From a virus, in IMG/VR virus record IMGVR_UViG_3300037587_000923, positions 1 through 64,000 of that record: a stretch of 64,000 nucleotides of DNA. One strand, 5' to 3'. This document shows positions 1-64,000 of the stretch, one piece after another. Numbering within the stretch: the stretch's first letter is position 1; every line of letters begins with the position of its first letter. Position numbers and translations under genes: made by a program. The notes under the pieces are model-generated. The model had not been told where the DNA came from, did not search any database, and saw only the letters and a program-made list of their open reading frames with translations.

Positions 1-331
1 ATATTAAGGTTTAACGGTAAAGAGTATTACGGCTTAGACAGTGAGGGTTTATTTCTTATCTCTTCACCTGATAAGATTGAAGTTATGAAGCACATAAAAT
101 CGCAGGGCTTTAGCATTAACTTAAGGCACTTGCAGAAAGGGGTTAAATAGTGAATTACAAGGCAATCAATAGCGCATATACAAGGCTATATAATCAGTGG
201 TGTATAGCTGGATATAGTCACAACGATGCAAGGAACATCGCAAAGACACAGGTTTGTTTAATATACAGTGCTTAAAACCGTAGGCCGTAAGGCTGAATAG
301 TACCCCATAGGGGAGAAAGAGAGAAAGAGTC

Positions 332-856
332 ATGAAGAAAACTACTAAGGGCACAAAAGGAACAGCAAAGGCAGACAAAGCCAGCCCGTATGCTATCAAG
401 GGAAAGGATGTCACAGGAGCTTGTATCGGCGTTATAGAGCAACTACTGGCAAATGCAGAACAGAATGGTGGCAAGGGTAGAGCATACGCCAACAAGAAAG
501 GGGTTGAAATGTTTTGTAAAGGGGTGGCCCGTTCAAATCTCAACCCAGATGTGCCGACGCTTAAAAACTTGCTCGTGAATGGTCACGGCCTGTCAACTAT
601 GAAGCAGGATATGGAGTTCAATGCCGAAGGCGAGGCCGTCAAGGTATGGGTAGCACCTGCCGATAAAGTCGCATGGACCGAAGTGCTTGACCTGTTAGAG
701 GAAAGGGGGAAGATTGTTCAGGTAAGAAAAATGGCATACCTTCCAGCCGATGCACCTGACACACAAAAACAGAAAGAGGCAAAGGCTGCAAAGGCTGCAA
801 AGCTTCAAGTCAAAGCAAACAGTCAGTATCACGACAAGGCCGCCTCTCTCCTGTAG
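332..856 (+). CDS. hypothetical basic protein (Lys/Ala-rich termini)
   Basis: 174-aa ORF with purine-rich leader, followed by a terminator-like hairpin. Confidence 0.7.
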   Translation: MKKTTKGTKGTAKADKASPYAIKGKDVTGACIGVIEQLLANAEQNGGKGRAYANKKGVEMFCKGVARSNLNPDVPTLKNLLVNGHGLSTMKQDMEFNAEGEAVKVWVAPADKVAWTEVLDLLEERGKIVQVRKMAYLPADAPDTQKQKEAKAAKAAKLQVKANSQYHDKAASLL

Positions 857-865
857 TAATAACTT

Positions 866-914
866 ACCCTGTCAGGCTGGAAACGGTCTGGCAGGGATAT
901 TTTTTTATTCTTTT
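866..914 (+). terminator. intrinsic terminator
   Basis: ccctgtcagg...tctggcaggg stem followed by a T-rich tract. Confidence 0.65.
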
Positions 915-1054
915 TTATTATATATAGCCTATGCTAAATGGGGATTCGGAACCCCCGGACTGAGTAGTAAAATTCGAGCTTGCCGTAGAGGGTATTGAGT
1001 ATCCTGTCCAGTGTGTTTGAATATTTCAGCATGCATAAAACTTGGAGGTGAGTG

Positions 1055-1225
1055 ATGGAGCCTACACAGACAGATATCCAGAATGCTTTGAGGATACTAA
1101 CTAGAGTAATGGCGCCTATAGAGACGCTGACTATGGTGTCTGGGGATCTGTTAACCCTCAACAACGAGGATATGATTTACAGAACTCAAGATTTAGCTGA
1201 AGTACTGGCGGAAAGGAGAAGGTGA
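1055..1225 (+). CDS. small hypothetical protein (56 aa, below ORF-track cutoff)
   Basis: GGAGGTG RBS then ATG; MEPTQTDIQNALR...AERRR*. Confidence 0.55.
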   Translation: MEPTQTDIQNALRILTRVMAPIETLTMVSGDLLTLNNEDMIYRTQDLAEVLAERRR

Positions 1226-1271
1226 GACACTAGAAAAGGGGAGTCTCAGAACCCCCAGAAAGGAGAGTAAT

Positions 1272-1508
1272 ATGATTGAGTTAAGGGACGATATGAGCGA
1301 GGAGCTGAAGGTTAAGATAACACTCACTCTGGCTCTGATAGAAGCCTTGAACATGAACGCAAAGGAGGCCACCGAGTACCTCATGGGTTGCGGCCTTTCC
1401 CCTACAGCTATGACTCGGCACGCCCTTTGGCTTGACGTAGCAGAACATGTATATCCCTATACAAAAAGCTTGATGATTCAGGCTTCCCGTAGGGCAAACA
1501 GAGCTTAG
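1272..1508 (+). CDS. hypothetical protein
   Basis: AGGAG RBS, operon context. Confidence 0.6.
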   Translation: MIELRDDMSEELKVKITLTLALIEALNMNAKEATEYLMGCGLSPTAMTRHALWLDVAEHVYPYTKSLMIQASRRANRA

Positions 1509-1595
1509 ACTTTAATTAGTGAGTGGAGGTGAGGTCTTCACTCACTACTCAAGGTTTAAATAACAAAGGCTTTCGGGCCAGAGAGGAGCTTTAAT

Positions 1596-1808
1596 ATGAA
1601 AAAGCATTGGGAAGATATAAAGGATGACATAAGGAAGAGTGGAGTCGATAAATTTGCCGACACTGTACCTTCAGAACAAGCTGGAGTGCTATTGACTGGC
1701 CTCACACTTTCCAGTCGCCTGACCGGTGCAGAGTATTATGCATTGTGTAAGAGGCTGTACCTCAATGCCACAGTTCACGACCCGCTTTACGAAGGGAGTA
1801 AGTCATGA
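1596..1808 (+). CDS. hypothetical protein
   Basis: GAGGAG RBS; ATGA overlap with next ORF. Confidence 0.6.
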   Translation: MKKHWEDIKDDIRKSGVDKFADTVPSEQAGVLLTGLTLSSRLTGAEYYALCKRLYLNATVHDPLYEGSKS

Positions 1809-2221
1809 GCTGCAAGGACTGTAGTGAGAGAGGCGATGAGATCATACGCTGGATGGATCCAGAGATATTAGGCATAGAGCCAGAGTTTGACGATGAAGGT
1901 GAGGAGATAGAGAGAGGCCCGATAAAGCTTGTCCGGTACTCCTGTAATTACTGGGATGAGCATAAGTATAGGACTGGTGTTAAGACCAGCATGAATGGCC
2001 TGAATAAAGGCACTGACTCCTGCTGTAGATATTCCCTTATGAAAAACATAGAGATTACCAATGCTGTAGTCGAGATAAATGGGGACTGGTTGAGGGATAG
2101 AGGAGTCTGTTTGAAAGAAGATAGAGACTATGAATTATTCGAGATTGAGAACTCCCTGGGGAAGGGGTTAAAGAAGCAGACGGAAAGACACGAGAAAGGG
2201 TTAAAATTACTGAACCTATAG
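1805..2221 (+). CDS. hypothetical protein
   Basis: translationally coupled ORF. Confidence 0.6.
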   Translation: MSCKDCSERGDEIIRWMDPEILGIEPEFDDEGEEIERGPIKLVRYSCNYWDEHKYRTGVKTSMNGLNKGTDSCCRYSLMKNIEITNAVVEINGDWLRDRGVCLKEDRDYELFEIENSLGKGLKKQTERHEKGLKLLNL

Positions 2222-2270
2222 GCCCTGAGTTTTTAACTCCCTTAAGAGATTGAACTTAAGGGGGTTGTAG

Positions 2271-2537
2271 TTGTCTGAAATTGGAGGACAGGCCATGAAT
2301 TACAAAGAAAGAAATAGGACGATCACGGTGTCAGTGCTTGAAGGCACGACTTTAAACGAAATATCTAAAGTATATGGCATCTCTGAAACACGAGCAAAAC
2401 AGATAGTTTTGAACTATTGTAGGCGTGATTTATTCCCCTCTTCCGACGGTATCTGGAAGAACAGAACTATGGAAGGGGTGGATAGTATTACAAAGGCCAG
2501 AAGGGTATGGGTTAATTTCAGCATGCCGAAAAACTGA
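2271..2537 (+). CDS. sigma-70 region-4-like HTH DNA-binding protein (likely true start ATG 2296-region, MNYKERN)
   Basis: GTTLNEISKVYGISETRAKQI HTH pattern; GGAGG RBS before MNYKERN. Confidence 0.6.
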   Translation: MSEIGGQAMNYKERNRTITVSVLEGTTLNEISKVYGISETRAKQIVLNYCRRDLFPSSDGIWKNRTMEGVDSITKARRVWVNFSMPKN

Positions 2538-2549
2538 GAGAGGTGAGAT

Positions 2550-3152
2550 ATGAGAACAAATAAAAAAGAAGAGTTGAGCGAATACGACAAGCAGGCGGCG
2601 GAGTTTTTAAAAAAGACAGGGGCAACAATTTCCAGCGTTTATACTGGACACCGGCCTTACTGGGGCGGTGAAAAGGAATTTAGGGCTACTTATATGGTGA
2701 CAATAACAAGAGAAGGCAAACCCGCGATGGCTTTTCCCTTCGGGCAATCAATGGCTGATAGCTGGAAGTTTTTCGCTTGCAGTATCCACGCCTCTTTCCA
2801 TAAACCTTATGATAGCACTACCACCAAAAAAGGGTTTGTATCTCTGCATGACTTGTTTAAAAGTGCTATTGAATCGGGCGACGATACTGGCAAGGGCCAT
2901 GGACGCTTTGCGAATTATAAAGGGATCAGCTACCAGATTAAGAAGCAAGAAAAAAACCCTTCAGATTACGACATCTTGACTTGCCTGACAAAGTATGATC
3001 CCGGAACATTTGAGAATTTCTGTTCTGGGTTTGGTTATGATACTGACAGCCGGAAAGCAGAAAAAACATATCAGGCGGTCAGGAAAGAATATCAAGCCCT
3101 CGCGCAAATATTCAGCTCGGAAGAGTTGGAAGAGATGGCGGAGATTCAATAA
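2550..3152 (+). CDS. hypothetical phage protein
   Basis: 200-aa ORF, GAGGTG RBS. Confidence 0.7.
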   Translation: MRTNKKEELSEYDKQAAEFLKKTGATISSVYTGHRPYWGGEKEFRATYMVTITREGKPAMAFPFGQSMADSWKFFACSIHASFHKPYDSTTTKKGFVSLHDLFKSAIESGDDTGKGHGRFANYKGISYQIKKQEKNPSDYDILTCLTKYDPGTFENFCSGFGYDTDSRKAEKTYQAVRKEYQALAQIFSSEELEEMAEIQ

Positions 3153-3161
3153 CCTAAAGTT

Positions 3162-3434
3162 ATGCTCTCCAAAAATTTGAGTGGTAGGAGGCCCAAGATG
3201 CTTGACAAGAACCAGAAGATAGTAGCTGATAATTACCAGGGAGGTGAGTACAGCTATGCAGATGAAGTAAAAGATCCGCACGGAAGGGATTACGGTGATA
3301 GCCTGTTTACTTTCCTCATGACAGAGCTGTCGTATGGGCAGGATTGCTTCACTAAAGGCGATGCTCTTCTTAGGCTGGATAATATTATCGAAGAAGCTGA
3401 AGAAGTAAAAAGGGCCTTTGAAAAGCTCGCTTAA
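3162..3434 (+). CDS. hypothetical protein
   Basis: AGGAGG RBS before internal MLDKNQ. Confidence 0.6.
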   Translation: MLSKNLSGRRPKMLDKNQKIVADNYQGGEYSYADEVKDPHGRDYGDSLFTFLMTELSYGQDCFTKGDALLRLDNIIEEAEEVKRAFEKLA

Positions 3435-3483
3435 AAATGCCGGCGCTTTACCCCCGGACTGAATAAAATTTAGGAGGTGCAGT

Positions 3484-3729
3484 ATGAAAACCATGAGGGA
3501 ATTAAAAAGAAGTATGATAACTAAAATTTTGTTTGTCTTGGTAGTGTTTCTGCTAATAATAAGATTGGCCCCACTCGACAGCTCTGACTACTCGTGGAAA
3601 CAGAGGAGCGGCTTGTCGGTTCACGTAGATGAGTTAACTGGGTGTCACTACCTCAGTAAGTTTCTTGGGGGAGTAACCCCGAGGTTCGATAGTGACGGCA
3701 ACCAGGTATGCTCAGGGCTACCGAAGTGA
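3484..3729 (+). CDS. small membrane-anchored protein
   Basis: AGGAGG RBS, N-terminal hydrophobic helix, two Cys. Confidence 0.6.
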   Translation: MKTMRELKRSMITKILFVLVVFLLIIRLAPLDSSDYSWKQRSGLSVHVDELTGCHYLSKFLGGVTPRFDSDGNQVCSGLPK

Positions 3730-3893
3730 AAACTAGAACTCTCAAAAGTAGGCCTAGACGGGAAATACTCGCTGATTGTATTTCCTCAGCCGATAAGCTC
3801 ATTACCTTGCAATGCGAGAAGGTTGAGTTACTTAAACAACACAAGAAGGGGCTTGAGCAGCTCCTAGAAGCGGAGGGGAGAGATGATAACTGA
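3708..3893 (+). CDS. mini-protein resembling the conserved helical region of type I R-M HsdS
   Basis: ILADCISSADKLITLQCEKVELLKQHKKGLEQLL resembles the recalled HsdS pattern IAxxLSxxDxLIxxxxxKxxxLKxxKKGLMQxL. Confidence 0.55.
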   Translation: MLRATEVKTRTLKSRPRREILADCISSADKLITLQCEKVELLKQHKKGLEQLLEAEGRDDN

Positions 3894-4077
3894 TAAAGAA
3901 TATGTTGATGCTGGTGGCTCATGCTGCCCTAGTTGCAAAGGCAAAGAGATTGAAGGCGACGCAATATCGGTGGATGGAGGCATAGCCTGGCAAGAAATAA
4001 AGTGCCTCGGTTGTGGCGCATCCTGGAATGATCTCTATACCTTAACAGGCTATTCAGATAGCGGAGGTAGATGCTAA
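3883..4077 (+). CDS. Zn-ribbon protein
   Basis: CPSC...CLGC. Confidence 0.65.
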   Translation: MITDKEYVDAGGSCCPSCKGKEIEGDAISVDGGIAWQEIKCLGCGASWNDLYTLTGYSDSGGRC

Positions 4078-4259
4078 CCCTCACTGTCAGAAGCCACACT
4101 AAAGACGGCACGGTAACTGTCTCGATTAACGGGAAAGGGTATGTATATTTCCTCGATGCAATGTGGACTGAGAGGTTCCTGAACATGGTTGATAGGTCCG
4201 CAGGGAAAGCCCTGCAATACATAAAAGAGAAGGCTTATGATTACAAGAGGTTAAGTTAG
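4071..4259 (+). CDS. hypothetical protein
   Basis: GGAGG RBS, coupled ORF. Confidence 0.55.
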   Translation: MLTLTVRSHTKDGTVTVSINGKGYVYFLDAMWTERFLNMVDRSAGKALQYIKEKAYDYKRLS

Positions 4260-4286
4260 CAGTCAAAACCTAAAGAGAAGGAGTAG

Positions 4287-4943
4287 ATGATGATTGAATT
4301 AAGAACAGGTGATTTTATAGATGCAAAAGTTATTACCGCAATAAGGATTGGCAAGGCGACGACAAAGGAGGAAAGAGAGTTCAATAAATTTTCTCATCCC
4401 CCTAGAGTTTTAGTAGATTTCAACAGAAGCAATATTATCTGCATAGATTTCAAGAGGCTGAAAGATGCCAAGGGCTATGCTATTGAGTTGCACGAAAAAG
4501 TGAAGGAGGAACTTGCTCAGATGGTGCAATCCGAGGCCAACGCTGAGAGGATAGTCACTTGCGTTAATAGCCATGATGAATTGCTGGCGGCCTGTAAGTA
4601 TGTTGTTAGATACCATAAAGAAAATGACAGCGGCGAGGGTGAGTTATTTGGGTTAGATTTTGTGACCACTTGTATCGCTGCCATAAGCAAAGCGGAAGGG
4701 AGCGCCCAAGGTGAGCATCCCCGAAAAAGTGATGGCAGTTATAAGGGTGACAGCAAGAAGATAAGCAATCTTGAGGTCGAGAACGGATACCTGGGAAACT
4801 TAAATAGCGAGTTGCTGGCGGCCTTGAAAAAATGTGTGGATGTAATATCAGAAGACGGCTTCCCTAACGGTACAACATTGGCCGAGGAGGATGCATTTAC
4901 GTCAGGCGAAAAAGCAATAAACAAAGCAGAAGGAGGTAAGTGA
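4287..4943 (+). CDS. hypothetical protein with two ELLAA...A(I)xKAEG repeats
   Basis: ELLAACKY...AISKAEG and ELLAALKK...AINKAEG. Confidence 0.65.
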   Translation: MMIELRTGDFIDAKVITAIRIGKATTKEEREFNKFSHPPRVLVDFNRSNIICIDFKRLKDAKGYAIELHEKVKEELAQMVQSEANAERIVTCVNSHDELLAACKYVVRYHKENDSGEGELFGLDFVTTCIAAISKAEGSAQGEHPRKSDGSYKGDSKKISNLEVENGYLGNLNSELLAALKKCVDVISEDGFPNGTTLAEEDAFTSGEKAINKAEGGK

Positions 4944-5215
4944 TGTTGATATTCCTGGAGATGACAAACACACATACATACATGATCGACGGCGGCCTTT
5001 CGCTATTCGGTAGGCCGAAGTTCTCTTGTGATGTATATGAGGAAGAGTCAAGGAAGTTGTGCCATACAGACGTCGGCTTTATAGCCAAGGCGCTCCCCGC
5101 CAACAAGAAGCTGGCTAAAATCAGGAAGCTTGTAGATAAGTATGAGGGAAGGGTATTAAGCAAACTCGGTCGCATTGTATTTAAGCGTAGGTTGAAAAGG
5201 CTGGAACATAATTAA
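4940..5215 (+). CDS. hypothetical protein
   Basis: AGGAGG RBS, overlapping start/stop. Confidence 0.55.
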   Translation: MMLIFLEMTNTHTYMIDGGLSLFGRPKFSCDVYEEESRKLCHTDVGFIAKALPANKKLAKIRKLVDKYEGRVLSKLGRIVFKRRLKRLEHN

Positions 5216-5250
5216 ATGGCGGGCTAGAAGCCCCCGGGAAGGAGAGAAAA

Positions 5251-5511
5251 ATGAAGTGGAGTTGGAGAACAAAAGCCCATGAAGGCGACAGAAGAAGGGT
5301 CAGGAAGTTTGCGTGGCTTCCAGTGAGGCTCGTGGATAACAGCATACTATGTCTCGAAAGGTACGTGGACAGACAGATATACACGCTCAATGGGATCTGG
5401 CCATATCCGAGGTGGTATTCCCAATATAAACTACAAAACTTTTCAGGTGAAATACCTGGAGAGAAGAGATGGATTGGCTGTAGTTTTCTCTGGAACGGCA
5501 TATGCGATTAG
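5251..5511 (+). CDS. hypothetical Trp-rich protein
   Basis: AGGAG RBS. Confidence 0.5.
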   Translation: MKWSWRTKAHEGDRRRVRKFAWLPVRLVDNSILCLERYVDRQIYTLNGIWPYPRWYSQYKLQNFSGEIPGEKRWIGCSFLWNGICD

Positions 5512-5524
5512 GAGAGGAGAAAAG

Positions 5525-5800
5525 ATGAGCACAAGAAGAACACACGATAAGATCATAGAGAAAGCCCTGAAGGAAGGTATTAATATCAACGAGACAGTCT
5601 TCAGGGTGTCAGTGTATGACATACTCTCCATTGCAGGTGATAGGCTGGGAGACAAGGCCCTCGAAGCTGACCTCGAAGATCTGGTAAGAGAGGTGAGGAG
5701 AGGGGTGGAATCCGGCCTTGAATGGAGTGAGGTTGTTGAGGTGGCTATTGATTATTACTGGGAAGGTAAGCAGAAGCCTAATAAGCCTGGAGGCGAGTGA
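5525..5800 (+). CDS. hypothetical protein (likely start MSTRRT)
   Basis: GAGGAG RBS before internal ATG of the 5390..5800 ORF. Confidence 0.55.
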   Translation: MSTRRTHDKIIEKALKEGININETVFRVSVYDILSIAGDRLGDKALEADLEDLVREVRRGVESGLEWSEVVEVAIDYYWEGKQKPNKPGGE

Positions 5801-6150
5801 TGTCTGACTACTGCCCTACCAGCAAGGAGTTTGTAAGATCCGTGCAGATAGAAGCCCTGAGGACTGGTGATTATCCCCGAGGGACTCAGATAATGTATAA
5901 GCCTAGCCACTCGAAGACTGAAGATGATTATGAATTTGGTTTTATCACGAGCTACTCCCCAAACGGAAATGTCTTCTGTAGATTTTTTCATAGGACTTGG
6001 AGTGGAGTCGGGTCAGTAACGCCTTCGAGAACTACGGCTAATAGCGAATCATGCAGAGCAGATGACCTGACTATACATACGAGCCGGCCACAAGAGATTG
6101 TCGATGAACTCCTGAGGAAGATAGATAATAACGAATCACTGTATGATTAA
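5797..6150 (+). CDS. hypothetical protein
   Basis: coupled ORF. Confidence 0.6.
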   Translation: MMSDYCPTSKEFVRSVQIEALRTGDYPRGTQIMYKPSHSKTEDDYEFGFITSYSPNGNVFCRFFHRTWSGVGSVTPSRTTANSESCRADDLTIHTSRPQEIVDELLRKIDNNESLYD

Positions 6151-6184
6151 TTTCAGCATGCCGAAAGGATGGAGGTAAAGGGAA

Positions 6185-6652
6185 ATGAGCCAGATAACAA
6201 ATAATGATGATGTAATTGACAGTAGGGACATTATAGCAAGAATTGACGAGCTGGAAGATATGTTTCAGGTATGTCAAAATTGTGGCGAAGATTTACCGAT
6301 AGGTGTGGATCATAGAGACAGCACATATCCTGGCCCAAATGGGGAACTTATAGTTGATTGCCCTAAATGTGACGGAATAATAATGTCAGAGAATGAAAGG
6401 GAGGAACTGGGTCATTTAGACGCAATAAAAGACGAATGCGAGGACTACGGCGACTGGAAATATGGCGTAACTCTTATTAATGATTTTTACTTTACCGAGT
6501 ATTGTATGGAATTATTAAAGGGTATCGGGGATTTACCACAAGATATACCTGGTTACATTGCCATAGACGAAGACCAAACAGCGGAGAATCTAAAGGTTGA
6601 TTACGCAACGGTTGACTTTGATGGTGTTGATTATTTTGTAAGAAATTGTTAA
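6185..6652 (+). CDS. acidic ArdA-like antirestriction/DNA-mimic candidate with Zn-ribbon insert
   Basis: very acidic; IPGYIAIDEDQTAENLKVDY resembles ArdA C-terminal pattern; CQNC...CPKC insert. Confidence 0.45.
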   Translation: MSQITNNDDVIDSRDIIARIDELEDMFQVCQNCGEDLPIGVDHRDSTYPGPNGELIVDCPKCDGIIMSENEREELGHLDAIKDECEDYGDWKYGVTLINDFYFTEYCMELLKGIGDLPQDIPGYIAIDEDQTAENLKVDYATVDFDGVDYFVRNC

Positions 6653-7557
6653 TTAAATCCAACAAGAAAGGGGAAGTGAAAATGAGGCACACACTAGCGA
6701 ATCACCAGGAGGTAGCACATTTCTGGGGCAATGAAGTTCAAGAAGATGGCGCAAGCGGCAATATGTTTTTTAAGAATAGGACAATCTTTTCTTACGGCTC
6801 ACATTTTGCCATTGCAAAACACTATGATAATAACTTAATACTTTTCACTAATAGAGGATACAGCAACTCCACATCAGCACATATTTCATATACTAAGCGA
6901 GCTATCCCTTGCGACAAGAACATCCTCTATTGCCATAACCCTGAAAGACCAGCAGATATCCAAAATCATGAAACGGCCATTCGGGGAATAGAAGACAATC
7001 TTAAAAAGGCAGTCAGGGCGCGGGAACGTAAACAGGAATACTTAAGTAATGCTGAATACGCATACAATCAGATTATACAATTAATAAAGATTTTTAAAAT
7101 CAAGGGCTGGAAGATACCAAAATACGACTTTACCACACCGGAAACAATCACAGAGTATATAAAAGAACGTGAAAGAAAGGCAGAGGCTAAACGAAAAAGG
7201 CAACTTGCAAAACAAAAAAAGCAAGACGCGCTTGACAGAGTCCTTTTCTTGGAAGATGTAGTAAAGTGGAAAAGCGGCGAAATAAAATCCGCTTACGATG
7301 TACAACACCGGCGCTTCGCAAACGAAGTTGACTACTGCCGGATTGATGGCGATATAGTAGAGAGCATGAGAAGCGCAAACGCCCCACTTAAAGCAGTAAA
7401 GGTGGTCTTGAGACGTATATTACAGGGAAAGCCAGTCAAAGGGGTTGAGCTGGGGCATTATACTATTATCAGCTATGATGGAGAGTCTTTAAAAATAGGC
7501 TGCCATGATTTTCCACAATCAGAAATTGACTGGCTTATCAGGCAACTGGGTATCTAG
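6646..7557 (+). CDS. hypothetical phage protein
   Basis: 303-aa ORF; FSYGSHFAIA motif. Confidence 0.7.
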   Translation: MLIKSNKKGEVKMRHTLANHQEVAHFWGNEVQEDGASGNMFFKNRTIFSYGSHFAIAKHYDNNLILFTNRGYSNSTSAHISYTKRAIPCDKNILYCHNPERPADIQNHETAIRGIEDNLKKAVRARERKQEYLSNAEYAYNQIIQLIKIFKIKGWKIPKYDFTTPETITEYIKERERKAEAKRKRQLAKQKKQDALDRVLFLEDVVKWKSGEIKSAYDVQHRRFANEVDYCRIDGDIVESMRSANAPLKAVKVVLRRILQGKPVKGVELGHYTIISYDGESLKIGCHDFPQSEIDWLIRQLGI

Positions 7558-7620
7558 CCACCCGACTTAATACCTTATAGAACCCTTAAGTCACTAACAA
7601 AGACTATAGCATGTTTCGGC

Positions 7621-8220
7621 ATGCGGAAAGGAGTTGAGATGGAACGGAAAACTGGAAGCGTTGAAGAGGTGATCGAGGCCTTCTGGGAAGGAAGGGAGCT
7701 TAGGGTTGTCAAGGTGTCTAATAACATGGGTCCGGCATGGTGGGGTGGTGACTATGCTCCTCAAGGCATAAGAGATCAGGTTAAAGTTTATCCCGATAGA
7801 GTTGAATATCTTCTATGGGATAGCCCGATCGCCGTAAGAAGTGGCAACATCCTAACCCTGAATAACTGTGGGTATGAGACAAATCTCACCAGAGACAGGA
7901 TGGGGGATATAACTGGCGGGCTGAAAAACTGGACATGGAGAAACGAAAGAGTTCCGTGGGTAGGTAAAGCGAATTGGGGATATAGTAATAATATCGACCT
8001 CCCCTTCCCTCTCAAAATTAATATCCTCAAGGGAGAGCCTTTCAAGAGAGAGGTACTTAAACACAAAGAGTTCTTAATATCGAAGCTCATGAAGTCCCGG
8101 GCAGAATGGCGATTCAGGTACATCTATAAAATATGTGAAGAATGGGGCCTCCAGAAAAACGTAAACGATGATGAACTCAATGCCAAGCTGGTGACTATGA
8201 CCATGAAAGGGGTGATCTGA
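7621..8220 (+). CDS. hypothetical protein
   Basis: 199-aa ORF coupled to next gene. Confidence 0.65.
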   Translation: MRKGVEMERKTGSVEEVIEAFWEGRELRVVKVSNNMGPAWWGGDYAPQGIRDQVKVYPDRVEYLLWDSPIAVRSGNILTLNNCGYETNLTRDRMGDITGGLKNWTWRNERVPWVGKANWGYSNNIDLPFPLKINILKGEPFKREVLKHKEFLISKLMKSRAEWRFRYIYKICEEWGLQKNVNDDELNAKLVTMTMKGVI

Positions 8221-9236
8221 TGTCGTACCTATACGATTTCACCGGAAGATGGGGTAAGACCCTGTATGAGTCTATAGATGAGTATCAGCACGGAAAGGTA
8301 TGGGATGAGATGTGCTACAACGAGCACAACTATGAGATAGACGCAGCCAAGCCTGAAGGTGAGAGGCGTTATGAGTTTGTAGAGTTCTTTATGGAAAGAT
8401 TGACTGGTGGCCAGATAAACGAGATAGCAGAGATGACCGGCCTTCTGTTCGACGATGAGACTCTCCCTATGTTTAACGAGTATGCCAATATCCCCATAGA
8501 GAAAAGAGTTTTCGATTGGCTGCTAACAAGTAAATGCCCTGATGACATAGAGGACGAAGAGAGTGTTATCGAGGAGAAGTGGGCATGCTGGGATCATATC
8601 AGCGAGACAGTCCAGATGTGGTTCGACGACATAGGCAAAGAAGACGACTTTGAGGTTGCTGTCTTCATGGGATATATAAATTTCCCCAAGTATGATCACG
8701 ACAAGAAGTGCTATGTAGAAACCCCGGGCGGTATGTCGATAGAATTCTTGGATAAGAAGAATACCTTGGAGGACAAAATATACAAGTGTCGTAGGTTTAA
8801 AAACAAAACCTCGAAGAAGAAACACAGACTTGAAGCCCAGCTCCTCGAACTAAAACAGAGCATGATCTATGTGAGCGGCGCTGAGAGTGGATATCACGGT
8901 GCCGAGAGAGAGTTCGATAGTGTCGATATGAACTCCATGCCAAAGTGTCCTGCTTGCGAGGATGTTGTGCCACCAAGTGCTTTAGACGAAGACAATAAAT
9001 CTACCATTGATAATTTCAGAGACGAGAGCGACACTGAGGAAGATTTCACGCTTGAACTTGTCGCCAGTGCTGGAACTAACGCATACCTTATATGCTGTCC
9101 TGAGTGCGGGGATAGTAGTATAGAGATAGTCGAAATGTACTTAAAAGATTGCGGCATAGATATCCCCGAGAGTGAAAAGATTCAAGGCGCCATCACGGCC
9201 AGAGAAGTAGCTGAAGCAATGGCGGAGGCAGCATAA
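8220..9236 (+). CDS. acidic protein with C-terminal Zn-finger
   Basis: CPAC...CPEC; D/E rich. Confidence 0.7.
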   Translation: MSYLYDFTGRWGKTLYESIDEYQHGKVWDEMCYNEHNYEIDAAKPEGERRYEFVEFFMERLTGGQINEIAEMTGLLFDDETLPMFNEYANIPIEKRVFDWLLTSKCPDDIEDEESVIEEKWACWDHISETVQMWFDDIGKEDDFEVAVFMGYINFPKYDHDKKCYVETPGGMSIEFLDKKNTLEDKIYKCRRFKNKTSKKKHRLEAQLLELKQSMIYVSGAESGYHGAEREFDSVDMNSMPKCPACEDVVPPSALDEDNKSTIDNFRDESDTEEDFTLELVASAGTNAYLICCPECGDSSIEIVEMYLKDCGIDIPESEKIQGAITAREVAEAMAEAA

Positions 9237-9274
9237 ACATTTAATGCCCATAAAGGGCGGAAGGGAGAAGTAAG

Positions 9275-10339
9275 ATGGCTGGAGCAGAGATATACGAAGT
9301 ATCAATAAGGGAAATGAAGGAGGTAGTGAAGGCATGCTACGAAACAAACACTCCGGTTATAGCGAGAGGGGGGCCTGGGCTTGGTAAGACAACAGGATTT
9401 ACTCAGGCTGCAAATGAGCTCAAGATAGGATGCAGGATTGAGGAGGGAAGTTCGCTCGACCCGTCAGACGTAAGGGGAGTTCTTGTTCCCAACCTCAAAG
9501 AGAAGACATCATTCTACACGACGCCTGCTATCCTGCCGAATAAGGAGGAGGGGCCAAAAGGACTGCTCGTTATCGACGAACTCGGCGGGTGTATGGCAGC
9601 CACACAGAAAGCTCTCCAGTCTCTGTTCGACCTAAGGAGAATAGGAGTTCATGGACTTATGGAAGGATGGCTTCCTGTAGCAACCGGTAATTATGCAACA
9701 GATGATGCGGGTGCTTTTAATCTCCTGACTACTTTTCAGGACAGGGGGGTAATACTCAACGTAAAGCCGAACTTCAACGTATGGAAGGAGGACTTCGCTC
9801 TCCCAACTGGAATTCATGAGAATATTATTTCATATCTGGATTTCAAGACGGCAGCTTTCTACACATTCAACGACAGGAAAACCGGTTCTCCTAAGGGTAA
9901 GGGCTTCGCATCGCCAAGGACTTATACTATGGCTTCAAGGTTTCTGAAGCTTAACCTGGCAGAGAACATCCTCAGGCCGATACTGATCGGTCTTCTCGGT
10001 GAGGGCGTAGCAAGGGAGTTGATGGGCTTTTGTGAGATCAGTCACAAGCTGCCAGCAATAGAGGATATATACAGAGGAAAGACAAATGCAGTCCCTGAGG
10101 ATCCGGCAGCACTGTATGCTTTGAGCGGTTCATTGGTTGCCTTCCTGAGAGGTTTGCCTGACGATCTGGCTATGAACGTGGCACTGGAAAGGCTCATGGA
10201 ATATACAAGGAAACTTCCTCGTGAGTTCGCCTGTCTTACCATGAAGGATGCCCAGCATTTAGTTGGCGATAAGCTGAAGAAATGTAAGGGCTGGGTAGGT
10301 TGGGCTAAAGACTACAAAGATCTCATACTGGCACTATAA
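9275..10339 (+). CDS. MoxR/dynein-related AAA+ ATPase
   Basis: Walker A GGPGLGKT, Walker B LLVIDE, ATGN sensor, SPRT motif. Confidence 0.9.
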   Translation: MAGAEIYEVSIREMKEVVKACYETNTPVIARGGPGLGKTTGFTQAANELKIGCRIEEGSSLDPSDVRGVLVPNLKEKTSFYTTPAILPNKEEGPKGLLVIDELGGCMAATQKALQSLFDLRRIGVHGLMEGWLPVATGNYATDDAGAFNLLTTFQDRGVILNVKPNFNVWKEDFALPTGIHENIISYLDFKTAAFYTFNDRKTGSPKGKGFASPRTYTMASRFLKLNLAENILRPILIGLLGEGVARELMGFCEISHKLPAIEDIYRGKTNAVPEDPAALYALSGSLVAFLRGLPDDLAMNVALERLMEYTRKLPREFACLTMKDAQHLVGDKLKKCKGWVGWAKDYKDLILAL

Positions 10340-10349
10340 GGAGTCCGTC

Positions 10350-18985: not shown

Positions 18986-19371
18986 ACATAAAAGAATTCA
19001 ATCCATTCGAAGATGTGCTGGTCTGTCCTGAGTGTGGAAAGGACGACTTCTCAGTTCTTAATGTTTCAAGAACTGAGAAGTCTATATATACAGCGGCATG
19101 TGCTCATTGTAAGATGCGGTTCCTGGCAGAAAGCTATACCGAATGGCCCAACGATTTTGAGGTCTCTCGTAGGGTAAGGGCGAGAGGGGTCAAAGTAAAT
19201 TCAAATGACGATAGTTGGGGCATACTATTCTGTGAAGGCAAGGAGCCTGAGTGGAGATGGATGAGAGGAGGACAGCCCCCTAAAACCAGAAAGGCGTCGA
19301 TGGCAAACAAAGAGATTCAAGAGCGATGGATTGCTCATTTAGTAGCAGAAAAAATGATGGAGAGCCAATAG
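18982..19371 (+). CDS. Zn-ribbon paralogue 4
   Basis: LVCPECG...CAHC; C-term AHLVAEKM. Confidence 0.7.
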   Translation: MNIKEFNPFEDVLVCPECGKDDFSVLNVSRTEKSIYTAACAHCKMRFLAESYTEWPNDFEVSRRVRARGVKVNSNDDSWGILFCEGKEPEWRWMRGGQPPKTRKASMANKEIQERWIAHLVAEKMMESQ

Positions 19372-19378
19372 AGAGGAG

Positions 19379-19576
19379 GTGAATATAGAAATGGCAGAGC
19401 ATGAATATATAGAGAAGGTTGAGACAGAGCACACAGGCGGCGGAGTTATGGTCGACTATGTGCACCTGAAGTCTGGTCAGGTACTTGGAGTATCAGACGA
19501 GTGTGTGGTGTTATATGAAGATGAAGACGCCGTGCATGAAGGAGAGCGTAGCGGACAAAAGATCGAGTTGGAGTGA
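19379..19576 (+). CDS. small acidic hypothetical protein
   Basis: GAGGAGG RBS; HTGGG motif. Confidence 0.55.
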   Translation: MNIEMAEHEYIEKVETEHTGGGVMVDYVHLKSGQVLGVSDECVVLYEDEDAVHEGERSGQKIELE

Positions 19577-19905
19577 CTATGACAGAGATCTCTCGCCAGA
19601 GGAAGTGGCAACTTAAAAAACTACAAGAAGATAATTGTGTAAGTTGCGGGCATCCTCTAAATAAATACAAGCAGTTTTGCGATGATTGTAGCGCGAAGAA
19701 GAGGCGCTATTACTGGAAGAACAAGAAGAGGCTAGAAGATCTTGTCCTGAGGCATGGAGAGCAGAATCGCAAATGGATAGTAGATGCTTTAGCCTGGGCG
19801 AGGATAGAAGTCAAAGAAGGCAGGCTCAAGAGAGGCTTCGATAAGGAGTTATTTGTTGAAGAGACACTAGGTAGAGGAAGGAGGCCATATGAACGATCTT
19901 ATTAG
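19573..19905 (+). CDS. Zn-finger protein
   Basis: CVSCG...CDDC. Confidence 0.6.
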   Translation: MTMTEISRQRKWQLKKLQEDNCVSCGHPLNKYKQFCDDCSAKKRRYYWKNKKRLEDLVLRHGEQNRKWIVDALAWARIEVKEGRLKRGFDKELFVEETLGRGRRPYERSY

Positions 19906-20009
19906 GGATGTAGGCTCGTGGATATTTATAGCTGTCAACTTGACCATAGCCGTAATATGTGCCAGGTTTGCGATCGGAAATCATTTAAAAAAGAAAGCGA
20001 GGAAAAATC

Positions 20010-20873
20010 ATGGAGAACAATAAAGTTGGTAATGTATTTGAAAAGGGTGTGCTTGTGAACTTAACATCGAGTGTGTGGGGTGGTAAGAGAAAGATACCAT
20101 CCTCTTACTTAAATAGGCAGGACGCTGATCCTGACTTCATCACGGCGCATAAGCTTCTTGTAGACAAGGAGAGCATCGAACCTATAGAGAAGGCCAGAGG
20201 TGCGGCAAGGAGTTGGCTTCAGAACAGGAGCCTTCCCTTCCCTATCAAAGGAGTACTGTTCGTGCCGAAGGATATCATCGATCGCGTTGATGAAAAACTT
20301 CAGGGTTTTCAGGACGACTTCTATGAGAAGGTGAATGAATTCCTGGAGAAGTACGATGCTATAAAAATACAGTCCAAGGAAAAGCTGGGAGAGCTCTACA
20401 ATCCTTCTGACTATCCAGACGACGTGAACTCGAGATTTAATTTCTCGTGGAACTTCTTCATCATGGATTCTCCGGACAACTTAAGCGCTATCTCGCCGGC
20501 ATTGTATGCCAGAGAGAATCATAAGTTCCAGGTTGCCATGAAAAGCTTTGAGGAGACAGCCATGGCCACGCTGAGGGATAACTTCGGTAAGATGATAGGT
20601 AACATGGCAGAGAAGATGACTGGGACCGGCAAGAACGGCAAGTGTAAAGTCTTCCGTGATTCCCTTATAGGTAATATCAGGGAATTCATCGATGAATTCG
20701 GGTACCTCAATGTGGTGGCTGAGGACACAAAGCTCGAGAGGCTCGTCGGTATAGCCAAGGCAGCTATAGAGGGCGTCTCTGCCCAGGACTTAAGGGACAA
20801 CAAGATACTAAGAGATGGCCTCTCTGTCAGCATGGGAGAGATACTCGAGGAGCTGGAGAAGGAGGACTCGTGA
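20010..20873 (+). CDS. DUF3150-like protein (common partner of MoxR-AAA/VWA modules)
   Basis: LVNLTSSVWGG, SLPFPIKGVLFVP, YNPSDYP...RFNFSW patterns. Confidence 0.6.
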   Translation: MENNKVGNVFEKGVLVNLTSSVWGGKRKIPSSYLNRQDADPDFITAHKLLVDKESIEPIEKARGAARSWLQNRSLPFPIKGVLFVPKDIIDRVDEKLQGFQDDFYEKVNEFLEKYDAIKIQSKEKLGELYNPSDYPDDVNSRFNFSWNFFIMDSPDNLSAISPALYARENHKFQVAMKSFEETAMATLRDNFGKMIGNMAEKMTGTGKNGKCKVFRDSLIGNIREFIDEFGYLNVVAEDTKLERLVGIAKAAIEGVSAQDLRDNKILRDGLSVSMGEILEELEKEDS

Positions 20874-21220
20874 ACTGGACAGGCGTGTTAATAGTATGGG
20901 GGTTGGTGGGCATCATACTAACTCCCATGCTGCCCAGGCCAGGCACTCGACTGCAGGCCACTCTTCTGCTTATCATTAGCGGGCCGGCAGGCTGGTATTT
21001 CTTTATCAAGATGACCATACAGCTGTACCTATATGACAGAACTTACTGAGGATTCAGCATGCAGAAAAAGGAGGAGGATTAAGATGCTATATTTTATTGC
21101 GGTATGCTCTCTTGTTGGAGCAAATGTCTGGTACTATCTTGGCGACACTGTTAGCGGTTCTATTTTTGTAGCAACCACCTTTATAGTGATGGCCATAAAA
21201 AACATACCACGTTAATTGTC

Positions 21221-21631
21221 ATGCAGAAAAAGAAGAGAACGGTAATCTGTGACTACTGTAAAGAGAAGACTATCCTAGTGCCTGACACTAAGGTATACGG
21301 AAGGTCTTATGGAGGCAAGCTATGGATATGCGTTCCTTGTGATGCCTGGGTGGGGTGTCACAAGGGCAGTAAGGACCATGCTCCGCTTGGAAGGCTGGCC
21401 AATGATGAGCTGAGAAGGTGGAAAATAAGGGCTCACGCTGCATTCGACCCTTTATGGAAGGCCAAAATAAGGATAGATAAGTGTTCGCAGTCTGAGGCAA
21501 GGAAGGCCGGCTATGTGTGGCTGGCTAATGAATTGGGTATAGAGCTCAAGAAGTGTCACATAGGATATATGGACGTAGCTATGTGCGAGAAGGTGGTTAA
21601 GCTGTGTAAGTCGATCGGAAAGGAACAATAA
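21221..21631 (+). CDS. DUF3268-like zinc-finger protein
   Basis: CDYC...CVPCDAWVGCH...PLGRLA...AHAAFDPLWK...CHIG. Confidence 0.8.
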   Translation: MQKKKRTVICDYCKEKTILVPDTKVYGRSYGGKLWICVPCDAWVGCHKGSKDHAPLGRLANDELRRWKIRAHAAFDPLWKAKIRIDKCSQSEARKAGYVWLANELGIELKKCHIGYMDVAMCEKVVKLCKSIGKEQ

Positions 21632-21653
21632 AAATTTAGGAAAGGAGGAGATT

Positions 21654-21971
21654 ATGTCAAGCACATTTAAGCCGGAAGGCGAGTTCGGGTATTCTACAAG
21701 ATGGTTGTTCTTCATAGTATTTTGCATCATAGTGCTATCTATCGTTGGGTACTTAGGTATGTATACCAACGTATTTGTAGAGAGAAAAGTCTTTGAGCAG
21801 AGCTACCAATATAAGGCTGGCATGGAGCAGCAGTCGGCAGTGTGGCAGGCGTCTATTGCTGAGATAGATCGGAAGATCACGGATCCTAATCTGACAGCTA
21901 CCGAGAGAAACAATCTCGAAGCTCAGAGGTCGGCACTTAACATTCAACTTAACGCAATAATAAGGAGGTAG
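21654..21971 (+). CDS. membrane protein
   Basis: TM helix followed by coiled coil. Confidence 0.65.
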   Translation: MSSTFKPEGEFGYSTRWLFFIVFCIIVLSIVGYLGMYTNVFVERKVFEQSYQYKAGMEQQSAVWQASIAEIDRKITDPNLTATERNNLEAQRSALNIQLNAIIRR

Positions 21972-21975
21972 GATT

Positions 21976-22533
21976 TTGAAAAGATTTATGATGGTAGTAT
22001 TGCTACTGGTATCCGCAGTTTTCATGATGGGTATATCTTCTTGCGATACTCAGGAGGATAAGGACAATAAGGCAGTGTCAATGCAGCAATCTCAGTATGC
22101 CAAAGCCCAACCTGTACCTGTATTCAACTGGTCTCTTGAGCGTCACCTGATAGCCCAGCTCTACCAGATCAGGAATATGAAAGCAGCAACTCATTCGGTA
22201 TGGCGGTCTGACAGGGGTATGATTGAAGGGGATTGTCCGAGTATAGGCTTTGGGCTTCCCTATGACACCAGCCTGACAAATCCACTTCAAGGAGTGCATG
22301 TATCCGGCCAAGGCGGAGTTGCCGCTATAGAACAGGCTGAACCGAATGGTATATTCGCCAGCAAGAATACTGCTGCTACGTGGGTGATGTGTACAGGGGC
22401 TGCGGGGATAATTGAACCTGTATATGTAGAGGCAAGGGTTACCGCCTATCCGTATCCGGTAAAGGTCAGCTACGGGACGAATCGGGTGACCAAGGCCGGT
22501 AAAAGTACTGTTAAATTAAGAACCTCAAAATAA
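21976..22533 (+). CDS. lipoprotein
   Basis: signal peptide with lipobox-like ISSC; QAEPNGIF. Confidence 0.7.
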   Translation: MKRFMMVVLLLVSAVFMMGISSCDTQEDKDNKAVSMQQSQYAKAQPVPVFNWSLERHLIAQLYQIRNMKAATHSVWRSDRGMIEGDCPSIGFGLPYDTSLTNPLQGVHVSGQGGVAAIEQAEPNGIFASKNTAATWVMCTGAAGIIEPVYVEARVTAYPYPVKVSYGTNRVTKAGKSTVKLRTSK

Positions 22534-22598
22534 ATCTTTAGCCTGCCCTTGAATTATCGAGGGCAGCACTAAGGATTTATTAAAGAAAGGAGGTTGCT

Positions 22599-22922
22599 AT
22601 GAAGCAGCAGATAATTTGCCCTGAATGCAAGGATAAAAACCGGAAAATGTTCAAGACAGATACTCCATACCATGGCGAGTATGTGAAGTTTATCTCGGGA
22701 CATGCATTAAGAGACTTTGTGTGTGATCACTGTGCGACAGAAATAGAGGCAGGCACTGAATGCTGCGCTTTCTCGATATGGGCTGATCACGGCAGACATC
22801 CTTACTATCCTTGGGAGCATGAATTTATAGAGTTTATAGACGAGGAGAGTCTTAAGGTAGCAAATGAAGTCAATGATGTTATGGCAAAGTTAGATAATAA
22901 AAAGGAGTATACCGATGGATAG
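22599..22922 (+). CDS. Zn-binding hypothetical protein
   Basis: CPEC...CDHC; AGGAGG RBS. Confidence 0.6.
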   Translation: MKQQIICPECKDKNRKMFKTDTPYHGEYVKFISGHALRDFVCDHCATEIEAGTECCAFSIWADHGRHPYYPWEHEFIEFIDEESLKVANEVNDVMAKLDNKKEYTDG

Positions 22923-23517
22923 AGATTATTACAAGATACTTGGGATAAAGAAGGGTGCCACGCGAGATCAGGTCAGGAGAGCTTATAGAGTCCTCTCTAA
23001 GAACCATCACCCTGACGTCAATGGTGGCGACAGTGATGAGTTCCTTAAGATAAAGAAGGCTCACGACGTACTGCTTGATCAAAAGGGCCGTAAGTTTTAC
23101 GATACTTATGGATGTGAGGAGGGAGGCGAGAAGTTCAAGAATGTAGTAGCGACATTCAGAAATATCATTAAGTCTCTTATGAAAAAATACAGACCGGAAG
23201 AGCTCCCTTATCAGATCGAAAAAACAATAGTGTCGACCATAAGCAAGTATGAGAGTGATATCAGGAGAGCAGAGGAGGGCATCGCGGGACTGGAGATGAC
23301 ATTAACCAAACTAAGAAAGGGCAGTGCCAACAAGGACCTTCTTAAGTTGGCCACTGAGACACTCATCGATGATAACAAGGCGGCTATAGCGGCAAGCAAC
23401 AATCACCTCGATATCCTTAATACCATGAAGAAGATAGTCGAGGGGTATGACATCCAATATCCGGAAGCTTCTCGGCATAATACTTGGAACCTGTCGTCAA
23501 CGACTGGGACAATGTAG
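22915..23517 (+). CDS. DnaJ (J-domain) protein
   Basis: DYYKILGI...AYR...HHPDVN...YD. Confidence 0.88.
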   Translation: MDRDYYKILGIKKGATRDQVRRAYRVLSKNHHPDVNGGDSDEFLKIKKAHDVLLDQKGRKFYDTYGCEEGGEKFKNVVATFRNIIKSLMKKYRPEELPYQIEKTIVSTISKYESDIRRAEEGIAGLEMTLTKLRKGSANKDLLKLATETLIDDNKAAIAASNNHLDILNTMKKIVEGYDIQYPEASRHNTWNLSSTTGTM

Positions 23518-23816
23518 TAGGAGTTGGCATGGCTAACTACTGGGAAGATATAGAGCACTCATTCAAGGCCCAGATATGTGAAGACGATGAGTTTGCCAAG
23601 AAGATTTATGCTGCATGCACCAATATAGAATGGAAACACAACGATGGGTCAGTGGGAGGAGAGTCTTTCAGGGCGGCCGCAGCTATCATTGCTATGATTA
23701 GAGAGAAGGGGGAAAACTACATGGATTGGTACTGTTGTAGCCCTGAAGGAGTTGTAGATTGGGAAATAGAGGTAATCATGGCGATGATGGGGTGGACTTT
23801 CGACAAGATGAAGTGA
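23484..23816 (+). CDS. hypothetical protein (likely start MANYWE)
   Basis: SFRAAAAIIA...YMDWYC. Confidence 0.6.
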   Translation: MEPVVNDWDNVVGVGMANYWEDIEHSFKAQICEDDEFAKKIYAACTNIEWKHNDGSVGGESFRAAAAIIAMIREKGENYMDWYCCSPEGVVDWEIEVIMAMMGWTFDKMK

Positions 23817-23837
23817 AGGGTAACAAGGAAGAGTGAA

Positions 23838-23900
23838 GGGGGCTGATGGATACCATAATGTTCTGGCTCCATGCAGCCCCTTCTATTGTTTTGTTTTTCT
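23838..23900 (+). terminator. terminator at the junction of convergent arms
   Basis: ggggctg..tgga/tcca..cagcccc stem followed by a T-rich run. Confidence 0.55.
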
Positions 23901-23965
23901 GCTTGCTGAAATTACTGAGGAAGGACAAAAAACCGTGAGCGCCTTGCCCGGGTAAGGAATAAACT

Positions 23966-24262
23966 TCACTTCTCCTCGAGGCAAGTCTCAGCCTTCTCCA
24001 TGATATAATCAATATAGTTTTTATCGTAGCAAGCGAGGTCACCATCGTAAGGGTGAGGCTTAGGCTCACTGTTGTCAAGTTGAACAACGTCATCAAAGAA
24101 ACAGTTATCGGCCTCTTCGATAATGAAGCCGATATATTCCTTGTCATAACACACCACGTTACTGTTGGCGGGAAATAGAGCAGACTTCCTACTTTCTGGA
24201 ACTACGCCTTTTCCTCCGAAGCAACCTATCATAGATACTAGACACACGCACATCAACATCAT
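23966..24262 (-). CDS. o-spanin-like lipoprotein
   Basis: internal start MMLMCVCLVSMIGC (lipobox) overlapping the i-spanin 3' end. Confidence 0.6.
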   Translation of the reverse strand: MMLMCVCLVSMIGCFGGKGVVPESRKSALFPANSNVVCYDKEYIGFIIEEADNCFFDDVVQLDNSEPKPHPYDGDLACYDKNYIDYIMEKAETCLEEK

Positions 24263-24413
24263 CCTGATTATCTTCAATATCTGCAAGCTCCTCTCTTCTC
24301 TTTTCTCGATCCTTAACCCTGGCCCTCTGCCTACCCTCGGGTGTATCCTTTGATTTAATAAGATAAGTGACAAGCCCCAGGATACTCGCGATGATAGTAA
24401 ATATGCTACCCAT
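24189..24413 (-). CDS. i-spanin-like protein
   Basis: N-terminal TM followed by a charged helix, in lysis cassette. Confidence 0.6.
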   Translation of the reverse strand: MGSIFTIIASILGLVTYLIKSKDTPEGRQRARVKDREKRREELADIEDNQDDVDVRVSSIYDRLLRRKRRSSRK

Positions 24414-24705
24414 TGCGGCTTAACCACCAATTACGAGCGAGGGATAATCCTTTGTCGGCCACATGGACTACGCCTGCATTAGCCGCGACATAGGCCTGCC
24501 AATTCTCGGCTGTTATTTTTACTTCCTGAAAGTAGGCCAGTAGACCCAAGACAGCGCTTACAGCCACAGTCTCTCCCATGCATTTTATATCAAATGTCTC
24601 ACCTTTCTTCTGCTTGGACAGGAAGGACCATAACCCTATGCTTATGCCGGTTGTAACAGAAAGTGCTACCGCCTTTACCAATACCATCAATACTTCCATT
24701 TCCAT
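24406..24705 (-). CDS. putative holin
   Basis: 99 aa with TM helices, next to the endolysin. Confidence 0.6.
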   Translation of the reverse strand: MEMEVLMVLVKAVALSVTTGISIGLWSFLSKQKKGETFDIKCMGETVAVSAVLGLLAYFQEVKITAENWQAYVAANAGVVHVADKGLSLARNWWLSRNG

Positions 24706-24744
24706 CTTATTCCTCCTTTAGTTTATTGTTTATTTTTTTAAATT

Positions 24745-25341
24745 TTAATCTAAAGCTCCTTCTTCCTCGTTGCGATAATCAACCATGCCTTTAGTTAACA
24801 GCCTGGCTATGAGAAAGGGTGCTGCCGGAGAACTCAAGACCCCTATCTCTTTAGTGTTGTCCAGGAAGCCCATCTCTATGAGGGCACATGGCATTTGATA
24901 TTTTAACTGCCTTAGAACAAAAAAGTTATCCGTTCTCTTTACCCCTCTGTGTTTATGGTTAGGGATGATGGCGTCTATGCAGGGGACGAGAACATTGGCC
25001 AGCTTATCAGAACCTATACTGTACTCAGGCACCCATATCTCCTCACCCTTAGCTTCCGGGTCCCCATCATTATCTTCGTCTGGGTCGGCATTGGTATGTA
25101 GAGAGAGGAAGGCATCGCCTTTGTTTTCCATAGCGATGTCAGCTCTACTACTGAGGCTGACGTAGTAATCAAAATCTCTGGTCAGCACAACATCAAAGTT
25201 ATTAGACTCGAGGAGGGCCTTTGTGGCGTAGGCCACCAACATCGTGATGTCCTTCTCTCTTATGCCTTTGAATTTTGCCCCAAAAGCTTTCCCTCCGTGC
25301 CCGGGGTCAAGTATTATTTTTATCTTCTCACCAGTCAACAT
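24745..25341 (-). CDS. N-acetylmuramoyl-L-alanine amidase (Amidase_3) endolysin
   Basis: LDPGHGG, EKDI, SLHTNA, LIEMGFLDN. Confidence 0.92.
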   Translation of the reverse strand: MLTGEKIKIILDPGHGGKAFGAKFKGIREKDITMLVAYATKALLESNNFDVVLTRDFDYYVSLSSRADIAMENKGDAFLSLHTNADPDEDNDGDPEAKGEEIWVPEYSIGSDKLANVLVPCIDAIIPNHKHRGVKRTDNFFVLRQLKYQMPCALIEMGFLDNTKEIGVLSSPAAPFLIARLLTKGMVDYRNEEEGALD

Positions 25342-25957
25342 ATAATTCTACACCTCCTTCAAGTTCTCTATCGTAACCATACCTCTTGCTCCTGGAATGG
25401 TACAACCTAACACCTTTCCACGGCACAATCACCTTAAATTCGTTCCTGTAATCCCCGGACTCTTTAGGTATAATGTTGTGCTGGTAAGTATATTTTAAAC
25501 TGTACTCGCCATGGACAGCCTTGACTCTATATGATCCTAAGCCTACGCTTTCTGTGCCTACCTTAGCATTGTGTACAAGGTAAGTGCTGAGGGTCCATAT
25601 GCTCGTCAATTTATAGGACGGGCCTACACCCAGCTCATTCTCCTTTATGTCCCTGATATTATCAAAGGACGCCTTGTCGTAAAAGCCCATAGACAACTTC
25701 TCGTTTATCTCATGAGAAGACTTTATGAGGAGGCTACCTTTGTCGCCGCACACAACACCCATAGATCTACAGAAAGAGTACTCTGCCAAAAAGCTCAGGT
25801 GTTCTACTTTGTCCTTGGCCTTGATCTTAATGGCATTAGCGGCTGTGCTGCCATTGAGTATGGAGGATAGATCGACGGAAAGCTCTCCGGAAAAGGATGT
25901 GGCGGGTAGTATTAGTGCGATGAATATAGCGAGGCATCTAATCATCTCAAAGCCCAC
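25328..25957 (-). CDS. exported beta-strand-rich protein, possible outer-membrane barrel
   Basis: signal peptide, amphipathic strands, C-terminal aromatic W. Confidence 0.45.
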   Translation of the reverse strand: MGFEMIRCLAIFIALILPATSFSGELSVDLSSILNGSTAANAIKIKAKDKVEHLSFLAEYSFCRSMGVVCGDKGSLLIKSSHEINEKLSMGFYDKASFDNIRDIKENELGVGPSYKLTSIWTLSTYLVHNAKVGTESVGLGSYRVKAVHGEYSLKYTYQHNIIPKESGDYRNEFKVIVPWKGVRLYHSRSKRYGYDRELEGGVELYVDW

Positions 25958-26325
25958 ACAATAGATGACAACCCAGCGCCTAAGACACCCGAGAATATAA
26001 CCATCAGTACTGCAAACATTTTGCTTATACCCTCATTTTTTAAGCTATCAAACTTATCAGTTACCTCTTTGGTGTGGTCCCGCATCATGCCGTAAAGAAC
26101 GTCAATGTCTTTCCTATTGGTTCCTTCCTTCTCTTTTATGTGAGCTATGTCTTTTGCTATACCCTTCTGGTCGCCATACATTTCATAAAACTTTACCTGA
26201 GCCTCCTCAAGTTTAGTAACGTTGCCCTGTAAAACTTCTGTTGAGGAGGTAAGTTTTATGATGGCCTCATTCATGGGTTTTACCTCATCACTGATGATAC
26301 CCTTTATTTTCTCATAGTCACACAT
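25942..26325 (-). CDS. coiled-coil protein with C-terminal TM (XhlA/holin-like)
   Basis: heptad pattern plus hydrophobic C-terminus. Confidence 0.55.
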   Translation of the reverse strand: MCDYEKIKGIISDEVKPMNEAIIKLTSSTEVLQGNVTKLEEAQVKFYEMYGDQKGIAKDIAHIKEKEGTNRKDIDVLYGMMRDHTKEVTDKFDSLKNEGISKMFAVLMVIFSGVLGAGLSSIVWALR

Positions 26326-26430
26326 AGTATAAGATTGCTCCTGTTTTATTTTTGTTTTATTAAAACAACTCTCTCCACGTCATCTGAGCAGCAATAGAAT
26401 TCGCGCTGTTAGCACTGCTTCCCGCTATTG

Positions 26431-27678
26431 TCAGAATTTCTCACTCCATATAAGGCTAACTGAAGCATCTGTAGTGGAAGAACTAGCCTCTGCGCTGACA
26501 GTTAATGTTTCCCCTGGCTCTAAAACTATATTATAAGAAGATAAATCTAGCGTATCGCCATCACTTTTATTTGTAGCGATACTTAAAATAATTTCTCCAC
26601 CACTTAAAGTTGTTCCCGCAACGTCATAACTTACTACACTTGTATTTGCATCAATATCGTTATAGCTTGGACTTCCCCCAAGTGTAGTATTTTTAACTAG
26701 CCGGACAATAGCCGGTTTTGTACCATCTACACCATAACTTATAGCTTTCAAAACAATTTCTACTCTATTGGTCTTAGTGACAAATAAAGATTTGTTTTGA
26801 ATAGTTATTATATTCGTTTCGGTTGTCGTAACACTTGCCTTGCTATTTGAAATAGATTCAATGTTTCCAAGATCCACTTCCTTACCCTCAATACCTCCCA
26901 TCATTGATGATGTTTGAAGCATTATATTGGTGTCGTTGGTAGTGTTTACTACTTCTGCATGAAGGGGGAGTGAGGGATTGAAAATAGAAGGATCAGTAAA
27001 AGCATTTGCATATTCGATAGTATGGACTTTAATAAACCTACCTGTAGAGGGCTGCTCTATCCAAAAAGTAATCGCACCAAAACCTAACCACTGATATCTT
27101 ATCTGATATACATTCCCCTTAGTTATATCAATGAATGGTAGAGTCTCCGCCCCTACAGCTTTATCAGCACTCCACGATGTTTGAGCCGTCCAATTATCAA
27201 CGTTATTTTGCCGTCTTAGAACTCCAAATGTATCTCCATTGCAGCCAAAGAAAAACCCATCGACAGCGTCCCCCACACCTATAATTTGATGCGAGCCATC
27301 AATACACGCAGTATATATAGTAGTATCCCTCACAACCGAACCTTGTCCTTGTCTGTATGTCAAAACACGCCTAGACCAAAGATATGCCTCAGAGGATGAT
27401 GCCGCCATTGTCTGTAATACAGCTTTAGAATTTGATTGCGTTACGGTTCCGGAACCTACCGTAGAGGTGTTTACAAATGCGGTATTTATATTATAGGGAA
27501 AACCTATTTGCACCTTTGGGGTTATTTCACCTACCAGCAGCTCACCAAAAGCTGTTTTAGAAGGCACTATTTGATTTAAGGTATCTTCCGTCGCATAGTC
27601 AGTTGGTATAATATTACCGGCATAAGCGTTTATGTTTAAAATTAGAGAAAATATTATTATAGATAATGTTGCTTTCAT
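26431..27678 (-). CDS. virion-associated beta-rich protein with signal-peptide-like N-terminus
   Basis: 415 aa, T/S-rich, YQWLGFG motif. Confidence 0.6.
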   Translation of the reverse strand: MKATLSIIIFSLILNINAYAGNIIPTDYATEDTLNQIVPSKTAFGELLVGEITPKVQIGFPYNINTAFVNTSTVGSGTVTQSNSKAVLQTMAASSSEAYLWSRRVLTYRQGQGSVVRDTTIYTACIDGSHQIIGVGDAVDGFFFGCNGDTFGVLRRQNNVDNWTAQTSWSADKAVGAETLPFIDITKGNVYQIRYQWLGFGAITFWIEQPSTGRFIKVHTIEYANAFTDPSIFNPSLPLHAEVVNTTNDTNIMLQTSSMMGGIEGKEVDLGNIESISNSKASVTTTETNIITIQNKSLFVTKTNRVEIVLKAISYGVDGTKPAIVRLVKNTTLGGSPSYNDIDANTSVVSYDVAGTTLSGGEIILSIATNKSDGDTLDLSSYNIVLEPGETLTVSAEASSSTTDASVSLIWSEKF

Positions 27679-27690
27679 GTCATTGTCTCC

Positions 27691-28104
27691 TTATCGACTT
27701 GCTTCGACATTAATGTTAAGATTACCAGATCTCGGCACAACTCTCAAATTACTAATAACAGGATCTTCGTCAGCAAACTTATAGTATGCTCCGCCTGGAA
27801 TAGGTATGCCATTCATTGTGCTATTATTATCGAATGTGTAGTTTGGACTGGCATAGATAATAATACTTCCGTTATTTTTTATCCAACCTTTGTCGGCAGG
27901 TACGCCCATGTCCCTCAGAAAGTCAAACTCCAAAGTAGTAGTTGAAGTCACATTTTCATAGTGTTGTCTGATTATTGATCGATTTACCGAGCTATCAACA
28001 ATATACCCGGTTACGTCCTTGGATTCAGCCATGGTTGTGAATAGAAGTGCGATCGCTATGGCCATAAATAATCCGCATGTTAATTTGTAGTCTGTCAGTT
28101 TCAT
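27691..28104 (-). CDS. hypothetical exported/structural protein
   Basis: hydrophobic N-terminus; late operon. Confidence 0.55.
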   Translation of the reverse strand: MKLTDYKLTCGLFMAIAIALLFTTMAESKDVTGYIVDSSVNRSIIRQHYENVTSTTTLEFDFLRDMGVPADKGWIKNNGSIIIYASPNYTFDNNSTMNGIPIPGGAYYKFADEDPVISNLRVVPRSGNLNINVEASR

Positions 28105-28127
28105 TGAACCTCCTTTATTAGCGTACG

Positions 28128-29156
28128 TTATATTTCACTCAATCTTTTTGTAGATACCCCAGGTATTACCTTCGATGCCTCGATAAAATTCTCAACGGCA
28201 AACCGCACCGTTGCCCCCTGCACGATATCCCAATAAATTAAACCGGTGACAGAATCATATACTTCCGTTATGTCTACACCAGAATGGAGCTTCCCGTCTA
28301 TATCGTAAGGTAGCTTGGTGATTACGGCATTAGCGCTTACTGTTGTAGGTTTCGTTACTCCATCTGGCAAAAAGAGATATTCATAGACTCTACAAACATC
28401 AGGGTCAGCTGGTGCCGATATAACCAACGGCGTTCCATAAAAAGGTGGTGTTGCGTCTGCTGTAACAACTAGGGTATCAGGCACAGTAAATATCACACCA
28501 GCTTTTCGGAATACCAGCTTGTAAGTCCCATCATCCAAACCCACTGTCCACTGTCCATTTGTGTCGGTTATAACTCCACCGAGAAATAAAGACTGATCAC
28601 TATTGTAAATAGATATCGCTACATCAGCTATGGGGGTAGTAGTCGCTGTTTCATATAGTTGGAAAGTTATCGCTCTGTCTCCAGTTAACAATGGGTTAGC
28701 TGTCCAGTTATCCCTGATCGCCTCCAAGCTATCTGTGGTCTGGTCAAAAGCTCTGCTTATGTCTTTATTTCTCATTGTATCGAGGAGGCCTCTTATGGTT
28801 CCTGTGGCATAGCTTGAAGATGCCGGCACATAAACTTCTCCGGTAAACTCATGAACCTCAAAGTCTGATCCTACATATGTTCCGGTATTTTGGAAGTAAA
28901 TCTCATACTCTTCAGAGGTTGAATCAATATGTGTGATATCAATACCATAAGCTCCGGCCTGATTGGTTGCGTCAATTTCAGCCATAGCAATGTCATTATA
29001 CCCCGCCAGCCATGCTATCTTTGTATCATCCATCCACTCCCCGGTAGATCTTTTCTTGATGGACACGGTAGGCGTTTCACCTGTCACCCCTAGTCCGTTA
29101 TCGGTTATGAAAAATCTCAGACTGACTGTATCTCCCATTCCGTGTTTAATATCCAT
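28128..29156 (-). CDS. virion structural protein (Ig/carboxypeptidase-regulatory-like domain)
   Basis: TDTNGQWTVGLDDGTYKL; FDQTTDSLEAIRD. Confidence 0.6.
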   Translation of the reverse strand: MDIKHGMGDTVSLRFFITDNGLGVTGETPTVSIKKRSTGEWMDDTKIAWLAGYNDIAMAEIDATNQAGAYGIDITHIDSTSEEYEIYFQNTGTYVGSDFEVHEFTGEVYVPASSSYATGTIRGLLDTMRNKDISRAFDQTTDSLEAIRDNWTANPLLTGDRAITFQLYETATTTPIADVAISIYNSDQSLFLGGVITDTNGQWTVGLDDGTYKLVFRKAGVIFTVPDTLVVTADATPPFYGTPLVISAPADPDVCRVYEYLFLPDGVTKPTTVSANAVITKLPYDIDGKLHSGVDITEVYDSVTGLIYWDIVQGATVRFAVENFIEASKVIPGVSTKRLSEI

Positions 29157-30091
29157 TATTCAGTATCCCCTATTTTGGTAAGACTAAGGTTTGTTACAAC
29201 ACTGTATACTATGTCTCCGTCACAGTCAGAAGTATAGCGGAAATCGAGGCGGTCATCAATATTCAGATAGACGGGATAAACTACACCGGCTACTATTCTT
29301 GAGTTTTTTGATATTATCCGTATTTGGTCTAAAGAAATGGCAGGATCCTTAACCTGACCACTACTGATATGGGTAATCCTGACCTTTACCGGATTCCCCG
29401 CATCTATAAAAGTCCCCGAATGTGGAAAATGATATCTCCTGAAACTATCATAGTCATCACCAATATCCTTCATATCGTCAAATACGATAGTATCGGAAAC
29501 AAAATCTATCCAGTCAGAAGTATTATAATCCCATGCACTCCATTTTTTATAATGAGTTGTAAAGTGGACATATTTACCCCATACCTCAAAAAATTCCGGA
29601 ATTTGCTCTGTAGTAAAATCAAATGTATACACAAAGCCAGGTGCGGCATTTATTTCTGTGCCTATTAACCAATTGTGGTCTGCCTGGGCAAGCAGAGATA
29701 CACCCCCAGTCAATACCCCCACTTGCCCAGTAGGATCAATACCAGATGGATATACAGGCCCGCTAAGCGGCATTATTACTAAACCTTTGTGGGCAGGTAA
29801 TACGGTGGGACTACCTGCATCAGGAGTCCTGAATATTCCCATGTCTACTTGATGTCCAGCAGGGGCGAATATAACGGTCTTATATGCTAAGTCATACCAT
29901 CCTGCTTTTTTAACAACAAGTTGTTTATTTGTGTCGTCATATTCCAAAAAGTCTGTGCCTGCGACTGAGTTGCCATCAGGTGTAACCCACTGATAATATG
30001 TCCCGGCAGTTATTATAGTTACAGGACTGCCTGTGGCATTGTATTCATACATCCCACCATATATTGGAGAGTGTTTTTCAAGTTCGCCCAT
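29156..30091 (-). CDS. putative tail fibre/structural protein
   Basis: late operon, beta-rich. Confidence 0.55.
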   Translation of the reverse strand: MGELEKHSPIYGGMYEYNATGSPVTIITAGTYYQWVTPDGNSVAGTDFLEYDDTNKQLVVKKAGWYDLAYKTVIFAPAGHQVDMGIFRTPDAGSPTVLPAHKGLVIMPLSGPVYPSGIDPTGQVGVLTGGVSLLAQADHNWLIGTEINAAPGFVYTFDFTTEQIPEFFEVWGKYVHFTTHYKKWSAWDYNTSDWIDFVSDTIVFDDMKDIGDDYDSFRRYHFPHSGTFIDAGNPVKVRITHISSGQVKDPAISLDQIRIISKNSRIVAGVVYPVYLNIDDRLDFRYTSDCDGDIVYSVVTNLSLTKIGDTE

Positions 30092-30537
30092 CAGAGCACC
30101 GCCTTTATCTGTTTAAGACTATCAGTATTGGTATCAAAGCCTGTACCTTGTATCGCCGCAAGGGCGGAGGCAAGGGCAGCACCGGATCTATTCTCGATGG
30201 AAAATTCAGCTATTACTGCAACCACTGTCTGACCATCAACCGTTTCGTCTGGGGTCAAAACAACTTTATAATCAGAGCCAGTCGCCCAGAAGCCAATATC
30301 TCCTGTGTTGTTGGATGTATCTATATCTACGTGGTGAAGACCGATAATAGAATCAAAAGGGCTGGTCATTATAATTCCATTGGTGGTTGTTTTTTGGGCC
30401 GCATTTCCGTCTTTATATATTTTGAGATCGGCAGCCTCAAAAGCATCAGAGGGAGCTACTGCCCCCCCTCTGGAATCATTGGTAGTGAAATCAAGCCTTA
30501 TTGTTTCATCTTCTACAAAATCACCCAGGTAATTCAT
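30091..30537 (-). CDS. structural protein
   Basis: FSIENRS, FDTNTDSLKQI (shared with the 28128 protein). Confidence 0.6.
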   Translation of the reverse strand: MNYLGDFVEDETIRLDFTTNDSRGGAVAPSDAFEAADLKIYKDGNAAQKTTTNGIIMTSPFDSIIGLHHVDIDTSNNTGDIGFWATGSDYKVVLTPDETVDGQTVVAVIAEFSIENRSGAALASALAAIQGTGFDTNTDSLKQIKAVL

Positions 30538-31280
30538 ATTATTAGTCCCCTTTGTGCAAGTCCGTTATTTATAAGTCCGCCGTTAACTATGGACATATTT
30601 GCTGCTGATACCAATTCAAATACTGCCCCATCATTCCAAAGTTCACCCATCTCACCCTCTACTAACTGACCAACTGAAATGCCCCCATCTGTGAGTTGCC
30701 TTGTAAAATAATTAGCCTCATCTAATTCACTTGGATAATATGTTCCATCATTAGTATTTCTACTAAACCATAAATCATGTGTATTGTGAGCAAGGCTTCC
30801 ACCTCCGACACTTATTCTTAAATATCCATCTATATATAGCTTGTGGCTAGTCAAGCTATGACTACATGCTACCCAATGCCAACCCGTACTTCCTATTGCA
30901 TAACTTGCATTATAAGCTGGCCAAGTTGATCCATTTCCTGCTTGAAAATAAAATTGGCTTCCAGTAGGATGAAAAAACGTGGCATACCCAGACTTGGAGG
31001 GAACATTGTGCTTCCCGATCACCGCTTGTAAAGTTATCAGGTTTGGTAAATATATCAATCCCACAAAAGTAAATTCATTCTGTTTGAAATCGATATGGTC
31101 TGCTACCGCACCAAAGTTATCTATACCGTCCCATCTTCCATTATGGGAACCCAGTCTTGGATATGAATCATCAAAGATGGCTCCAGTATTGGATATGGGA
31201 TGATTCCCTTTTGCGTCGGCCCAGGTATTATTAAAACGCCAAATAGCCCTTGCATCGTTATATAGAACAGCTAAAGACAT
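30534..31280 (-). CDS. LamG/concanavalin-like lectin domain protein
   Basis: WHWVACS...KLYIDG...LDE. Confidence 0.75.
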   Translation of the reverse strand: MSLAVLYNDARAIWRFNNTWADAKGNHPISNTGAIFDDSYPRLGSHNGRWDGIDNFGAVADHIDFKQNEFTFVGLIYLPNLITLQAVIGKHNVPSKSGYATFFHPTGSQFYFQAGNGSTWPAYNASYAIGSTGWHWVACSHSLTSHKLYIDGYLRISVGGGSLAHNTHDLWFSRNTNDGTYYPSELDEANYFTRQLTDGGISVGQLVEGEMGELWNDGAVFELVSAANMSIVNGGLINNGLAQRGLII

Positions 31281-31314
31281 TATGCTTCCTCTATACCTCC
31301 ATCTTCAATTTCAT

Positions 31315-32883
31315 CTAAGCGGCCTGCATTTCTAAATCATTCAAAGCTTTATCATAAAATCGCAGATTTCGCAAGTGCCCGAAGAGATAATCTGCCGAAC
31401 CGTTATTGCCTAGGGCGATGCTGGTGCCGCTCCCTGTTACAGAGGTTGCAGCCTGTTGCGCCTTTCTCGTACCATCCTGCCAGAGATTAAAATTCGTTTC
31501 GTTATGCACCATACCGAGGCGATATTTAGTTCTTCCTGAGAGCGCTGCAGATGTGGTGGAGTTGCTATTCCCATAGAAGACTGACCATTCACCTGAGCCT
31601 TCGTTTGCCCTGAGCCTCCTGTGGGTTTCACCCTCTATGCTTATAACAGTCTGGACATCAGCTGATCCCTGCTTGCCAAGCATGTCCACATCGATCAACC
31701 AAGTCTCGGGCTTGTTCGGCTCTATGATATTGTCTATGAAGGCGACGCTGTAATTATCGGCCGTCCTTGCGACAGTTGATGCCGTTGTCGGGATATAACT
31801 CGATGCAAAAGGAAGCTCCTCCATTTGCGCCCCCCATGCATAGATGCCAGATGAGCCATCGCCCTGATAACTAACTTCTTCATCCGCAGTCGCCATGTAA
31901 ATCCAGAAGGTCACGACTCCTGATGACGATCCCATGTCTGGGACCTCTACAGCGCAGCGATAAAAACCGTTGGCAACAGGGGTCATTGATGCAGTAAATC
32001 CATCATCGACAGTACCTATCACGCCATTGGCAAGATCAAACCATGCGTCTGCGGTTGCAAAATCTTTGGTTCTTATTGTTAATCGTGCCCAGGCTCTTTC
32101 TCCTTGCTTTAAATACACTGACCCGGCCGCAGGCGCATTATCTGTTATGGCTGCCGGCAACTGATTAACATGATGCTTTCCATCGGAACCGTCTTCCACA
32201 ATCTTCTCTGCCGTAGTTGTGTCATCAGGGGCGTCAGTGCTGTTTGTAACTGTGGAGCAACTCATTTTTGACCAAATCCCATTGTTGATTTCCTCAGAGT
32301 AGATCAGCTTATTCTCGCTGGGCCCCTCGATCAGGATCCCGATGCTATCGTCGACCATACGCTCGTAACGTGGCGTGTCGATAGCGGCAGACTTAACGAG
32401 ACTATCCTGGGAGTCAATGTATGTGCCGGTTGTTGATCTGGTGAAGGTCTCTGAGCCTGATAGCCTCAAGGCATCAGCAGCACGGCGCATCGGTATGTGG
32501 ACAAGGGGATCGGAGATGTTACCGATCATCCCGCTATATAGGGCCCCCATGTCAGTATCGATCTTATTGAAGGTTTGCTCTCTTAGAAAATCCATAGATC
32601 CGGCATCGCCCATATTGGGCAGGGCATAGCTTCGATTGACGCTGAAGTCTCTCTGAATTACATAACTCTGGCCACTAACAGTTGACCCTGCGTAATTGGA
32701 TGACAGTGTGATCTGGGTATCGCTATCGACTGAGCCTACTACATATGTGGCGTCACCATCTATGCTGAGCTTGAGTATATCGCCGACAGATACATTGGCC
32801 AACCATAGAGTACCTGTCCCAGCAACAACAGCAGAACCATTTGTTACTGCGGCGACACCGTCCGTATATTGCATAGTGGGCAT
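31315..32883 (-). CDS. tail/head fibre protein
   Basis: TFTRSTTGTY, GILIEGPSEN, WGAQME..ASSYIPT..VART, LamG-like C-terminus. Confidence 0.8.
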   Translation of the reverse strand: MPTMQYTDGVAAVTNGSAVVAGTGTLWLANVSVGDILKLSIDGDATYVVGSVDSDTQITLSSNYAGSTVSGQSYVIQRDFSVNRSYALPNMGDAGSMDFLREQTFNKIDTDMGALYSGMIGNISDPLVHIPMRRAADALRLSGSETFTRSTTGTYIDSQDSLVKSAAIDTPRYERMVDDSIGILIEGPSENKLIYSEEINNGIWSKMSCSTVTNSTDAPDDTTTAEKIVEDGSDGKHHVNQLPAAITDNAPAAGSVYLKQGERAWARLTIRTKDFATADAWFDLANGVIGTVDDGFTASMTPVANGFYRCAVEVPDMGSSSGVVTFWIYMATADEEVSYQGDGSSGIYAWGAQMEELPFASSYIPTTASTVARTADNYSVAFIDNIIEPNKPETWLIDVDMLGKQGSADVQTVISIEGETHRRLRANEGSGEWSVFYGNSNSTTSAALSGRTKYRLGMVHNETNFNLWQDGTRKAQQAATSVTGSGTSIALGNNGSADYLFGHLRNLRFYDKALNDLEMQAA

Positions 32884-32884
32884 A

Positions 32885-33064
32885 TCAATTCTCCTTCTTT
32901 TTTAGCTTCGCCATCTCTTCCTTTAGCTCCTCTATCTCCTTGTCCTTCTGTTCCATCTGGACTGTGGCATCTACGAATTTCTGGTTGAGTTCCAGCAACA
33001 TCTCATCTCTTTCCGCTATAATGCTTGTCAACATCTGTTCTATCTGAAGTTCTTTAATATGCAT
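32885..33064 (-). CDS. small coiled-coil protein (59 aa)
   Basis: AAGGAGG RBS; MHIKELQIEQ...KKKEN*. Confidence 0.6.
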   Translation of the reverse strand: MHIKELQIEQMLTSIIAERDEMLLELNQKFVDATVQMEQKDKEIEELKEEMAKLKKKEN

Positions 33065-33075
33065 CTCTCCTCCTT

Positions 33076-36000
33076 TTAAGCAGGCGCAAGCGTTGTTGCG
33101 GTTCCACTGGTTCCTACATATATCAATGCTCCGTTCTTTGTAGCCAATCTCCCATAAGTTCCACTTGTACCAGGTGTGCTGCTTTGAGACAACAATTCGA
33201 TTATCCCTCCCCCTATCGCCCGGAGGGATATATTCCCATCACCGACAAGGCCTGGATTTCCTTTCCCAACTACACCTATACTATTTGTGCTTTCCCCATA
33301 AACACCATAGTTATCAGTACTCTTTCCCCCAACTCCGCGAGAAGAAGTACTGAGTCCATAAACACCAAAAGAACTTGTACTTTGGCCTAAGACTCCTGTG
33401 CCACTGGTGTTGTCTCCATAAACTCCAACTGTCCCGGCTCCATTGCCCAAGCCTTTAACTCCGCCGCTGGTGCCAGCCCCGGTGGTTTGGCCAACAACCC
33501 CATGGTTAGAACTGCTACTGGTACTGCCTACAATGCCATCATTTGAGATGCTTAGGGCGCTTATAGCTCGCGCGGAACCGCTTAGGGCACGAAGAGCAAT
33601 TCTGGTGCTATTGGCAGTGCCGAAGTAGCCGATTATATTGTCTGGTCCCTCCGTCCTGATCCCTATTGAGACGAGCTCCTCAATAGCTCCATCACCCCTG
33701 TTGCCGTAAAATCTCTGCTCACTCAAGGCTTCATCCATCAGGATATTTTTTAAAGCAGGGATCACCGTTGAGTTGGTTGGATTGACCAGTAGCCCACTAC
33801 AGCCTGTCAGCTGATCTCCCGATTTCCCAGTCCAACTAAAAGCATCCCTGTCATTTGTCGTTCCCAATACCCACCCACTACCTGAGGTAGGGAAATCAGA
33901 AACATCTTGAAGGGCAAGGGTGGACTGTGCTGCCGATATTGAGCTCGGGTTATAACTTCCTTTCGTATGGTACTTTAAAGACTTAAGAGTTCCAGCCTGA
34001 ATATCATCAGCATTAAGAGCGCCTCTTATATTCAAGACTGACCCGTCCCAGCTCAGATAATTAGTAGCATCACCTATCTCAAACTTGGCCTTATTGCTAT
34101 CACTGTCGTCTATGCCAAGTATAAATCCTGCAGTGCTATCACCAAAGGCTGTCTTACCAGCCTGTATTGCTACATCACCAGTGGCTTCAGTAATTGCAAG
34201 AGTGATAACCTGAGAAGTTATGGTGCCAGCAGTAAGTTTATCTACGGCAAGATCGTTTATCTTGGCATTGTTCACCGCAAGGTCTTCTATGTGGGCCGTC
34301 TGTACAGCCAGCTCTTGGATATAAGCCGATCCTATTACCTGATTCGCTATGGCATTCCATGCGAGGTCATGAGATCCACTTATATTGGTAGAAATAATGA
34401 ACTGGCCATCAGAGAGGATAGGGTTTGTGTCTGAAGTTGAATAAGTCGTGCCACCGGTCCAGTAGATATATTTCTTGTCAGTATTTCCGCCCGTGATGCT
34501 GTATTCGGCACCATCATAGTAAAGTTTATGAGCATTCCACGTTACATAGTTTGCGGATGGCGAATCATCTGTCCAGCTATCTGCATCAAGAATAGGTATC
34601 TTCGTAAATATCTTGGAGGCTGTGATGGCGAAGTCATTGATATCAGTAGGCTCTACATTGAGTCCCTGAGCCGTTCCGTTAGCTGTGTCGGCGGAAGATT
34701 CCTGGCCGAACAGATCGACAGTTTTTACTTCAATAGTAATTACTTCGTCGGCCTCGGCTGTTATTAAAACTTCATTGCTATGTGTCTCTATCCATGAGCC
34801 AAAAGCGCCGGCGTCTATCTTATACCTATATTCGTAATGTGACAGGTCGGCATCTGTACTCTTTGCCCAGCTAAATTGAACGGAATCCATCCATTGACTT
34901 GATGCCAGCCCTGTAGGCGTTGTCGGGGTCGGATTCGTAAAAGTGCCCGTCACAGAGCCAGAGGCATTGTTGTAGATATCGTATGTTTTTAGGGCATAAG
35001 TGATGGATGGGTCAGCGCTCCCATTGTCCTGTATATTCTCATCGAGAGCATAGGCGTACTGTGCGTCTGTAAGCTTTATCTCTTTACTGCCGAGAGTTAG
35101 GCTGTGATAATTGAAATCGGTTTCTGTGGCCTCGGTCCATGAAAGCACGAGATCTCTGCCATTAAAATCTGAGGTGAGGCCTGTTGGATTTGCTGGTGCC
35201 GCCTGGCTTATTGTAATTTCGATATAGTCAGATACTCTATTGAATTGATTCCACCGCCTGACCTTAAGCGCTACCGTTCCGTTGGCAGTAATTACCAGGC
35301 TATCAAGAAAATCTTCATAGCCATCTCCGTAGATATATTCGTATCTTAGCTCTCTTGTGGTGAAGGAGTGCTGGAGACTGTCTGATATCCATATCTCTAC
35401 TTCATCGTATAGCCAATAGGGGTCGACGCCTACGCCACCTGCTCCTTGTAGCTCTCGTCCTGCAGGCTCACGCCCAGCTCCGCCTGTCTGTGAGGCACCC
35501 CTCCACTTGATCGCAAAGCGAAGTCCGTCCCAAGTATAGTTCATAGGGTCTGAGGCGCCTTCAAGTTGGAGGCCTGATGGTGTGGCTGGATCTACGGCTT
35601 GGCCATCTATCAGATTGGAGATTATGGGGGCAGTAGAGGCGTCCGCATAAATATTATTGGTACTGATCGAGACCACTCTGGCAGTCACAGTCTGGCCGAC
35701 TTGGAATCTCCCTTGAGTTGCATCTATAGTGAAGCCAGTGCCCCTTGAAGTATCTTCTCCATAGTCAACATAGCTAGAACCTCCATCTGTGCTTATCTGG
35801 ATTAGCGCCTTGTCCCAGAATATATTATCTTGTGGCAGATCATAGATCAGGGTGAGGGTGGGCACGTAAGCACCATCATTATTGAAATATCCGTCTTCGG
35901 AAAGCGAGAGGTTAGTTGCATCATCAGGCGTAACAAAAGGCTTAGGTAGCGTTGTGAAAACTGAGACCTCTGGGATTATATCATTGATCGCATAAAACGC

Positions 36001-38535
36001 ATCGTCGTAAAGCTCGAAAATATACGACACCTCTTCGTTTTCACTCTCTGACGCCTCATTAATCCTAAATTCCAAATCCACCCATCCGGGCAGATTGTGT
36101 GTTACTTTCACCACATCTCCCACTGTTAGGATCAAGGAGTCCATAAGCCCGGTAAGTGAACAATGAAGGTTGCCTTCGATGGCTTTTCTGCCTTCCTTCT
36201 CCGCAATATTGGCGGCTTGCCGGTATGTTGCTATTGCCCTGCCGTCTATCTGCTTATCTATGATCCTGTCCACCTTGTCCTGATGATCATAGTCGTTATA
36301 TATAGCTGTCTCCTCAGGGAATGATTGTATGCCTTGAAATAGAGGATAGCCCTTGGAGTAAGTTTTTTGTGGCGTCCAGTTCACCGTTAATGTGGTTGCG
36401 GTCTTGGCTGTATAGGTAATAGCCTCAGCTCCTATATATACAGTATCTGTCGCATCTTCTAGGGTTCCTTGCAAGTCACCATATTCTATTGAGGTAGTGA
36501 GAACTCCTTCGATATATGACGACGTTATAAGTGCCATAGTCTGTCTGATCTCATGATCTATATATTTAACGATAAACCTATTAGGGGTCTCATTTACATC
36601 GTGCTCGAAATATTCAAAGGATCCCTCTTTAATGTTGTCGGTTAATATACATTCCCACTTAACCCCATCGGTTTCAGTTACTGTCTGACCTACCGTCGTT
36701 GGCCACGTAGGCTCGCCTTCGGTGTCATTGGTAGTGCCAGCAATAGTACATTTATATGCATATCCATTCGATACGGTAGGCACGACGGTATCCCCGAGCT
36801 CGACAATAGTGTTTGATTGCCATGTAGGATTAGAGGCGTCATCGAATATGTGGACCGGCAGTTTATTCGCCAACACTGGGTGACTCCAGACATCCTCTAT
36901 GTTGAGCGTCGCCTTGCCAGCCGTATAGGTCAAGTATCCTCCGCACGACGTTAACATATGCGTTATTATTTCTAGGTCATTTGCCTGTTCTGAGATTACA
37001 AGATTCATCTTATAATCGTTGGCCGTACAGACTTGTGCGGCATTGTAGAACGACACGTAATCTATAAGAGACGAATCCAAGACCTTAGATGCTTTCTCTT
37101 CCAGAAAATTTAATATGCACCATGCTGGGTTATTTGACCACTGTTTCACCGTAGGACTACCGCCAGAGTCATATTCTTGCAGTTTCAAGCCTTTGACCGT
37201 AAAGACTACATTGCTTGACTGAGGATCGGCATCTAGTTTGTTGTCAGGAAACCCGTACAGATTACCAGCGTTACCAGAGTTGACGGCGGCAAAGGCCGTC
37301 CTGAAATATCTAAATTCACGGGACAAGAATACCCATCCGAATGGAACGGTAGGGAAATCTGACGGCCCTATAGAATTATTTGTTTCATCTCCTAATCTTC
37401 CCTCAAACCCATAAGTGTCGGCAAGATCTATGGCGCTCCCATTGACAGTGCATCCAGTGATCTCATCTATTTCCCCTTCGCAGATACCATAAAGAGCGCT
37501 AACCATAGTCCATTGCTTGCTTGATTCAGCTGTAGGTAGTTCAACCGCCTTCGCCAGCAATGTTCCTTGGATTTCGCCCTCTCCATATATAATGGAGAGG
37601 GCGTCTCCAGATGGCGAGTACCTTGACCTGTAAGACATGCTTAATGTTGTATCATAAGAGCCGCCAGCCCGCCTGTTTGCCAGACTTTTTTTGCTATACG
37701 AATTATACCCTGAAAATCTAACAAAATTGCTAAACCCTTGACCGCATGTCAGGAAGAATTTATCGCACTCTATGATGTATCTTGATGTGCTATCTATAGC
37801 TGCAGAGAATGGCGCCTCGACTGTGAACTTCTTAAGAGTTCCGTCATAAGCCGACACCTTTCTTTGCGCTCCTCTGTTTGTGCCCGAGAGGATCTTCATG
37901 GTTCCCCTGATCCAATATCCGTCAGTAAATACCCCTAATGCTGTGTCTGTAAGTGTCGTTATGGTGCCACTTGTAGCGGTTCCTCTTGGCTTTCCATTCC
38001 CTGAATTGTAACCACAGGCCTCGCCACAAAAATCCCAGTTGCACTTAGCCGCAAGCCTACGCCATGGGGTGAACGATCGAGACCGGTCAAATGCGTTGAC
38101 TATCCTGACCTTAATGTCCATCTCTGAGACTCTTGGCTTGTCCATGAAACCAGTGAACTGAAGAATCTTGTCATCGGTAGTCGGGTGGCCATCTATGATG
38201 GTTCCGCTTGAATCAAGGAAGACTTTATATATCTCAGCTTTTTGTCCAGAGAAATCACTGGAGGCGAAGTATGCCGACATAGCTTTGTCAACATTATCTA
38301 TGGTGACATTGCAGTTATCGGTCTGATTCTTCATGTGCGTCTTGATAGAAGAGTGGGTAATCCTGTACGAGGTATAGGTATTGCCTTGAAAGGTGAGATC
38401 GCTATCATGGTTGGTTAGGCGCAATATACTTATAACACCTGTGGATTTATCTTTTATCTCTATATAATACAGCGTGCGAGGAGTAGTGCCTTCCTTGGCT
38501 ATCTCTGCTGTTATGGCGGTGGAGAGTGTTCTCAT
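33076..38535 (-). CDS. tail tip / host-specificity protein (L-like N-term fused to J-like FN3 region)
   Basis: 1819 aa; C..DFC...C..CDK...C cluster, WSNNPAW, FN3 repeats, GVxG repeats. Confidence 0.85.
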   Translation of the reverse strand: MRTLSTAITAEIAKEGTTPRTLYYIEIKDKSTGVISILRLTNHDSDLTFQGNTYTSYRITHSSIKTHMKNQTDNCNVTIDNVDKAMSAYFASSDFSGQKAEIYKVFLDSSGTIIDGHPTTDDKILQFTGFMDKPRVSEMDIKVRIVNAFDRSRSFTPWRRLAAKCNWDFCGEACGYNSGNGKPRGTATSGTITTLTDTALGVFTDGYWIRGTMKILSGTNRGAQRKVSAYDGTLKKFTVEAPFSAAIDSTSRYIIECDKFFLTCGQGFSNFVRFSGYNSYSKKSLANRRAGGSYDTTLSMSYRSRYSPSGDALSIIYGEGEIQGTLLAKAVELPTAESSKQWTMVSALYGICEGEIDEITGCTVNGSAIDLADTYGFEGRLGDETNNSIGPSDFPTVPFGWVFLSREFRYFRTAFAAVNSGNAGNLYGFPDNKLDADPQSSNVVFTVKGLKLQEYDSGGSPTVKQWSNNPAWCILNFLEEKASKVLDSSLIDYVSFYNAAQVCTANDYKMNLVISEQANDLEIITHMLTSCGGYLTYTAGKATLNIEDVWSHPVLANKLPVHIFDDASNPTWQSNTIVELGDTVVPTVSNGYAYKCTIAGTTNDTEGEPTWPTTVGQTVTETDGVKWECILTDNIKEGSFEYFEHDVNETPNRFIVKYIDHEIRQTMALITSSYIEGVLTTSIEYGDLQGTLEDATDTVYIGAEAITYTAKTATTLTVNWTPQKTYSKGYPLFQGIQSFPEETAIYNDYDHQDKVDRIIDKQIDGRAIATYRQAANIAEKEGRKAIEGNLHCSLTGLMDSLILTVGDVVKVTHNLPGWVDLEFRINEASESENEEVSYIFELYDDAFYAINDIIPEVSVFTTLPKPFVTPDDATNLSLSEDGYFNNDGAYVPTLTLIYDLPQDNIFWDKALIQISTDGGSSYVDYGEDTSRGTGFTIDATQGRFQVGQTVTARVVSISTNNIYADASTAPIISNLIDGQAVDPATPSGLQLEGASDPMNYTWDGLRFAIKWRGASQTGGAGREPAGRELQGAGGVGVDPYWLYDEVEIWISDSLQHSFTTRELRYEYIYGDGYEDFLDSLVITANGTVALKVRRWNQFNRVSDYIEITISQAAPANPTGLTSDFNGRDLVLSWTEATETDFNYHSLTLGSKEIKLTDAQYAYALDENIQDNGSADPSITYALKTYDIYNNASGSVTGTFTNPTPTTPTGLASSQWMDSVQFSWAKSTDADLSHYEYRYKIDAGAFGSWIETHSNEVLITAEADEVITIEVKTVDLFGQESSADTANGTAQGLNVEPTDINDFAITASKIFTKIPILDADSWTDDSPSANYVTWNAHKLYYDGAEYSITGGNTDKKYIYWTGGTTYSTSDTNPILSDGQFIISTNISGSHDLAWNAIANQVIGSAYIQELAVQTAHIEDLAVNNAKINDLAVDKLTAGTITSQVITLAITEATGDVAIQAGKTAFGDSTAGFILGIDDSDSNKAKFEIGDATNYLSWDGSVLNIRGALNADDIQAGTLKSLKYHTKGSYNPSSISAAQSTLALQDVSDFPTSGSGWVLGTTNDRDAFSWTGKSGDQLTGCSGLLVNPTNSTVIPALKNILMDEALSEQRFYGNRGDGAIEELVSIGIRTEGPDNIIGYFGTANSTRIALRALSGSARAISALSISNDGIVGSTSSSSNHGVVGQTTGAGTSGGVKGLGNGAGTVGVYGDNTSGTGVLGQSTSSFGVYGLSTSSRGVGGKSTDNYGVYGESTNSIGVVGKGNPGLVGDGNISLRAIGGGIIELLSQSSTPGTSGTYGRLATKNGALIYVGTSGTATTLAPA

Positions 38536-38954
38536 AATACCTGAATAAAGTTAATTGTTACCTGATGTATCGATTCAGACTGCCATGACCTGCCAAGGCT
38601 GTCATCGGTAAAGCGTACCGTGTACGATACGTCGTTCCTGGGGCATGTAAATGTAAATGAATTAGTGGGGCCCACACAATAGTCAAAGAAGTCAAAGATG
38701 CGGCTTATCTCTTTCTCCGAATAGGAATTGAAGGTGAGCTGCCATGTCTTCTTGTTGGTGGACCTCTTTGCCCTTCTTCTCTCTTTACCTGACTCGCCTG
38801 TTGAGACAAGGACCTTGTATGAGTGACCGTCAGTATATACAAATTCAGGGACGATATGCTTGCCACCGGGATCTAAGCTATCAGTGAGATGATCCCAATC
38901 ACGGACCTCATCTGACCAATCGTATGAGGCTATTGCTGGTGTCGTCTCTGCCAT
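38532..38954 (-). CDS. minor tail (distal tail) protein
   Basis: follows TMP; SGKERRR, VRF motif. Confidence 0.7.
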   Translation of the reverse strand: MAETTPAIASYDWSDEVRDWDHLTDSLDPGGKHIVPEFVYTDGHSYKVLVSTGESGKERRRAKRSTNKKTWQLTFNSYSEKEISRIFDFFDYCVGPTNSFTFTCPRNDVSYTVRFTDDSLGRSWQSESIHQVTINFIQVL

Positions 38955-38963
38955 CTTATCCTC

Positions 38964-41900
38964 TTAAGCTGCGTAATTCTTAATAACTTCTTTTGTTTTG
39001 CCGTTGTCTTTTATATCTTGCTGAACCACTTCGGTTATGGCGGAAGGGTTCTCTTCGACTAAGGCCTTGAAGGACTTGGCGTCAACTGCGTTTATGTTGT
39101 AAGTGACCTGCGTGGCTCCTTGCTCTTCGCCAGGCCTGAAGCCGGTACCATACTTAGTAGCTTGCAAGTCGAAGTATTTGTAACCTCGATCACCGCCTCC
39201 GCCACCGCCAGCTGCCATGCTGCCACCACCTTTTGCTGACATGCTGGCGAATGTCTGTGCGGCTATCATTCCAGCGTTTAGGTATCCCATTTTTAATGCG
39301 GTAGCTGCCATAGGTATGGTAGTAGGCGGCCCCGGTGGGTTAGCTAACGCAAGTGCTGCTGCTTGGTGAGCCGAAATTATAGCCTGCCCGAAGGCTGCGG
39401 CTTTCATTGCCAAAAAGAGTTTTTTGTTTTTTGATCCACTAGCCACATAAAGAATGTCCATAAGACCAAGCGTCATGTTTATGTTATTCTGCATGGCGGA
39501 GAATCTCATCTGGTTGGACTGATCTTCTATTTGAGTCTTAGCTTCCTCTTTTGCTCTCGCTATTTCGACTTCTGTTGCGCCACTCTCGCGCAGATATTCC
39601 AGGTAACCATCGCGAGCCAATTTCATTTGGTCTAGCTTGTTCTGCATGCTGAGAAGTTCTGAGACTTCAGCTGGTATTGCACCTGCCGTCTGTGTCTCTA
39701 CTGATGGGACTCCCGCCTTCTGGCCTCGGAGCTGCGCCAATTCTAACTCAAGCCTTGCTATCTCGAGATCCTTGTCTTTACTTCCGATCTTCTCTGCTCT
39801 TATGGCATCAAGCCTTGCCTGTTTCTGCCTTATGAGTATATTAAGTTTTTTGTTTTCAAGCTCAACCTCTTTCATCAACCCTTCGACAGGACTGATGGTC
39901 TTCATGATCTTTCTGATATTGAGAAGCTTCTGCTCGGCCTCTAGTTTGAGCTTGGCATGACCGGCCTCTATTTCTCCGAAATCTAACTTCCTGGCTTCGG
40001 CTGCTTGAGATTTTCTGAGGTTACCTGTTTCGGAAATTAAATCTAATTGTTTAAAGTAGGCCGCGACTATCTTACCCAAGATGCCTTCTTGTTTAAGCAG
40101 TTCTACTCTTGCCTCGGGTGATGCAATCTTAGAATTAAGCTTAGCTGTAACCTTTGCACGCTTCTCTTCGAATTTAAGAAGGGTCAGATTAGTCGTCGCA
40201 AGGTCCCTGGCTGTCTGCAGCCCTATCTTTGTGATAGGATCGGTTTCCTTGAGATCAGCAAGTTTCTGCTGTAGACCTATAACCCCTTTCTGCGCCGCCC
40301 TTAAGGCGTTAGAATAATCTTTGGTGCGCCTTGTGAGCTTGCTTAGGGATACCCTTACCTTGTTAGCAATTTCCTCATAGGCCTTGTAGTCAATCAAGAG
40401 CTTCTTCATCTCTTTCTCGAGCCCTTTAGCATCTATCGTGCCGGCCTTATGTTCTTTATTGATAGCTCTTGCTCTTGCAACAAGCGCATCTCCTGTCTTC
40501 TCCAGGTATTTCCTGTAGTCCGCTAAAGCCTTCAACTCATCGGTGGTAGATCTTCCCAGTATCCCCGATATTGTTTCGGCTGCAAGCTGTCCGGGCTTTG
40601 TCTCTGCCAGAGCAGCGAAGGCTGTCCTGAATGAATGAGCTATCTCACCTCCAACCTTCCCTGCTTCGCTCTTTAGTTCCTTTAGCCGATACGTTGTTTC
40701 TTTGACCTGATCGGAAAACTGCTTGATCAGTGATTCCTTTGCGCTTTTACCAAGATTATCGAATGCTTTTACTTGCCCGGCTAATGATTTTTCTAGTTTT
40801 CCGATCCGAACATTATAGGCATCGGTTGACATGCTCATCAGATCCATCTGGGCCACGATCTCTCTTATCTTTGCAACCATGGGCAGCTTGGCAATCGGAT
40901 CTTTAATTTTATCCCACGCCTCGGAAAGCTTAGTGACGGCCTCCTCGAGTCGTGCCTGCTCTGCCCTTAGCTCAGCAGCTACTTGAGCCTGCCTTCTAGT
41001 TTTCTCGATATCTTTATCCTTGGCGAGAGCAAGTTCATTCATCTTCTTTTTGTTCCTGGTGAACATGGCACCCAGGGCACTCAAAGCACCGATCAACGCT
41101 ATTGATGCATAAATATATGGATGTTTCGCAAGCACCGCAAGGGCGCCACTGAAACTAATCGTTGCAATCGTCAATCCCTTAAACATTGTAATAAGTTTCT
41201 TGCCATGAAGAACCATTGGGATAATACCGGCCGCAGTTGTGAGAGCCAAGGCTGCTCCGAGGCCGGTGAGCTTTTCTGCGAGAAAGCTGAGCACAGCTGT
41301 CGCGTCCCTGAATCTCTGTAGTAAGAAGCCCATCACGTCAGCCATACCTACAATTGCAGGCACTGCAACATCACCTATTTGTGTAACAGCTATATCCAGC
41401 TGGTTCCTCATCTTCATTAAGGCGTTTCTGGGGCCTTCCATTGATTTTTTTAAGGCATCGTTAAGCATGTTTTGCTTTGTGATCTTCTTTTCCATATCAT
41501 CAAATGCTTCACCGGTTGCTATTATCGATGCGGCCAAAATACGGCCTGCCCTTACGCCAAGGATGTCCATAGACTTGGCAGCGCTGAATCCAGCATCCCT
41601 TAATCTCGTTATTATCACAGACATTTTATTCATGGTAGGGTTAATATCGTTCGCACTGACGCCCACCCTCTTGAGCTCTTCTCCAAACTTGGCTGTCGGA
41701 GCAACAAGCTGTGTCATTAACTGAGACAAGCCGGTACCTATCGTTGATGCCCTGATGCCCATATTAGAAAGGACTGCGAGCGCTGCCGAGGTTTCCGCGA
41801 GGTTCCTGCCCATGATTGCGCTTGTAGATGCGAGGTAGTTGAAGGCGGTGCCCAGGTCCTCAACTGTTAGACGTGAGAAGTTAAGTGCTCCGGCGAGTAC

Positions 41901-42917
41901 GTTTCCTATTTCAGGGACCCTGCTTGCTTCGAGGTTCCAGGCAAACATAGCTGTAGTGACAGCTTTGGCAACGGTCTCCATATTCTCGCCGGATACTGTT
42001 GTGACGGCCGCAACTGTCTTCATTGCTTCTGCAGTCGCCCTTGCACTCAAACCGGCCTGAACGAGCTTAAGGCCCATCTTGGCTGCTTCAGCGGCGGCGA
42101 GCGGAGTGGTGCTTGCAACCTCTTTAGCTGCATCGCCTACAAGCCTTATCTCCTCTTCTGATTTGGCAGTGATGGCCTCTATGTCTTTGAGGGCTTGGTG
42201 GAACTCGATGGTGTTACGTGCAGCCCTGGAGAGGGCCCCTGCTATAGTGAATATTATTCCGGCAGAAGCAAACCATCTGATCTGGAACTTGGCATACTTA
42301 CCTATATCAGCAGCGAAGCTACGCACATGCTCCATGTTCTTGATGGCATCTTTAGGGATGAACTGGCCAGCGGCTAACTGCTCCCGTTGTCCCATGAATT
42401 GCTGGCCGGCGCCTCTGGCAATAGATAAAGGTTGAGCGCCTGTTGCGCCTCCTAGCCCCATGCCCGCCTTTCCGGCCTCACGCATCTTACGAACGTAGCC
42501 GTCGAGAAGCTTGACGCCCTTCTTGAGTTCTTGGTTGGAGTGCTTTTGCTTATTGAGGTGTTCCGTGATGTGTGTTAATAGCGCACGATATTCTTCCTTG
42601 GTAGCCTTGACTCCGGTGAGCCCCTTGCGGTAGGCGATGGCGCCGGCAGCCTCTGCTTTGGCTATCTTCTGAATCATCTCGAGGCGTTGCCTGCCGAGGC
42701 CAACAGCCTTCTTGGTGGCTTTGGCGGTTGATTCTGATATCTTATTTTGTGACGCTACTATCTGGCTGGATAACTGATTGACATTGATCTTGCCAGCCCC
42801 CCCGGCGCCGGCACTGATCTTGTTGAATTCATTCCTAATACCCTGCACGAAGCCTCTTATTTGTCTAATTGCCGTCTTTGTGTCGGCTAAGACTCTTATT
42901 TCAAGCTTCGTGGCCAT
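38964..42917 (-). CDS. tape measure protein
   Basis: 1317 aa helical; GIRASTIGTGL TP901-type core. Confidence 0.92.
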   Translation of the reverse strand: MATKLEIRVLADTKTAIRQIRGFVQGIRNEFNKISAGAGGAGKINVNQLSSQIVASQNKISESTAKATKKAVGLGRQRLEMIQKIAKAEAAGAIAYRKGLTGVKATKEEYRALLTHITEHLNKQKHSNQELKKGVKLLDGYVRKMREAGKAGMGLGGATGAQPLSIARGAGQQFMGQREQLAAGQFIPKDAIKNMEHVRSFAADIGKYAKFQIRWFASAGIIFTIAGALSRAARNTIEFHQALKDIEAITAKSEEEIRLVGDAAKEVASTTPLAAAEAAKMGLKLVQAGLSARATAEAMKTVAAVTTVSGENMETVAKAVTTAMFAWNLEASRVPEIGNVLAGALNFSRLTVEDLGTAFNYLASTSAIMGRNLAETSAALAVLSNMGIRASTIGTGLSQLMTQLVAPTAKFGEELKRVGVSANDINPTMNKMSVIITRLRDAGFSAAKSMDILGVRAGRILAASIIATGEAFDDMEKKITKQNMLNDALKKSMEGPRNALMKMRNQLDIAVTQIGDVAVPAIVGMADVMGFLLQRFRDATAVLSFLAEKLTGLGAALALTTAAGIIPMVLHGKKLITMFKGLTIATISFSGALAVLAKHPYIYASIALIGALSALGAMFTRNKKKMNELALAKDKDIEKTRRQAQVAAELRAEQARLEEAVTKLSEAWDKIKDPIAKLPMVAKIREIVAQMDLMSMSTDAYNVRIGKLEKSLAGQVKAFDNLGKSAKESLIKQFSDQVKETTYRLKELKSEAGKVGGEIAHSFRTAFAALAETKPGQLAAETISGILGRSTTDELKALADYRKYLEKTGDALVARARAINKEHKAGTIDAKGLEKEMKKLLIDYKAYEEIANKVRVSLSKLTRRTKDYSNALRAAQKGVIGLQQKLADLKETDPITKIGLQTARDLATTNLTLLKFEEKRAKVTAKLNSKIASPEARVELLKQEGILGKIVAAYFKQLDLISETGNLRKSQAAEARKLDFGEIEAGHAKLKLEAEQKLLNIRKIMKTISPVEGLMKEVELENKKLNILIRQKQARLDAIRAEKIGSKDKDLEIARLELELAQLRGQKAGVPSVETQTAGAIPAEVSELLSMQNKLDQMKLARDGYLEYLRESGATEVEIARAKEEAKTQIEDQSNQMRFSAMQNNINMTLGLMDILYVASGSKNKKLFLAMKAAAFGQAIISAHQAAALALANPPGPPTTIPMAATALKMGYLNAGMIAAQTFASMSAKGGGSMAAGGGGGGDRGYKYFDLQATKYGTGFRPGEEQGATQVTYNINAVDAKSFKALVEENPSAITEVVQQDIKDNGKTKEVIKNYAA

Positions 42918-43291
42918 GATTCTTACGTTCCCTTCTTTTTGATTGTTCGTCTCTTATCTGGCCCCGCTCTCCGAGGATTATATCTCTCCACACAAAGTAT
43001 GCGTTTGTCTCATCTAATAAAGCAGATGGAAGCCTGGTCGAGGAGGCCATCTCTCCCCCCTCGACCATCTCTATGAATGTTATGATGTTTACAATTCTTT
43101 TGTTAAGGGCTGATATGGGACAGCTCATTAACACTTTCTTGAAGATTCTTATTGGCGCTGGCTTGTATCTTCCTTCACAGTTTCTGGTTCGCTGGAGCTT
43201 TTTTCTTTGACAGTAGCCGCAGTCCCAGACTCCTGAGTCGTCTCTTTCTCGGAGCCACTCAATGATGGTGACTCCTTGCCGGAGTTTTTTT
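42901..43291 (-). CDS. tail assembly chaperone GT extension (-1 frameshift product)
   Basis: A AAA AAC slippery site at ~43284-43291; -1 frame is open through WDCGYC...MSCP to stop 42901. Confidence 0.75.
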
Positions 43292-43712
43292 CCGTTACCT
43301 CATCGGTGACACCGGTTACCTCTTGCACGAGATCAGTCATGAGATCGTCCGAGAGTAGCTCTATGTTCTCAGAAGAGAACTTTACTTCGTCTCCCTCTTC
43401 ATCCTTTATAGTCTCCCAGCCCGACAATGCTATTCGTAGTATTTCCAGGTTGGTCTTTAGGGAGTTGAGTGATATTCGATAGAGAGCTCCCATGCTGCCT
43501 TCGGCTAACTTTTCGGATAACTTTTCGGCTACGTCCTTTGTGTCGCCTTCTGCCACTATGTTTGCCGGAATATCTATGTCGGAGTTGGACATTATTTCGA
43601 GATTTTCAAATCTCGTCAGGCTCCTCAACATAAATACTGGAGCGCCTTCCTGCCCTCTTAGTTCTTTGGGAGTATACTTCCTTACCTTCTTAGATAGCGC
43701 TGTTACATTCAT
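43149..43712 (-). CDS. tail assembly chaperone G
   Basis: between tube and TMP; LSGWETIKDEEG..VKFS. Confidence 0.8.
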   Translation of the reverse strand: MNVTALSKKVRKYTPKELRGQEGAPVFMLRSLTRFENLEIMSNSDIDIPANIVAEGDTKDVAEKLSEKLAEGSMGALYRISLNSLKTNLEILRIALSGWETIKDEEGDEVKFSSENIELLSDDLMTDLVQEVTGVTDEVTEKNSGKESPSLSGSEKETTQESGTAATVKEKSSSEPETVKEDTSQRQ

Positions 43713-43819
43713 CTCTCTTCTCCTGGTTGGTTGAATGTTAGAGCCCGGGCTGCTCATTTAAAAGCTGGACGAACCAGGACGTCCACCCAGGCATTGAAAC
43801 CTGGCTCCTATCTGCTACC

Positions 43820-45010
43820 CTACAGCCAACTCGCTGAATAAATTTCGTTATCGTATCCCCCGCCCATCGCATCAGAAGTATCGGGCTCACATACGAAAGA
43901 TACGTCGTACTTGAAGAGCCTCGAGTCTACCGTTACCGGGGTCTCTATATACCTGATCGTAGGGAACCTAACAGCAAACATGTTGCCTGCAGCTGATCCT
44001 GCCACGAGTACCAGTTCCGCCCTGGTATCGGCCCTAAGAGCATCCTCGATCGTCTTGTTTTCATAGAGAAGAGAGAAGGAGCCCTGTACCTGCCTCTTCG
44101 TTCTGATGACCTTTGTGATGCCGCTCGTGGTTACCGCTGTCCTTTTAAACAGTTCGTTGTTAATCTCGAAGGCAACATCGCTAACATCATAGGTAACCCC
44201 GCCAATCGTAACGACCATGAGTGTTGCAACGAGAGGGTCGGTTGTGTCATATGATGGACCTGTCGGGACAGCATCGCTGGAGTCGTTCGGCACGAGGGTG
44301 TTCTTCGCCATAAAGTTGAAAGCCGGGACAATGATCTCGCCTGTAGCCATGCTCATGGCGAGTTGGCTAATCTTGCAACCTGCGGCTCCAGTCCTCACAT
44401 ACTCCGATCCGTCCGGGTTCTGCTTCCAGTATTTCAGGTAGAAGCTTTCAAGCTCCGCCTTGTTCAACTTGTAATGATAGCCTGCTCCAACAGCTGCAGC
44501 AACAGCTGGAGTTGCTGATAGGGCTGGAGAGACAGTGAGGGTGTCAGTAGCTATGACTGTAATCCACGCAACCTCATAGGCTGTCCCGCCCCCGCCTGCC
44601 GGGTCAATAAGGACCGCATCACCCACCGCGAAGTTTGAGCCTTCGGTTGCGGTAACGGTAAACTCGGTTGCAGATGTCGCACTAGCTACCGCAGAAGCCG
44701 TAGAGGAGTTCCCTACCCCAATCGCTGCCTCCCACAATGGGTCTGTCTCTGGTGGGGTTGCCGGTGTTCCGCTCCCATGCAGTTCGAAATTCAGCGTCCC
44801 TTCCGCATTAAGCTCAGCCCCCCTTACCTGTGCCAGTGTGCTAAATGTATCCCTTATTACAGCCCTATCTTGCATCTCAGGGTTGTATGTAGGGATAGCT
44901 ACCCCTTCGTTATGCTCGATCAGGTCCGCAGCCGCAAGAGTGGGATCAGTGCCATATGTCGCTTCCTTCTTTATGCCGAGGACGGATCTCGCCTCTAAAT
45001 ACTCAGCCAT
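43820..45010 (-). CDS. major tail tube protein
   Basis: EATYGTDP N-terminus, GCKISQL, FEINN. Confidence 0.85.
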   Translation of the reverse strand: MAEYLEARSVLGIKKEATYGTDPTLAAADLIEHNEGVAIPTYNPEMQDRAVIRDTFSTLAQVRGAELNAEGTLNFELHGSGTPATPPETDPLWEAAIGVGNSSTASAVASATSATEFTVTATEGSNFAVGDAVLIDPAGGGGTAYEVAWITVIATDTLTVSPALSATPAVAAAVGAGYHYKLNKAELESFYLKYWKQNPDGSEYVRTGAAGCKISQLAMSMATGEIIVPAFNFMAKNTLVPNDSSDAVPTGPSYDTTDPLVATLMVVTIGGVTYDVSDVAFEINNELFKRTAVTTSGITKVIRTKRQVQGSFSLLYENKTIEDALRADTRAELVLVAGSAAGNMFAVRFPTIRYIETPVTVDSRLFKYDVSFVCEPDTSDAMGGGYDNEIYSASWL

Positions 45011-45035
45011 CTATTGCCTCCTTTTTATAATTTTT

Positions 45036-45275
45036 TTAGTCTTTGGATTTCTTCTCGGGTTCAGGCTTAAATGAAAGTATCTTTTTGACACTATCGTTTA
45101 GGCATGCCGAAAAGTTATCGTGCTTGCCGGTAAGTACATCCTGAAGAACACTATCTACATGAGACCTCAACCCTTTCCTGGGCTCCAGATATCCCATTAT
45201 ACCGGAAGCGCACTTCTTTTTATCTCCCGACCTCACCATTTGTTTCAGGTGATTTCCTATATGCATCTCTATCAT
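45036..45275 (-). CDS. hypothetical protein
   Basis: GAGGA RBS in late operon. Confidence 0.55.
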   Translation of the reverse strand: MIEMHIGNHLKQMVRSGDKKKCASGIMGYLEPRKGLRSHVDSVLQDVLTGKHDNFSACLNDSVKKILSFKPEPEKKSKD

Positions 45276-45285
45276 AAATTCCTCC

Positions 45286-45990
45286 TTATGGGTTATCTCC
45301 TATAGGCTCCCTTCTCCTGACTGCCATGGGTGTCACAAGATAGAAGCCTCCCTCTACTTGCGGGTTAAAATAAAACCTCGTATCTTGCAGGGTTATGTCC
45401 ATTATGGTCTCGCCATATGGTACGAGTGCTGCGCTAAGATCTTGATCTCTCTGCATAGCCCTTCTTACCATCTTTGAATACAGAGTCTTTCTGGTTTCTG
45501 CTGACTCTTCGTCATTGTCATAAAACAGTGTAGTGATAAGAAAAGGGTAGGTTGCCTCTTCTTTTATATGGGGTACTGTCTTCTGAACCCAATTCTCAAG
45601 CATTAAATAAAGGAAGATGCCCCTGGAATCTTCTATATAGTTGAAGTTCCTTGGCATCCCTTTTCTTATATATATGTGCTCTCCGGTATCGGTGATATTT
45701 GCCTCTGCAAAATTATTATAAAGTGTAAGTTCGGTGTCCGACTCTACCGACTTAACTCTATACCATGAGCTAGATCCTGCGATTCTTATAGCTCCACCTT
45801 TGACTATCTTATCGCCATCAGCGCCTGAGCTTCGTAGTTCGGTCAAGAAAACTGTAGATGCGCCGGTAACAGTCGGGGATCCATTCTGAAACGTCAAGGT
45901 GCCGATCAGGTCGTTTTTGAACTCGGTAATAATATCAGTATCATTCCTGAGTTGAGTTATAATGGCGTCCTGTAAATTCTCTGCGCTCAT
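45286..45990 (-). CDS. tail terminator-like protein with inserted beta domain
   Basis: position before tail tube; LQDAIITQLRND. Confidence 0.6.
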   Translation of the reverse strand: MSAENLQDAIITQLRNDTDIITEFKNDLIGTLTFQNGSPTVTGASTVFLTELRSSGADGDKIVKGGAIRIAGSSSWYRVKSVESDTELTLYNNFAEANITDTGEHIYIRKGMPRNFNYIEDSRGIFLYLMLENWVQKTVPHIKEEATYPFLITTLFYDNDEESAETRKTLYSKMVRRAMQRDQDLSAALVPYGETIMDITLQDTRFYFNPQVEGGFYLVTPMAVRRREPIGDNP

Positions 45991-46844
45991 TTTTGCCCCC
46001 TAAGCCACACCTCGTATTGCTTCATCTCTCTTTCAATGAAGACTTCAGACACTCCCCTGGCTCGCATTCTATTTATTTCATCTTGAAGGGATACGCCCAT
46101 TTCTGAAATCTCTGTTTCTTTTTCAAGGGCCTTAGCTTCAGCTTTTGGTATAGGTATTTCCTCCACCTTCTCTACCTTCTCACCTCCAGTAGGCCTTACC
46201 GAATCTTGTCCCTTTATTGCGGCTGTTAGGACTTGTTGCATATCACCCACAATCAAGTCTATGTCCTCACTGTCAAGCACCATAAACTGTATTCTTCTTG
46301 ATGGAGGACCATATTCAAATGTGCCGAGTTTCCCGGATGCTATATGACTATATCTTTTTACATATCCAAATAACTGGACAGTATCACCGGGCCCCCAATG
46401 TATTTTGGCTGGCCAAGCTCTATCCCCGGACATCACATCGTTGGGATCGATCCTATCTTCAGCATCGGGGCCCAGGGGATTTTGTTTCTCCTTTGCTCTA
46501 CCTGATGGATAATGCTGCTTGCCTTGTGGCCAGGTGCCTCCAAGAAAAATTCTTGCTTCTTCATCCGAGAAATCTTGACTTATCGAATTGAAAGTTGTCC
46601 CTGTCAGGAAGCCCGGATCTCCATCATGGGGAAGTACCGGTATTTTCTTTTTAAAGCTTTGATAGCCGCTACCCTTTTTAACTTGTGCTGCAAAGCGGGC
46701 GGCATACTTCCCCTTAGTTTGCCGGTATGCCCTGCTGGCTCCGACCTGGTGAAGGTTGCCGGGTTGCATCGCGGATACAAGCCTGCCGACTGTCTCATCG
46801 ATCTCTTTGAAGTTAGCGACTATGCCAAACTTTACTATGCTCAA
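45987..46844 (-). CDS. neck/tail completion protein
   Basis: position; TGTTFNSI, PSRRIQFM. Confidence 0.55.
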   Translation of the reverse strand: MSIVKFGIVANFKEIDETVGRLVSAMQPGNLHQVGASRAYRQTKGKYAARFAAQVKKGSGYQSFKKKIPVLPHDGDPGFLTGTTFNSISQDFSDEEARIFLGGTWPQGKQHYPSGRAKEKQNPLGPDAEDRIDPNDVMSGDRAWPAKIHWGPGDTVQLFGYVKRYSHIASGKLGTFEYGPPSRRIQFMVLDSEDIDLIVGDMQQVLTAAIKGQDSVRPTGGEKVEKVEEIPIPKAEAKALEKETEISEMGVSLQDEINRMRARGVSEVFIEREMKQYEVWLRGQK

Positions 46845-47413
46845 TTACCCTCCAGCTTTATGGATATCTCATAGATCCCTTTCGCAAAGTAAGGATTAAT
46901 ATTTCCACTTATCTTGAGCTGTCTGCCATCATCATCCACTAGGGCACTCTTCCTTGTTATGCCGTTTGGTTGACAGTAAAGAGAATATGTATCATCCTTA
47001 CCGCCGAAACCCGGCAACACGACTCCACGGTCTGACATCTGAGTTATCCCACCATCAGTTATTAAGCATGGGATTCCAGTTATGCCATCGACGAACTTCT
47101 TTGTTGTATCATCGAGGATCAAGGTTTTTATAGTATGGTTGCACCTGAAGAGCTTCGCATTATATTTAAAAAACTCGCTCGCTCTTTCATCTGGAACAAG
47201 ACCAGCCACCAGGTAGTAAGTGAGGGATCCGCCCACCGTAACTGCTATGAGATCACCATCAACTACTCCGCTGTCTGTCTCAAACCATGCCTCGTACTCA
47301 TGGGTAACGGCTTTAAGTTTGGGTTTTATATATACATAAATGTTGATGTCGGTTGGGGTTCGCTTGATGACCCCGGCAACGCCAACACTCTGGATTGCAT
47401 CGTTAACACTCAC
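46841..47413 (-). CDS. head closure-like protein
   Basis: synteny. Confidence 0.5.
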   Translation of the reverse strand: MSVNDAIQSVGVAGVIKRTPTDINIYVYIKPKLKAVTHEYEAWFETDSGVVDGDLIAVTVGGSLTYYLVAGLVPDERASEFFKYNAKLFRCNHTIKTLILDDTTKKFVDGITGIPCLITDGGITQMSDRGVVLPGFGGKDDTYSLYCQPNGITRKSALVDDDGRQLKISGNINPYFAKGIYEISIKLEGN

Positions 47414-47862
47414 TATTCATCATCCCTATAATCATGCCCCACGGCATCATCTATCAATCCGTGAGGATCCACTATATTTGTAAACAGATCATCTGCTTCG
47501 ATGAACAAGTGAGCTGTAGTTGTGTCCTCTCTAGCTGCGACAAAAGCTGCCTCTATCTCTCTTATTAACTCACGAAGTCCTCTTGCGACCTGACTTAACT
47601 TCAGGCCTTCAACGTCGAACTTGGGAGTATGTTTCCTGAGCTGATCATGGTAAAAGTACAGGTTCATTAACTCAATGAGCCAATACTGTTTCGTTGCATA
47701 GTCTTCGTCGGCTACTGACGCAGGGTTTTCATATCCCGTTCTTCTGGTTGCGTAGTCGTATGCCTTCTCGTCATCACCAAGCTCATAGGTAGAATCTATC
47801 CTGCGACCGTTTGTTAACCCTAGAGCTTTAAGTTCTGTTGTATCGAGATATTTTATAGCCAT
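47413..47862 (-). CDS. head-tail adaptor-like protein
   Basis: synteny. Confidence 0.5.
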   Translation of the reverse strand: MAIKYLDTTELKALGLTNGRRIDSTYELGDDEKAYDYATRRTGYENPASVADEDYATKQYWLIELMNLYFYHDQLRKHTPKFDVEGLKLSQVARGLRELIREIEAAFVAAREDTTTAHLFIEADDLFTNIVDPHGLIDDAVGHDYRDDE

Positions 47863-47912
47863 CGCATGCCTTTAAAAGGGCAGCCGGTGAGGGCCGCCCT
47901 GTAGTTGATTAA

Positions 47913-48341
47913 TTATTCGCCAGTATCGCCTGACTGTTTTTCGTTATCGGAAGTTCCGTCTTCGGACCCACTACCGGCTTCAGTGGTCTTGTTGTCTTCG
48001 GAGTCTTTGCCCCCGGTAGGCTCATTGCCTTCACCGGAACCATCTTCCTTCTTAGGAGGATTCTCCACCATCTCAACGAGCTGCTTCTGGGTGTGGTCGT
48101 CTATGACAACCTCTATGCCGTGCTTCTCCTTAATCAGGGCAGCCAGCTCGGTTTTGTTCATCTTCTCCGGCTTCTTATTAACCTTGGGCTGTTCGGCCTT
48201 GGCTTCCTCGCATATAATCATACCGGACTTTTTATCTTTCCTCTTAGCCCAGTAAGCAAACCTTTCGTAGTTCTTATCTTTCGGTGTTATTATCTGACCG
48301 GGGGTCTTCCCGAGTATCCTTACATTAACCTTATAGTCCAC
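47913..48341 (-). CDS. small protein with HeH/Rho-N-like motif and acidic tail
   Basis: KMNKTELAALIKEKHGIE. Confidence 0.55.
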   Translation of the reverse strand: MDYKVNVRILGKTPGQIITPKDKNYERFAYWAKRKDKKSGMIICEEAKAEQPKVNKKPEKMNKTELAALIKEKHGIEVVIDDHTQKQLVEMVENPPKKEDGSGEGNEPTGGKDSEDNKTTEAGSGSEDGTSDNEKQSGDTGE

Positions 48342-48369
48342 AACAACCTCCCTGGTTTATTGTTCATTT

Positions 48370-48403
48370 AAAAAAAGGGGACGCTCAAAAGGGCGTCCCC
48401 TTT
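48370..48403 (-). terminator. intrinsic terminator after capsid gene
   Basis: aaaggggacgc/gcgtccccttt stem with T-run on the minus strand. Confidence 0.8.
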
Positions 48404-48426
48404 CGCACTAACTATGTCATCAGGCC

Positions 48427-49686
48427 CTAAGCGTGTACTTTCAACCTGAACCAGTTACACCTTGAGACCTTAGGCCCACCGTCTATACCAGCTCCTATTT
48501 CGAGCTTATATGGCACCTTCTCGTTGAAGTGTGTCCATGTGTAGCGGCCTGGTAGAGGCCTTGTCCAGCTCGCGCCTTTGATGAGGCTAGGAGTAGACAG
48601 CCAGTTGTTTGCGGCTACCCTGTCATTCGGTACTGCCGAGAACAGAACATAGCCTTCAGGGAGAAATTGCTTGTAAGCAGTTACCCTGTCTCCAAGGAGA
48701 TAGTTGTTGCTCACTCCAGCGGTGAGGGTGATCGTGTTGCCAGAGACACCACCAGTATCTATAGTAACTTCCTCCTCTTCGCCGAGAGTGTTCCTCAAAG
48801 TGAGGACGTCACCGGCTACAAACTCAGCCGCATTCACTACTTCAAGAGTAGTATCGGCTGCTGCTGAAGCTGCGGTAAGAGTTGTCTCCTCTGCATAGAG
48901 CCTGTTGTCCCTCTCGATATCAAGTCCTGTCAACGTCTTGAATACGGCAGTCCTGTCAGCACTCTTCTCTGTGAGAGAAGGAGCGGCAACAACAGAAGCC
49001 TTGGTATCGTCAGCGTTGTAGAACTTCTCCAGGGTATTGACAGACATATACGCCTTCAGTGGGGTGAGCCCCAAAGAGGTCAACATGTGATTCATGGAAC
49101 CGATCATGTCTGCCACAGGAGTTGCAGAGCCAGCAGTGGTCCATACACCGCCAGAAGTCCATGGTGGAGAGGACGCATTGTCCGCAGAATACTTGGCAGG
49201 AATGTTGGGGTTGTAGGTATAGTTCACGCCATACCTTGCTTCCGAATATGTATCGTTTATCAGAAGTTTGGAAGTAACGTACTCAATCAGGGTGTTGAGC
49301 CTAAGGTCGAGGAAATTCAAAGCAGCAGTCTGAAGACCTTCGCCCCACTTCTCGTTCGGTATCGCAGGGTTTACTGCTTTCTGGAGAACAGCCTCGTCAT
49401 ACTGAACGGCCTCTCTCCAATACCCTGCCGTGTGCTCTTTGTAGCTTGAGCCAGGTATCGCTACCCTGCTGTGATCTGCACCTAACTGAATAGGTGCTGT
49501 ACGTCCGAATGCCCCGTTCTGGATAAGGTCTATGATCAGATCCTTATCAACAAGCTTCATGGGCAGGAACGCATCTGTAAGCTTGAAGGCGTCTGACGCA
49601 GGCACAAACTCGTTGATGGTAGAATCCATCACGGCTGGCCTGAAGACTCTAGCCTCCTGAAGCTTTAACAGTTCTTGTCCTGTCAT
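48427..49686 (-). CDS. major capsid protein (lambda gpE-like) with inserted beta domain
   Basis: synteny after protease and decoration genes; 419 aa. Confidence 0.8.
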   Translation of the reverse strand: MTGQELLKLQEARVFRPAVMDSTINEFVPASDAFKLTDAFLPMKLVDKDLIIDLIQNGAFGRTAPIQLGADHSRVAIPGSSYKEHTAGYWREAVQYDEAVLQKAVNPAIPNEKWGEGLQTAALNFLDLRLNTLIEYVTSKLLINDTYSEARYGVNYTYNPNIPAKYSADNASSPPWTSGGVWTTAGSATPVADMIGSMNHMLTSLGLTPLKAYMSVNTLEKFYNADDTKASVVAAPSLTEKSADRTAVFKTLTGLDIERDNRLYAEETTLTAASAAADTTLEVVNAAEFVAGDVLTLRNTLGEEEEVTIDTGGVSGNTITLTAGVSNNYLLGDRVTAYKQFLPEGYVLFSAVPNDRVAANNWLSTPSLIKGASWTRPLPGRYTWTHFNEKVPYKLEIGAGIDGGPKVSRCNWFRLKVHA

Positions 49687-49720
49687 TAGTTCCTCCTAAT
49701 ATAAAGGGTTAAGGTTTACT

Positions 49721-50383
49721 CTACGCTGACTGAACGCTTATGAGCTGAAGAGCCTGATTGTCCGCCTGAACGAAGTAATCAGCGTTGTTGACCTTTGCAA
49801 TGTTGAATGTCCCGTTAATAAAGCCTTTGCCACCGAACTCTGTGGATCCGTCGAACTCAGTAGTATCAAGATTTACCAAAGCCCTTGCGCTAAGCTCTGT
49901 ACCGTCAGCAAGAACGAGTAGGTCGCTTGTGGCAGGAGTGTTCGTAAACACTTCACCAGTGCAAGTGATCTTCGTGAATCCTGCTCCAGCAGTTCCGCCA
50001 CCAGCTGCGCTGACGATATCGATGGTGAGACTTGTCAAAGTTCCTGCATCAAGAGCTGACTCAGATACATCGTAGAACTTGACGAGATCTCCAACCTTGA
50101 ACCTCTTCGCCAGTGCATCAGGGACGTCACACACGAAGTTTGTTGCGTTGGTAATGTCAGTCATTACTGCGTTGCTGAAGAATGGCATTGCATCATATGG
50201 AGATGCGGTCGCCCTTGCAAACAGATGTGGTCCCCGGGCAACCTCTGTGTCAGCAGATGATGTTCCGTACCTTGCGCTAGACCCATCTACAGTGATAGGT
50301 ATGGTTGAGCCTGGATCCCCTATCATGGCGTCTTCGCCACCCTGGTTGGTATAAGGTGTTGTTACACCAGGAAATTCTTTCAT
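49721..50383 (-). CDS. head decoration protein
   Basis: between protease/scaffold and MCP. Confidence 0.65.
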   Translation of the reverse strand: MKEFPGVTTPYTNQGGEDAMIGDPGSTIPITVDGSSARYGTSSADTEVARGPHLFARATASPYDAMPFFSNAVMTDITNATNFVCDVPDALAKRFKVGDLVKFYDVSESALDAGTLTSLTIDIVSAAGGGTAGAGFTKITCTGEVFTNTPATSDLLVLADGTELSARALVNLDTTEFDGSTEFGGKGFINGTFNIAKVNNADYFVQADNQALQLISVQSA

Positions 50384-50439
50384 CTTTTACCTCCTTGTTA
50401 AGTTTTTGAAGTTATTTATTTGACTTGGCTGTGGCACTG

Positions 50440-52002
50440 CTAACCTTCTTCGTCAGACCTGCATGTTCCGGTGGCCTTTCTTGCGAGTCTCTTGCCGTCC
50501 TCTATGTCGGCAGCCTCTGTTGAGGAACCTGAGCCTTCTTTCTTGCCGTCGCCACCAAGAATAGAGGTATCAGAACCCTCGAGAGACTTCTCCCAGTCAT
50601 CAACCTCCGCCTGAAACACTGCTGCGAAAGCTTTGCCTGACTCGCTCTCCTTAGTGAAGGTCTCGCCCTCCTTAAGGTGATCATTGAAGTCGACCATCTT
50701 CTTGGTCTTGGCGTGAATCTTCTCCGGAAGGTCAGACTCGGCAAGAATACCATCCTGAATAGAATCGGCTACAGCCTTGGCTCCTGCAGTCTCCATCAGG
50801 GCGATCTTCTTGGTGCTCTCCTTCCCTTCCGTCTCGAGAGTGCCTATTGTGCCTTTAGCCTCTTCGAGTTGAGTAGATATCTTGCTATGGTTCTCTGCAG
50901 AAACGTAGCCTTCGCGGGCTTCTTTCTGTATAGCAGATACATGCTCTGGGTATTCGGATTTCAGTTCCTTTAAATCCATACTTTCCTCCTTTACAGTTTT
51001 AGTTTTATTTCCGAGATCCTCTTTTGTGATTTTTGTAATGAGATTATCGGGGACATTCGATACTGTCTCTGAGCTATCACCTCCTTTTGAGTTTGTTGAT
51101 ATAGCGCGGGTGCCGGCAGAGCAATCTAAAGAGCTATCGTGTCCTCCTATAATACTTTCAAGCGTTCCTATTTTGTGGACAAGCCCTCTTTCAAGAGCCT
51201 CTTTCCCGTTAAATATTTTGGAATCGGCAGTTTTGGTCTTTGCATCGTCAACGGATATCCCAAGATTTTTGGCAATGCTCTCAACAAATATTTCATACAG
51301 ACCATCAATCTCTCCTTGCATAAGATCCTCCCCTTCTTTAGAGAGAGGCTCCGCTTCCCTGGCAAGGCCTTTGTACTTCCCTTGATAAATGTATTTCTTT
51401 TTGACACCCTCATTCTCATAATATTTACTGTAGTCGTAGTGGGCCATAATAACACCCACAGAGCCAATCAGGGCAGTTTCAGAAGAAGCAATAACCTCGT
51501 CGGCGGCACTGGCAATCCAATACGCAGCAGAAGCCGCCATGCCATCCACATAAGCAGTTATCGGTTTTTCACCACGGTTTTCAAATATGAGATCGGCAAG
51601 TTCTTTTGTGCCGTCTATCGTCCCGCCAGGGCTACCGATTAAGAAAACAATACTTTCTACGCTATCGTCTGTGAGGGCTGCCTTGAAATCATTCCCGACA
51701 ATTTCCATTGATGTAGCGCCCGAAAACTGCGTCATCATGTTGGCCTTTTTAAATAAGGGCCCTTTGACGGGAATAATAGCCTTACCGTTGGCGATGGACA
51801 TTTCATGTGAATGTTCCATCTCACCAAGCATCTGTTCGCTCAACTCAATACCATGTATCTTGCGGCCGACAATTCCATGGATCTGGTCAAGCCAGCTTGG
51901 AGTAATAGCCCATGCGCTTTCGGTAAGCACACCGATCACGTTCTGATATAATTGCTGCCCGACGTTTGTTGATAGCGATTTTTTGTGGTCGTTATTCTTC
52001 AT
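50440..52002 (-). CDS. S49 (SppA-like) prohead protease fused to scaffold; probable nested scaffold start at 50979
   Basis: SPGG, AASAAYWIAS, GSVGV, GKYK; AGGAGG RBS before internal MDLKELK. Confidence 0.9.
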   Translation of the reverse strand: MKNNDHKKSLSTNVGQQLYQNVIGVLTESAWAITPSWLDQIHGIVGRKIHGIELSEQMLGEMEHSHEMSIANGKAIIPVKGPLFKKANMMTQFSGATSMEIVGNDFKAALTDDSVESIVFLIGSPGGTIDGTKELADLIFENRGEKPITAYVDGMAASAAYWIASAADEVIASSETALIGSVGVIMAHYDYSKYYENEGVKKKYIYQGKYKGLAREAEPLSKEGEDLMQGEIDGLYEIFVESIAKNLGISVDDAKTKTADSKIFNGKEALERGLVHKIGTLESIIGGHDSSLDCSAGTRAISTNSKGGDSSETVSNVPDNLITKITKEDLGNKTKTVKEESMDLKELKSEYPEHVSAIQKEAREGYVSAENHSKISTQLEEAKGTIGTLETEGKESTKKIALMETAGAKAVADSIQDGILAESDLPEKIHAKTKKMVDFNDHLKEGETFTKESESGKAFAAVFQAEVDDWEKSLEGSDTSILGGDGKKEGSGSSTEAADIEDGKRLARKATGTCRSDEEG

Positions 52003-53653
52003 TCTTTTTTTCCTCCTCCTCTTCCTCCACTGCCGGAACGGTTTCTTTTTTTCTGCTGTCCTCGATCAACCTCTTATCTCTTTCTCTATTGAAGTCCTTG
52101 ACCCCTATAGACCTGGCTGCCCTCTCGTCACTAACTCCTATCTTGGTGACGCCTTTGTGGTTATTGCCAAGGTATGCCGAAACTTTCCCAGCTATATCGC
52201 TCTCAAACTTTACATGGGGAGTTATTACCTCGACAAGCTCGGAGGGCTCGACATTATCTTTTATGATCTCCTCCTTACCGCCTTCATGATCTACAAACTC
52301 TTTCTCAAAGGTAGTTGGGAAGTCGGCGAGTATATGGGCTGCGTAAAAACATGCCCTAAGGAAATTGTATTGTATAAAGTGAGTGAACTTATGCTGCATG
52401 TTCTCTATGTCTATCTCGAGAGGTGACCTGGAGGCGCTTAGCGATGAGTGGGTGGAGCCCCTTACATCACCTTGGAACATGTCTTGTGGTGACTGGGCGC
52501 CAGCACCAGCTATGTTGAGCAGGTCTCTGTTGTCTCCGTCAAGCCTAGACATCTGCGGAGCCTTAACGTCATACTCCATACCAGGCATCATGAATAGCTT
52601 AGACCCAGGGGTAAGCCTTTTTGTGAGACCAAAGGCGTCCTTCTCTTCGGCTGTCATCTTTTTGAATATGTGCCAGGCGAGCTTGCCAGCTGCTGTTTCG
52701 TTGAACTTGAATACGTTGGTATAGGAAGTGGCAGCCTTCTTGTGGTCTAGCTGCCATTTGATAGCATTCCAGTATAGATTGATCGCTTCGAGGATTGTTG
52801 ATAGTTGAGATGTATCTCGGGCATACTCCATTATTCCCGACATGTTTTTCCAGTGGATGATGAAGCGTCTGTACCCGCCCATCTTCTTGAACCTTCTTTT
52901 ATTGACTGTAGCTTTTGAGCTCTTGAGTTTGGTGGCATCTATTTTATCTAAGACTTTCTTCTCTTTCAAGGGATCATACATTATGTTGATGTCAGGTATG
53001 ATCTCCTTATCACCTATTTCATAGAATAGGGTTTCAGCAAAGTCATCTGGATTGGTTATAAGACCGGTGTTGTTTTCACTATTACTGCCTCCACCTATCC
53101 TCGAGGGCTCGAAAGCCCTTACTGTCGCCTTGCCATCTTTATCAAATGCCAACAAGAGAAATAGCTCTCCCTCTGCCTGCATCCTTGTAACCCATCCTGG
53201 GCTTCTGAAGTAGAGTTGGTTTCTATGTGAATACCAGAGGTCGTTTAGAAACCTTGATATCTTATGAACAGGTGAATAAAGAGAGAAGCCTGCGCCGGCT
53301 GTGTAGTCAGACTTTGAGTTTATACTCGCATTGATAGGGCCAAATGTTCTGTACTTGTTCCAGCATTTAATTTGGAGTTCGCGCCATTCAGGCTTAGAGT
53401 CTTTACCTTTTCCGTCCTGCTTGGTTGTCTCCTCTAGGTCATCGGATTGGAATAATACATTCGTATTTTGCCATGGGGAGAGAGCAAGTAGCCTTAAAGA
53501 TGGGTCTTCTTTGATTAGGGCTTCCCATTCCTCGCTATTGATAGCGCCTTCAAAAGCTTCTGGAACCGAGTTGGAGTTCTCTTTATTCTGGCTAGAAGCA
53601 TTTCTTTTTGCCGGCTTGCGCGGCTGGTTCTTTTTGGTCTTTCCCTCTGACAT
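51992..53653 (-). CDS. portal protein
   Basis: first gene of late operon, 553 aa, EGELFL motif. Confidence 0.75.
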   Translation of the reverse strand: MSEGKTKKNQPRKPAKRNASSQNKENSNSVPEAFEGAINSEEWEALIKEDPSLRLLALSPWQNTNVLFQSDDLEETTKQDGKGKDSKPEWRELQIKCWNKYRTFGPINASINSKSDYTAGAGFSLYSPVHKISRFLNDLWYSHRNQLYFRSPGWVTRMQAEGELFLLLAFDKDGKATVRAFEPSRIGGGSNSENNTGLITNPDDFAETLFYEIGDKEIIPDINIMYDPLKEKKVLDKIDATKLKSSKATVNKRRFKKMGGYRRFIIHWKNMSGIMEYARDTSQLSTILEAINLYWNAIKWQLDHKKAATSYTNVFKFNETAAGKLAWHIFKKMTAEEKDAFGLTKRLTPGSKLFMMPGMEYDVKAPQMSRLDGDNRDLLNIAGAGAQSPQDMFQGDVRGSTHSSLSASRSPLEIDIENMQHKFTHFIQYNFLRACFYAAHILADFPTTFEKEFVDHEGGKEEIIKDNVEPSELVEVITPHVKFESDIAGKVSAYLGNNHKGVTKIGVSDERAARSIGVKDFNRERDKRLIEDSRKKETVPAVEEEEEEKKNEE

Positions 53654-53814
53654 TAATACTCCTGATCCACCTTTAACTTTGAATTTTGCCCTTTACTTAT
53701 AGCTGCACTTTTTGGACAGGCTATTTTAAGAGTGATGGAAGTGCCTGCAATTACAAGCATTTATTTTTGGATTTAGGCATGCTGAAAAATATAAAAATAA
53801 TTCCACTTTTCTTG

Positions 53815-53843
53815 TTGACTTTCATTGATGATTAATTTATGAT
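53815..53843 (+). promoter_or_regulatory. sigma70-type promoter
   Basis: TTGACT-17 bp-TATGAT in the divergent intergenic region; palindrome at 53772-53787 upstream. Confidence 0.7.
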
Positions 53844-53960
53844 GATGAATAGTTAATGACGAAGGCGGATAACAATAAAAACAAGAGGGGTCTTTAGGCC
53901 TCCGCCTTCATTGAGAAGTTGGGTGGCCAGCCGTTAACATAAACAATAAAAGGAGTGAAT

Positions 53961-54116
53961 ATGACTGATATGACTGAGAAAGAAATTGAAGTAGCAGACA
54001 TCCTGTTAGAGGCAATAGTGAAAACAAGGAGTAAAAGACTATTTGGTATCACACGAGCAGTTTCTGATTACGCTCAATTTATTTCAGCGGCTTGTAAAAG
54101 GGCAAGTATTAATTAA
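53961..54116 (+). CDS. 51-aa ORF framed by inverted repeats
   Basis: AGGAG RBS; MTDMTEKEIEV...ASIN*. Confidence 0.55.
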   Translation: MTDMTEKEIEVADILLEAIVKTRSKRLFGITRAVSDYAQFISAACKRASIN

Positions 54117-54215
54117 CTAGAAGGCTGGCCACCGCTACAATAACGAGCGCCGGATTAGGCAAAAGACACCCTTTCGGGGCCGCGTTGATTAATTTTTAAA
54201 CCCTTTGAGGTTCCT

Positions 54216-54437
54216 ATGAAATACGCAATAGAACAGAGATTAAGGTTGATAGATTTCCTTCTCTCTCAATACGGGAATGTGAATCGAAGCGCTATAATGG
54301 ATTATTTCGGGATCGGGGAAGCGACTGCTACCAGAGATTTCGCTGAATATAAAAAACTTCGGCCTCGGAATATGGTTTATGACGGCAATGACAGAACCTA
54401 CTATAAGACACAAAACTTTGAAAAAGAGTGGGTTTAA
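54216..54437 (+). CDS. stand-alone winged-HTH resembling the CapW/BrxR N-terminal domain
   Basis: QRLRLIDFLL..YG.VNR..IMDYFGI....ATRDF..YKKL.P.NM.YD...R.Y. Confidence 0.7.
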   Translation: MKYAIEQRLRLIDFLLSQYGNVNRSAIMDYFGIGEATATRDFAEYKKLRPRNMVYDGNDRTYYKTQNFEKEWV

Positions 54438-54449
54438 TTAGGAGATTAC

Positions 54450-54686
54450 ATGAAGTGTAAATGTAGTAACTGTGGCTATGAGTGGGAAGCTAGAAGCGGC
54501 ATGGAACCAAAGTCCTGTCCTTGCTGTAAGACTTACACCTGGAACAAGGGTAAGGAAACTACAAAGAGATGTAAGTGTCTTTGTTGTGGTCATAAGTGGA
54601 GTGCTCGTGGAGGGAAGAAGCCAAAGTCCTGTCCTTGCTGTAAATCCTATAAGTGGAATAAAAAGAAGGAGGTTGCCAATGCCTGA
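54450..54686 (+). CDS. tandem Zn-ribbon protein
   Basis: two C..CG..W.AR.G..PKSCPCCK.Y.WNK repeats. Confidence 0.75.
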   Translation: MKCKCSNCGYEWEARSGMEPKSCPCCKTYTWNKGKETTKRCKCLCCGHKWSARGGKKPKSCPCCKSYKWNKKKEVANA

Positions 54687-54918
54687 GTGGATAATTCAAA
54701 CTTTATATAGCGCTGCCCTTGGTGCCCTTGGGTGGGCCCTGATAGTAATATTATGCTACTGCATAACTCTCCTGACCAATAAGCTTTTAACGGCCAAGGT
54801 TGTGTTGGCCAACCAGAGGCTCCTTAATATTGAGCTGAAGGTTGCGGTCGAAGAAGGGAAGGTGGTTAGTATGGAAGAGTATAAAGAGTTCAAGCGTAGA
54901 GCTGAGGGGGGACTATGA
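54679..54918 (+). CDS. membrane protein
   Basis: AGGAGG RBS before MPEW; TM helix. Confidence 0.55.
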   Translation: MPEWIIQTLYSAALGALGWALIVILCYCITLLTNKLLTAKVVLANQRLLNIELKVAVEEGKVVSMEEYKEFKRRAEGGL

Positions 54919-55745
54919 GTAAGGATACTTATCTGGAAGGGTATGATGCGGTGGCGGGAAAGAAGGAGTACATTACGTCATCTCAGATAGCTTCATTCTG
55001 TGAATGTGGAGTGGAATACCTCCGCAGGTATATTATGAAGGAGAAGACGGGCTACGGTTCTGCAGCAGCCTACGGAACAGCAGGGCACTATGCTGAGAAT
55101 GAGATTAGTCTTCGCCCTAAAATAATCACCAAGAAAGATATGCCTCTCGATGTCGTTCAGGATGCGTTTAGAGACCACCTTCAAAGCATCAAGGGTGATA
55201 TAAGATGGAACAAGAAAGAGAGGAAGGAGGGCGTAAGGAAGCTATGGAGGGGGATGCAAGATGGCGGGATCATCGCAATGGAAAAGCTACATCTTGAGCT
55301 TGCCCCTAAAATTCAACCCATCTCCATCGAGGCCAAAATAAGAATACCCCTCAAGGACTTCCCTAAAGATATACTTGGCACTTGGGATATCGAATGCAGG
55401 AGAGATATCTGGGACTGGAAGTTTAAGGGTAAGACTCCAAACCAAGCTGATGCAGACGCCAATATAGGCTTTACTATCTACAATGCTGCCAAAAAAATTA
55501 ACGATGGTATAGCGCCGCGCCACCTCCATATGGCAGGGATAGTCAAGCTTAAAAGAGGGCCAAAGACTTTCGACATTATCACTAAGAGGAATGACGATGA
55601 TTTCCACAGGGTTCTTCTTACTGTCAATAAGATTCAAAAGTCTATTGAGGCCGGGATCTTCCTTCCGGCCTCCCCATTATCGTGGAAATGTAGCCCAAAT
55701 TGGTGTGATTTTTTTGAGACATGCACGGATAGGATCAAGAGGTAG
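54915..55745 (+). CDS. PD-(D/E)XK exonuclease (RecB/Cas4-like, Fe-S)
   Basis: SQIASFCEC, GTAGH, GTWD...DWK, C...WCDF...C. Confidence 0.8.
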   Translation: MSKDTYLEGYDAVAGKKEYITSSQIASFCECGVEYLRRYIMKEKTGYGSAAAYGTAGHYAENEISLRPKIITKKDMPLDVVQDAFRDHLQSIKGDIRWNKKERKEGVRKLWRGMQDGGIIAMEKLHLELAPKIQPISIEAKIRIPLKDFPKDILGTWDIECRRDIWDWKFKGKTPNQADADANIGFTIYNAAKKINDGIAPRHLHMAGIVKLKRGPKTFDIITKRNDDDFHRVLLTVNKIQKSIEAGIFLPASPLSWKCSPNWCDFFETCTDRIKR

Positions 55746-55748
55746 TCA

Positions 55749-56312
55749 TTGCCTAAGATTTATAAACACAAAGGTAAACTCACGGTCAGCATTAACGGGA
55801 ATCATGTCAGACTAAAAGATCTTGCTAAGGAAGCTGGTATCTCTTGGGACACTGTCAGAACTCGCCGTTTCAACGGTATGGCTGAAACCCTAGAAATGGC
55901 TTTAAAGCCACCAAAAGGTATGGGTCAATAGTACCTTTCTAGTGGGTATCCAGCTGTTACTATTAACGGAAACCCAAAACACCTACATATCATAGTTGCA
56001 GAGAATGCATTGGGTCGGAAGTTGGGAGGAAAAGAAGAGGTTCACCATTTTAACGAGGATAGGTGTGATTTTAGAAATAAGAATCTGGTGATATGTGATG
56101 GTAGAGAATACCACCTGTTGTTACACAGAAGAAGGGCTGCATTAAAAGCTACTGGCTATGCAAGCTCTAGGCGCTGCAAGATTTGTAGAAAATGGGACAC
56201 CTTGGAGAGTGACGATCTTTATATCGACCCTAGCGGCAAGACTGTTTTTCACAAAAGCTGCAGAAGGCTGAAACGCAAATCAAAACGAAACACTAAACAG
56301 GAGGAAGTATAA
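55749..56312 (+). pseudogene. HNH endonuclease interrupted by an in-frame TAG (55929-55931)
   Basis: both ORFs are in the same frame; intervening YLSSGY...HIIVAENALGR; VHHFNEDRCDFRNKNL. Confidence 0.7.
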
Positions 56313-57448
56313 TGGAAAAAAATAAGGGTCTACAGCTAGTAGATAAAAAAGAAATGGCAGGGGGTGGTGGCTTTTCTCTTGCTCCAAGTAATCTAGGGGA
56401 GGCAATGGAGTTCGCCAAGATGATGGCTAATACAGACATGGTCCCTCGAGACTACGCTGGAAAACCTGCCAACATAATGATAGCTGTCCAGATGGGAGCC
56501 GAGATCGGCCTTAAACCGATGCAAAGCTTACAGAACATATCTGTGATCAACGGCAGGCCTAGCGTGTGGGGAGACACCGCAATTGCATTAGTCAGGGTTC
56601 ACCCTGACTGTGAGTCCATCAATGAATACCTTCTCGATAAAAATGGTAATAAGACCACTGGTACCGATTACGACACTGCAGTTTGTGTAGTGAAGAGGGC
56701 TGGCCAAGACGAAGAGATTAGGACTTTCAGCCTCGCTGACGCCAAAAAAGCCAGACTTATTGGTAAAACAGGGCCATGGTCTACTCACGAGAAGAGGATG
56801 TTGCAGCTGCGAGCTAGAGGTTTTGCTCTCCGTGATGTTTTTCCTGATGCATTAAAAGGCCTAGCGATTGCAGAGGAAGCTCAAGACTTACCACCTCGAG
56901 ACATCACTCCTGCCAGGGAAGAAGTATTGACTCCCGAGTTCGATGTGCCCGTCATAGACACCGGCCGTAGTGTTATGGTTGAGGAGGTTGCCAATGAAGA
57001 AGTAGTTGATGCCGCCACTGGAGAGATCACTGAGGGGTCAGAGCAGAAGTCTGAGTCTGCCAAGATCGAGGATGACGACGCTCTCGATGCAACCGTTACC
57101 GGCATGATCGATCGTATTGAGAATATCGGTAATAAGTTCGAGGGGGATAACTGGCTGACCAAACATAGCTCTGAAATCAACAAGCTTCCGGAAGATGCCA
57201 AGGAAGTTGTTATGAACAACTACAAGGGGAAAATGGAAGATCTGGCATCGGAGGGTGTGGCCAAGGAAGAGGGATCAAAAGGTGACGAAGACTCCCTTGT
57301 TCTTGACTACATAAAGAAGCTGGAAAAACCTAAGAGCCTGGAGGAGCTTGACGCTATATTTGACGAGGCCCAGAATAAAATAAAGACCGGCGCAAAGGTT
57401 GTCGCCCTTCGTAAGGTTAGAGACAAGAAGGCACAGGATTTTAAGTAA
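56312..57448 (+). CDS. recT: RecT-like single-strand annealing protein
   Basis: GKPANIMIAVQMGAEIGLKPMQSLQNISVINGRP, RMLQLRARGFALRDVFPDALKG. Confidence 0.85.
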   Translation: MEKNKGLQLVDKKEMAGGGGFSLAPSNLGEAMEFAKMMANTDMVPRDYAGKPANIMIAVQMGAEIGLKPMQSLQNISVINGRPSVWGDTAIALVRVHPDCESINEYLLDKNGNKTTGTDYDTAVCVVKRAGQDEEIRTFSLADAKKARLIGKTGPWSTHEKRMLQLRARGFALRDVFPDALKGLAIAEEAQDLPPRDITPAREEVLTPEFDVPVIDTGRSVMVEEVANEEVVDAATGEITEGSEQKSESAKIEDDDALDATVTGMIDRIENIGNKFEGDNWLTKHSSEINKLPEDAKEVVMNNYKGKMEDLASEGVAKEEGSKGDEDSLVLDYIKKLEKPKSLEELDAIFDEAQNKIKTGAKVVALRKVRDKKAQDFK

Positions 57449-57588
57449 CATTGGCATTGAGGGGCCGCCGGATTGATGGCAACCTCTTTCAAAAACTGAG
57501 TGGCGGGGAAAGCCGACTCCTGTAAAAATCAGACAGATGTTTAGGCGGTCACTCTCGAATAACTGGTTATGAAACTTGGAGGTAGAAA

Positions 57589-57789
57589 ATGAACACTACA
57601 GAGCAACGCATGGCGGCAATATTTAACGAGTGGGCAAAACGTTATTCTGAGAACCCTGACGCTTTCGGGCCTATATTTGATGATGAGGGGAAGCCGGTCA
57701 CCGACTATGGAGTAAGATGCGCACGCTATTTCAAAAAGGTAGCCGATGAAATGGACAGCAAGGGGATATTACCCGCACCTGTTTCATAA
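57589..57789 (+). CDS. cassette 1 hypothetical protein
   Basis: ends gttatga/tcataac. Confidence 0.7.
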   Translation: MNTTEQRMAAIFNEWAKRYSENPDAFGPIFDDEGKPVTDYGVRCARYFKKVADEMDSKGILPAPVS

Positions 57790-57867
57790 CGCTTGAGGTA
57801 AGCGGAACGAGCGTAGCGAGTTTCCCACTTGAGCGAATTGTTATGTTGAAACTTTTAACTATAGGAG

Positions 57868-58200
57868 ATGCTGATAATGACACCTGAAATTAATAAAAAA
57901 TATTTAATTACGACCGATAATTGGTTTTTGGCACCTGATGGGAATAGTTATCGCGCAGTATTTGGAACTGTCATAGGAATACAAACAGACGAAAATACAT
58001 TGGGAGTTAAAACGAATAGAAGCTCGACAAACTGGTATGTTGCTATCGGGAATATGTTGATCGCTGGTTGTCAAATACATTATGTAATCCAAGTGGATGA
58101 GGTAAGCTTTAACGCACCTAATAGAGAAATAGAGCACGATGGTAAATTAACTAAAGAGAGGGAAAGCATAACAAGAATATATAATGCCGATGAAACATAA
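57868..58200 (+). CDS. cassette 2 hypothetical protein
   Basis: ends gttatgtt/aacataac. Confidence 0.75.
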   Translation: MLIMTPEINKKYLITTDNWFLAPDGNSYRAVFGTVIGIQTDENTLGVKTNRSSTNWYVAIGNMLIAGCQIHYVIQVDEVSFNAPNREIEHDGKLTKERESITRIYNADET

Positions 58201-58234
58201 CGATTGAACTAAACTGCGGCGAAAGGAGAATATC

Positions 58235-58378
58235 ATGAAATGGGAATGTGGAAATTGTGGACACAAGGTTACTGAAAAAGAAACTGTTGAAGGTGGGAAT
58301 AAAGAATGGAAATGCCCTAAATGTTCTAATATCAATAAGCATGAAAAAAAGAAAAGCGCGTTGAGCCGTCAGATTTGA
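58235..58378 (+). CDS. 47-aa Zn-ribbon ORF nested inside attC
   Basis: AGGAG RBS; MKWECGNCG...WKCPKCS...SRQI*. Confidence 0.7.
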   Translation: MKWECGNCGHKVTEKETVEGGNKEWKCPKCSNINKHEKKKSALSRQI

Positions 58379-58416
58379 GTGACTGGGTTAGGCCGCACGA
58401 ACCTTAGGAGGTAAGT

Positions 58417-58605
58417 TTGGAAAAGCCAGAATATTTAAAAGATGAACATTTAAAATATCTAAATGAGCTGAAAGAAACCAAAATGGTACCCATGTTTGGA
58501 GCAGCATCTACCTTGAGATTATATTATGATTATCTGACAAAGGAGCAAGCCAGGAAAATATTAGCCTATTGGATAGACACATTTCAAGAGAGACATGCGG
58601 CATAA
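58417..58605 (+). CDS. cassette 3 hypothetical protein
   Basis: ends gttaggccgca/tgcggcataac. Confidence 0.7.
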   Translation: MEKPEYLKDEHLKYLNELKETKMVPMFGAASTLRLYYDYLTKEQARKILAYWIDTFQERHAA

Positions 58606-58646
58606 CAATTGAACTGTGCCGCTTGCAAAATTAAAGGAGAAAACCT

Positions 58647-58961
58647 ATGAGTGGAGTTATAGACTTACCCTGTGGATGCACAATGGATGATTATTCAGGA
58701 CTAGCACTTTATGTTTGCCAAGCGTGTAGAGAGCGCAAGAAGAGGCAAGAGACTTCAGAACGCGACAGCGTTTTGCAAGTCGGAACCAGTGATGGGTTAG
58801 ACTGCCCCCTTTGTGCGAAGATGGGGCCGAAAGAAGTTTATGAAAAGTGGGGCTTTGATTATGAAGCAAGATATAAAGACACATGCAAAGCGCATAGACC
58901 GCTAATGCTTGAGAGAATGGAAGATGGACTGAACAAGTTGAAAGAGCTTCTGGCAGACTAA
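58647..58961 (+). CDS. Cys-rich ORF starting in the attC loop and reading through into cassette 4
   Basis: AGGAG RBS in loop; reads across gttagac. Confidence 0.65.
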   Translation: MSGVIDLPCGCTMDDYSGLALYVCQACRERKKRQETSERDSVLQVGTSDGLDCPLCAKMGPKEVYEKWGFDYEARYKDTCKAHRPLMLERMEDGLNKLKELLAD

Positions 58962-59317
58962 CAAGACAAGCTAAGGGGCTTGAACGAACGCAGTGAGAGA
59001 AAGTCCAAGGAGTGAAACGACTGTCTTTGAGCGCCTGGGTTATGTTTTTTGATATGACAGGGCAAAAAATCGGAGGTTATTATGGACGACATAGCAATAA
59101 ATGAAGGTCAAAAGATATTTGAAGAAAGATATAAAAAGGGATTTCCAAAAGTGATATTTGGGGAGACGCACATCTCAATTCCTTGCACTTGCGACGATGG
59201 CGGTGGGCCTATTCACTGGGCAACAGTGCAGAACAACATAAGATCGATAGAAGAACATTTCCGGCATGAGGAGACTTTGCGTGAATTAAGGAAAATGGAT
59301 AGGGACAAAACATAACG
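58959..59317. repeat. exact 359-bp duplication (copy 1): attC + gene
   Basis: appears identical to 61287-61645 by eye; encoded proteins identical. Confidence 0.9.
59082..59315 (+). CDS. cassette 5 hypothetical protein
   Basis: identical to 61410..61643. Confidence 0.7.
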   Translation: MDDIAINEGQKIFEERYKKGFPKVIFGETHISIPCTCDDGGGPIHWATVQNNIRSIEEHFRHEETLRELRKMDRDKT

Positions 59318-59421
59318 TTGCCCTTAACCCGCACCTGAGCCAAGTTCCTATGAAATTGGAGACACCTTTAGGTGTCGGTGGTTCAAGGGCTTGGTTATAA
59401 AACTTATCTTACGGAGGACTT

Positions 59422-59589
59422 ATGAAAGCTGAAATAAAGAAAGATGGATTTATTTGGATAACCGCTGAAGACGCAACAGAGGCATTCGCGCTTAATCATT
59501 TAGTGCCAGTTGGTGACAAGGCGGAGGTGTGTAAAGAGTGCAACCAGGTTAAAATACCCGTTGTTATAGATGCGAGCGTATTAAACTAG
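59422..59589 (+). CDS. cassette 6 hypothetical protein (55 aa)
   Basis: GGAGG RBS; ends gttataaaact/agttttataac. Confidence 0.65.
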   Translation: MKAEIKKDGFIWITAEDATEAFALNHLVPVGDKAEVCKECNQVKIPVVIDASVLN

Positions 59590-59681
59590 GCAGTTTTATA
59601 ACGAACAAGTTAAAGGGACGCTGGAACAGCGTTCCGCTTTGAACGCCTGGTTCTGAGGCGTGTAACTTAAAAGGAGAAGAC

Positions 59682-59813
59682 ATGAGACTGATAATTTTAA
59701 CACTTGGAATATGGGCATTGATGCATGTTGGATTTGACTTCGACTGGATGAGGGTTTTATGGACTATGGGGCTGACTGTTTATGCCGCATGGTATGATTT
59801 AATAAAGCCTTAG
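59682..59813 (+). CDS. cassette 7 small membrane protein (43 aa)
   Basis: AGGAG RBS; hydrophobic; ends gttctgaggc/gccttagaac. Confidence 0.6.
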   Translation: MRLIILTLGIWALMHVGFDFDWMRVLWTMGLTVYAAWYDLIKP

Positions 59814-59900
59814 AACGCCTGAGGTAAGCGGAAGCCGGAACGGCTTTCCGACTTGAGCGATTTGTTAGTTTGGATCTTGACTTTAAGGAGAGGCGACTAA

Positions 59901-60752
59901 ATGGCAAGAATTAAGTATACACAATGTATGGTAAGAGACTGCGAAAAGCCCCATCTATCTAAAGGCTTCTGTAATAGGCATTATCAGCAAATGTGGAAGC
60001 ATGGACGCATTCTGCCTGATGCGGTGCCTATTGAAGACTTGGCCGGAGAGTTATGGGCTGACATTGAAGAGGCTGAAGGGTATCAAGTTAGCAATATGGG
60101 GCGTGTTAAGTCTCTTGTGGGCCGTGGCGGGTTAATAAAGCCACAGATCGAACAAAGGGGGCACATGAATACCCCTAAGAAGCGTGTCTATTTAGACAGG
60201 AGGGCAACAAGAGGCTGGGTTAAATTCTTGTATGTTCACCTAGAGGTAGCCAGGGCCTTTATCCCTAATAAGTTTGACAGCGCCCACACGACCTTTAAAA
60301 ACGGGGATGCCTTAGACTGCCGTGCTGATAATATCGAATGGTGGTGGGAGAATCCACCTGTAGATGATGATGGGTTGATTCAGTTTAGAAAGTCGGTTCA
60401 TTCTGAATTAGGGAAAAAGGTTCTGGCCTTTATTGATGGCAACCAGTCTGCCCTCGATAGTTTCGTAATGCAAAAGACTGACAAGATGAGGAAAATACTA
60501 CAGAGTAAATTCAAAGGGGTCTGCGGAGACAATGTAAACGAAGCGGTGCACGTTGCTTTCAGTGAAGGCATGAGAGACATTAAACGCGGATTGCTTAGGG
60601 CAGACACACATATAGAAAACTGGTTCCTTCGGATTGCAGAGAACCAACTATTGGATGATATTAAAAAGAACAAGCACACTACATCTCAATGGGGCTGCAA
60701 TGGTAATGGCGACGAGTTCGACAAATTTGATTTAATGGCGGCAACAAACTAA
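59901..60752 (+). CDS. cassette 8 NUMOD4/HNH-like protein with sigma region-2-like C-terminus
   Basis: YQVSNMGRVKS, VHLEVARAFIPN, DNIEW; WFLRIAENQLLD. Confidence 0.75.
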   Translation: MARIKYTQCMVRDCEKPHLSKGFCNRHYQQMWKHGRILPDAVPIEDLAGELWADIEEAEGYQVSNMGRVKSLVGRGGLIKPQIEQRGHMNTPKKRVYLDRRATRGWVKFLYVHLEVARAFIPNKFDSAHTTFKNGDALDCRADNIEWWWENPPVDDDGLIQFRKSVHSELGKKVLAFIDGNQSALDSFVMQKTDKMRKILQSKFKGVCGDNVNEAVHVAFSEGMRDIKRGLLRADTHIENWFLRIAENQLLDDIKKNKHTTSQWGCNGNGDEFDKFDLMAATN

Positions 60753-60857
60753 CTATGAATTAACCAGTGGCCCGACCAAGCCACACTGAAAACGGACACG
60801 CCTCTTGCCATCTGGTTGAATGGCGTGTTATAAATTTTGCATTAGGAGGGTAATTAG

Positions 60858-61289
60858 ATGAGAGGATATGCGTGTATAGGGTTGGATAACCCCAAGGCGG
60901 CAGTTAACGTAGGATCGGCTTTGAGAGCCGCAGGGTGCTATGGGGCTGCAATGGTGGCTATGACGGGCAACCGGAGCGGAAAGACACCCACTGACACCAT
61001 GAAGCAGTATCGACATAGGCCGTTGTTGCGCGTTGAAAATTTGAAAGATGTTATTCCTTATGACTGCGTGCCTGTGGCAGTTGATTTGATAGAGGGAGCT
61101 ATTCCATTGCCAGAGTATGAACACCCCGAAAGAGCCTTTTATATCTTCGGGGCTGAAGATGCCACCCTGGGCGAAAGAGTGACATCTTGGTGCAGGGACA
61201 CTATATATATTCCCACTAACGGTTGCATGAATCTAGCAGCAACGGTTAATGTGGTGCTATATGACCGGCTTGTTAAGCAAAATTTATAA
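60858..61289 (+). CDS. cassette 9 SpoU/TrmH-family RNA methyltransferase
   Basis: NVGSALRAA, YIFGAED, IYIP...MNLAATVNVVLYDR. Confidence 0.88.
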   Translation: MRGYACIGLDNPKAAVNVGSALRAAGCYGAAMVAMTGNRSGKTPTDTMKQYRHRPLLRVENLKDVIPYDCVPVAVDLIEGAIPLPEYEHPERAFYIFGAEDATLGERVTSWCRDTIYIPTNGCMNLAATVNVVLYDRLVKQNL

Positions 61290-61645
61290 CAAGACAAGCT
61301 AAGGGGCTTGAACGAACGCAGTGAGAGAAAGTCCAAGGAGTGAAACGACTGTCTTTGAGCGCCTGGGTTATGTTTTTTGATATGACAGGGCAAAAAATCG
61401 GAGGTTATTATGGACGACATAGCAATAAATGAAGGTCAAAAGATATTTGAAGAAAGATATAAAAAGGGATTTCCAAAAGTGATATTTGGGGAGACGCACA
61501 TCTCAATTCCTTGCACTTGCGACGATGGCGGTGGGCCTATTCACTGGGCAACAGTGCAGAACAACATAAGATCGATAGAAGAACATTTCCGGCATGAGGA
61601 GACTTTGCGTGAATTAAGGAAAATGGATAGGGACAAAACATAACG
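61287..61645. repeat. exact 359-bp duplication (copy 2)
   Basis: appears identical to 58959-59317. Confidence 0.9.
61410..61643 (+). CDS. cassette 10 (duplicate of cassette 5)
   Basis: identical protein. Confidence 0.7.
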   Translation: MDDIAINEGQKIFEERYKKGFPKVIFGETHISIPCTCDDGGGPIHWATVQNNIRSIEEHFRHEETLRELRKMDRDKT

Positions 61646-61680
61646 ATTGACTATATGGACATTTAATGTTGGTGTGAATT

Positions 61681-62052
61681 GTGAATAAGTATTATAAGCA
61701 AGTAAAATATAGACAGAATCAGAGAGATAAAAAAGAATGTTACCGTTTAAATTCTACTGATACGATTAGGGAATCTTATTATCAGCCACCTGAATTTAGA
61801 GGATTGAGGATATATGGAGATTGTGATCTCGGTTATCTTAGACTTATTTACATTTCTCTATGGGAATGTGGACGTTTAGATTCCTATTACATACGCAACG
61901 AAAAAGTAGAAAATATTGGTAAGCGTCCAAAATTAAATGATGACAATAGCGATTGGTGGATTGACAGTAATGGAAATCGTAAAAAATATGGCAAGGTTAA
62001 TCTTGATAAGAAAATAAGAGAACTGATGCCGAATATAAGGAGGGCGGATTGA
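61681..62052 (+). CDS. hypothetical protein
   Basis: AT-rich ORF coupled to next gene. Confidence 0.5.
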   Translation: MNKYYKQVKYRQNQRDKKECYRLNSTDTIRESYYQPPEFRGLRIYGDCDLGYLRLIYISLWECGRLDSYYIRNEKVENIGKRPKLNDDNSDWWIDSNGNRKKYGKVNLDKKIRELMPNIRRAD

Positions 62053-62549
62053 TGAATTGCTTCCTAGGTAGGGTATACGACGACAAGCATGCCACTTGCA
62101 TTTCCTGTATTAGGGCAGGAGAGAAGACTTGTAAGCAGGTCAAGAAGAAACGTAAGGCCCACGATATTCATACAGTTATGGCTGAAGGCAAGTGGCTTAT
62201 GTGTACTAAAGACCTCAGAACCCCTAATGACTGGACCAACAAGATGTACGGTAAGAAGATTTATAGGGGAGAGAGGTCTGCCTGGGAGAAACAGTTCAGA
62301 GGGATAATCCATTTATGGGGTAAGGCGTCAGGTAAGAGGCGCCTTACCGTTATACGGTATGTTCCTGACAAGCGGTATCTCATGAAAGATAAGACCAATA
62401 GAGAGGGAGCCATGAAGCCTCTTGAGGATGCGCTTGTTAATCAAGGAGTACTTGTTGACGACAGGGATGAGTTCCTGGAGCGTGCCGACCTCAGGCAAGA
62501 GATAGATCCGGCAAGAGTAGGGGTAGCTATCTTAGTGGAGGATATTTAG
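62049..62549 (+). CDS. RusA-like Holliday junction resolvase
   Basis: DKTNREGAMKPLEDALVNQGVLVDDR. Confidence 0.7.
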   Translation: MMNCFLGRVYDDKHATCISCIRAGEKTCKQVKKKRKAHDIHTVMAEGKWLMCTKDLRTPNDWTNKMYGKKIYRGERSAWEKQFRGIIHLWGKASGKRRLTVIRYVPDKRYLMKDKTNREGAMKPLEDALVNQGVLVDDRDEFLERADLRQEIDPARVGVAILVEDI

Positions 62550-62618
62550 GCATGCTGAAAAAAAATTGCCTGGAGATAGTAATATATGACGACAAAGGCA
62601 ATAGGTGTTGTTTTTCTC

Positions 62619-62648
62619 TTGACACCCTTTTCATTACTTTGATAGGGT
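62619..62648 (+). promoter_or_regulatory. putative promoter of replication genes
   Basis: TTGACA with TGnTAGGGT extended -10; palindrome at 62545-62560 upstream. Confidence 0.45.
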
Positions 62649-62832
62649 GCGCTTACATTCCAATTTAACCTTTTGACAGAGGTACGAAGGATCAAATGAA
62701 AACCACTTTTAAACATAGAGAAGCCCACTCGAGCCAGAGCAATCTGGAGCAGGTCCCTTTTGGTCCACCTGTCTGTCAACTCGTGTGGGCTTCTGTGTGT
62801 TTAGCCCAATCCCAAAGAAATAAAGGTGTTAT

Positions 62833-63657
62833 ATGAGTAGATCAAGACGATGTAAGGCCGGGCTGGACTACTTCTCGTTTGATGTTGATTTCTTTGACGA
62901 CGAGAAAATTGAGTTCGTATCAGCCAGATATGGCTTGAAGGGCGAGGTAATTTCCATAAGGCTTTTGTGTCGGATTTACCGTAATGGTTATTTTATTAAA
63001 TGGGGTGATGATGAAAGCTTGCTATTCGCAAAGCGTGTCGGAGACGGTGTCACTCAAGAAGATGTTAAGTGTGTTGTTGACGAGCTGTTCAAGAGAGAGT
63101 TCTTAAGTAAGTCTTTATTCGATAAATGTGGCATCCTTACATCAGGCGGAATTCAAAAGAGATATATCCAAGCAACCGAACGTAGGAAAGGTGTGGAGAT
63201 GATTAAGGATTATATAGCTGTAGACATTACAGATTACGATGTAGACATTTTAGAATTAAATGATGACATTTCAAAACAAAGTAAAGTAAAGGAAAGTAAA
63301 GTAAAGGAAAGTAAAGAAGACTATAAAATTTCTTTCTCTGAATTCTGGGAGGTATATCCTAGTCGTAACGGTAAAAAGATAGATAAGCCTACCACTAAAG
63401 ATAAGTTCTATAAATTAAAACCTTCGGATCTGTCAGACATTATTGTGGCAGTCCATAACTACAAAGACAGTGAATTAGTTAAACAAGGAATTGGCATTAA
63501 AGACCCTCATAGATTTATTAGCAACAAAGACAATAAAGAGTTTTGGAAAGAATGGATGAAGCCTGAGATTAATAATAGCAAGAAACAAAAGAGCCCATAT
63601 GAAGCCCAAAACGAAACTAGGGCTTATCATAAACCAATTAAAAACAGAGGACTATAA
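62833..63657 (+). CDS. phage replication initiator (DUF4373-like N-terminus)
   Basis: GLDYFSFDVDFFDDEKI, LTSGGIQKRY, KESKV repeats, FSEFWEVYP. Confidence 0.85.
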   Translation: MSRSRRCKAGLDYFSFDVDFFDDEKIEFVSARYGLKGEVISIRLLCRIYRNGYFIKWGDDESLLFAKRVGDGVTQEDVKCVVDELFKREFLSKSLFDKCGILTSGGIQKRYIQATERRKGVEMIKDYIAVDITDYDVDILELNDDISKQSKVKESKVKESKEDYKISFSEFWEVYPSRNGKKIDKPTTKDKFYKLKPSDLSDIIVAVHNYKDSELVKQGIGIKDPHRFISNKDNKEFWKEWMKPEINNSKKQKSPYEAQNETRAYHKPIKNRGL

Positions 63658-64000
63658 TGGAACAACCTGGCAGATTACCACCACAAGACCTTGATGCTGA
63701 ACTTTCTGTCCTGGGAGGTTTGGTTGTAGATAGCGATAAATGGGGCGAGGTTAACGCTATCATCTCTGCATCTGATCTTTACCGACAATCCCATAAATAT
63801 ATATTTAACGCCATAGGCTCTTTAATATCAAAAGAGGAGCCAGTCGACTTACTTCTTCTTAACTCTGAACTGAAAAACATGGGGGTTCTGGAGGAAAGTG
63901 GCGGGACTGGGTTTATAGCACGTATTGCCGATGGTGTAGTAACAACAGCAAACATAACCTATTACGCTAATATAATCAAAGAGAAGGCTGTCGCCCGAAA
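63657..64000 (+). CDS. dnaB: replicative helicase DnaB, N-terminal part (truncated by window)
   Basis: RLPPQDLDAELSVLG...HKYIF...PVDL...ANITYYANIIKEKA. Confidence 0.9.
   Translation, partial: MEQPGRLPPQDLDAELSVLGGLVVDSDKWGEVNAIISASDLYRQSHKYIFNAIGSLISKEEPVDLLLLNSELKNMGVLEESGGTGFIARIADGVVTTANITYYANIIKEKAVAR

Follow-up and report, generated by a model that had tools for sequence, protein, structure and literature searches.

Integrons are the textbook bacterial device for gene capture and shuffling, in which promoterless genes carried on the attC top strand are read from the Pc promoter. Arrays of attC sites without an integrase (CALINs) have already been published in phages by Qi, Rajabal, Ghaly, Tetu and Gillings in 2023 (PMC9892861) and, as far as the part of that paper considered here goes, IntI1 was shown to act on such phage sites, recombining them with attI1. 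These data correct the sequence-only reading of the present locus, which had regarded integrons as rare in phages. Within the part of Cury et al. 2016 considered here, an inverted integron-integrase group (Treponema and others) was described (PMC4889954). A reversed polarity of the cassettes was not found in the integron literature that was searched; the supplementary tables of PMC9892861 (17 CALINs) fell outside this search and may hide reversed cases.

The locus analysed here is quite probably a genuine integron-type cassette array without integrase (CALIN) and of reversed polarity, carried by a tailed phage in its early recombination/replication operon. What is observed is which kind of site is present and in which polarity, where the cassettes begin and end, and that their cargo is of phage type; the mobility and the enzyme are inferred.

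An array of attC-like sites downstream of recT

Ten imperfect AAC...GTT hairpins, with small + strand genes between them, were present on the + strand from 57443 to 61645 of the window (the whole 64,000-nucleotide stretch that was analysed) in the genome of a marine-sediment phage, confirming the count and placement given by the sequence-only reading (Table 1). The recT gene, whose identity was upheld, has its TAA stop in the first TAAC core, and the site that follows it, h0, is of attC type and not an evident attI. The right-hand limit, which had been set at a RusA-like gene, was less secure. The identity of that gene rests on a single weak PHROG match (22.3 bits), with no Pfam or NCBIfam match, and the array does not end there, an unannotated 123-aa ORF (61681-62052) lying in between. 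Nor are such sites confined to the recT-rusA interval, as the sequence-only reading had placed them: the genome has three more clusters, making at least four in all. One of them is listed in Table 1, where the mini hairpin 15958-15998 matched neither model. Two 38-nt mini sites, identical to each other, occur at genome positions 70307 and 73798, 3.5 kb apart, and a truncated site copy at 74160.

Table 1. Features of the array, of the second cluster and of the Xer-like gene. R1, phage-trained covariance model; R2, covariance model from bacterial attC bottom strands.
Feature	Position	Strand	Evidence and remarks
recT, backbone gene, left neighbour of the array	56312..57448	+	PF03837 25.7 bits; phrog_561 180 bits
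attC-like site h0, 131 nt, bottom-strand polarity	57443..57573	+	R2 19.9 bits, E 0.01
Cassette 1 gene, 66 aa	57589..57789	+	weak phrog_32159; bracket GTTATGAAAC/GTTTCATAAC
attC-like site h1	57784..57847	+	R2 41.6 bits, E 1.4e-8; close to attC-aadA1 bottom strand (R100 comparison)
Cassette 2 gene, 110 aa, common phage protein	57868..58200	+	phrog_22562 83.9 bits
attC-like site h2, 200 nt	58195..58394	+	R2 26.1 bits, E 2e-4; arms aligned
47-aa CxxC...CxxC ORF inside h2 loop	58235-58378	+	weak Zn-ribbon Pfam matches below cut-off
Cassette 3 second gene, 62 aa	58417..58605	+	
attC-like site h3, 204 nt	58600..58803	+	R2 17.3 bits, E 0.05
Cassette 4 gene, 104 aa, Cys-rich	58647..58961	+	reads through h3 3' arm
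Site h4	58955..59047	+	inspection; no R2 match; sequence identical to h9
Cassette 5, h4 and 77-aa gene 59082-59315	58959..59317	+	exact copy of 61287-61645
attC-like site h5, extra C in 3' arm	59310..59401	+	R2 18.5 bits, E 0.024
Cassette 6 gene, 55 aa	59422..59589	+	
attC-like site h6; T, G, G bulged in 3' arm	59596..59657	+	R2 26.8 bits; alignment
Cassette 7 gene, 43 aa, hydrophobic	59682..59813	+	
attC-like site h7	59810..59871	+	R2 43.2 bits, E 5e-9
Cassette 8 gene, 283 aa, NUMOD4/HNH endonuclease	59901..60752	+	PF07463 33.5 bits; phrog_959 60.5 bits
attC-like site h8	60747..60834	+	R2 23.6 bits, E 0.001
Cassette 9 gene, 143 aa, SpoU/TrmH-type methyltransferase	60858..61289	+	PF00588 54.8 bits; 14-nt bracket
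Site h9	61284..61374	+	inspection; R1 weak, 16.4 bits, E 0.34; no R2 match
Cassette 10, h9 and 77-aa gene 61410-61643	61287..61645	+	second copy of cassette 5
Lone 5' half-site CATAACGATTGAC, array right end	61638..61660	+	inspection only; no 3' partner found
Second cluster, degenerate h1 copy (AAC>AGC)	15455..15518	+	R1 40.3 bits; R2 21.2 bits
Second cluster, 140-aa cassette gene, then mini hairpin 15958-15998	15539..15998	+	inspection; bracket GTTAGCCT/AGGCTAAC
Xer-like tyrosine recombinase, not IntI	16848..17849	+	PF00589 47.6 bits; TIGR02249 27 bits vs cut-off 265

Of the inverted cores expected at the two ends of an attC (RYYYAAC...GTTRRRY), AAC...GTT is present in 10/10 sites, with TAAC in nine and GAAC in one. 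Extrahelical bases, which in attC mark the recombinogenic bottom strand, were seen in the 3' arm of the + strand, both in the R2 alignments and by inspection, as had been read from the letters alone, except that the extra base of h5 is a C and not a G; those of attC-aadA1 protrude from the 3' arm of its bottom strand. The free energy alone was unremarkable for about half of the sites, with z <= -2 relative to shuffles in six of the 12 that were folded (for h5, a DNA fold of -18.4 kcal/mol and z -4.19).

Polarity of the sites

The R2 model, built only from the bottom strands of six bacterial attC sites (aadA1 of R100 and a metagenomic array) and run with filters off, matched eight of the ten array sites at E<=0.05 with 17.3-43.2 bits, on the + strand every time, and missed h4 and h9. 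These eight sites satisfy the covariance-model criterion for attC, an imperfect hairpin with R box, unpaired spacer and L box, with a model that is not IntegronFinder's own. On the whole contig of 82,045 b, 15 matches were obtained at E<=10, every one on the + strand. The background was low: in 487,117 b of other loci, four matches reached E<=0.05, three of them belonging to a real array (that of the second phage, below).

In the controls, the matched strand was opposite to the genes. The R1 model gave attC-aadA1 of R100 a score of 57.8 bits, the match running antisense to aadA1 (1/1; this site also belongs to the R2 training set), and it matched five of five sites in a bacterial array (L032) antisense to its ORFs. 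With R2, the three sites of the published CALIN of phage TJE1 were all antisense to orf1-3. Since the models match antisense to cassette genes in these controls, the coding strand of the phage corresponds to the attC bottom strand and the cassettes are reversed. This departs from the classical layout, with each ORF on the attC top strand and the attC 3' of it, since here the bottom-type strand carries every ORF. The sequence-only reading had proposed this orientation, comparing the site at 57784 to the bottom strand of a classical attC; both arms of h1 are indeed near-identical to attC-aadA1, and the two score alike with the same model. Its polarity passed the covariance check that it had suggested, but its strand labels were turned round, the matches being on the + strand and not on the minus strand.

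Cassette boundaries and cargo

Cassettes 5 and 10 are an exact duplication of 359 bp. TAAC stands at either end of the repeat, so that the crossover falls at TAA/C; independently of the models, this locates it to the AAC side of the + strand. The duplicated unit is made of the upstream hairpin and the gene, the downstream hairpin not being included, and the absence of any difference between the copies indicates that the duplication is recent. The stop codon is the TAA of the TAAC core in nine of the 12 genes. The 82-kb genome contains nine exact GTT.../...AAC brackets that are 10 nt or longer, against a mean of 1.45 and a maximum of 6 in 200 shuffles (0/200 reached nine); five of the nine fall within the array (10, 10, 11, 14 and 10 nt). 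Among the complementary sequences that had been described around the genes, the pairs gttaggccgca/tgcggcataac and gttagactgcc/ggcagactaac have one mismatch each.

The cargo is of phage type, with the phrog_22562 protein of cassette 2 (tblastn matches in 87 phage records), the HNH endonuclease and the SpoU methyltransferase. The last two had been predicted from the sequence, as had zinc ribbons, for which only weak Pfam matches below the cut-off were obtained. The loop of h3 contains the RBS and the N-terminal half of the 104-aa ORF.

A single contig of a relative, from a marine metagenome and with 80% likeness, joins recT to the replication gene, 682 other letters replacing 5,387. Excised circles or alternative junctions of this same phage were not seen in sequencing runs available as contigs only. 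In run X2, one loose end diverged after GTTATG rather than at AAC, a position that the model can accommodate only where distinct cassettes have 3' arms resembling each other. That the array is still being shuffled is inferred, in the absence of any observed recombination event and of a gene-by-gene comparison with a close relative. A fossil array, assembled in the past from cassettes that are now fixed phage genes, with hairpins as neutral or mildly useful spacers, appears unlikely without being negligible. The lack of an integrase on the contig, the degenerate sites (AAC>AGC at 15455, the truncated copy at 74160 and the lone half-site at 61638) and the lack of circles or variant junctions among the contigs would agree with it, but the difference-free and hence recent 359-bp duplicate, the identical mini sites, the mostly intact cores and brackets, and the absence of the whole interval from the related contig would not.

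Search for an integrase

As the sequence-only reading had noted, there is no IntI in the window; none was found in the whole contig either, the best TIGR02249 match reaching 26-27 bits for a cut-off of 265. This contig, which is only about 72% complete, falls short of a complete integron, for which an IntI should carry the insertion specific to its family and score above the TIGR02249 cut-off; the array qualifies as a CALIN (at least two attC sites and no IntI nearby).

The one tyrosine recombinase of the contig is Xer-like and misses the IntI-specific insertion. It is conceivable, though we find it improbable, that this enzyme recombines the hairpins and that the cluster 15455-16824 forms with its gene a non-canonical phage integron. 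The gene shares its strand with the bottom-type sites and immediately follows the small cluster, in the intI-array geometry of R100 and of the second phage, and a CATAAC motif is located 24 nt before its start. The best NCBIfam match of the protein is a XerA/integron-integrase model (55.8 bits), and its family conserves the catalytic residues R, K, H, R, H and Y. However, the insertion of about 45 residues common to IntI1 and to the IntI of the second phage is lacking and every family score is far under the cut-off. The one IMG/VR relative found (L034, 38% identity) has no R1 or R2 match within 10 kb on either side. The 8-nt bracket GTTATGTT/AACATAAC around 15988-16824 would agree with this reading but is within chance (shuffle mean 24). 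Cury et al. 2016 (PMC4889954) concluded, in the part of the study considered here, that a recombinase near attC sites cannot be counted as an IntI if it is devoid of the IntI C-terminal domain.

A second phage, IMGVR_UViG_3300037440_000532 (hereafter G001), possesses a complete integron with a bona fide IntI (408 bits, 48% identical to IntI1) that has the IntI-specific insertion. Eight R2 matches are located upstream of intI and on the intI strand, so that the array leads directly into intI. One cassette gene, also on this strand, matches phrog_18518 (144 bits). The existence of an IntI beside a reversed array makes the earlier inference of a host IntI or a non-canonical recombinase more plausible, the mechanism itself remaining inferred.

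Proposed mechanism and significance

We propose that, in this integrase-less reversed array, the mobile unit on the coding strand would consist of C, attC hairpin, GTTA, RBS, gene and TAA, in this order. The + strand carries the attC bottom-strand features (a GTTAAG-type 5' arm, a CTT[G]AAC-type 3' arm and extra 3'-arm bases), so that an integron integrase would fold it and cut it at TAA/C. Excision or insertion would then move a hairpin with its downstream gene, and the upstream gene would retain its TAA stop. The phage's own read-through transcription would express the array, so that no Pc promoter would be needed. The enzyme may be an IntI acting in trans, supplied by the host, by a co-infecting phage or by the missing part of the genome. 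It is scarcely tenable that the hairpins are instead RNA or transcription elements of the early operon (attenuators, processing sites, translational couplers) that resemble attC by convergence: they are intergenic, belong to the transcribed sense strand and closely precede each RBS, and attC sites are thought to be weak terminators (PMC9892861, in the part considered), but they reach scores of up to 43 bits with models whose training set was purely bacterial attC, h1 is close to attC-aadA1 in both arms, an Rfam search gave no match, and the bracket complementarity and the TAAC-bounded duplication are footprints of site-specific recombination and not of RNA function.

A broader hypothesis has, in our view, even chances of being right. 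Tailed phages would keep an integron system of their own, with a mirror-image cassette pool in which the cargo is on the attC bottom strand while IntI and attC polarity are as in bacteria. The arrays, and in some phages intI too, would be placed in one-directional operons and expressed by read-through without Pc, the present phage being an integrase-less client served in trans by a phage or host IntI. This hypothesis implies that the recombinogenic strand is the non-template strand, so that the sites could be exposed and folded by the very act of transcription; the crossover core TAA/C would double as stop codon, giving maximally compact cassettes. The mosaicism of phage accessory genes is well known, and such a pool would provide a site-specific mechanism for it (moron, anti-defence and homing-endonuclease genes). 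IntI strand choice and gene orientation could be uncoupled, and such arrays would be misread by routine annotation, in which every attC is expected to follow an ORF. The 38-nt mini sites and the 200-nt sites with loop genes are substrates for asking whether bottom-strand transcription promotes attC folding.

Comparison with known systems

The array resembles aadA1 of In2 on R100 (NC_002134) in its AAC/GTT cores, its unpaired spacer, its L box with extra bases, its hybrid cores leaving complementary brackets and its cassette duplication. It differs in that the genes are on the bottom strand, the attC precedes the gene and the stop codon lies in the crossover core; the contig is without IntI or evident attI, and no intI anchors an attI or a Pc. 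G001 shares the reversed cassettes on the attC bottom strand, the phage-type cargo and the location upstream of replication genes, but encodes an IntI, and the two phages are only distantly related (35% identity in the DnaB N-terminus). In the inverted integron-integrase group, as presented in the part of Cury et al. 2016 considered here (PMC4889954), intI and the cassette genes also point the same way; there, intI is turned relative to attC, whereas in G001 the intI/attC geometry is classical and the ORFs are turned (no member of the group was examined here). The published phage CALINs (PMC9892861, in the part considered) are alike in being attC arrays in phages with no IntI nearby. In TJE1, the single published example tested, the genes lie on the strand opposite to the attC bottom strand, whereas every site of the present phage has its bottom strand on the coding side, and this phage carries more sites (at least ten in one array, at least four clusters) and has genes inside attC loops.

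Phage Genome and Cassette Units

The record (82,045 b, classed as linear, about 72% complete, the window being its first 64 kb) corresponded to a tailed phage. Genes for a tail tube, a tape-measure protein and an S49 prohead protease lay on the − strand, and genes for an exonuclease, RecT, a replication initiator and DnaB on the + strand. Among public sequencing runs, the phage was best represented in a marine-sediment metagenome, from which its DNA may have come. Positions 12663–13487 encode a reverse transcriptase of 274 aa (RVT_1, 80.8 bits), with non-coding, self-complementary flanks.

Between recT and an unannotated ORF at position 61681, 11 small ORFs were present, all on the + strand and separated or enclosed by ten imperfect hairpins (h0–h9) starting with (T)AAC and ending with GTT(A). 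The stretch following each GTT was complementary to the stretch preceding the next AAC. The genome contained nine exact brackets with a length of 10 nt or more, compared to a mean of 1.45 in shuffled sequences (n = 200), none of which reached nine; seven of the nine flanked cassette genes. Brackets cannot show the polarity of a site; a duplication can. Segments 58959–59317 and 61287–61645 were exact duplicates of 359 bp with TAAC at both ends, composed of a hairpin and its downstream gene, and the hairpins following the two copies differed. Because the duplicate ends in TAAC and includes the upstream hairpin, the crossover, and with it the boundary of the units, lies between TAA and C of the + strand, which is where a + strand with bottom-strand identity would be expected to have it.

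The stop codon was the TAA of the TAAC core in nine of 12 genes, recT among them, and in one further gene a TAG stop was located immediately 5' of AAC. The cassettes measured 214–937 nt, with a G+C content of 0.37–0.48 compared to 0.454 for the genome. Two sites were approximately 200 nt long with coding sequence in the loop: a complete 47-aa ORF with a CxxC...CxxC motif in one, the first half of a 104-aa ORF with its RBS in the other.

Identity and Polarity of the Sites

On the coding (top) strand, attC-aadA1 of plasmid R100 has both extra bases in the 5' arm. On its bottom strand, the order is AAC-spacer-GTTAAG...CTT[G]AAC-spacer-GTT and the bulged T and G fall in the 3' arm; the phage + strand sites showed exactly this form. 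A covariance model built from four + strand sites of the phage (R1) matched attC-aadA1 on the strand opposite to the aadA1 gene (57.8 bits, E 3e-12) but not on its top strand. A pattern derived from two phage sites located a 6-kb metagenome contig (L032) with five R1 matches on the + strand and all intervening ORFs on the − strand, which is a classical bacterial array. A second model, R2, was trained on these five sites and attC-aadA1, without any phage sequence. Applied with filters off to the whole 82-kb genome, R2 returned 15 matches at E ≤ 10, every one on the + strand, and matched eight of the ten hairpins (17.3–43.2 bits, E ≤ 0.05). The two that it missed, h4 and h9, are identical copies, folding by eye as AAC-7 nt-GCTAAG...CTT[TG]AGC-6 nt-GTT. 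In a phage control, the published CALIN (attC cluster without an integron integrase) of Tetrasphaera phage TJE1, R2 matched three sites on the − strand with orf1–3 on the + strand; this layout is classical. The hairpins are genuine attC-type sites, with bottom-strand polarity on the coding strand. The R2 matches confirmed what the sequence-only reading had described, ten attC-like hairpins between reversed genes, and, with the control sites antisense to their genes, supported its view that the coding strand is the recombinogenic attC strand.

In other phage loci, R1 gave a single background match (E 0.7) in 457,769 b, and R2 gave four at E ≤ 0.05 in 487,117 b of other loci, three of them in a real array (locus L021). 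R2 matches in L011 and L020 were dropped as false since they lay inside long ORFs. Stability alone was not striking and is not the main evidence: the free-energy z-score was at or below −2 in only six of 12 sites, and in 11 of 12 the folding of the + strand equalled or exceeded that of the − strand, by small margins. An Rfam scan of 55000–64000 reported no attC family and only four matches, at chance level. The bulged hairpins were not detected by a generic inverted-repeat finder, and a generic genome-wide search by AAC...GTT duplex energy was abandoned as not specific.

Cargo of the Cassettes

The cargo is of phage type. One cassette encoded a 110-aa protein (phrog_22562); 87 phage records contain relatives, which lack flanking attC matches. 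Because homologues from Pseudomonas, Erwinia and Aeromonas phages directly adjoin the neighbouring genes and gave no R2 match, this gene is not a cassette everywhere. The other products were a NUMOD4/HNH endonuclease, a SpoU-type methyltransferase and small Cys-rich proteins. The duplicated 77-aa protein had one homologue, of 66 aa, and no homologous viral locus was found for it. Over the 5' 300 nt of the NUMOD4/HNH gene (59889–60205), the summed contig depth reached 78 and 66 in two other metagenomes, much higher than in all other bins; the segment is possibly widespread.

Further Sites and the Question of the Enzyme

Beyond the window, genome positions 69484–74180 contained a further two clusters of attC-type sites, again on the + strand (see table).

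Features of the phage genome and of the second phage, G001 (L031, same record beyond position 64,000; L021, array locus of G001)
Feature	Position	Strand	Remarks
Degenerate h1 copy	15455–15518	+	R1 40.3 bits; then bracketed 140-aa gene, then mini hairpin
Xer-like tyrosine recombinase	16848–17849	+	Sole tyrosine recombinase of the contig
recT	56312–57448	+	Left neighbour of the array
attC-type site	genome 69484 (L031:5484–5546)	+	R2 36.2 bits
38-nt mini site, two identical copies	genome 70307 (L031:6300–6346) and 73798	+	
attC-type site	genome about 73838–73929 (L031:9797–9929 region)	+	R2 13.5 bits, E 0.53
Truncated site copy	genome near 74160 (L031 about 10160)	+	
Complete integron of G001	L021:1900–5313 (G001:C1 about 42081–46695)		IntI and about eight attC-type matches

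A gene for the RNA-guided endonuclease TnpB (NF038281, 404 bits) was located at genome 74866–76017 (L031:10866–12017), followed by 466 non-coding nt; no TnpA was seen with it.

No IntI was present in the 82-kb contig, itself only about 72% complete. The small reversed-cassette cluster at 15455–16848 ended in CATAAC, a motif separated by 24 nt from the beginning of the Xer-like recombinase gene. The geometry of this cluster and recombinase is integron-like, with an enzyme that is not an IntI. With its catalytic residues present and a position that mimics that of intI, 3' of a small cluster and on the bottom-type strand, this recombinase could be imagined to recombine the sites. However, it lacks the insertion of about 45 residues of IntI1, and its single viral relative had no attC match within 10 kb, so that we consider its involvement improbable. 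The family is tiny (10 proteins in a large protein database), and one Nitrospirota MAG fragment carrying a member gave no R2 match. Four tandem paralogous genes (17834–19371; 112–145 aa), each beginning with a CPxCG...C zinc-ribbon-like motif, were seen immediately 3' of the recombinase gene.

Reversed Cassettes in Other Loci

The three R2 matches in L021 led to a second IMG/VR phage, G001 (IMGVR_UViG_3300037440_000532; 49,151 b, direct terminal repeats). Its IntI scored 408 bits against a cut-off of 265, was 48% identical to IntI1 and possessed the insertion. Eight R2 matches were located directly upstream of intI and on the intI strand, the classical intI/attC geometry. A gene between two of the matches, on their strand, corresponded to phrog_18518 (144 bits); the opposite-strand ORFs overlapped the hairpins and had no matches. 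G001 is established as carrying a complete integron with reversed cassettes, their genes lying on the intI strand, and is the only such phage counted as established. Two copies of a composite palindrome were noticed at L021:1950–2095 and 2751–2895: AATGGGGCCGTTAAG...attC...GTTGATACGGCGC, with CTTAACGGCCCCATT and a second TTGATACGGCGC about 40 nt further on. The arrangement resembles a small element, or a target that was duplicated within an attC.

Another reversed layout was found in a 1-kb metagenome contig (Ga0224514_10098659; L033:1–1004), in which a site near-identical to h7 (R1 70 bits) shared its strand with two small genes. Fifteen further IMG/VR loci with IntI relatives were screened by sequence-only nhmmer and by reading of ORFs and RBSs. 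In three (L046, L054 and L059), attC-like matches upstream of intI and on its strand, with RBS-bearing intI-strand ORFs fitting between them, suggest reversed cassettes; these loci are G+C-rich and the site calls weak (E 1.7e-5 to 0.2). The + strand ORFs of L059 scored 203 and 53 bits. With similarly weak calls in G+C-rich loci, the layout looks classical in L053 and is ambiguous in L047.

Variation among Relatives

In one marine-metagenome contig, approximately 88% identical, the end of recT was joined to the replication initiator gene (window 57423/62811), 682 other letters replacing 5,387. This is a weak hint of a relative without the array, from a single contig and an alignment at 80% likeness. 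A megablast search against phages gave no close relative for comparison of the recT–rusA interval; searches with RecT and DnaB reached two loci (27–28% identity) and 26 loci (at most 44%), respectively. In one metagenome run (X2), short near-identical contigs covered two cassettes, the backbone contigs were more divergent, and parts remained uncovered (depth about 3). Exact attC patterns occurred twice in metagenome contigs, and in no viral or genome contig.

Proposed Model and Comparison with Known Systems

We propose that an IntI, supplied by a host, by another phage in a co-infection or by the unrecovered part of the genome, would fold the + strand sites and exchange units made of a hairpin and its gene, which would be expressed by read-through from the phage operon. 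The ORFs, not the sites, would have been turned, so that the arrays, and in G001 also intI, would run with the one-directional transcription of the phage. It is speculative that this transcription might expose the bottom strand, being the non-template one. Cassette mobility and the role of IntI are inferred and remain to be shown. In the integron papers searched, leaving aside the supplementary tables of PMC9892861, bottom-strand phage cassettes were not described. Phage CALINs and a few phage-borne integrons have been published, together with recombination assays (PMC9892861).

Follow-up and report, generated by a model that had tools for sequence, protein, structure and literature searches.

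The segment at positions 58195-58393 of a phage genome from marine sediment is probably, though far from certainly, one integron-type attC site of a phage CALIN, with a terminal region that would have grown to 144 nt and holds an RBS and a complete predicted zinc-ribbon gene. The window is the whole stretch of 64,000 nt that was analysed, positions 1 to 64,000 of the 82-kb IMG/VR virus record IMGVR_UViG_3300037587_000923, and the genome contains integron-style gene cassettes arranged in a row. attC sites are regarded as short hairpins without coding function, and the tools used to find them set a maximum length. IntegronFinder has a default upper size limit of about 200 nt, which the segment would barely reach, and to our knowledge Rfam contains no attC family. 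A hairpin loop that holds a gene would widen the range of what attC sites can carry. If such sites with loops of about 140 nt are functional, cassette arrays are under-annotated, at least in phages, and the recombination site itself would be a gene carrier.

The initial annotation, made from the letters alone, had described hairpin arms around an AGGAG RBS and a 47-codon CxxC...CxxC ORF, and direct reading confirmed this arrangement. The parts of the site are the following.

58195-58201, plus strand: 5' R box ACATAAC, matching RYYYAAC at 6 of 7 positions
58202-58208, plus strand: 5' central spacer GATTGAA, 7 nt, unpaired
58209-58220, plus strand: 5' arm CTAAACTGCGGC, L box and distal stem, 12 nt
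58221-58364, plus strand: loop (variable terminal structure), 144 nt, containing the RBS and the bulk of the ORF
58224-58228, plus strand: AGGAG RBS, 6 nt upstream of the ATG at 58235
58235-58378, plus strand: 47-aa CxxC...CxxC ORF, predicted zinc ribbon (ORF listing, motif, codon usage, AlphaFold2)
58365-58379, plus strand: 3' arm GCCGTCAGATTTGAG, with G58377, A58373 and T58369 unpaired
58380-58386, plus strand: 3' central spacer TGACTGG, unpaired
58387-58393, plus strand: 3' R box GTTAGGC, matching GTTRRRY at 7 of 7 positions

The two arms form 12 Watson-Crick pairs (12/12), and bulges are found on the 3' arm only. On the plus strand the unpaired G, A and T are spaced 4+4, which gives a distance of 8 nt from G to T. 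For the R boxes the consensus RYYYAAC/GTTRRRY was taken from PMC9892861 and PMC4889954, and for the L stem we used the description in PMC2727003 (2-3 one-sided extrahelical bases, a conserved G and a T 6-8 nt away). The segment shows the inverted AAC ... [quoted passage not shown] Natural attC loops were given as 3-100 nt (PMC7439510) or 20-100 nt (PMC4889954), and the 144 nt found here lie outside the range of 3-100 nt.

In VCR the extrahelical bases are G16, T20 and T24, and the distance from the conserved G of attC sites to the T downstream is given as 6 to 8 nt (Bouvier 2009, PMC2727003). The segment shares with VCR and attCaadA7 (PMC2727003) the AAC/GTT boxes, the unpaired spacer and the bulged L stem with an extrahelical G, and with VCR the number of three extrahelical bases at a spacing of 4+4. 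As in the attC sites of that paper, the variable terminal structure would not be read by the enzyme; its replacement in VCR had minor effects only (PMC2727003). The VCR loop, however, is branched and 65 nt long (PMC2727003), whereas the loop of 58195-58393 comprises 144 nt and is unstructured. Unlike in VCR and attCaadA7, the loop of the segment encloses a whole gene together with an RBS, the site comes before its gene because the genes are on the bottom-strand side, and no IntI is found nearby.

The stop codon TGA of the loop ORF occupies 58376-58378 and thus lies within the 3' arm, its G being the first unpaired base; the coding content of this arm is the final five codons and the stop. By phage codon usage the loop ORF ranked top of the six frames with 0.201 bits per codon, a value exceeded by 0.64% of wrong-frame windows. 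The CxxC knuckles were found at residues 5-8 and 27-30 of the product. The pattern CxxC-(8-30)-CxxC was present in 4 of the 614 frames with 40-70 aa and in 137 of 20,000 random windows. AlphaFold2 predicted four short strands (2-4, 11-13, 24-26, 33-35) with a pLDDT of 73.3. The best Pfam match was Zn_ribbon_TiaS with 22.3 bits, under the cut-off of 27.3, and a Foldseek comparison of the model with the PDB gave no match at E < 0.7, with zinc ribbons in the top rows. The RBS, the codon usage, the zinc-ribbon signature and the fold prediction suggest that the loop ORF is a genuine small coding gene, in line with the initial annotation. The suggested homology search, by contrast, did not bear out conservation of the peptide: no orthologue was found, and one protein search returned the loop ORF product alone. 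In a second search with the peptide 19 of the 20 matches listed were other proteins, mostly long and with several matched stretches, as is expected from generic zinc-finger repeats. Three further leads were set aside. A PHROGs match reached an E of 0.0054 only and is of unknown function. The nearest ESM Atlas clusters consist of small zinc-ribbon proteins, some of them Mu Com-like; their values of 0.92-0.93 are within the chance range stated for the tool and serve as a lead only. Homology to the N-terminus of the ORF at 58647-58961 was rejected (E 1.8).

Ten attC-type sites were found in 57446-61375 without IntI, the pattern of a CALIN; they were identified with our own scanner and by reading. 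In seven aligned array sites the arm opens with 1 to 5 pairs (3 pairs in 5 of the 7), the unpaired base of the 3' arm that follows is a G in five sites and a C in two, and every unpaired base lies on the 3' arm. The initial annotation had taken the two arms as halves of one attC-type site, and they behave as such, given that the box, spacer and arm layout, the one-sided bulges and the leading G are array-wide. Two genes flank the site.

57868-58200, plus strand: upstream cassette ORF of 110 aa, matching phrog_22562 (unknown function) with E 1.5e-23
58417-58605, plus strand: 62-aa ORF with its own RBS TAGGAGG, beginning 38 nt past the stop of the loop ORF

The stop TAA (58198-58200) of the 110-aa ORF lies within the site's ATAAC box, and the stop TAA of the 62-aa ORF falls in the next ATAAC box. 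Homologues of the 62-aa ORF were found at 77% and 70% identity and a further one at 48% in contig L117, there after a helicase gene and without attC; the viral contigs searched for relatives of this gene yielded none. An exact duplication of 359 nt (58959-59317 = 61287-61645) begins with TAAC and has ATAACG at its end, and therefore the mobile unit comprises attC and then the gene. On these TAAC boxes and on Bouvier 2009 (PMC2727003) we base the placement of the crossover, which we infer to lie between A58200 and C58201. C58201 to A58605, 405 nt, would then form a two-gene cassette of the loop gene and the 62-aa gene. The reversed layout proposed earlier holds, as the plus strand has the attC bottom-strand layout with the extra bases on the 3' arm; with the genes on this strand, each mobile unit reads attC, then gene. 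The proposal that the site itself carries cargo is not distinguishable from a two-gene cassette with the first gene between the arms. The canonical cassette arrangement, a gene on the attC top strand followed by attC with a Pc by intI, was not found. In 57300-59100 promoter-like sites (5 vs 4.1 expected) and terminator-like sites (2 vs 1.1) were without enrichment, and the genes of the cassette row appear co-transcribed. If such long-loop sites are functional, the inverted order of site and gene would supply each unit with a built-in translation start.

Two more sites of this genome have loops of similar length.

58600-58802, plus strand: sibling site with the same 5' end CATAACAATTGAACT as 58195-58393, loop of about 140 nt, arm score 12.5
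73337-73539 of the genome: third long-loop site, loop of about 140 nt with a complete 53-codon Cys-rich ORF

The arms of 58600-58802 form 17 Watson-Crick pairs and one mismatch, with 2 unpaired bases in the 3' arm, and its loop contains the RBS and start of the ORF 58647-58961, whose reading frame continues across the 3' arm and beyond. In run X2 a single contig of 242 nt (depth 3.4) shows this site minus 111 nt of loop, and thus loop content would be gained or lost over time. At 73337-73539 the pairing involves 19 nt of the 5' arm and 24 nt of the 3' arm, and the 5 bases without a partner are confined to the latter. The attC-type fold is the MFE on both strands of this site (pfold 0.26-0.30). 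For its loop ORF the gene caller gives 67 aa from an upstream ATG, and searches for relatives of the 53-aa product were empty. Loops with a translation start thus recur in two further sites of the phage genome and also in two of contig L020, where a 32-codon loop ORF without obvious fold lies ahead of a methyltransferase-like gene.

The ends of 58195-58393 also bound a 134-nt site in viral contig L014. The CATAACRATTGAACT 5' end and the GAGTGAY..GGTTA 3' end co-occur in L014 (134 nt) and in L028 (87 nt), both with shorter interiors and each with its own complementary arms. The 15-mer scan of viral contigs behind such matches returned at least 115 loci, nearly all chance, and among the matches listed only L012/L030, L014, L020 and L028 were site-like. 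No other site with the same ends and an interior of 120-180 nt was found in the viral contigs, nor one with 150-180 nt in the genome contigs. Short-loop copies of the 58195-58393 arms numbered 0 in the viral contigs; in the genome contigs 80 arm matches were obtained, 0 of them with correctly placed AAC/GTT boxes.

How often such arms pair by chance was assessed in several ways. The anchored arm score of 7.5 was matched by 69 of 40,000 random 20-mer pairs from the genome and by 23 of 40,000 random right arms set against the real left arm. The arm portion past the shared L-box-like start scores 5.0, which was equalled by 492 and 285 of 40,000. Among the 124 TAAC..GTTA pairs 150-260 nt apart on the plus strand of the 82-kb genome, only 2 reached a score of at least 8.5, namely 58195-58393 and the adjacent 58603-58799. 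Of 543 TAAC..GTTA pairs in block-shuffled sequence, 4 scored at least 7.5. A chance origin of the arm pairing is unlikely. The arms might, very improbably in our view, be leftovers of different sites of the same family, or a chance pairing, with an ordinary gene between them. The arm start (ACT.AA / TT.G.AGT type) is common to several array sites, and therefore any two halves would pair there; with the half-sites taken as unrelated, the complementarity past this shared start is significant at about 1% only. Scores of 7.5 were also found outside the array in the genome-wide TAAC..GTTA scan, and with loosened AAC/GTT ends numerous chance pairs reached at least 9. Such an origin, however, requires two deletions that leave exactly one left and one right half, and it has to account for three unpaired bases on one arm at a spacing of 4+4 with the G first. 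Furthermore, L014 and L028 show both ends as one site, two other sites of the same genome combine loops of about 140 nt with much stronger arms, and the other gene junctions examined in 57446-61375 hold one site each, with no second candidate at the 58195-58393 junction.

The folding of the segment was analysed with DNA and RNA parameters. Unconstrained DNA folding of 58195-58393 did not recover the arms in the MFE, and the segment folds worse than shuffles (minus strand with 5-nt flanks z +1.48, plus strand z +1.67). With only 3 AAC/GTT pairs enforced, the plus-strand MFE consists of the predicted arms with three bulges, at -6.6 kcal/mol constrained vs -6.7 kcal/mol unconstrained. The pfold amounts to 0.03-0.10 on the plus strand and 0.002-0.007 on the minus strand. 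Four other array sites gave 0.001-0.78, a comparison that leaves out the array sites S57784 and S58959, and the plus strand of 58195-58393 falls inside this range because its loop is nearly without competing structure. With RNA parameters the predicted attC-type structure of the plus strand is both the MFE and the centroid, and the RNA energy is not better than that of shuffles (z +0.66). The spacers are open by 6 nt per side in the constrained DNA fold and the RNA MFE.

We regard it as unlikely that the site is dead, that is, that a small gene landed in a compact attC loop or the loop grew, so that two units were frozen and the arms are a relic. The loop is longer than the upper limit published for natural sites, and under replicative conditions recombination falls by up to 4 logs when loops are long (PMC8946536, a review). 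The arm has 12 bp only with three bulges and is absent from the unconstrained DNA MFE, and the X2 contig shows the sibling 58600-58802 with the 111 nt of loop missing. Yet a relic would have to retain the box, the spacer, the G-first bulges and all 12 arm pairs, the plus-strand pfold lies within that of the array, loop length hardly matters for single-stranded delivery of attC (PMC8946536), and 73337-73539, whose loop has the same length, folds as the MFE. Even a dead site would illustrate the fusion of cassettes into multi-gene blocks.

A role in RNA only, with the pairing as, for example, a processing or stability element around a small cistron and no DNA recombination, we consider hardly probable at all. 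The structure is formed in the RNA MFE and centroid and the row genes appear to share a transcript; its RNA energy, however, does not exceed that of shuffles, AAC/GTT boxes, an unpaired spacer and one-sided bulges are features of recombinase substrates, and the neighbouring 359-nt duplication ends on AAC/GTT-type boxes.

The statement of the initial annotation that attC loops are normally non-coding needs a caveat, as the literature already contains the case of a short ORF, located in an attC site, that promotes translation of the cassette after it (PMC8876359). The work of Jacquier et al. 2009 on this ORF and that on ORF-11 in attI1 are summarised there (PMC8876359). Like these ORFs, the loop ORF has its own start in the site, its translation would open an mRNA stem-loop, and it ends near the next gene. 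The published ORFs are short and act through translation (PMC8876359), whereas the loop ORF has 47 codons and a zinc-ribbon signature. Owing to the inverted layout the loop ORF would also lie in the same unit as the gene that follows, unlike the cases in PMC8876359. It is accordingly conceivable, but quite unlikely, that 58195-58393 is one attC-type site whose loop ORF is mainly cis-acting, with ribosomes melting the mRNA hairpin to the benefit of the 62-aa gene and a peptide of no importance. Consistent with this are the attC-type hairpin in the RNA MFE and centroid of the plus strand, the stop in the 3' arm with the next start 38 nt on, the published termination-reinitiation that lifts a stem-loop block (PMC8876359), the L020 loop ORF of 32 codons at the same position before its methyltransferase-like gene, and a peptide without orthologue in the searches made. 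Against it speak the rarely seen arrangement of two CxxC pairs spaced as in zinc ribbons, the confidently predicted small beta fold with normal codon usage, and the strong RBS (TAGGAGG) that the 62-aa gene has of its own. Moreover, coupling needs far fewer than 47 codons.

attC sites can also sit in coding sequence (Nivina et al. 2020, PMC7439510), and the synthetic sites of that study likewise combine attC structure and protein coding on the same DNA. They are, however, engineered, with terminal structures of 3-21 nt within a larger gene, and the present case is a natural whole gene in the loop. Phage arrays of attC sites and short reading frames within an attC site are known from the literature. 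Our literature search, limited in extent, turned up no description of a natural attC loop that encloses a whole protein gene.

For the preferred reading, one attC site with a coding terminal region, the following course of events is proposed. In its single-stranded state the plus strand would pair at the AAC/GTT boxes and along the bulged 12-bp arm, and the folded strand would offer an R box, an unpaired spacer and an L box with an extrahelical G to a tyrosine recombinase. Candidate enzymes are a host IntI or a Xer-like enzyme of the phage. No integron integrase was found in the 82-kb record, whose completeness is 72% (CheckV); its only tyrosine recombinase, encoded at 16848-17849, scores 26-27 bits vs the IntI cut-off of 265. 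The enzyme would cut at the crossover point after A58200, and the loop would be free to code because the enzyme does not read it. As a long loop should make folding rarer in replicating DNA, a weak site is expected. As a side effect, translation of the loop gene may open the mRNA hairpin just ahead of the start of the next gene. The segment provides a naturally occurring case in which to examine the limits that loop length and coding content place on single-strand folding and recombination.

It is possible, if on balance doubtful, that attC loops serve as an inner cargo bay, in which modules of about 110-145 nt (an RBS and a small Cys-rich frame) are gained and lost within the site and the gene travels with the attached cassette. 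This reading is based on the three loops of 140-144 nt in one phage and on the sibling that occurs elsewhere minus 111 nt. If true, it would represent a level of nested modularity not described for integrons.

attC sites of phages can be active: 5 of the 6 attC sites of virulent phages that were tested recombined with IntI1 (Qi et al. 2023, PMC9892861). As in the phage CALINs of that study, a row of attC-type sites with small cassettes and without IntI is found here. The published cassettes are in typical orientation, or in mixed directions within one phage (PMC9892861), and those described here are inverted. Section 3.4 of that paper does not mention genes within a site or loops of such length; its supplementary tables may list them.

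Some minor observations were made on the phage and its relatives. The motif ATAACRATTGAAC occurs 3 times in the 64-kb window, with 3.15 expected, and is thus not above chance. Relatives of a RecT-like gene, at three loci, were only 25-28% identical, and therefore no close kin of the phage was recognised; the phage collection contained no near-identical DNA. Relatives of a 104-aa ORF were confined to two loci and to residues 57-78, in large primase-like genes, and were taken as a short-motif match. The sequencing-run contigs over 58195-58393 showed no joint and no variant, and one 151-nt contig of run X4 is identical to the phage over 58181-58331.

The window makes up the first 64 kb of an 82-kb virus record. 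In it, the site at 58195-58393 lies in a row of small genes on the + strand, which follows a RecT-like gene and whose separators are imperfect inverted repeats starting with (A/T)TAAC and ending with GTTA(T/G). Reading of the sequence gave the following parts.

58195-58201, + strand: 5' box ACATAAC
58202-58208, + strand: 5' spacer GATTGAA
58209-58220, + strand: 5' arm CTAAACTGCGGC
58221-58364, + strand: loop, 144 nt
58365-58379, + strand: 3' arm GCCGTCAGATTTGAG
58380-58386, + strand: 3' spacer TGACTGG
58387-58393, + strand: 3' box GTTAGGC

The arms form 12 Watson-Crick pairs and leave G58377, A58373 and T58369 unpaired. Inside the loop, the ribosome binding site (RBS) AGGAG (58224-58228) stands 6 nt 5' of the ATG at 58235, which opens a 47-codon ORF with its stop TGA (58376-58378) in the right arm; the G of this stop codon is the first unpaired base of the arm. 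The 110-aa gene upstream has its stop TAA within the left box. The initial annotation, which had described arms enclosing an AGGAG RBS and a 47-aa ORF with its stop in the right arm, was thus correct on direct reading. We lean slightly towards the view that 58195-58393 forms a single attC-type site and that the gene nested in it is real. Its loop would be free to code, because the recombinase would read only boxes, spacer and bulged stem.

Less probably, two half-sites or a chance pairing might be seen here. Arm pairing was scored from the spacer ends, with +1 per pair and -1.5 per mismatch or bulge. The observed score of 7.5 was matched or exceeded by 69 of 40000 random pairs of 20-mers from the genome, and with the real left arm 23 of 40000 random right arms reached it. 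As several sites of the row have the first arm pairs in common, a separate test was limited to the stretch that follows (A-CTG-CGGC versus GCCG-T-CAG-A-T); its score of 5.0 was reached by 492 and 285 of 40000, about 1%. On the + strand of the whole 82-kb genome, 124 TAAC..GTTA pairs have a spacing of 150-260 nt; among them a score of at least 8.5 occurred only at this site (8.5) and at its neighbour 58603-58799 (12.5), and in block shuffles 7.5 was reached by 4 of 543 pairs. When the AAC/GTT ends were relaxed and the arms lengthened, chance pairs scoring at least 9 were numerous elsewhere in the genome, most of them with different end boxes or with bulges on both arms. Taken on their own, the arms are suggestive rather than overwhelming as a non-chance pairing, and much of the weight comes from context.

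The 5' end was also sought in other viral contigs. Scanning IMG/VR with the 5' end CATAACRATTGAACT returned at least 115 loci, mostly chance matches. Among the matches listed, four to five loci pair the same 5' end with a 3' end of GAGTGAY..GGTTA type, each with its own complementary arms and an interior shorter than that of our site (134 nt in L014, 87 nt in L028, 56 nt in L012/L030, 125 nt in L020). Because both ends occur together in these loci, the comparison shows the ends at 58195 and 58393 to be, by sequence, two halves of one kind of site. Several more sites follow in a row in L020 and L028. No further site with these ends was found with an interior of 120-180 nt in IMG/VR or of 150-180 nt in GTDB species genomes. 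The arms of 58195-58393 around a short interior were absent from viral contigs; in genomes 80 such matches were found, none with TAAC/GTTA boxes and one with chance AAC/GTT. On the strand that codes for the genes, the attC-type sites or rows at L020:900-2500 (-), L028:2190-2990 and L014:8080-8222 (-) have their extra bases in the 3' arm. Two L020 sites have an RBS and ATG inside the loop, one opening an ORF of 32 codons, the other an ORF that runs on into the cassette; one of these two precedes a methyltransferase-like gene, in which an NPPY motif was recognised by eye. Contigs from four public sequencing runs were compared over 57000-62000. Single sites of the row (57446-57569, 59312-59393, 59593-59671, 60750-60832 and 61281-61366) recur with 85-100% identity and dissimilar flanks in contigs of X2 (marine sediment) and X3 (cold seep), so the same hairpins are attached to other DNA in other samples of these kinds.

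The sites of the row share a common geometry. In 7 aligned sites the AAC box is followed by a 4-8-nt spacer, by 1 to 5 pairs (3 in 5/7) and then by a base left unpaired in the 3' arm, G in 5/7 and C in 2/7; every further unpaired base is likewise on the 3' arm. Extrahelical bases of attC sites are described as confined to one arm, with a conserved G in the L box and a T 6-8 nt further, and those of VCR as G16, T20 and T24 (Bouvier et al., 2009; PMC2727003). Similar to this pattern, our site has G, A and T spaced 4 + 4, with 8 nt from G to T. With the extra bases on its 3' arm, the + strand has the layout of an attC bottom strand, and the genes therefore lie on the "wrong" strand, opposite to that of classical integron cassettes. 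An exact 359-nt duplication (58959-59317 = 61287-61645) begins on TAAC and finishes on ATAACG; these ends fit a crossover in the + strand AAC box and a mobile unit of site then gene. Both observations bear out the reversed layout that had been claimed before. By the site-then-gene rule, the unit would be C58201..A58605 (405 nt), in which the loop gene and a 62-aa gene (58417-58605) would travel together. Upstream genes regularly end within the ATAAC box, whose TAA serves as their stop codon (57787-57789, 58198-58200, 58603-58605, 59313-59315, L201:9336-9338 on a contig of this phage, and L014); the crossover (AA|C) would thus fall on the final base of that codon. Where the row ends after the second duplicated copy (61640-61680), ATAACGATTGAC resembles the 5' end of our site; no convincing right half follows ATAACGATTGAC there, the best partner scoring 6.5 at 242 nt distance.

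Unconstrained DNA folding did not form the arms of 58195-58393, neither on the - strand with 5-nt flanks (z +1.48) nor on the + strand (z +1.67). With the 3 AAC/GTT pairs enforced, the + strand gave the predicted arms with three bulges at -6.6 versus a free MFE of -6.7 kcal/mol; the 144-nt loop holds almost no competing structure. For + strand RNA the predicted structure was both MFE and centroid (z +0.66), a result which bears on the unlikely rival of an RNA-only element; the AAC/GTT boxes, the one-sided extra bases and the duplication ends speak rather for a substrate of DNA recombination. The computed measure for a recombinogenic hairpin, pfold, was 0.10 for the + strand with boxes enforced and 0.03 with boxes and all 12 arm pairs, versus 0.007 and 0.002 for the - strand; four other sites of the array with valid coordinates ranged from 0.001 to 0.78, two further rows with coordinate errors being left out. 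Quoted natural loop lengths are 3-100 nt (PMC7439510) or 20-100 nt (PMC4889954). With a triplet in place of the 65-nt VCR loop, recombination is reported to have changed only 1.6- to 2.4-fold (PMC2727003). According to a review (PMC8946536), loop length has little effect upon single-stranded arrival and costs up to 4 logs under replicative conditions, and cruciform extrusion is limited to short loops. Because of its loop, 58195-58393 is probably weak as a recombination site. Folding would take place from the single-stranded + strand, and a host IntI or the phage's Xer-like enzyme would make the cut at A58200|C58201. Searching the 82-kb record with the IntI model revealed no integron integrase. 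Its sole tyrosine recombinase (16848-17849) reached 26-27 bits versus a cut-off of 265 for IntI, and its best model was archaeal XerA (55.8 bits versus 220).

Long coding loops recur in this phage. The sibling site 58600-58802 shares the 5' end of 58195-58393; its arms form 17 Watson-Crick pairs plus one mismatch and leave two bases unpaired, both on the 3' arm. In its loop of ~140 nt (58632-58771) lies AAGGAG, and ORF 58647-58961 starts there as well and exits through arm and GTT box. The first Cys pairs of this 104-aa ORF (CxC, CxxC) are loop-encoded, and past the GTT box comes another CxxC; the linker SVLQVGTSDGLD between the zinc-knuckle-like motifs is encoded by the site's 3' arm and box. 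In a 242-nt X2 contig of depth 3.4, position 58633 is followed directly by 58745 (27 letters on the short side); the contig represents the sibling site minus 58634-58744, 111 nt comprising the RBS and the first ~33 codons. Its match runs from 58607, the position next to the AAC box, to 58800, with dissimilar flanks on both sides; a 166-nt X3 contig covers 58739-58799 only. This one low-depth contig weakly suggests that a given site can occur with or without its loop content, an observation relevant to the rival that 58195-58393 is a dead site, frozen by insertion. No short-loop form of 58195-58393 itself was found in the contigs of the four runs over 57000-62000. Beyond the window, at genome 73331-73545 (L201:9331-9545; core 73337-73539, L201 9337-9539), a third site has an ACATAAC box, a spacer, arms and a GGTTAT end. 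Here 19 nt of the 5' arm pair with 24 nt of the 3' arm, leaving 5 unpaired bases, all on the 3' arm; the attC-type structure is the MFE on both strands, with pfold 0.26-0.30. The 143-nt loop (L201:9367-9509) carries AGGAGGAG and a complete 53-codon Cys-rich ORF, whose TAA comes directly after the GGTTA box, with the next gene's start 4 nt on. No homologue of this ORF was found; its version in the protein collection has 67 aa from an upstream ATG and spans the whole site. The three coding loops are nearly equal in length (144, ~140 and 143 nt) and unlike in sequence and peptide (BLASTP E 1.8 for the two window peptides).

The loop ORF of 58195-58393 carries a coding signature. Besides its good RBS, its codon-usage score of 0.201 bits per codon is the best of its six frames (true-frame 47-codon windows: mean 0.271, sd 0.14) and is reached by 0.64% of wrong-frame windows. 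Of 614 stop-to-stop frames 40-70 aa long, 4 contain the motif CxxC-(8-30)-CxxC, as do 137 of 20000 random windows. Pfam zinc-ribbon matches fell just under threshold (TiaS ribbon 22.3 bits versus 27.3; RanBP-type E 0.0025), and the AlphaFold2 single-sequence model shows four short strands at a mean pLDDT of 73.3. Foldseek found no significant PDB match to this model, the top rows being zinc ribbons. The homology search proposed in the initial annotation yielded no orthologue: a word-based search returned the peptide itself only, and among the best 20 listed of an exhaustive HMMER search 19 were other proteins, mostly long ones matched at several places, which by sequence look like generic zinc-finger repeats. 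A look-up of RNA sequencing runs found none containing the stretch, which counts neither for nor against the gene.

The loop ORF may in addition open the mRNA stem-loop and aid translation of the next gene, which as its main role is a less probable rival, as a review describes for a short ORF within an attC site, said to relieve the stem-loop and help the next cassette (PMC8876359). Among ten sites in 57446-61375 the start codon lies in the loop in 2, and in 8 the next start lies 20-39 nt past the GTT box. Promoter- and terminator-like sites were not enriched around 58195-58393, so the row is probably read within a longer transcript.

Already in print are short ORFs in attC sites, synthetic attC sites functional inside coding sequence (PMC7439510), and phage attC arrays lacking an integrase (CALINs), recombined by IntI1 (Qi et al., 2023; PMC9892861). 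A limited literature search did not find a natural attC-type site with a whole and apparently protein-coding gene in its loop, set in an inverted array and accompanied by two siblings of near-equal loop length.

Finally, the 62-aa neighbour has homologues at 77% and 70% identity. Another, 48% identical, lies directly behind a helicase-like gene on an AT-rich metagenome contig (L117:2386-2571), where no attC-type site was found nearby, so this family of small proteins also occurs outside cassettes.
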